From IMG/VR virus record IMGVR_UViG_3300026484_000088: DNA of 20,000 bases. One strand, given 5' to 3'. The notes under the pieces are model-generated. The model saw only the letters and a program-made list of their open reading frames with translations. It made no database searches and had not been told where the DNA came from. The stretch is from an uncultured virus (IMG/VR IMGVR_UViG_3300026484_000088). Lineage: Duplodnaviria > Heunggongvirae > Uroviricota > Caudoviricetes. Shown here one piece after another: positions 1-20,000 of the stretch. Within the stretch, counting starts at the first letter, position 1. The number at the start of each line of letters is the position of its first letter. The position numbers and the translations under genes were made by a program.

Positions 1-61
1 TGTAGTTAGTTTGAATGAATGGAGTAAAGCTCCAAGTAATAAGAAAATGATATTAGTTTAA
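1..61 (+). CDS. 3' end of an upstream ORF (…VVSLNEWSKAPSNKKMILV*), truncated by window edge
   Basis: Open frame from position 2 to TAA at 59-61, same strand as all neighbours. Confidence 0.5.
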   Translation, partial: VVSLNEWSKAPSNKKMILV

Positions 62-67
62 ATTAAT

Positions 68-102
68 AGACCTGAATAAGTCTTAAAACTATTCTAATTT
101 AA
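68..102 (+). promoter_or_regulatory. Pseudoknot-forming element / candidate phage RNAPII (middle) promoter, copy A
   Basis: AGAC-CT-GAATA-A-GTCT-TAAAAC-TATTC (68-94), then ATTTAA (97-102), SD and ATG 119; covarying second copy at 3011. Confidence 0.7.
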
Positions 103-118
103 ATTTAAAGGAATAAAG

Positions 119-871
119 ATGCAAGAATCTACTTTCAAATTATTAGCTTATCGATTAAATAAGATAGGCTATGATTTTAGTGATAGAAAAGAAACTCTTG
201 AGAGATATTTTACTAAATTAATATTTACTCAGGAGTCTTGGAGTCTTCAATATATTGCTACATTAATAGGTAAAAGATTATGTAAAGATTTTAAGATGGA
301 ATTACCTAATGATTTAGAAGTTGCTTATCAAGGAATTAGATTTCTTGAGATGTTACCAAAGAATTTAGTAGATTATAGAATAGGATATACTCCTGAAGGT
401 ACTCCATCAATAGTAATACTTCCTCAGCATTATTTCGAAGAAGAATTAGAGGAAAAAGCTATTGAACCAGAATTAGATCCAGAAGAGATAGAGTATTCTA
501 AGAGAGATTTAGTACATAAGAGATTTTGGCGAGGTAATATATTTAGTGTAGATATAGATAGTCTAGATATATTAAATAATGTAGTTTTTAAAATAGATAC
601 TAATATATCTATATTAGAAGACCCAAGTTATGATAAATCAGAACATAAACACTTGGAAAAGAGTAAAAGTAAAGTATTAGTAGATAAATATACTAATATA
701 AATAAATTTTACTTCAGACATTTCTACGATACAAGAGGTAGGATATACTCATGTGGGTATCATATTAACCCACAAGGTACTAAATATAAAAAAGCAATAC
801 TTACAATGATCAATAATACTCAATGGAACCAAGAAGATAAAGATAGTTTAAAAGACTTCTTAATAAATTAA
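119..871 (+). CDS. N4-like RNA polymerase II subunit 1 (gp15-like)
   Basis: T7-family DxRGRxY motif (FYDTRGRIYSCGYHINPQG) near the C-terminus of a 250-aa protein, followed by the catalytic subunit; SD AAGGA. Confidence 0.92.
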   Translation: MQESTFKLLAYRLNKIGYDFSDRKETLERYFTKLIFTQESWSLQYIATLIGKRLCKDFKMELPNDLEVAYQGIRFLEMLPKNLVDYRIGYTPEGTPSIVILPQHYFEEELEEKAIEPELDPEEIEYSKRDLVHKRFWRGNIFSVDIDSLDILNNVVFKIDTNISILEDPSYDKSEHKHLEKSKSKVLVDKYTNINKFYFRHFYDTRGRIYSCGYHINPQGTKYKKAILTMINNTQWNQEDKDSLKDFLIN

Positions 872-887
872 ATATAAAGGATAAAAA

Positions 888-1871
888 ATGACATATAAAG
901 ATTTAACTAAAAATGAATGGATAGTAGTTAATATAGCAAACGAAGCAGGGTTTGACAAATTATTTTGGAATGATAGAGTAATTAAAGGTAAAGAGATAAT
1001 TAACTCTTATCTTAATGGTTCATTTAAACCAGAAAAAGATAATTACTTATTAATTAAAAGACTTAATGAAGTGAAAGAATTACTTGATGGTTCAAGTATT
1101 CAAGAACCTAACATTTATCTTGATGCTACTGCATCAGGATTACAAATATTATCAGCTATTAGTTTAGATTTAGAAGCAGGTTCTAAAGTAAACATAGGAA
1201 CTAAAGAAAGAAAAGATGTTTATTTAGAGACAGCTAAATTATTTAGTGATATGTTTGGTTTAGATATAGAAAGAGAACATATTAAGAAGCCATTAATGAC
1301 TTACTTCTATAACTCAAGAAAGAATATAGAAGACTATTTCGGAGAGGAAATGGCTGAAATGTTCTTCGAGATGATGGGAGAAGGTTTTAAAGGACCTCAA
1401 AAGGTATTAGATACAGTTAATAAATACTTTGAACCAAGAAAAGTATTTGAATATAACTTACCTGATATGAGAGTATCTATACCTATAGAAGTAAGTGTTA
1501 CTGAAGATCTTAAATTCAAAGAGATAGAAGTACCATTTACATATAAGGTTAATCAAGCAGATGAAAATCAATGGAGAGGTTTAGTACCTAATATTGTACA
1601 TAGTTTAGATGCATGGATATTAAGGTATGTGCTTAAATATTTGAATGAAAAAGAGATAATAGTACATACTATTCATGATTCATTCCAAGTACCAGTAAGT
1701 AAAGTTCCATATTTAATAAAAGCATATAAAGAAGCATTTATTACTATGGTTCAAGATGAATTATTCCCTAAGATAATGAAAGACTTATTTGAGGTAGAAA
1801 TAAACTATGATCTAGAAAGAAAAGAAGCAATGATACAAGCAATTAAAGAGAGTGAGTATATGCTCTCTTGA
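888..1871 (+). CDS. N4-like RNA polymerase II subunit 2 (gp16-like, catalytic)
   Basis: Motif A LDATASGLQ, motif B REHIKKPLMTYFY, PNIVHSLDA, motif C TIHDSF. Confidence 0.95.
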   Translation: MTYKDLTKNEWIVVNIANEAGFDKLFWNDRVIKGKEIINSYLNGSFKPEKDNYLLIKRLNEVKELLDGSSIQEPNIYLDATASGLQILSAISLDLEAGSKVNIGTKERKDVYLETAKLFSDMFGLDIEREHIKKPLMTYFYNSRKNIEDYFGEEMAEMFFEMMGEGFKGPQKVLDTVNKYFEPRKVFEYNLPDMRVSIPIEVSVTEDLKFKEIEVPFTYKVNQADENQWRGLVPNIVHSLDAWILRYVLKYLNEKEIIVHTIHDSFQVPVSKVPYLIKAYKEAFITMVQDELFPKIMKDLFEVEINYDLERKEAMIQAIKESEYMLS

Positions 1872-1936
1872 TTGTTTATTTTTATATATACTATATAGTA
1901 AGATTTTAAAGTTATCCTTATTTAAGGGTTTAACTA

Positions 1937-1965
1937 TTGATTTTATATAACAATTATGTTATACT
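1937..1965 (+). promoter_or_regulatory. Host sigma70-type promoter
   Basis: TTGATT (1937-1942), 17-nt spacer, TG-n-TATACT extended -10 (1960-1965), upstream of AAGGAG and ATG 2003. Confidence 0.7.
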
Positions 1966-2002
1966 ATTATAACAATAAAGTTATACAATTTAAGGAGATA
2001 AA

Positions 2003-2422
2003 ATGAGAGATTTTAGTATGCCAATAAATATTGTTAATATAGAAACAGGAGAGATTGAAACACATCAAGCTTATGTTAAAGAGAATAGTAAAAGATATGT
2101 TAAATCAGGATTAATTAAAATATATCCAGAAGTATTAGAAAGTAAATATGTTAAATATATTAAATATTTAATTAATACTATTAATACTACTGGTTCAATA
2201 GAGATAATTTGGAATGATGTATTTAAAGATACAGAAATAAGTTATATGCAAATTTCAAGAATTAAAAAACAATGGTTAAAAGAAAATATTATATATTCTA
2301 AAGATAAATTTAGAGTATATGTAAATCCATATACTATATTAAGACAAACTACTTTTAGTGAACAAATACAAGATCAAATTAAATGGGATTATTTAGTTGG
2401 ATCCAGAGAAATTAATGTATAG
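2003..2422 (+). CDS. RepL-like / winged-helix DNA-binding protein
   Basis: N-terminal IVNIETGEI, helix-turn-helix-like ISYMQISRIKKQW and wing motif VYVNPY resemble RepL-type proteins; SD AAGGAG. Confidence 0.5.
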   Translation: MRDFSMPINIVNIETGEIETHQAYVKENSKRYVKSGLIKIYPEVLESKYVKYIKYLINTINTTGSIEIIWNDVFKDTEISYMQISRIKKQWLKENIIYSKDKFRVYVNPYTILRQTTFSEQIQDQIKWDYLVGSREINV

Positions 2423-2442
2423 TTTTTCTTTTTCTTTTTTCT

Positions 2443-2465
2443 TCTCGCTCGCAAGTCTCGCTCGA
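2443..2465 (-). repeat. TCTCGCTCG direct repeat; minus-strand hairpin with tandem G.A pairs
   Basis: TCTCGCTCG at 2443-2451 and 2456-2464, after a pyrimidine tract (2423-2446); four CpG in a CpG-poor sequence. Confidence 0.7.
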
Positions 2466-2545
2466 TCTGTTTTATGAATAAAATAAATATATAGGTAAAG
2501 ATACTATATACTTGTTTTGTGAAATTTTTAAGTAAAGGAGAAAAA

Positions 2546-2905
2546 ATGAATAATATTAATTTATTATTATGTGAATTGATTGGAGGAGGTTATTTAGACT
2601 GGAAAAAATTAGATGAATATATTGATGCATATCAAGTAGAACCAGAAGATATAATACAAGAAATTAGAGATGTTAATGGAGAAGATTATAAAATAACATT
2701 TAATGATTTAATGTATATTACTTTATACTTAGGTTTTTATAATATGCGAGAATATATTCTACAAGTTATAAAAGAAAATGAATGGAATATAAAAGATGAA
2801 ATAAAAAATTGGATAGAAAATATGGAATTTAACTGTTTTGTGAACTACTTAGATAGTTTTATACAAACACCTGTATTTAGTGAATATGATATATGGAAGA
2901 ATTAA
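2546..2905 (+). CDS. Hypothetical acidic protein, possibly frameshifted near its 3' end
   Basis: AAGGAG precedes ATG 2546 (preferred to GTG 2519); a coding-like frame continues 2893-2991. Confidence 0.7.
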   Translation: MNNINLLLCELIGGGYLDWKKLDEYIDAYQVEPEDIIQEIRDVNGEDYKITFNDLMYITLYLGFYNMREYILQVIKENEWNIKDEIKNWIENMEFNCFVNYLDSFIQTPVFSEYDIWKN

Positions 2906-2958
2906 CAAAGACTGAAAAGAATGTAGCAAGATTTATTGCTGATGTATGGAAAGAGATT

Positions 2959-2991
2959 AGACCTAAGGATGTCTTTAAAAGCCAAATTTAA
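2959..2991 (+). promoter_or_regulatory. Degenerate copy B of the pseudoknot element
   Basis: AGAC-CT-AAGGA-T-GTCT-TTAAAAG-CC then ATTTAA; stem 1 intact, stem 2 mostly lost. Confidence 0.45.
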
Positions 2992-3010
2992 CATAATAAG
3001 ATAAAATTAG

Positions 3011-3045
3011 TTTCCTGAGTATGAAGTAAAACTACTCAAATTTAA
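3011..3045 (+). promoter_or_regulatory. Pseudoknot-forming element / candidate RNAPII promoter, copy C
   Basis: TTTC-CT-GAGTA-T-GAAG-TAAAAC-TACTC (3011-3037), ATTTAA at the same offset as copy A, SD and ATG 3062. Confidence 0.7.
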
Positions 3046-3061
3046 AATTAAAGGTAATAAA

Positions 3062-3229
3062 ATGAAATTATATTATATAGAGCCAGAAAGAAAAGAAGCT
3101 GTATGTATAGTAACAAAAGCAGTAAATATAGCTAAACTTGTAGCTGAAGAGTTAGGTTTAGTTAAAGTATATGAAAATTTGTTTTATGAATATAGAATAA
3201 ATCACGAAGAAAAGGTATTAGTGTTATGA
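3062..3229 (+). CDS. Small hypothetical protein, 55 aa (MKLYYIEPERKEAVC…EEKVLVL), not in ORF track
   Basis: AAAGG SD, open frame, stop overlaps next start (ATGA 3226-3229). Confidence 0.75.
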   Translation: MKLYYIEPERKEAVCIVTKAVNIAKLVAEELGLVKVYENLFYEYRINHEEKVLVL

Positions 3230-3540
3230 AGTTATTAAATAAAAAAATTGATAATACTATCTATCAATTTAGAGGGAAAATAGCTAAATTTAGAAATGTA
3301 GGATTAAAAAGGATTGTACTATTTACAAATATACAAATATGGTCAGATAAGAACCAGAAATGGGAAGATTTTAGAGACCATATGTGGTGTGATAATAGGA
3401 TAAAAAATAAAAGATGGCAAGGCAAAGAAATTACATTTAAAGGACAAAAATATACTTATACTAATAGTATAGGTAAAACTCAAGAAGCTGTTGATATTAA
3501 ATATCCTCAATTACAATCAGTAATTAAAGGTAAAAAATGA
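3226..3540 (+). CDS. Hypothetical basic beta-rich protein (possible OB-fold)
   Basis: ATGA coupling at both ends; DHMW motif, basic composition. Confidence 0.7.
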   Translation: MKLLNKKIDNTIYQFRGKIAKFRNVGLKRIVLFTNIQIWSDKNQKWEDFRDHMWCDNRIKNKRWQGKEITFKGQKYTYTNSIGKTQEAVDIKYPQLQSVIKGKK

Positions 3541-3983
3541 AAACAATAAAAGATTATAAGGTATTAGATAATACTTTTTTAGTGATTACAGATGAAAGTC
3601 TTATAAGTTTAGATGAATTATATCCTTATGATATGGTTCAAATAAAAAAAAGTAAAAAGAAATTATCTAAAAAAGAATTTAATGCTTTTATAGATGAGAA
3701 TTGGAAAAAGATAAAAGTTAAATATACAAATATTATTGTTATTGGTTCAGAGTTATTTAAATTCTTTACAAAAATAAAGAAAGCAGGTAATTATCAAACA
3801 GAAATGTATAGTTATGATGGTGTAACTGTTTTACAAGGCATTAAATATCATAATTCTTGGTTAGAAAAAAATAAATATTTATATGAAATATCACAAGATA
3901 CTATAAATAGATATTTAAAAGGTAAAAAACCAGTAAGAATATGGAATTATATAGATCCAGATAAAATATCTTATTATTTATAA
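3537..3983 (+). CDS. Probable N-terminal domain of the N4-type DNA polymerase, encoded as a separate gene
   Basis: KKK…IIVIGSELFKFFTKIKKA resembles the N-terminal region of N4-like DNA polymerases; next ORF starts directly at the exonuclease domain. Confidence 0.55.
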   Translation: MKTIKDYKVLDNTFLVITDESLISLDELYPYDMVQIKKSKKKLSKKEFNAFIDENWKKIKVKYTNIIVIGSELFKFFTKIKKAGNYQTEMYSYDGVTVLQGIKYHNSWLEKNKYLYEISQDTINRYLKGKKPVRIWNYIDPDKISYYL

Positions 3984-3997
3984 ATAAAGGAAATATA

Positions 3998-5148
3998 ATG
4001 AAACATGAGTATGAATTTAAAAACTTACTAAATAAAGTAAAATCTAATTTTATAGTAATAGATTTAGAGACATTAGGTGTTAGAGCAGAAAACGCTAAAA
4101 TATATAGTATATCTATTACTTCTGTAATAGATAAAAATACTATTACATTCTTATATAAACCTTGGATGAAAGATCAATTAAAAGAATTTTTAAAAGATAA
4201 ACATATTGTATTTCATAATGCATTATTTGATCTAAAAATTCTAATTACTAATTTATTTATGAATAGTAATAGAGATTTAGGTGGAATGAGAGATGGTATT
4301 ATCTTTCTCAAAGAAAATGTAAAAATAGATGATACTATGCTTATGATATATCATTGTAACAATAATACTCAAGGCAACGAATTAAGTTTAAAATTTAATG
4401 CTTTAAAATATACAGGTGTGTATGCTATTGATGTAACTGATATAGCTGAAGCTTTAGATAAAGGAATACTTAATGAAAAACAGATACTAGAATATAATGC
4501 TATAGATACTATAGCTACTGTATTATTATATGAAGAATATTTACCAAAGATAAAGGAAGAAGATGTAAGATTAATATATAGTAAAAGTATTGAATCTATT
4601 TATTATTTAATTGAAACTATGATAGTTGGTTTACCATTAGATAAATATAGATTATTAGAGGTAGAAAAGCAGTTAAAAGATGAATTAGATATATTAAATA
4701 ATACTTTAAAATTTTATATAGATGATTCATTCAATCCTGGTTCAAGTAAACAATTAAGTAAATTACTTTATGAAGTATTTGATTTACCTATTTTAGAAAA
4801 AACAGAATCAGGACAACCAGCTACAGGTGGAGATATTTTAAAGACACTTTTAAATTATACTGATGATCCAGATAAACAAAAAGTACTTACTTCTATAAAA
4901 GATTGGAAAGATGTTCAGAAAATACTTACTGGATTTATCGAACCATTTAAGAAATATTATTTTAGTAGGAGTAATACTTACTGGCTCACAGGTAATCAGA
5001 GGCTTGGAGGAACAAAATCAGGTAGATTAAGTAGTAATGAACCTAATTTAGCTAATTTACCTTCTAACAGTAAATACGGTAAGTTAATTAAGAGTATTTT
5101 TCAAGCACCAGATGGTTGGTTATTCTGTGGATCAGATTTTGCAGCCCT
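3998..5148 (+). CDS. DNA polymerase family A, exon 1 (3'-5' exonuclease, thumb, start of motif A)
   Basis: ExoI DLET, ExoII FHNALFDL, ExoIII YNAID, GTKSGRLSSNEPNLANLP, motif A SDFAAL cut by the intron. Confidence 0.95.
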
Positions 5149-5257
5149 TAACATATCGGGGGTCCTAAATAGAAATATTTAGGTAATAATGGTATCTAAT
5201 TCAGGGAAAGCTAAGTCGTAAGATATGCTAATCCTGAGCCAAGACTTAAATTCCTTA

Positions 5258-5286
5258 TTGACTTCTATCCTTTTTTAGTATATAAT
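5258..5286 (+). promoter_or_regulatory. Sigma70-type promoter inside the intron driving the homing endonuclease
   Basis: TTGACT (5258-5263), 17 nt, TATAAT (5281-5286); AAGGA SD before ATG 5320. Confidence 0.8.
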
Positions 5287-5319
5287 CATAATTGATTACA
5301 CTAATACAAAGGATAGATA

Positions 5320-5862
5320 ATGATAGAAAAGTTAATTAATGGTTATAATGGTATATATAAAATAGATGATAAAGGTAATGTATATACTAAATATAAACCT
5401 AAAACAGGTAAAATATGGGATAAATGGACTAAATTAAAATGGGTTTTAGATAAACATATTGGTTATTATTTAGTTACATTAGTGCATCCAATAACTAAAA
5501 AAAGAACTAATAAGTTTATTCATAGACTTTTAATGGAATCTTTTGTTCCTAATCCAGATCCTAAAAAATATAAGCATGTAAATCATATTGATGGTAATAA
5601 AGAAAACAATCAATTAAATAATCTTGAATGGGTAACCCCAAAAGAAAATACAAGACATGCTATTAAATTAGGTTTAAATAAACCAGGTGAAGCAAGTAAA
5701 AAAGCTATAAAACAAATAGACTTAAATACTGGTGATGTTATTGCTGAATTTGAATCAGCAAGAGAAGCAAATAGACTTACTGGAATTGCTCACCAAAATA
5801 TTAGTAAAGTTTTACGAGGTTTACGAAAACATGCTGGAGGATATTTTTGGGAATTTAAGTAA
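5320..5862 (+). CDS. Intron-encoded HNH homing endonuclease (NUMOD4-HNH-NUMOD1, I-HmuI-like architecture)
   Basis: IHRL, HVNHIDGNKENNQLNNLEWVTPKENTRHA, C-terminal FESAREANRLTG HTH; looped out of stem ACTTAAATTCC/GGAATTTAAGT. Confidence 0.93.
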   Translation: MIEKLINGYNGIYKIDDKGNVYTKYKPKTGKIWDKWTKLKWVLDKHIGYYLVTLVHPITKKRTNKFIHRLLMESFVPNPDPKKYKHVNHIDGNKENNQLNNLEWVTPKENTRHAIKLGLNKPGEASKKAIKQIDLNTGDVIAEFESAREANRLTGIAHQNISKVLRGLRKHAGGYFWEFK

Positions 5863-6014
5863 GGTGCAGAGACTATCTCCGTACGGAGAGTAGGGAAGTA
5901 AGTGATTGACTTCTCGAAACGGTACCTATCTTAACAGGTAAAGCTGAAGATAAAGATATAGTCCGACACTCCAAGAAATTGGAGAGACAGAGTAGCGTCT
6001 GTCGTAACTGATTG

Positions 6015-6825
6015 CGAAGATCGTATAGTTGCTAACTTAAGTAATGATCCTATGAAAATAGGTGTATTTACTAAAGGTATTGATGGACATAGTCTAAATG
6101 CAGCAGGTTACTTTAAAGAAGAATTAGAATCTCGTGGAATATTTATAGATATGAATGATCCAGAGAGTATAAATTCTGTAAAGAAATTAGCTAAAGATTT
6201 AAGACAAGAAAGTAAGACATATACCTTTGGAATGAATTACGGTCAAGAAGCTCCTGGAATGGCTAAAAGTCAAGGTATTCCATTAGAAAAAGCAGAGAAA
6301 ATAGTAGAAGGTTATAAAAATACTTATAGAGTAATGATTGAATGGAATGAAAGTAATAAAAAATTTATGAATGAAAATGGATATGTTAGAGGTTGTTGGG
6401 GACATAAAATTAAAACACCTTTAATAAAAATGTCTATTATTAATTCAAGAATTACTCCATCAAATATAAAAGCTGAATTTAGAACAGCCAATAATGCTAT
6501 TACTCAAAGTTATGGAATACTTACTACTATTGCTGGTTCAAGGTTTCAAGATTTATTAGAGAAATCACCATATAAATATGATGTATTTTTAATAAATCAA
6601 ATTCATGATGCTATATATTTATTAGTTAAAAATGATCCAGAAGTAGTAAAATGGGTTAATAATAATTTAATAAATACTATGTGTATGATGGATGAACCAA
6701 GATTAATAGATGCTCCTGTAAAATTAGAAGCAGAATTAGATATTGGAAAATCTTGGGATAAACAAGTAACTCTAAAAAATAATATTTCTATTAAAGAAAT
6801 AGAAAAACAATTAAACACTTTTTAA
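6015..6825 (+). CDS. DNA polymerase family A, exon 2 (spliced product 653 aa)
   Basis: EDRIVA completes motif A; motif B RQESKTYTFGMNYG; motif C QIHDAIY. Confidence 0.95.
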
Positions 6826-6834
6826 GAGTGTTTA
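6812..6834 (+). terminator. Hairpin over the DNA polymerase stop codon, possible terminator
   Basis: TAAACACT (6812-6819) / AGTGTTTA (6827-6834); only a weak U tract follows. Confidence 0.45.
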
Positions 6835-6849
6835 TTAAAGTTATATTTA

Positions 6850-6858
6850 TGGTATAAT
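6850..6858 (+). promoter_or_regulatory. Extended -10 promoter TGnTATAAT without a canonical -35
   Basis: TGGTATAAT with AT-rich upstream sequence. Confidence 0.65.
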
Positions 6859-6864
6859 TTTAAT

Positions 6865-7021
6865 AAGCATTCATTTGAATGTTTAAATCTCCCTTGTAGA
6901 AAAAAACTATTCATTTTATTAAGTGATACATTGCTTCTTTTTTGAGACTTAAAAAAATTCATATAAACAATTCCTCCTATTATTTATATTTTACAAACTA
7001 CAAGGGAGAATTCTCTTTTTT
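6865..7021 (+). ncRNA. Candidate structured small RNA
   Basis: Promoter, 5' hairpin 6865-6884, perfect 12-bp inverted repeat 6888-6899/6998-7009, anti-SD TTCCTCCT, terminator-like hairpin with U run 7002-7021. Confidence 0.6.
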
Positions 7022-7043
7022 AAATTACACACAAAGGAAAAAC

Positions 7044-7415
7044 ATGAATGTAGAGATAAGAAATAACTATCTATATATAAATGGTGAACTAATTAAAAGA
7101 GTAACTTCAAATTCACTTTCTCATCAAGTAATAAATTATATGATAGAAAGAGATTTTCATTTTACATCTTTAAAAATGTTTGCTGATTTATATGATTTAG
7201 AAACAGATTCAATGATACATGTAACTATTTATCAAATAAATAAAGAAACACAGAGACTATTTGGAGAAAAGTTTATACTGACATCAAAGAAAGGTATCTA
7301 TTATCCTAATCCCTGGTTCAAGACACAGAAAGAGACTATATATAAAGTAAAAATTCCTAAATCAATAGAAAAAGAATTTTTAGAAAAATATAGTCAATAT
7401 ATTATAAAAGACTAA
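7044..7415 (+). CDS. OmpR/PhoB-type winged-helix DNA-binding domain protein without receiver domain
   Basis: AAGGA before ATG 7044 (preferred to TTG 6942); SMIHVTIYQINKE…FILTSKKGIYY matches recognition helix plus wing pattern. Confidence 0.6.
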   Translation: MNVEIRNNYLYINGELIKRVTSNSLSHQVINYMIERDFHFTSLKMFADLYDLETDSMIHVTIYQINKETQRLFGEKFILTSKKGIYYPNPWFKTQKETIYKVKIPKSIEKEFLEKYSQYIIKD

Positions 7416-7417
7416 AC

Positions 7418-7897
7418 ATGAATAAAATAATTTGTTTCGATATAGATGATTGTATATTACCTCACTATAATATGCTACCTAAAAAGCATAGATTACAAAT
7501 CTTTAAGCTAAATCTTGAGAGATTAGTTCATTTATGCCAACAAACAGGAGCTAAACTGTTTATGACGTCTAGTTGGGGAATGATATTAAAACTTGATAAT
7601 GGTTACCTGACTTTTAAAGATGAATTTGATTATGGTGATGAGTTTGAACAAGAAGTTGTTGAAATTATGAACTCTTATTTGCAGCCTTACATAATAGGTG
7701 TTAGTTGTGGTGATAGAAGAGAAGATATTAAAATCCTATTACTACAAGAAAATACTCTTATTGTAGCTATAGATGATATGGATTTGTCTGATATTGAAAG
7801 GGATAATTTTAAGTATATTAAGGTTGAAACTATGATAACAGATAGACAATTAAGATATATTAAAAAAAATTTAAACAAAATTATCATAAAGGATTAA
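7418..7897 (+). CDS. HAD-superfamily phosphatase (HAD_SAK_2-like)
   Basis: Motif I CFDIDDCI, motif II MTSSW, motif IV AIDDMDL. Confidence 0.8.
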   Translation: MNKIICFDIDDCILPHYNMLPKKHRLQIFKLNLERLVHLCQQTGAKLFMTSSWGMILKLDNGYLTFKDEFDYGDEFEQEVVEIMNSYLQPYIIGVSCGDRREDIKILLLQENTLIVAIDDMDLSDIERDNFKYIKVETMITDRQLRYIKKNLNKIIIKD

Positions 7898-7898
7898 T

Positions 7899-8564
7899 AT
7901 GAATGAATGTAAAGATTGTAAATACTTTGAACCAAGTCAGAATATGTATGGAGATGGTTATTGCCATAATACAGAATGGTTATTTAATGAACCACCTGTA
8001 TATAAAGATTTTGGTTGTATTAAATTTAAACAAAAAGGAAAAGAAATGGAAAAACAAGAAATGATTAACAAATTGAGAGATATAGCTGATTCTATGGAAG
8101 AAAATGATTATTTATGTCATTCAGAAAATTTAAAACAAATTGCAGATGAATTACAAGTAACACCAAATCCTATTCAAGATATAGTTGAGTTAAATGAAAA
8201 AAGATATGGTTTAATTTTTAATTCTGAAAAAGCAATTGAAAAACTAGAAGAAGAGTTACAAGAATTTAAAGATGCAGTAAAAGATAATAATGAACATGAG
8301 ATGTTAGATGCTTTAACTGATATTAGAGTAATTGCTATTGGTGAGATTAGAAAAATGGGATATGATCCAGAGTGTACATTAAATGAAACAGTAAAAGAAA
8401 TTAGTTCAAGAAAACAAGATCCAGCACAAAAACATAGATGGGAAAGACTATTTAAAAAACAACCAGGAGAGAAATGGTTAAAAGATAAAAATCAAAGTCC
8501 AGATACTTTATATAAAGCAGATTTTAATAAATGTAAAATTGGAAATACTAATGAAAATAATTAA
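7899..8564 (+). CDS. MazG-like all-alpha NTP pyrophosphohydrolase with N-terminal Cys-rich module
   Basis: EEELQEF…EMLDALTD metal-binding pattern; CKDC…C…C N-terminus; internal SD/ATG at 8046. Confidence 0.75.
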   Translation: MNECKDCKYFEPSQNMYGDGYCHNTEWLFNEPPVYKDFGCIKFKQKGKEMEKQEMINKLRDIADSMEENDYLCHSENLKQIADELQVTPNPIQDIVELNEKRYGLIFNSEKAIEKLEEELQEFKDAVKDNNEHEMLDALTDIRVIAIGEIRKMGYDPECTLNETVKEISSRKQDPAQKHRWERLFKKQPGEKWLKDKNQSPDTLYKADFNKCKIGNTNENN

Positions 8565-8814
8565 ATGTATTAGAAAACCAATAGAATTAAAAGCTTTAGA
8601 AGTTACAAAGGCTGAATTGAAAGATTTGTTAAAGAACGGTCCAATAACAATATCAGAAGCAGATGCAGAATGGATAGCAATTGAATGTGGAGAAGATGAA
8701 ATTATTGGTTATATTGTGGGAGATATAGATAAAACTAAATCTGATTTAAAATTTATAGATAAAAAGAATTTTATGGAAGATATAGAGAAATATGAAGTAG
8801 TTAAGGAGGTGTAA
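8551..8814 (+). CDS. Hypothetical protein
   Basis: ATG 8551 after GGA; TAATG coupling to next gene. Confidence 0.7.
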   Translation: MKIIKCIRKPIELKALEVTKAELKDLLKNGPITISEADAEWIAIECGEDEIIGYIVGDIDKTKSDLKFIDKKNFMEDIEKYEVVKEV

Positions 8815-9119
8815 TGAATAAAAAATATATAGAAAAGTTAGATTATCCTTTAAATGCAGATAATCATACATTAAGTTTCTTATTTGAGAAAGTAACAGGT
8901 GGTTATAAATGTTTAGTAATTGAAACATATTACTATTCATATAGTGGTAAATTTAGTTATAGAGGACCTAAAGCTATTTATGGGGTTGAATTTATGACAA
9001 TGAGTGATCCAGAAAAAATTGAAATTAAACTAAGAGATTATAATATAAATACATTATATAAAAAATATAAGGAAAAAGATTATAAATTCTTTGAGGATAT
9101 TTTTAAAATGGAGGTGTAA
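8814..9119 (+). CDS. Hypothetical protein
   Basis: AAGGAGGT SD, overlapping stop/start. Confidence 0.75.
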   Translation: MNKKYIEKLDYPLNADNHTLSFLFEKVTGGYKCLVIETYYYSYSGKFSYRGPKAIYGVEFMTMSDPEKIEIKLRDYNINTLYKKYKEKDYKFFEDIFKMEV

Positions 9120-9120
9120 T

Positions 9121-9411
9121 ATGAGTTTTATAGAAATAAGTCCAGAAGAAAATGAACCAGAAAATAAAGAAATGAAAGATAAACTAGCAAGTGTTCATAA
9201 AGCAATAGAGATCTTAAAAGAAGATTTATATCTTCTGGATCCAAGTGAAAGAGCATTATTAGTTAAAGAATTTATAAATAAAGTATCTCCAAGAGAAATA
9301 GCTATGTCTATGTATTATGGAAATACTACAAAAGCTACTTTGATAGCAGAGTTAATTAGAAAAGAAGATCATGCTTTAATAAAAGATACATTAGATAAGG
9401 TATTAAAATGA
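9121..9411 (+). CDS. Hypothetical helical protein
   Basis: GGAGGT SD before ATG 9121 (preferred to TTG 9091). Confidence 0.75.
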   Translation: MSFIEISPEENEPENKEMKDKLASVHKAIEILKEDLYLLDPSERALLVKEFINKVSPREIAMSMYYGNTTKATLIAELIRKEDHALIKDTLDKVLK

Positions 9412-9632
9412 TGGAAATAAATGAATTATTACAGAAAATTAATAAAGCAGACTATGAAGGTCTTGAAAAAGTAATTATTTCTGTATCAGATTTAATGACA
9501 TTAAGAAGAGCTGTTATTGATATGCAAAAGAAAATAGACGGATTAGAAACTAAGTTAAGCTATACTGAAACGAAATATAACGTTTTAGTTAGTAAACATT
9601 TAAGATCTTATAAAGAATTAACAGAAATTTAA
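9408..9632 (+). CDS. Small coiled-coil hypothetical protein
   Basis: ATGA overlap; heptad-like C-terminal half. Confidence 0.7.
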   Translation: MMEINELLQKINKADYEGLEKVIISVSDLMTLRRAVIDMQKKIDGLETKLSYTETKYNVLVSKHLRSYKELTEI

Positions 9633-9642
9633 AGGAATTATT

Positions 9643-10182
9643 ATGCCTAATTGGTGTGGAAATACAATGACCATTACAGGAGAACCAGATAAAGTAAATA
9701 AGTTTATTGAAGATTTTACAAAAGAAGGATTTGCTTGTGTAGGAGATTATCCTAATATAGCAGATGAAAATGATACTGGTTGGTATGAGTGGAGAATAGC
9801 AAATTGGTCGACTAAATGGAATTTAAGTAAAGATGATATAGAGATATTACAAAATAATCCAGGCATATTTAGTGTATTTTTTTATACAGCTTGGAGAGAT
9901 CCAGAAGGATTTATTAAAAAAGCAAGTAATATATATGGAATAACTATAGAAAATAGATTTGAAGAACCTGGTATGTGTTTTTATGGTTATTATAAAGTAA
10001 TTAAAGGTATTATCAAAGAAAATTATATTATAGAGGATAGTGATTTTAAAAAACCACCAAAAGTATTAAAAAAAGTATTTGGTAGTATAGAACAAGTATA
10101 TGAATACTTTGATACTTTATTTGAAGAAGATATGACAGAAGAAATTAGAGATACAAGAAAATATTTGAAAGGATTATTATGA
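9643..10182 (+). CDS. YubB/DUF1281-like ferredoxin-fold protein
   Basis: MPNWCGN start, WYEWRIANWSTKW, FYTAW, FEEPGMCFYG signature. Confidence 0.8.
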   Translation: MPNWCGNTMTITGEPDKVNKFIEDFTKEGFACVGDYPNIADENDTGWYEWRIANWSTKWNLSKDDIEILQNNPGIFSVFFYTAWRDPEGFIKKASNIYGITIENRFEEPGMCFYGYYKVIKGIIKENYIIEDSDFKKPPKVLKKVFGSIEQVYEYFDTLFEEDMTEEIRDTRKYLKGLL

Positions 10183-10769
10183 TATTATTTAGAAAAGAAG
10201 CAAAAAAAATATTAAGAGAGCATGGGTTTAGTGAAGACTTTACAGTTAATAAAATAGATAGACATATATGGTTAGTCGGTAAATGTGGTAAACAAATAGT
10301 ACAAATAAGTGATTTAGAAGTAGGTAATAAATTAAGTAAAGCTGAGAGAGAATTACTTATTGAGGATTATTTATACCCTAATATAATTATGAAAAAAGTT
10401 AAAATTGATAGATTATTATCTATAGAACAAGCAATAGAAAATATTGATATAGAATTAGCTGGTATAGAAAAAAAAGATCAAGTATATATTGATACAGATT
10501 ATAATTATGCAAAGGCACGAAATATAGGATACATTGTTTCACAAGTTAGTGAAAAAGATAAGTATGTAGCTAAATTAAAAGAAAATTTAGATACACATGA
10601 AAGACATATAATTATGAATAATGTACCTCAAGAAGACACTTGCAATATATATAATAAATTACTTGGTAAATTACCTATTAGAACTAGAGTGTTTAATTTA
10701 TATACTGAAAAATTAAAATTAAAAAATAATATTTTAAAAATTAAAAAAGAGTTAAAAATAGTATGTTAA
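10179..10769 (+). CDS. Hypothetical protein
   Basis: 196-aa ORF, SD AAGGA, ATGA overlap. Confidence 0.75.
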   Translation: MILFRKEAKKILREHGFSEDFTVNKIDRHIWLVGKCGKQIVQISDLEVGNKLSKAERELLIEDYLYPNIIMKKVKIDRLLSIEQAIENIDIELAGIEKKDQVYIDTDYNYAKARNIGYIVSQVSEKDKYVAKLKENLDTHERHIIMNNVPQEDTCNIYNKLLGKLPIRTRVFNLYTEKLKLKNNILKIKKELKIVC

Positions 10770-11287
10770 AACTAATTTTAATTTTATTTTCTCTTTTTCT
10801 TTATGCTTCTCCATTTAAAAAAATAGATTCTTTAACTACAGAACAATATAATAATTTAATATGGATATATCAACAAGGTAAGAAATATGATTTAGAATTA
10901 TCTCTTACAGCTATTGCTTGGCAAGAAAGTCAATTTGGTAAGTATCCTATTAATTTATCTGATCCATCAGGAGGTTTATTTCATAATCTTCTTGGTTCAG
11001 TGTGTTATAGGTTAAATTTAGCTCCTAATCAATGGAACCAAAGTAGAATACTTGAAAGATTAATTAGTGATAAAAAATTTGCTTTACAACAAGCTGTAGC
11101 AGAATTATATTACTGGAAAAATTATTGGAAAGTAAGAAATAAAAAATATTTATGGAAAAGAATGATTAGTTCATATAATGGTGGGCATAAAGGAAATATA
11201 AAATACTATAAAAATATAGTAAAAAAAGTTAGATATTTAAAAAGATATTTTAAATGGTTAAATAAAAATAATCCTACTTTTAAGTAG
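10763..11287 (+). CDS. Lytic transglycosylase (SLT/lysozyme-like) with Sec signal peptide
   Basis: Signal-like MLKLILILFSLFLYA; catalytic AIAWQESQFG; SYNGG motif. Confidence 0.8.
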   Translation: MLKLILILFSLFLYASPFKKIDSLTTEQYNNLIWIYQQGKKYDLELSLTAIAWQESQFGKYPINLSDPSGGLFHNLLGSVCYRLNLAPNQWNQSRILERLISDKKFALQQAVAELYYWKNYWKVRNKKYLWKRMISSYNGGHKGNIKYYKNIVKKVRYLKRYFKWLNKNNPTFK

Positions 11288-11288
11288 G
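11273..11288 (+). terminator. Short hairpin over stop codon
   Basis: CCTACT-TTTA-AGTAGG; no strong U tract. Confidence 0.35.
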
Positions 11289-11311
11289 TAATTTAAATAC
11301 AAAGGAAATAA

Positions 11312-11851
11312 ATGGAAGAAAAAATAATCAAATGGATTAAAGAATACAAATGTTTTATTACATTTGAAGGTAATAATGAGGACAATATAGATACATATAT
11401 GTTTAGAGTAACTACTAACTTTGTTTTTAATAATGAAGAAGAAAAAACTGTTTTCATTGAGTATAGACCAGCAGAGAATATTGTAGAAATAATATTAAAA
11501 GATTTTACTATATTCTCTAAACCTCATATAGTATTCACTACAAATGACCAAGACTTAATAAGTGTATTAGAAGACGTGTTATTACCATACAAACAACACA
11601 CTTTTAATTTTGTTGATAGTGGATTTCTTATAAGAATAGATGAAGAAGAAAACTTCAAAAGAGTTAATGGGATTGTGGGGCTTAAAGAAGATTTAATGAA
11701 TAAAGCTGCAGATGAGGCTATACCCGAAATGAAAAGTTTTGTAGAAGAGTTAAAGAAAAAAATAGAAAATAAAAAAACATTCTATGTTAAAGCTACTTTA
11801 AAGTTAGAATATATAAATGATTATATGTTTATGGAAATTATTAAAGTTTAA
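11312..11851 (+). CDS. Hypothetical protein
   Basis: 179-aa ORF with AAGGA SD. Confidence 0.75.
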   Translation: MEEKIIKWIKEYKCFITFEGNNEDNIDTYMFRVTTNFVFNNEEEKTVFIEYRPAENIVEIILKDFTIFSKPHIVFTTNDQDLISVLEDVLLPYKQHTFNFVDSGFLIRIDEEENFKRVNGIVGLKEDLMNKAADEAIPEMKSFVEELKKKIENKKTFYVKATLKLEYINDYMFMEIIKV

Positions 11852-11875
11852 TAAGAATAATTAAAAGGAATATAA

Positions 11876-12229
11876 ATGTTAAATTTATCAAGTAAAGTAG
11901 AATTACTTAACGATAACTTAAATAAAATATTTAATTTAGAAATAATTAAAAAATTAAAACAAGCAAGTATTTCAGAACCAGAAGAAGAATTAGATTTAAA
12001 TCGTGGAATGTTTATGTATAAAGTAGAAATTAAACATAGATTATTTATACAAATTGTATTTGATTTATTAAATATAAATGATTTATATCATATTAAATTA
12101 GAATTCATAGATGAAAATTATGGGTTTGATAAATATAGTATAAATATACACGAATGTATTACTAAAGATATAGTTAAATGTGCTTTAGAATTACATAAAA
12201 CTATATTAAATTTATTAAATAAAAAATGA
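11876..12229 (+). CDS. Hypothetical protein
   Basis: 117-aa ORF with AAGGA SD. Confidence 0.7.
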   Translation: MLNLSSKVELLNDNLNKIFNLEIIKKLKQASISEPEEELDLNRGMFMYKVEIKHRLFIQIVFDLLNINDLYHIKLEFIDENYGFDKYSINIHECITKDIVKCALELHKTILNLLNKK

Positions 12230-12249
12230 TTATTATAGAAAGGTATAAA

Positions 12250-12687
12250 ATGAGAGAAATTAAATTTAGAATATTTGATAAAGAAGCAAAAAAGATGCTC
12301 ACTGATGGCATCTGTTTTGGATTTGGTATGAATGGGTATTATATCTTAGACTCTGATAATAGAGTTTTAAAAGGTAATATTACTTGGGTATATGGGAAGA
12401 ATTTTGTGAACATTTCTTTAGATAACTTCGTTGTTATGCGATACACAGGATTAAAAGATAAAAATGGTAAAGAAATTTATGAGGATGATCTCATTAACTA
12501 TGAAGATAATGAGCATTATGGGATTGTTACTTTTAAAAAAGGAGCATTTGGAGTAAATTATTACAATTTCGATGCGTCAGATTGCCCTTTATTTTACACT
12601 TTTTATGAACTTATACATAATAAAAAAAAGTTGTTGGTAGCAGGCAATATTTATGAGCATTCTACATTAATAAAAAAGGAAAAATAA
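12250..12687 (+). CDS. YopX family protein
   Basis: MREIKFRIFDK, YTGLKDKNGKEIYEDD, VAGNIYE; start probably 12250. Confidence 0.9.
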   Translation: MREIKFRIFDKEAKKMLTDGICFGFGMNGYYILDSDNRVLKGNITWVYGKNFVNISLDNFVVMRYTGLKDKNGKEIYEDDLINYEDNEHYGIVTFKKGAFGVNYYNFDASDCPLFYTFYELIHNKKKLLVAGNIYEHSTLIKKEK

Positions 12688-12968
12688 TGAGTGATAGTTT
12701 AGATAGAATCTCTGAACCAGTAAAGAATATAAAAAGTAGTAAATACTTATATAACGTTAAACCTTGTCATTTTAGTAATTTAACTTACAAAGGTGCTTTA
12801 AGAGAAAAAATTAGATTAGGTAAATTATTATTAAGAGAATTAAATGAAAAATCATTTAACTTATCTGGTTCAGAATATATGAATAATGAAGTTAGGTTAT
12901 TAAAAGTTGCTGATGCTATTGAATTTAATAAATTTTTATTAAATGAGTTAGATAATTGTAAGGATTAA
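12687..12968 (+). CDS. Hypothetical protein
   Basis: TAATG coupling, AAGGA SD. Confidence 0.7.
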   Translation: MSDSLDRISEPVKNIKSSKYLYNVKPCHFSNLTYKGALREKIRLGKLLLRELNEKSFNLSGSEYMNNEVRLLKVADAIEFNKFLLNELDNCKD

Positions 12969-12971
12969 ATA

Positions 12972-13583
12972 ATGGCTAGAAAAAAAACTAAACAAGAAAA
13001 ATTGTTTAAGAATGAAAAATATAAAAAAGATTTAGTTTATTTATATTTAATTTATGCTTATTTAGATATAGGTTTAAGAGAAGAAGAATGGGTAATATCT
13101 AATAAGTTTGGAGTAAATGTTATAAATGAATTAAAGTTAAAAAATCATTCAGAAAAAACTCAATTAGATATAAAGAAATTATATGCTACTACTAAAAGGA
13201 TATTTAAGTATTTAATGCAAGAAGGTGTATTTAACAATAAAAAAATTAAAGGTGATCTAATTATTAAACTTGCTGAAATTGAGATAAATAAAGCTTTTAG
13301 TGGTTATAAAGATTGTTCTATTATACCTATTTATTTAGGAATATTATTACTTATTTCTTGGCAAGAAGATGTTAAATATAAATCATTTAATATGTCATTA
13401 GATTATAATTATTTAGCTGATATAACACTTGCTATTGAAGAAGAACATCAAGAATTAAAAGAAATATTAGATAGAAGTGCTGATATAGTATATCATTTTT
13501 ATAAAAATATATATGGTGAGTATTCTTGGTTCAAAGAATCAGGTAATGTAGATTTAAAAGAATTATTTGGTAAAAAGGATTAA
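12972..13583 (+). CDS. Hypothetical helical protein
   Basis: 203-aa ORF with AAGGA SD. Confidence 0.75.
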   Translation: MARKKTKQEKLFKNEKYKKDLVYLYLIYAYLDIGLREEEWVISNKFGVNVINELKLKNHSEKTQLDIKKLYATTKRIFKYLMQEGVFNNKKIKGDLIIKLAEIEINKAFSGYKDCSIIPIYLGILLLISWQEDVKYKSFNMSLDYNYLADITLAIEEEHQELKEILDRSADIVYHFYKNIYGEYSWFKESGNVDLKELFGKKD

Positions 13584-13585
13584 AA

Positions 13586-13909
13586 ATGTTAGAAGTAGAA
13601 GCAAGAGATCCAGAAGAAGCATTTGATAATATAGATATAGAAGATGCTATTGAAGAAATGTTAGATAATGGTTCTACTACTATAGATGTAAAATTTGGAG
13701 AATGTAGACCTTATGTATATAAAGAAAGTGATGATTGTGAATGGTTTGATTTAGGAGAAATAGAAGTAACTGATAAAGACCTGAATATTGACTGGTTCGA
13801 AATAGCAAGTGATTTAAAATTAAAGTTAGAAGAATGTGAGCGTAATATGTCTAAATGTGTACAAAATATGATAACAATAAAAGAAGATAGTATAAGGAGT
13901 GAAATATGA
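13586..13909 (+). CDS. Highly acidic hypothetical protein
   Basis: 107 aa, D/E-rich; AAGGA SD. Confidence 0.7.
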   Translation: MLEVEARDPEEAFDNIDIEDAIEEMLDNGSTTIDVKFGECRPYVYKESDDCEWFDLGEIEVTDKDLNIDWFEIASDLKLKLEECERNMSKCVQNMITIKEDSIRSEI

Positions 13910-14166
13910 AAAAATTTATTTTAACTAAATTAAATGGTATAGATGAAAAAGAATATACTGCTTATAAATTACAGTGTGAAGAAACTATTGAAGCATTAAA
14001 TAAAGAAATAAATGAATTAAAAATTAATTTAGATAGACAAAGAAGAAAAATTAGTGCTTTAGAAAATGATCTTTTAATGTATAGAGATCCAGATAATTGG
14101 TATGATAAACATAAAAAGAAATTATCTATGATAGCAAGTATTACATTAAATAAAAAGGAAAAATAA
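13906..14166 (+). CDS. Coiled-coil hypothetical protein
   Basis: AAGGAG SD, coupled at both ends. Confidence 0.7.
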   Translation: MKKFILTKLNGIDEKEYTAYKLQCEETIEALNKEINELKINLDRQRRKISALENDLLMYRDPDNWYDKHKKKLSMIASITLNKKEK

Positions 14167-15134
14167 TGAAATATATAACGAATCAAACGAATATAGCTAT
14201 GCCTATTGCTCTATGGGCTGCTTATGATAACTATGATTATGATGATAGAGAAAATGTTATATCAACTACAAGTCTTTTAAATCCAACAAGAATGGTAGCA
14301 TTACAAAGATTAAATAAAGATGCTGATAAAGTAGTAGATGTATCTGATTTAATTGGTTCAAGATTAGGGAGTGCTATTCATGATTCATTTGAAAAAGTCC
14401 TTTTAAATGAGAAATATGTAAAAGATACTTTAAGAGCAATGAATTATGATGATTCTGTTATAGAAAAAGTAGTCATAAATAAAGATAATCCAGAAATAGA
14501 TGAAATACCTTTATGGATTGAACAAAGAAGTGAAAAAGCAATAGATAAATGGATTATTTCAGGTAAATATGATATGGTAGTTAATTACCAAGTACAAGAT
14601 ATAAAATCTACAAGTGTATGGACACATATGTTTGGTTCAAACGAAGATAAATATATTCAACAAATGAGTATTTATAAATGGTTGAACCAGAATAAGATAA
14701 AAAAAGATACAGGAGTGATTCATTATATTTTTACTGATTGGTCTAAACAAAAAGCTATACAAGATAGAAACTATCCACAACAAAGAGTATTAAGTAAAGA
14801 ATTTAGATTAATGTCTATGGCTCAAACTGAAAAATTTATAAAAGATAAATTAGATAAATTAAATAAAGTGTTAGAGACAGGAGAATTACCTTTATGTACT
14901 TCTGAAGAGTTATGGCAAGAACCAGATAAATGGAAATACTTTAAAAAGAAAAGTGCGAATAGAGCTACTAAAGTATATAATACTGAAGAAGAAGCTTATC
15001 AAAGATTAGCTGATGAAGGACAAGGAGAAGTAAGGCACTTTCCTGGTGGAGTAAAAAGATGTAATTATTGTTCAGTTAGAGAGTTTTGTGATCAATATAA
15101 AGAATTATATGAATTAGGACTAGTTAAAGGTTAA
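14166..15134 (+). CDS. N4 gp42-like PD-(D/E)XK nuclease (RecB/Cas4-like)
   Basis: ISTTSLL, GSAIHD, ISGKYD…QDIKSTS, C-terminal RCNYCSVREFC; N-terminus resembles the N4 core gene. Confidence 0.8.
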   Translation: MKYITNQTNIAMPIALWAAYDNYDYDDRENVISTTSLLNPTRMVALQRLNKDADKVVDVSDLIGSRLGSAIHDSFEKVLLNEKYVKDTLRAMNYDDSVIEKVVINKDNPEIDEIPLWIEQRSEKAIDKWIISGKYDMVVNYQVQDIKSTSVWTHMFGSNEDKYIQQMSIYKWLNQNKIKKDTGVIHYIFTDWSKQKAIQDRNYPQQRVLSKEFRLMSMAQTEKFIKDKLDKLNKVLETGELPLCTSEELWQEPDKWKYFKKKSANRATKVYNTEEEAYQRLADEGQGEVRHFPGGVKRCNYCSVREFCDQYKELYELGLVKG

Positions 15135-15136
15135 TT

Positions 15137-16495
15137 ATGGCTTCTAATTATTATAAAAAAGAAACTGAAGAGGATTGGATGATACTTAAAAGAGAATTTT
15201 TAGAAAAGGGAGAAAAAATGACAGAATATAAAATGACAAAGGAAGAAACAAAAGTAGGTGTTACTTTATATAATAATAAATTAACAGTTTATGGTTATAT
15301 ACATTCACAATTAATAGATAAAATGGGTAATCCTTTTAGTACTGATTTATTAGATACTTCTGTATCAGCAAGTGAAGTATTTATTATAGATTCTACTGAT
15401 AATCATATTAAACCATTAACTTTAGATGAACTTGTTACATTAAATAATGAATTACAAAAAGTTAAATCTTTAACATATACAGAAAATATAACAGCACAAA
15501 TAAATACAAGCAAACAAGTTATTGCTCAAGCTTTAAAAGAAACACCTATAACTGACTATATAGATAAAACATCAATTGATAAAGAAAGTACAAAAATACA
15601 AGCACTATTTACTGAAATGAGAGAATATAAGAAATTATTAGACGAGTATTTAGAAGAATTAAAAAAAGGTGTAAGTGGAAATATAGAAGATTATTTAGAC
15701 ACTTATTTCTTTAAAGAACATTTAATGTTACTTGGAGAAAGAGGAGCCAGTAAAACTTATACTGTAACTAAATATTTAGCAGATAAAGGTATAGAGACTG
15801 AATTTATGGGATGTCATAATGCAGTAGAAGCTATTGATTTACTTGGTTATTATATTAAAGCTCATGACGGTTCATTTGTATGGTTAGATGGTGCTTTATC
15901 AGGAGCATTTAGAAAAGCTCAATCAGGTAAAAAAGTAGTATTATTTATGGATGAAATTTTAAGAATGCCTGCTAAAGAGTTAAATATTTTAGTTGCAGCA
16001 TTAACTCCAGATGCAGAAGGATATTTTAATTTAAGAACCAACAGAATTACAAATATTAATGACGGTATTGGAGAAGTAGAATTATTAAGGGTACCAAAAG
16101 ATATGTTATGGGTAATTGCTACTACTAATATTGGTGCAGATTATGATGTAGAAGAAATTGATGTAGCATTTCAAGATAGATTTATGTCTGTAGAAGTAGA
16201 ATTAAATGAAGATGTAATTAAAAGTATCTTATATAAATACACTGAAGATGAAATAATTGTTGATAAATTAATAAATGCTTATAATAAAGTAAATATGGCA
16301 GTAGAAGCACAAGAACTAGCAAATAAATTAAATGTAAGACATTTAGTTAAAGTTATTACTTATTCTGGTTCAGATGTTAATAAAATGAAAGAAATATTAT
16401 TACACTTTGCACCTAATATTTGTAGTAGAAATATAGATGGTAAATTAAATAAAATGGATATAGAAGTATATAAAGAGATAATTAAATCTCTTTAA
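15137..16495 (+). CDS. MoxR/CbbQ-like AAA+ ATPase
   Basis: Walker A-like GERGASKT, DLLG, WLDGAL, Walker B LFMDE, ATTN sensor 1, FQDRF arginine finger; alternative start 15218 with strong SD. Confidence 0.88.
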   Translation: MASNYYKKETEEDWMILKREFLEKGEKMTEYKMTKEETKVGVTLYNNKLTVYGYIHSQLIDKMGNPFSTDLLDTSVSASEVFIIDSTDNHIKPLTLDELVTLNNELQKVKSLTYTENITAQINTSKQVIAQALKETPITDYIDKTSIDKESTKIQALFTEMREYKKLLDEYLEELKKGVSGNIEDYLDTYFFKEHLMLLGERGASKTYTVTKYLADKGIETEFMGCHNAVEAIDLLGYYIKAHDGSFVWLDGALSGAFRKAQSGKKVVLFMDEILRMPAKELNILVAALTPDAEGYFNLRTNRITNINDGIGEVELLRVPKDMLWVIATTNIGADYDVEEIDVAFQDRFMSVEVELNEDVIKSILYKYTEDEIIVDKLINAYNKVNMAVEAQELANKLNVRHLVKVITYSGSDVNKMKEILLHFAPNICSRNIDGKLNKMDIEVYKEIIKSL

Positions 16496-16523
16496 TACTT
16501 TAACTTAAATGTAAAGGAAAAAG

Positions 16524-17051
16524 ATGAATAATTTAAACCTAAAAGAAATATTGAAATATAAACTAAAAAACATGAAATCATCATATTTTTGTTTAAAAAA
16601 TATTAAAATTATTTTTAAAGATAATAAAGCAATAGTAAAGTGTGAATTTGAAATGTATGGAATAAGACATTATGAAATTCCAAGTGAAGAAATGGACAAA
16701 GATCAAATGAGTTTAATTGAATTATTAAAAGGAAGCTTCAATAATGTTGAAACGGATTTATATGCTATTTCATTTGAAATACCAAATTATGAAGAATATA
16801 TTGAAAAAATTAAAAAAGATATTATTTTTACCTATTCTAAAAAATGGGCAATACAAATTATAAAGATAAATAACTCAAGTTATTATGACGAAGAAATAGG
16901 TATAGATCTTGAATTTATTAAAGATATTAAAATTGAAACTACAACTTTTGGTAATAAAGAAGAAGCAATTGTAAAATATCACTTATTAAAAAATAATTAT
17001 GAATCTTGGGATTATGTTGATATTAAACTTATAAAAGTTCTTGAAGAATAA
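16524..17051 (+). CDS. Hypothetical protein
   Basis: 175-aa ORF with AAGGA SD. Confidence 0.7.
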   Translation: MNNLNLKEILKYKLKNMKSSYFCLKNIKIIFKDNKAIVKCEFEMYGIRHYEIPSEEMDKDQMSLIELLKGSFNNVETDLYAISFEIPNYEEYIEKIKKDIIFTYSKKWAIQIIKINNSSYYDEEIGIDLEFIKDIKIETTTFGNKEEAIVKYHLLKNNYESWDYVDIKLIKVLEE

Positions 17052-17064
17052 TAAAGGATAAAAA

Positions 17065-17262
17065 ATGAAAATAGGTGATATTTATGTACATTATAAAAAT
17101 AATGAAGAATATATGATATTGGGGTTTCCAGCTTTTCAAGATAATAACACAGGAGAGTGGATACATAATGCTGTTGTTTTATATAGAAATAAGAAAAATG
17201 ATTTATTTATTAGATCTAAAATAGAATTTGAAGAAAAATTTATAAAAAAGGTAATATTATGA
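17065..17262 (+). CDS. DUF1653-like small protein
   Basis: YVHYK…Y…VVLY…LFIRSKIEFEEKF pattern. Confidence 0.7.
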   Translation: MKIGDIYVHYKNNEEYMILGFPAFQDNNTGEWIHNAVVLYRNKKNDLFIRSKIEFEEKFIKKVIL

Positions 17263-18593
17263 GTAATTTAACCAAAGAAGAAATAAATAAATTAGCTAGT
17301 AGAAAATTTAAATCAGAAATATTTAAAAAGATTATTTCTGGTTCAAGACTTTTAAAAGAAAGTCTAAATTCAGCAAGTGATATTTTTATTTCAAATAAAG
17401 ATACTACAGTAATAAAACCGTCTAAAGATGAAAAATATATAAGAATAAATAAAGAAGATTTATTTAGACCTGATTTTTCAGAGTACTTTGAATGGTTATT
17501 AGCTATGGATCCAGAAAAGATTATAAATCAAATACAGCAAGATATTCTATTAAAAGATGGATTAAATTTAGATATTACTGATGAAATATCAGATTTATTT
17601 AAAAGTATTCAAGAGAAACACAAAATATTATCCTCTACTGAAATAGAAGAAGAAGTAGAAGAAATTAAAAAAGAGATTGCTGAAGGTTCTTGTGAAATGT
17701 CTGGAAGTCATGGTTTTAGTAAAAGTGAAAGTAGATCAGCTAAAGAAATATCAAAGGAATTAACTAAAGTTATTGATTCGAAAAAAGAATCTTTAGAAGA
17801 TAAAGGTTTAAAGTCTGATGAAATAATTGAACCAGATATAGAAGCAGCTATGAAACAAGCACAAGAAATAGATTCTTATAAAGATATAAAAGATTTATCT
17901 AAACCTTATTTAAATAAACCTATATTATCTTTAAATGATATAAAATATCTAAATAAATTAAAACATAAAATGTTAAAAGCATTTAAAGGAACAAAAGGTA
18001 AATCTCCTTCTTATTCTCCAAGTAAAAGAATAAATATAAAAAAAGATATTGTAGATAAAGATAATATCTATATAAAAACTACTGTATCAGAAGGTAAATA
18101 TTTAGAAATGAATATAATTATTGATATGTCTGGTTCTATGAGTGGTAAGCCTATTGGATATGCTAATAGTATTTTATATTTATTTAACGAATTAGCAAGA
18201 GACGGTTATTTTAAAGGAGATGTTATCTTTACTTCTGACTCAAAACCATATAAAACTACACTTCCAATTGATAGATATAAGGTATTTAATTTATGTGGAG
18301 CAAGAGGTGGATCAGAAGGTTTTAAAAATACTGTACTTCAATATAAAAATGAATTAAAGAATTCTAATGTTATTGCTATAACAGATGGACATATTACGGA
18401 TAAACCTATTTCTCATAATTTATGGGATAAAATAAGAGTAAAATCATTAGGTATATATGTAAATCCTAATAAGGATGAATTAGTAAGAAGTAGAAAACAT
18501 TTAACTAAATACTTTCATCATGGTATAGCAGTACCTAATTTAGATGAACTAGTTAATTATTTAGTTAAGGTAGGTTTAAAAGGTAGAAAGTAA
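17259..18593 (+). CDS. vWA-domain protein, likely partner of the AAA ATPase
   Basis: MIDAS DMSGS and ITDG, preceded by a charged low-complexity linker. Confidence 0.85.
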   Translation: MSNLTKEEINKLASRKFKSEIFKKIISGSRLLKESLNSASDIFISNKDTTVIKPSKDEKYIRINKEDLFRPDFSEYFEWLLAMDPEKIINQIQQDILLKDGLNLDITDEISDLFKSIQEKHKILSSTEIEEEVEEIKKEIAEGSCEMSGSHGFSKSESRSAKEISKELTKVIDSKKESLEDKGLKSDEIIEPDIEAAMKQAQEIDSYKDIKDLSKPYLNKPILSLNDIKYLNKLKHKMLKAFKGTKGKSPSYSPSKRINIKKDIVDKDNIYIKTTVSEGKYLEMNIIIDMSGSMSGKPIGYANSILYLFNELARDGYFKGDVIFTSDSKPYKTTLPIDRYKVFNLCGARGGSEGFKNTVLQYKNELKNSNVIAITDGHITDKPISHNLWDKIRVKSLGIYVNPNKDELVRSRKHLTKYFHHGIAVPNLDELVNYLVKVGLKGRK

Positions 18594-18604
18594 GGAGAAT
18601 TATA

Positions 18605-18784
18605 ATGTTTGGTAAAATACTATTAGTATTAATTGGTATATTTTTTATAAATGAAATGTTTTCTATACGTAGATGTCTACAAGAAGTTACAGAACTTTCA
18701 TTAATATGTAGTTTAGCTCATACAGTTATAATGACTGTATGGTTAGCCACATTTACAATAATATGTTATCTAGAGTATAGATAA
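18605..18784 (+). CDS. 59-aa membrane protein with two hydrophobic segments, not in ORF track
   Basis: AAGGAG SD; MFGKILLVLIGIFFINEM…LICSLAHTVIMTVWLATFTIICYLEYR. Confidence 0.7.
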   Translation: MFGKILLVLIGIFFINEMFSIRRCLQEVTELSLICSLAHTVIMTVWLATFTIICYLEYR

Positions 18785-18796
18785 AAGGAGAAACTA

Positions 18797-20000
18797 ATGC
18801 AAGAAGAAATAAAAAGTTATGAATATAATCCTACACAAGAAAAAATGGTTAAAATTCTACAAAATAAGAACCAGACTAAAGAAGCTTTATTCTTTAGAGT
18901 ATTAAGTGCTTATTACTTTAGTAAAATAGCAGCTAATATGAGAACTTTTATTGATATAAAAGATGTGTTTGGAATTATTCCTGTAAATACTTATGCAGTT
19001 ATATTAGCAACATCAGGTGCAGGTAAAGGAAAATCTATAAATATTATAGAGAATGATATTTTAAAAGGATTTAAAGACAAATTTATTAAAGAGGTATTAC
19101 CAACACAAGTAGAAAAGAACTTAGCTAAAATCGCTTCAGAAAGAGCAAGTATTGCAGGTTTGGATCCAGATGAAGTATATCAGAATTTAATTAGAGAATA
19201 TAAAGGTACAGGACCATTTTTATTTAACTTTGATGGTGGTACAGCAGCAGCTATTAAACAATTAAGACATAAATTATTATTAGCAGGTTTAGGTGCTATG
19301 AATCTAGAAATGGATGAGGTAGGAGCTAATTTATCATCTAATATAGATATGCTTAATGTATTTATTGAATTATATGATGTAGGTAGAGTAAAACCTAAAA
19401 TTACTAAAAATACTCAAGAAAATAAAAGAAATGAATCTATAGATGGTATTACTCCAGCTAATGTATTATTATTTGGTACTCCAAGTAAATTATTAGATGG
19501 TGGAAAGACTGAACAAGAATTTTATAGTCTTTTAGATATGGGATATGCAAGGAGAATGTTATTTGCTTATATGCCTAAAATATCTAAAGAGAAATTATCA
19601 GCTAAAGAGAAATTGGATATGTTAAGAGATAAGTCTTCTGGTTTATTTATAGAAACTCTATATAAACATTTCGAGAAATTAGCTATTGATACTAATATAA
19701 ATAAGAAGTTATTCGTTAGAGATGATTATTTAATTAAATTGTTAGAGTATCAAGCTTATTGTGAAGAGAGAGCAGAAGCTTTAAAAGAACATCAAGAAAT
19801 GGAAAAAGCTGAAATTATGCATAGATATTTTAGAGCATTAAAACTTTCAGGAGCGTATGCTTTTATAGAAGAATCAGAAGAAGTTAAGTTAGAACATTTA
19901 CAACAAGCTATTAAATTAGTAGAAGATAGTGGTGTAGCTTTTAGAAATATTCTTAAAAGAGAGAAAACTTATGTTAAATTAGCTAAATATGTAGCAGAAT
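18797..20000 (+). CDS. N4 gp43-like primase-associated P-loop protein, truncated by window edge
   Basis: AAGGAG SD; IPVNTYAVILATSGAGKGKS, LEMDEVGANL, LYDVG, LLFGTPSKLLDG, GYARR. Confidence 0.88.
   Translation, partial: MQEEIKSYEYNPTQEKMVKILQNKNQTKEALFFRVLSAYYFSKIAANMRTFIDIKDVFGIIPVNTYAVILATSGAGKGKSINIIENDILKGFKDKFIKEVLPTQVEKNLAKIASERASIAGLDPDEVYQNLIREYKGTGPFLFNFDGGTAAAIKQLRHKLLLAGLGAMNLEMDEVGANLSSNIDMLNVFIELYDVGRVKPKITKNTQENKRNESIDGITPANVLLFGTPSKLLDGGKTEQEFYSLLDMGYARRMLFAYMPKISKEKLSAKEKLDMLRDKSSGLFIETLYKHFEKLAIDTNINKKLFVRDDYLIKLLEYQAYCEERAEALKEHQEMEKAEIMHRYFRALKLSGAYAFIEESEEVKLEHLQQAIKLVEDSGVAFRNILKREKTYVKLAKYVAE

Follow-up and report, generated by a model that had tools for sequence, protein, structure and literature searches.

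Several compact RNA folds invite comparison with the element reported here. In the coremin xrRNAs (xrRNA-C) of plant and other eukaryotic RNA viruses, a 4-bp first stem closed by a loop that begins with a pyrimidine (consensus YGAD or YGNNAD) is followed by a spacer of two variable bases, AAA and CU, and then by a required second hairpin. According to the available sections of PMC6546385, the AAA and CU of the spacer are essential for stalling of Xrn1. A natural CGAGUAA heptaloop stalls Xrn1 and an octaloop exception is also described (PMC10520033), and a variant exists in which a Watson–Crick pseudoknot joins the loop to the spacer end (PMC10321173, accessible text). A different, larger xrRNA class is presented in the accessible part of PMC12397905. 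In stem P1 of the pistol ribozyme (PMC6101554, in part), a short stem with its loop in a pseudoknot precedes a conserved AAA (A19-A20-A21) that makes A-minor contacts to the stem. Two described systems have a phage context. The Rfam family GP20-b (RF03003; Weinberg et al., 2017, PMC5737381, main sections) requires a hairpin and a tail on its 3′ side and sits before scaffold (GP20) genes. The T4/T2 gene 32 translational operator consists of an H-type pseudoknot and, 3′ of it, an unstructured A+U leader whose UUAA(A) repeats extend over the ribosome-binding site (PMC3014915, accessible part). Structured promoters are likewise known in the phage family considered here: LUZ7 middle promoters are GC-rich hairpins with a 3–4 nt loop about 15 bp before the start, and N4 promoters contain two sequence motifs (PMC9163698, available portion), the minimal N4 promoter being an AT-rich stretch from −7 to +2 (PMC4496689, available portion).

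The window analysed here is a 20,000-nt stretch of the 69.9-kb genome of an N4-like vent phage. A first-pass annotation had proposed that two intergenic copies of a 27-nt pseudoknot in it, with a decayed third, coincide with the N4 middle-promoter consensus. The features concerned are as follows.

1–61, plus strand: 3′ end of a 47-codon ORF that starts at genome position 49856; stop codon TAA at 59–61.
68–94, plus strand: copy A, a full 27-nt H-type pseudoknot (AGAC CT GAATA A GTCT TAAAAC TATTC; 29.6 bits), with S1 at 68–71/80–83, L1 CT, S2 at 74–78/90–94, L2 of 1 nt and L3 TAAAAC; it lies 6 nt past the stop of the 47-codon ORF, with the RNAP1 start 24 nt downstream.
95–118, plus strand: RNAP1 leader, unstructured and A/U-rich, with an SD; of a type generic to early genes of this phage, rather than a promoter box.
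119–871, plus strand: N4-like RNAPII subunit 1 (RNAP1) gene, downstream of copy A (PHROG 2166, E 6.6e-20).
2959–2985, plus strand: copy B, weak or decayed, with S1 intact, outer S2 pairs broken and an A22-G23 variant core (15.5 bits).
3011–3037, plus strand: copy C, a full pseudoknot with one T-G pair in S1 (TTTC CT GAGTA T GAAG TAAAAC TACTC; 30.3 bits), 24 nt upstream of a 55-codon ORF that heads the DNA polymerase operon.
3038–3061, plus strand: leader of the 55-codon ORF, unstructured and A/U-rich, with an SD.

Copies A and C share the same geometry with compensatory changes in both stems, as had been noticed. The downstream genes were also correctly read: RNAP1 matches its profile, and the ORFs beyond 3062 run towards pieces of DNA polymerase. 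The TTTC/GAAG stem of copy C becomes CTTC/GAAG in relatives L002 and L344. The common spacing likewise holds: ATTTAA begins 3 nt past the element in both copies and the ATG (119 and 3062) follows 24 nt past its end. ATTTAA itself is not special. The genome is 25% GC and contains it 461 times; among 9 early-region leaders, 8 have a comparable A/T run ahead of the SD, with the knot present in only 2 of these.

A family model, trained on 167 27-mers of other genomes that had been collected with patterns designed on the window's copies, found A and C to be the only two full copies in the whole genome, the maximum in six Markov resamples being 13.6 bits. Copy B rises barely above that background, so the third copy proposed at 2959 stands as a weak one. 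Two of its four outer S2 pairs are broken, and it falls within the last codons of ORF 2546 if a 2-nt insertion near 2889 is disregarded; the form without these 2 nt is present in DNA contigs of four sequencing runs, with coverage confirmed there. L344 has a copy resembling B at the same 52-nt spacing before its own C copy, with the two inner S2 pairs altered on both sides. A candidate at genome position 43377 (minus strand) did not rank under the family model, and a generic H-type descriptor gave far too many matches in the AT-rich genome to be of use. Nested folding z-scores (−0.56 to 0.59) were uninformative because such programs cannot score a pseudoknot.

The 27-nt H-type pseudoknot of which the window contains copies is a widespread pattern, with folding predicted to take place in mRNA. 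When S1 was left out of the search pattern, it was nevertheless fully paired in 96 of 121 viral matches. Pair 2-15 was Watson–Crick in 83 of 85 distinct 27-mers (shuffled mean 35.4, maximum 48) and pair 3-14 in 84 of them (shuffled mean 38.2, maximum 54). When S2 was left out instead, 86 of 122 matches paired fully, compared with about 2% by chance. With the loops left free, at least 7 of 10 core positions were matched in 67 of 102 contexts and in none of 99 mirrored controls. The conserved core consists of Y5 Y6, A11, AAA at 19–21 and either C22 U23 or A22 G23. When the N4-like family was aligned, two-sided changes were seen at 6 of 9 pairs. The two interleaved, covarying stems are those of an H-type RNA pseudoknot, so the earlier proposal of a folded signal rather than a linear box is borne out. 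Single non-Watson–Crick pairs in S2 (93 distinct 27-mers) were G-U in 22 cases, A-C in 1 and other in 1. Folding of the template strand would turn the 22 G-U pairs into A-C, and it is therefore the coding strand that folds. Asymmetry in S1 was weaker (G-U 12, A-C 7 and other 26 of 143).

Carriers include many unrelated phages, from many bacterial phyla, and some archaeal genomes, as well as temperate phages and cellular genomes; among cultured examples are Arthrobacter phage Amigo, Roseobacter phage SIO1, Bacillus phage Page and Lactobacillus Lj771. IMG/VR estimates for single patterns gave about 460, 1400 and 520 stretches, and we estimate that the element occurs in hundreds to thousands of phage contigs. 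Vent-phage genomes carry only 1–3 copies each. With genes called by simple ORF rules and related phages deduplicated by flanking sequence only, 122 of 135 copies with long flanks were intergenic. Copies cluster behind stop codons, with 56 of 123 lying within 15 nt of one (8.3 expected from intergenic control positions) and with a sharp edge: 52 of 200 copies start 5–7 nt after a sense stop and a single one at 0–3 nt. This edge may result only from genome compaction together with the space taken up by the terminating ribosome. An ATG follows 10–40 nt downstream in 93 of 200 copies (21–30 of about 145 in shifted controls). The stretch after the knot is G-poor across the family. A tRNA gene begins 3–12 nt downstream of 11 of 217 copies, and none has an antisense tRNA nearby; in Arthrobacter phage Amigo the ssb stop is followed after about 8 nt by the knot, and this after about 2 nt by tRNA-Gly. 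At one locus (L257) the knot is immediately followed by a type III hammerhead, and at another (L112) Rfam manA ends at the knot start. Several copies precede prophage integrases or scaffold genes at a distance from any stop, and the downstream genes (RNAP1, integrase, scaffold, primase, terminase-like, tRNA) have no common function. A recoding role (readthrough or −1 frameshifting) was rejected: the 75 copies located 4–10 nt past a stop showed no slippery site, the stop was TAA in 49, and the median in-frame continuation was 12 codons.

The knot has a conserved core and a predicted tertiary structure and lacks a stand-alone Rfam entry, but the module matches the 5′ half of GP20-b. GP20-b model positions 1–28 align to the whole knot of three loci (L080, L104 and L122; 40.8–41.8 bits, gathering threshold 36.2), S2 being the model's first stem. 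By contrast, the window copies have neither the second hairpin and tail nor a GP20 gene downstream, GP20-b does not match them at E up to 10, and in many other contexts the module occurs by itself. Rfam searches of window positions 1–4000 (E up to 10) returned two chance matches only, and in 20 viral and 20 cellular loci no family covered the knot itself, manA at L112 being the only neighbour. The Rfam comparison that had been set as a check on novelty thus removes it in part, for the module and not for the window copies. No description of a stand-alone phage motif was found in the mostly open-access literature, nor any match in part of the supplementary files of Fremin 2023 (PMC10690425).

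Likeness to coremin lies in the 4-bp first hairpin and in the spacer, with two variable bases, AAA and then CU, and, for the Watson–Crick variant, in the way the loop pairs with the spacer end. However, the knot has an 8-nt loop (Y-Y-N4-A-N, outside the coremin consensus in that its second position is U, not G), a 2-nt L1 and a 5-bp S2, lacks a second hairpin, and is found in DNA phages and prokaryotes. The pistol ribozyme resembles it in the stem, knotted loop and AAA, but the knot has no P2/P3 or catalytic core, its pseudoknot partner comes directly after the linker, Rfam reports no pistol match, and an unstructured A/U leader follows the window knots. With the gene 32 operator it shares the layout of pseudoknot, A+U leader and ribosome-binding site in a phage, but it is not tied to an SSB gene and is found before tRNAs too. 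Stem and loop lengths of that operator also differ from those of the knot.

Our preferred reading, to which we give a probability of roughly 40%, is that the knot acts as an exonuclease barrier at gene junctions. Most probably it would cap the upstream message at its 3′ end once the RNA has been cut immediately downstream of the knot. Stem covariation, the conserved core, coding-strand polarity, the intergenic location, adjoining stops and tRNAs and one hammerhead support it. In the proposed mechanism, AAA would pack into the S1 minor groove, as in pistol P1, and lock the knot; a cut 3′ of it would be made by RNase P, by a ribozyme or by an endonuclease acting in the A/U-rich stretch; and 3′-to-5′ decay would halt there. 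In the window phage, the knot would give separate stability to the small-gene message before RNAP1 and to the message before the DNA polymerase operon. The option of RNA processing or stability, which the first-pass annotation had offered beside that of a promoter, is thus the one we retain. We are more doubtful of a further step, in which the knot would be a stand-alone minimal nuclease block with the coremin core and no second hairpin, a prokaryotic counterpart of xrRNAs serving as a portable two-way insulator that sets message lifetime gene by gene in long operons.

The barrier might also face the other way, stopping RNase J or hindering RNase E scanning and so protecting the downstream leader and gene, here RNAP1 or the DNA polymerase operon. 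The window's N4-like family offers an argument for this: in its 10 full copies the next start codon lies an almost constant 22–25 nt downstream, while the upstream stop lies 5, 5, 5, 6, 7, 13, 17 or 33 nt away, or is absent or more than 50 nt distant, which points to the downstream leader and against a 3′ cap. The coremin-like core, with its 4-bp hairpin, Y-first loop, AAA and CU, is in keeping with it, as are the copy following manA and the 3 of 217 copies placed 0–2 nt beyond the 3′ end of a tRNA, a position better suited to a 5′ role. On the other hand, the second hairpin required by coremin is not enriched (31 of 208 copies, compared with 41–62 at control offsets) and is absent from all three window copies, and ordinary frameshift pseudoknots do not stall Xrn1 (PMC10321173, same portion); we regard a 5′ role as unlikely overall. 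The constant spacing to the ATG could also suit a translation element. This might be an S1/30S standby site or enhancer serving the ribosome-binding site downstream, or else a roadblock by which the next gene is uncoupled from the ribosome terminating upstream. Pseudoknot, unstructured A/U and SD form an S1-dependent standby layout, S1 binds H-type pseudoknots (PMC7708055, available text), and the G-poor stretch and the sharp edge at 5 nt past stops agree with such a role. Yet no start lies within 40 nt of 38 of the 56 copies close to stops, some copies lie between or before tRNA genes, and away from stops the number near starts exceeds expectation only slightly (20 compared with 13.4), making this explanation similarly improbable.

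Binding of a protein, from phage or host, or of a small ligand, as in the gene 32 operator or a mini-riboswitch, would account for the strongly conserved core bases and for the operator-like arrangement, but it is hard to reconcile with functionally unrelated downstream genes and with carriers spanning many bacterial phyla and archaea, and no SD-sequestering alternative fold was predicted for copies A or C; we consider it quite improbable. Even less probable is a role as an intrinsic terminator in which the pseudoknot replaces the hairpin. An 8-nt stretch with at least 6 T follows 30 of 213 copies, compared with 3–7 further downstream, but most family copies and both full window copies lack a U-tract.

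The promoter proposal, a folded single-stranded DNA signal read by an N4-type RNAPII, fares worst and is in our view very improbable. The knot adjoins the leader on its 5′ side, a place taken at other early genes by a repeated linear motif, and it also precedes RNAP1 in a second N4-like phage (G040) and in relatives L344 and L349; with N4 and LUZ7 middle promoters it has in common the phage family and an AT-rich stretch nearby. The AGACCTG letters of copy A resemble a GACCTG box attributed to N4 start sites. However, among 46 non-seed carrier records (out of 120 pattern loci), 44 had no match to the RNAP2 profile (PHROG 2051), nor had 14 of the 15 that are at least 90% complete, and no above-background copy was found in whole N4 (best 11.4 bits, resample maximum 14.1) or in the stretches searched of LUZ7 (1–50 kb), A5, ort11 and QDWS595. 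None of the 16 plus-strand GACCTG sites in N4 1–50 kb fits the descriptor. The low copy number per vent-phage genome, the spacing from stops and the coding-strand fold, where a template-strand signal was expected, argue against it as well, and pair C4-G13, the C-G of the 'GAC', covaries to G-C in 9 of 67. A sigma-70 scan gave 34 sites against 34.1 in shuffles, and −10-like boxes just upstream of family copies were not enriched (9 of 209 compared with 4–9). The GACCTG and TTTA letters given in the first-pass annotation do not appear in the available portion of the N4 review PMC4496689, and the accessible part of PMC7145618 gives no promoter consensus.

The knot has no bearing on how N4 RNAPII finds its promoters. 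If it does block exonucleases, it would show how phages tune message stability inside operons. It would also serve as a Watson–Crick model of the coremin fold, as yet unsolved, and as a very small part for stabilising RNA.

From comparison of sequences, we conclude that the 27-nt H-type pseudoknot, S1-L1(CT)-S2-N-S1'-L3(TAAAAC)-S2', is a real, conserved structure. Copies A (68-94, ahead of RNAP subunit 1, RNAP1) and C (3011-3037, ahead of the operon leading to DNA polymerase) have the sequence and geometry described in the first-pass annotation, each followed by ATTTAA after 3 nt and by ATG after 24 nt, and are the sole full copies in the genome (29.6 and 30.3 bits versus a background of at most 13.6 in six resamples). 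The third copy claimed at 2959 is present as a candidate of 15.5 bits and is treated here as weak or decaying. Its position corresponds to the end of a homologous gene in a relative, and falls inside the reading frame if a 2-nt insertion near 2889 is ignored. In the relative L344, the counterpart of this copy lies 52 nt ahead of that genome's own C copy, has both inner S2 pairs exchanged and overlaps the stop codon. The insertion, in ORF 2546 (2546-2991), is relative to locus L001; contigs of all four runs (4/4) contain the insertion-free form, with exact window matches alongside in two. ATTTAA is frequent in the genome (461 sites); 8 of the 9 early leaders have a similar run before their SD, with the knot present in two.

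In an alignment of 12 copies (11 distinct) from close relatives and a second N4-like phage, 92.9% of cells pair, versus at most 45.5% in slid controls, and both partners vary in 6 of the 9 pairs; a shuffle test on this alignment is inflated by sequence relatedness. The collection was scanned three times, each time with another part of the knot left unspecified. Both stems paired when left free, as expected of the folded, covarying pseudoknot originally proposed: of 121 viral matches to the pattern with three S1 pairs free, 96 were fully paired, 24 had one mismatch and 1 failed, and with S2 free, 86 of 122 were paired at all four outer positions (about 2% by chance). When only the outer stems were specified, 67 of 102 contexts agreed with the core at 7 or more of its 10 positions, compared to 0 of 99 for the mirrored pattern. 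The conserved core comprises Y5, Y6, A11, AAA at 19-21 and C22-U23 (or A22-G23). Pair 4-13 varies with pairing kept (C-G 55, G-C 9, T-A 1, unpaired 2; n=67), and 'GAC' is therefore stem rather than box. Prokaryote genomes gave 60 fully paired matches out of 94, in Saccharibacteria, Weissella, Campylobacter, Methanobrevibacter and others. Tandem pseudoknots, in which another, variant knot adjoins the matched copy on its 5' or 3' side, were seen in L251, L284 and other Saccharibacteria loci, and in L118 and L275.

An Rfam search with the window copies gave no match. GP20-b, whose first 28 positions are the knot module, is matched above its gathering score by family members that carry an extra hairpin. 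The core shares stem length, AAA and CU with the coremin xrRNA, in which AAA and CU are essential (PMC6546385, in the part available), but has neither the loop consensus nor the second hairpin of that RNA; the AAA also parallels the A-minor linker of pistol ribozyme P1. The knot is a member of none of the three, and the stand-alone motif was not found described in the literature searched, which covered two relevant supplements in part.

The virus record (69,938 nt, 25% GC, the window being its final 20 kb) is best matched by two sequencing runs, both hydrothermal vent metagenomes. The features considered with regard to transcription are:

119-871 and 888-1871: N4-like RNAPII subunit genes, encoded in the window
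genome 48457, 48695, 49422 and 49804 (window -1481 to -134), plus strand: 12-nt linear motif, the last copy preceding a 47-codon ORF

The best cultured matches of RNAP2 are schitoviruses (25-30% identity), and a 2918-codon ORF outside the window is probably the virion polymerase, judged by size and place. An HNH endonuclease ORF (5320-5862, within 5140-6070) interrupts the DNA polymerase gene, and its flanks resemble a group I intron by the usual hallmarks; an Rfam search of these flanks gave no match. L002 shares the insertion, and the frame at the start of L349 (799 codons) is unsplit. Two ORFs, 3537-3983 and 3998-5182, encode the polymerase N-terminal region (3537-5182), for which L002 has one 541-codon ORF. 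A primase-like ORF at the window end (18800-20000) recurs at genome 219-2054, and the record is therefore circularly permuted with overlap.

The title of the first-pass annotation had the knot coincide with the consensus of the N4 middle promoter of RNAPII, and this mechanism is very probably wrong: most carriers lack RNAP2, nothing in N4 scores above background and 'GAC' is stem. A profile search for N4 RNAP2 covered 49 records, namely 3 seeds and 46 carriers drawn from 120 loci with longer contigs favoured. No match was found in 44 of the 46 carriers; one of the others is N4-like and one matches more weakly, in a 774-codon frame. Of the 15 non-seed carriers with records at least 90% complete, 14 gave no match. 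Cultured carriers include Lactobacillus, Staphylococcus, Bacillus, Arthrobacter, Roseobacter and Synechococcus phages and a crAss-like genome, and no knot scored above background in the whole N4 genome or in stretches of LUZ7, A5, ort11 and QDWS595. The knot also precedes RNAP1 in the N4-like phage G040, L344 and L349, which would suit a link to an N4-type promoter; however, L002 and L004 have no knot there. In the parts available of the sources, the N4 minimal promoter is AT-rich and spans -7 to +2, the GACCTG and TTTA boxes named in the first-pass annotation do not appear (both PMC4496689), and LUZ7 middle promoters are GC-rich hairpins with short loops (PMC9163698). The 12-nt motif, the pattern of which was drawn after its sites had been seen, has four copies in the 1.4 kb that precede the window, every one directly before an early-gene leader; L002, L004, L344 and L349 carry repeated motifs of their own at corresponding places. 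It is a better promoter candidate than the knot, possibly marking early promoters without the N4 hairpin, and transcription from it would run through copy A.

Several features indicate that the knot acts as RNA. S2 stems with one non-Watson-Crick pair have G-U in 22 cases and A-C in 1 on the coding strand, an asymmetry less marked in S1 (12 vs 7). On the coding strand the first loop is short and the third longer and A-rich, which fits the geometry of H-type knots. Intergenic copies number 122 of 135, with 89 between same-strand genes. After a sense stop (n=200), one copy begins at 0-3 nt, and 3, 24, 17 and 11 begin at 4, 5, 6 and 7 nt; we infer that the terminating ribosome's footprint sets this edge, a limit that would not be expected to constrain a DNA signal. 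The G-U bias and this edge point away from the single-stranded DNA promoter fold suggested earlier. As for the other option, an RNA processing or stability element, RNA action and intergenic, stop-adjoining placement agree with it, while the function itself is predicted.

Our favoured reading, at a probability of about 0.4, is that the knot would cap the 3' end of the upstream message. A stop lies no more than 15 nt away from 56 of 123 copies (8.3 expected), and 38 of these 56 have no start within 40 nt; enrichment near starts among copies remote from a stop is only slight (20 vs 13.4 expected). A tRNA follows 3-12 nt downstream in 11 of 217 copies (in Amigo, stop, knot and tRNA are in direct succession), and in L257 a hammerhead lies directly 3' of the knot. 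The 3' cap is favoured because in these cases a known cut would make the knot the 3' terminus of the upstream fragment. L257 has two type III hammerheads 270 nt apart (1178-1232 and 1448-1502, minus strand), including the one that adjoins the knot. Downstream U-tracts are present at 30 of 213 copies and at neither window copy. Against a 3' cap, the window family holds 22-25 nt to the start codon while stop distance varies, a start lies 10-40 nt downstream in 93 of 200 copies, 3 of 217 come just after a tRNA 3' end, and some stand ahead of integrase or scaffold genes at a distance from any stop. A barrier at the 5' end of the downstream message is a rather improbable alternative, and an S1/ribosome role (PMC7708055, in the part available) is doubtful to a similar degree. 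Recoding was considered and is not supported. In L013, L224, L247, L260 and L266 (Weissella and other Firmicutes loci), copies stand 31-36 nt ahead of genes resembling, by eye, prophage integrases. A single rigid knot could serve in both directions, and by analogy the knot may work like a small viral barrier knot.

Follow-up and report, generated by a model that had tools for sequence, protein, structure and literature searches.

On the stretch of DNA analysed here (the window, 20,000 nucleotides from an uncultured virus), Pfam and PHROG indicate genes for an N4-type RNA polymerase in split form, for a family A DNA polymerase with an HNH gene inserted in it, for an N4-type exonuclease, and for a primase. 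The exonuclease has 477 relatives in deposited phage records, every one below 60% identity. The runs that contain the window stretch and have a stated habitat are hydrothermal vent metagenomes (three of seven rows), and for an SLT-like protein encoded at 10763, the closest atlas clusters are mostly Campylobacterota (score 0.96-0.97). The AAAGGA ribosome sites and -35-less promoters of this phage are also, we presume, consistent with Campylobacterota. The window phage is an N4-like vent phage, and its host is thus probably from this phylum. One Schitoviridae vOTU has been linked to Sulfurimonas (PMC11531552). Elsewhere in the window, a promoter region with extended -10 sites on both strands (1935-1985), also kept in the relative G001, lies before a RepL-like ORF (2003; Pfam RepL at 19.1 bits, below the cut-off). 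An AAA ATPase and a VWA-like ORF form a MoxR/VWA-like pair at 15137-18593, where we take an IDMSGSM motif to be the mark of the VWA protein.

The element under study lies between the 3' part of the phage DNA polymerase gene (6052-6825, + strand; Pfam DNA_pol_A, E 2e-20; PHROG DNA polymerase) and a 123-aa ORF of unassigned family (7044-7415, + strand). An insert (5183-6051) that carries the HNH gene (5320-5862) and was not flagged by Rfam interrupts the polymerase gene; among relatives, the polymerase gene is unbroken in L003 (799 aa), has two Rfam group I intron matches in L006, and holds another insert, with a 268-aa ORF, in L007. A phage near-identical to the window (L025) contains, at 326-1315 and 7059-8885, a primase gene divided by an insert that bears an HNH-like ORF, along with a 608-aa ThyX-like ORF with an apparent intein-like stretch, all three of these labels being our own presumptive reading.

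A preliminary description, made from the sequence of the window, had placed a stand-alone structured small RNA at 6850-7021, and the element is real. The cassette to which it belongs begins with a hairpin over the polymerase stop codon (6813-6833, + strand; -8.0, z -2.95), likely a weak terminator or 3' stabiliser, of which 8 pairs are kept in all five sequences that carry the cassette, 4 of them varying on one side only. This hairpin was looked for at the empty site of L001 and is absent there. An extended -10 promoter motif, TG-N-TATAAT (TG-G-TATAAT in the window), follows at 6850-6858 (+ strand) and is kept in all five sequences, with G, A, or T as N; from its position, transcription would start near 6864-6866. 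The same promoter class precedes late-strand genes of G001. The promoter scan that was employed needs a -35 box and hence did not list this promoter.

Downstream of the promoter is a 5' hairpin with an invariant G-U pair (6864-6885, + strand; -8.0 kcal/mol, z -5.2, 0 of 200 shuffles), whose loop is variable and in which one C-G to U-A change is found, in L004. It is followed by a long closing stem, formed by arms at 6888-6899 and 6998-7009 (both + strand) that make up a perfect 12-bp inverted repeat enclosing 98 nt. No other perfect repeat with a 40-260-nt loop in the window reaches 11 bp, and a 12-bp perfect repeat is present in 4.5% of 200 block-shuffled windows. The pair probability of the stem is 1.0 at both 37 and 55 C. 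As a whole, the 164 nt from 6862 to 7025 fold at -34 kcal/mol (z -5.18, 0 of 200 shuffles), compared to a z of -2.39, about half that value, for the opposite strand. At the 3' end, a hairpin at 7002-7019 plus two more U (7002-7021, + strand) shares the 3' arm of the stem. The preliminary description had read this hairpin as terminator-like; the shared arm was confirmed, but the hairpin is weak (-4.6 kcal/mol, z -1.14, with 29 of 200 shuffles equally good) and was not among the sites called by a terminator scan of 5500-8500, which numbered 0, leaving it as a candidate for a leaky terminator. The last part is the RBS (AAAGGA) and ATG of the next gene (7022-7046, + strand), which come with the cassette and are alike in all five sequences even though the next gene differs. 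Rfam, searched at E up to 1, returned no match to the element, either for the window or for its counterparts in L003, L004, L006, and L007. The promoter, the 5' hairpin, the 12-bp repeat, the shared-arm hairpin, and two CAT triplets at 6912 and 6929 were all found where the preliminary description had them.

A search with the polymerase returned one viral and six metagenome loci. L002 is identical to the window over the cassette, and L001 and L005 are one contig that lacks it, the polymerase stop in L001 overlapping the start of the homologue of the 7044 gene. The cassette is carried by L003, L004, L006, and L007, which, with the window, gives five distinct sequences. Among these, the frame (6826-6898) is 85-96% identical, compared to 34-74% for the loop, which is 92-147 nt long between the stem arms. 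Conservation of the inverted repeat in related phages had been suggested as a check, and a closing stem of 11-13 pairs is indeed present in all five sequences, with covariation: 4 of its 11 counted pairs have changed on both sides, although three of the both-sided stem changes are found in L004, where they may represent two paired insertions, in a set of five close sequences in all. Over the three helices, 135 of 135 cells are paired and 5 of 27 pairs have changed on both sides, a result matched by 0 of 500 shuffles in a test that is inflated by the relatedness of the sequences; slid controls were 34-56% paired and had no both-sided changes. RNAalifold on the five sequences found no conserved structure within the loop.

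Public runs provided four further contigs, in four runs and possibly from the same phages as the loci already counted, that match the frame to 6898 and rejoin the window at 6987, 6996, 7025, or 7044, one of them with 160 other letters between 6898 and the rejoining point. Patterns made from the frame gave 0 matches and then 1 chance match, inside a coding gene, in viral contigs, and 0 in genome contigs. Model R1, run over 19 sources (243,048 bases), gave 6 matches, all at known loci, and none in G001, G010, or G012; a scan with the polymerase alignment added two distant loci at 22-23% identity. The alignments show a frame that is fixed and a loop that is exchanged, or drifts fast, between phages. 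The cassette is a real, undescribed phage RNA family, set apart by its exchangeable loop.

Whether this RNA serves the gene behind it can be judged from the same loci. Homologues of the 7044 protein (122-127 aa) begin at the same ATG, which places the start of the gene at ATG 7044 and not at TTG 6942, the case that the preliminary description had named as refuting a small RNA. That description had also called the 7044 product a winged-helix regulator, a label that finds no backing: the protein has no Pfam, PHROG, or NCBIfam match, only an atlas lead, and its low-confidence structure model (pLDDT 56.7) has no fold match at E 0.001. The homologue follows the cassette in the window, L006, and L007, but an unrelated gene takes its place in L003 and L004, two of the four cassette relatives, and in L001 the homologue stands without a cassette. 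The proposal of an attenuator for the 7044 gene is weakened accordingly, and a fixed link to one regulated gene is not seen. The cassette is thus independent of the downstream gene. The term stand-alone goes too far, as the downstream operon seems to be served by this promoter as well, judging from the weakness of the 3' hairpin and the new RBS that follows it.

A broader version of the same idea is that the cassette is a 5' leader setting read-through into the downstream replication operon, in which the long stem would compete with the 3' hairpin as an antiterminator and the loop would be a spacer or a sensor of another RNA. The shared 3' arm has two possible partners in four of the five sequences (at -4.6 to -7.7), the cassette comes with its own promoter and RBS, and G001 has a similar stem-closed loop ahead of its first late genes. 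However, the terminator is far weaker than the long stem at equilibrium, where the stem wins with a probability of 1.0 (-13.8 to -17.4 versus -1.2 to -7.7 for the 3' hairpin over the five sequences), and a leader would be expected neither with the changes in the next gene nor with the L001 homologue, which needs none. A leader also leaves unexplained the antisense modules of the loop, the second of which pairs weakly with its own next RBS (-5.8 to -10.9). We consider a leader an unlikely, if the best surviving, alternative.

The loop has a pyrimidine content of 0.55, compared to 0.41 for the window, which places it in the top 1.5% of 98-nt windows. The pyrimidine-rich + strand of the preliminary description is therefore there, but is less unusual than was claimed, as two other intergenic stretches reach 0.51 and 0.55; the telling feature is the base bias, with C at 0.13 and G at 0.05 versus 0.09 and 0.16 in the window. 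Two antisense modules can be recognized in it. Module 1 (6908-6941, + strand; unpaired probability 0.64) contains the CATs at 6912 and 6929 and a degenerate anti-SD, CUUCU, at 6934-6938, where L006 and L007 have CUCCU; it is the weaker start mimic because its SD-to-ATG gap is only 2 nt. Module 2 (6950-6979, + strand; unpaired probability 0.82) contains an anti-AUG at 6960-6962 and the anti-SD UUCCUCCU at 6971-6978, so that the AGGAGG-N10-ATG noted earlier is present when the minus strand is read. It is the strongest antisense SD and ATG of 183 in the window and has a 12-nt word in common with L007 and with G001b, a candidate RNA of G001 described below. A further anti-start proposed at 6871-6896 is not a module, because it lies within the 5' hairpin and the stem and its CAT is kept in none of the four relatives. 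At two key places, C has changed to U (module 1 of the window and the anti-AUG of module 2 in L006), and both changes would retain pairing through G-U.

Each of the five loops carries two C/U-rich anti-SD-like motifs with unpaired probabilities of 0.59-0.99, the motif set having been picked after the sequences had been seen. When antisense ATGs were ranked by SD strength, taken as pairing of the upstream bases to the 16S tail, those of the modules took first place among 183 in the window and among 66 in L003, second among 61 in L006, first and second among 64 in L007, and fourth among 32 in L004. Against dinucleotide shuffles, a strict module count was significant in L007 (p 0.005) and G001b (0.0015) only, and not in the window (1 module, p 0.148), L003, L006, or L004. 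Two CTCCT per loop were found in L003 (p 0.0005), L006 (p 0.0005), and L007 (p 0.0025), and one in the window (p 0.058); the L004 loop lacks CTCCT and yields no strict module. An unpaired C/U-rich stretch that can pair with an SD and a start codon is present in the cassette loops, more weakly in L004, and an anti-SD is tied to CAT at start-like spacing, with A-rich second codons, in the window, L003, L004, L007, and G001.

G001 (L011), which is cassette-less at its polymerase, has three promoter-led candidates around tRNA-Asn, Tyr, Met, and Gln that read as antisense starts. The first is at 12129-12211; the middle one (12595-12900, G001b) has a called terminator; and the third (12925-13050) is closed by the sole 11-bp repeat in the 36 kb of G001, with a fold z of only -1.74. 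The middle candidate has words of 13, 11, and 10 nt in common with the L007 loop, the 13 plus 11 being reached by 0 of 300 shuffles, and one 12-nt word in common with the window loop, which 10 of 300 shuffles also attain. When the shared module was searched for as a pattern, 22 viral loci were hit, one being G001 itself and none recognizably related. Given that model R1 gives no match on these candidates, they suggest the same kind of cargo in different frames. Two other features of G001 were noted: a GC-richer, ORF-poor stretch of about 700 nt in the early region (9490-10190, minus strand), a candidate large non-coding RNA with no Rfam match at gathering level, and a promoter-led tiny Lys/Arg-rich ORF at the late-strand start (12003-12068, + strand), possibly a protamine-like peptide.

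Pairing with translation starts, another check that had been suggested, was searched on the phage side in the window, 11 kb of its 98%-identical continuation (G010), and G001, a set from which part of the late region of the window phage is missing, and gave no clear match. In agreement with the earlier statement that the window holds no long match to a gene start, no complement of at least 13 nt to the loop lay on a phage gene start in this set apart from G010. The best site for module 2 of the window among 6,217 windows is the start of gene 9121 (-20.7; next -16.8). A coding site in G001 reaches -20.3, close to this value, and the pairing is not beyond SD-and-ATG-preserving shuffles (0.083). 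The 9121 start was rejected as a conserved target, the modules of L006 and L007 preferring the site of the window (-20.9 versus -15.7 at its own orthologue for L006, -25.3 versus -13.3 for L007), and own-versus-cross matrices for the next gene and the 9121 orthologues, built from partial genomes, showed no diagonal. At RNA polymerase starts, the window modules rank only in the top 20-44%. G001b with its own RNAP1 start is the best of 4,353 windows (-28.6; next -27.5) and module 2 of L003 with its own RNAP2 start is second in its locus (-20.9); these own-pair signals are not repeated in the window and are close to noise.

An SD at least as strong as -8 kcal/mol precedes only 7 of the 33 starts in the window (median -5.7). 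The SD mirrored by module 2 is one of -10.2, which hints slightly at something other than typical phage genes. Against phages and plasmids, blastn yielded nothing but short matches (E 1e-4 or weaker) and no coherent target, and a protein scan of genome contigs for the host gave one locus, in a Gracilibacteria bin, whose kin are of the wrong phylum. For putative targets, we tentatively place host genes somewhat ahead of phage genes.

It could instead be that the loop is a decoy that mimics a C/U-rich ligand, such as the 3' tail of 16S rRNA, and soaks up a host protein or nuclease, or that binds strong SD sites unspecifically. A short CCU/CUCCU core is all that is common to all loops, and the phage-side searches found no specific target. 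A decoy would not, however, account for the coupling of anti-SD and CAT at start-like spacing with A-rich second codons, and the longer words common to L007 and G001b suggest particular mRNAs, making this reading rather improbable. More improbable still is the lack of any RNA function, with the inverted repeats as protein-binding or recombination sites in DNA, or as a decayed element, flanking captured remnants of gene starts. Loop exchange does occur right at the stem, and DNA hairpins are used in promoters of N4-like phages (PMC9163698). The invariant G-U pair and the one-sided G-U changes in the hairpins argue for RNA instead, as do the conserved promoter pointing into the cassette and the single orientation of the loop in all five sequences. 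Least probable of all is a cis-antisense RNA to a minus-strand micro-gene, as in type I toxin-antitoxin systems: a 46-aa ORF with a strong SD does begin at 6962 (6822-6962, minus strand), but its length and sequence are not kept (46 aa versus 16, 7, and 16 aa in L003, L004, and L007, and no ATG in L006), its peptide is not hydrophobic and has no Pfam or PHROG match, and the window list has no minus-strand extended -10 site nearby. We judge that it is not a gene; no conserved small hydrophobic ORF lies opposite the RNA, and the lack of conservation of the minus-strand frames read from module 2 implies that the modules are not genes of their own.

On balance, we lean toward the cassette being a trans-acting phage small RNA that blocks ribosome-binding sites, its targets being putative. 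Of the original proposal of a phage sRNA silencing several mRNAs, the sRNA is upheld by the covarying frame, the exposed anti-SD in all five sequences, and the independence from the downstream gene, and what falls short is the silenced mRNAs. In such a mechanism, host RNA polymerase would start at the extended -10 promoter and the 5' hairpin would form; part of the transcripts would end near 7021 at the weak hairpin and U run, and others would enter the operon. After this partial termination, the RNA would refold, the freed molecule of about 155 nt probably closing into the 12-bp terminal stem, a structure backed by covariation. The stem would hold open a loop of about 100 nt with the two modules seen in the sequence, each an anti-SD with or near an anti-AUG. 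By analogy with c4 and CJnc190, these modules would pair with translation starts of other mRNAs and exclude the 30S subunit.

The closest parallel is c4 of phages P1 and P7, a phage RNA closed by a terminal stem, with two antisense modules of which one covers an RBS, and with variable antisense parts that set specificity in a fixed frame (PMC5320573). As described there, c4 is about 77 nt long, has three stem-loops and an RNase P cut at a GGW site, acts in lysogeny immunity, and blocks ribosome entry through loops a' and b' (PMC5320573). The cassette, in contrast, is about 155 nt long, with its 5' hairpin outside the stem and a nearly unstructured loop of 92-147 nt, in a lytic N4-like phage. 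Membership in c4 was rejected: there is no Rfam match, the consensus is a 5' hairpin and one closing stem with no conserved inner hairpins, the 5' arm begins UCUCCC in all five sequences with no GGW RNase P site, and no nearby phage mRNA sites co-vary with the loops (next gene and 9121 orthologues, in partial genomes). The cassette would work like c4 while lacking the c4 membership features that were tested.

In its mode of pairing, it resembles CJnc190 of Campylobacter jejuni and RepG of Helicobacter pylori, in which a single-stranded C/U-rich loop pairs with a G-rich RBS and start codon, and which come from the same phylum as the probable host of the window phage (PMC8687705). A promoter of its own and a defined 3' end would belong to this mode; in the cassette the promoter motif is conserved and the 3' hairpin is weak. 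Unlike the cassette, both RNAs are chromosomal and, in the account of PMC8687705, have one validated target and loops that are not exchanged between strains, and CJnc190 is processed by RNase III from long precursors and has a cis antagonist (PMC8687705). By description only, the cassette can also be likened to the late intergenic sRNAs of the N4-like phage LUZ7, which are abundant, shorter than 250 nt, and have alternative 3' ends; the late stage that yields them is run by host RNA polymerase (PMC9163698). The passages on these sRNAs in PMC9163698 assign no function and, unlike the cassette, describe no anti-SD modules.

A bolder and doubtful extension is that the cassette is a reprogrammable antisense weapon, in which reverse copies of host starts are swapped into the fixed frame so that each lineage would shut down two host genes of its own, such as defence genes, at the step of ribosome binding, with relatives carrying small module-sharing arrays. 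Fast change of an antisense loop within a fixed frame, in a lytic phage, would amount to RNA-level arms-race evolution, and the loops would point to host genes that matter to the phage; the frame might also serve as a protein-free knock-down scaffold for Campylobacterota. Mechanisms have been established for only a few phage sRNAs, and the examples considered here from PMC12197685 are from temperate phages. None of the titles and opening abstracts covered describes such an RNA in N4-like or Campylobacterota phages; a table of 38 sRNAs that accompanies PMC12197685 may bear on novelty. Another intergenic small-RNA candidate, at 4194-4410 in G010 (L025), combines perfect TTGACA and TATAAT promoter boxes with a hairpin at its 5' end and a further, long hairpin, and folds at -56.7 kcal/mol across 231 nt.
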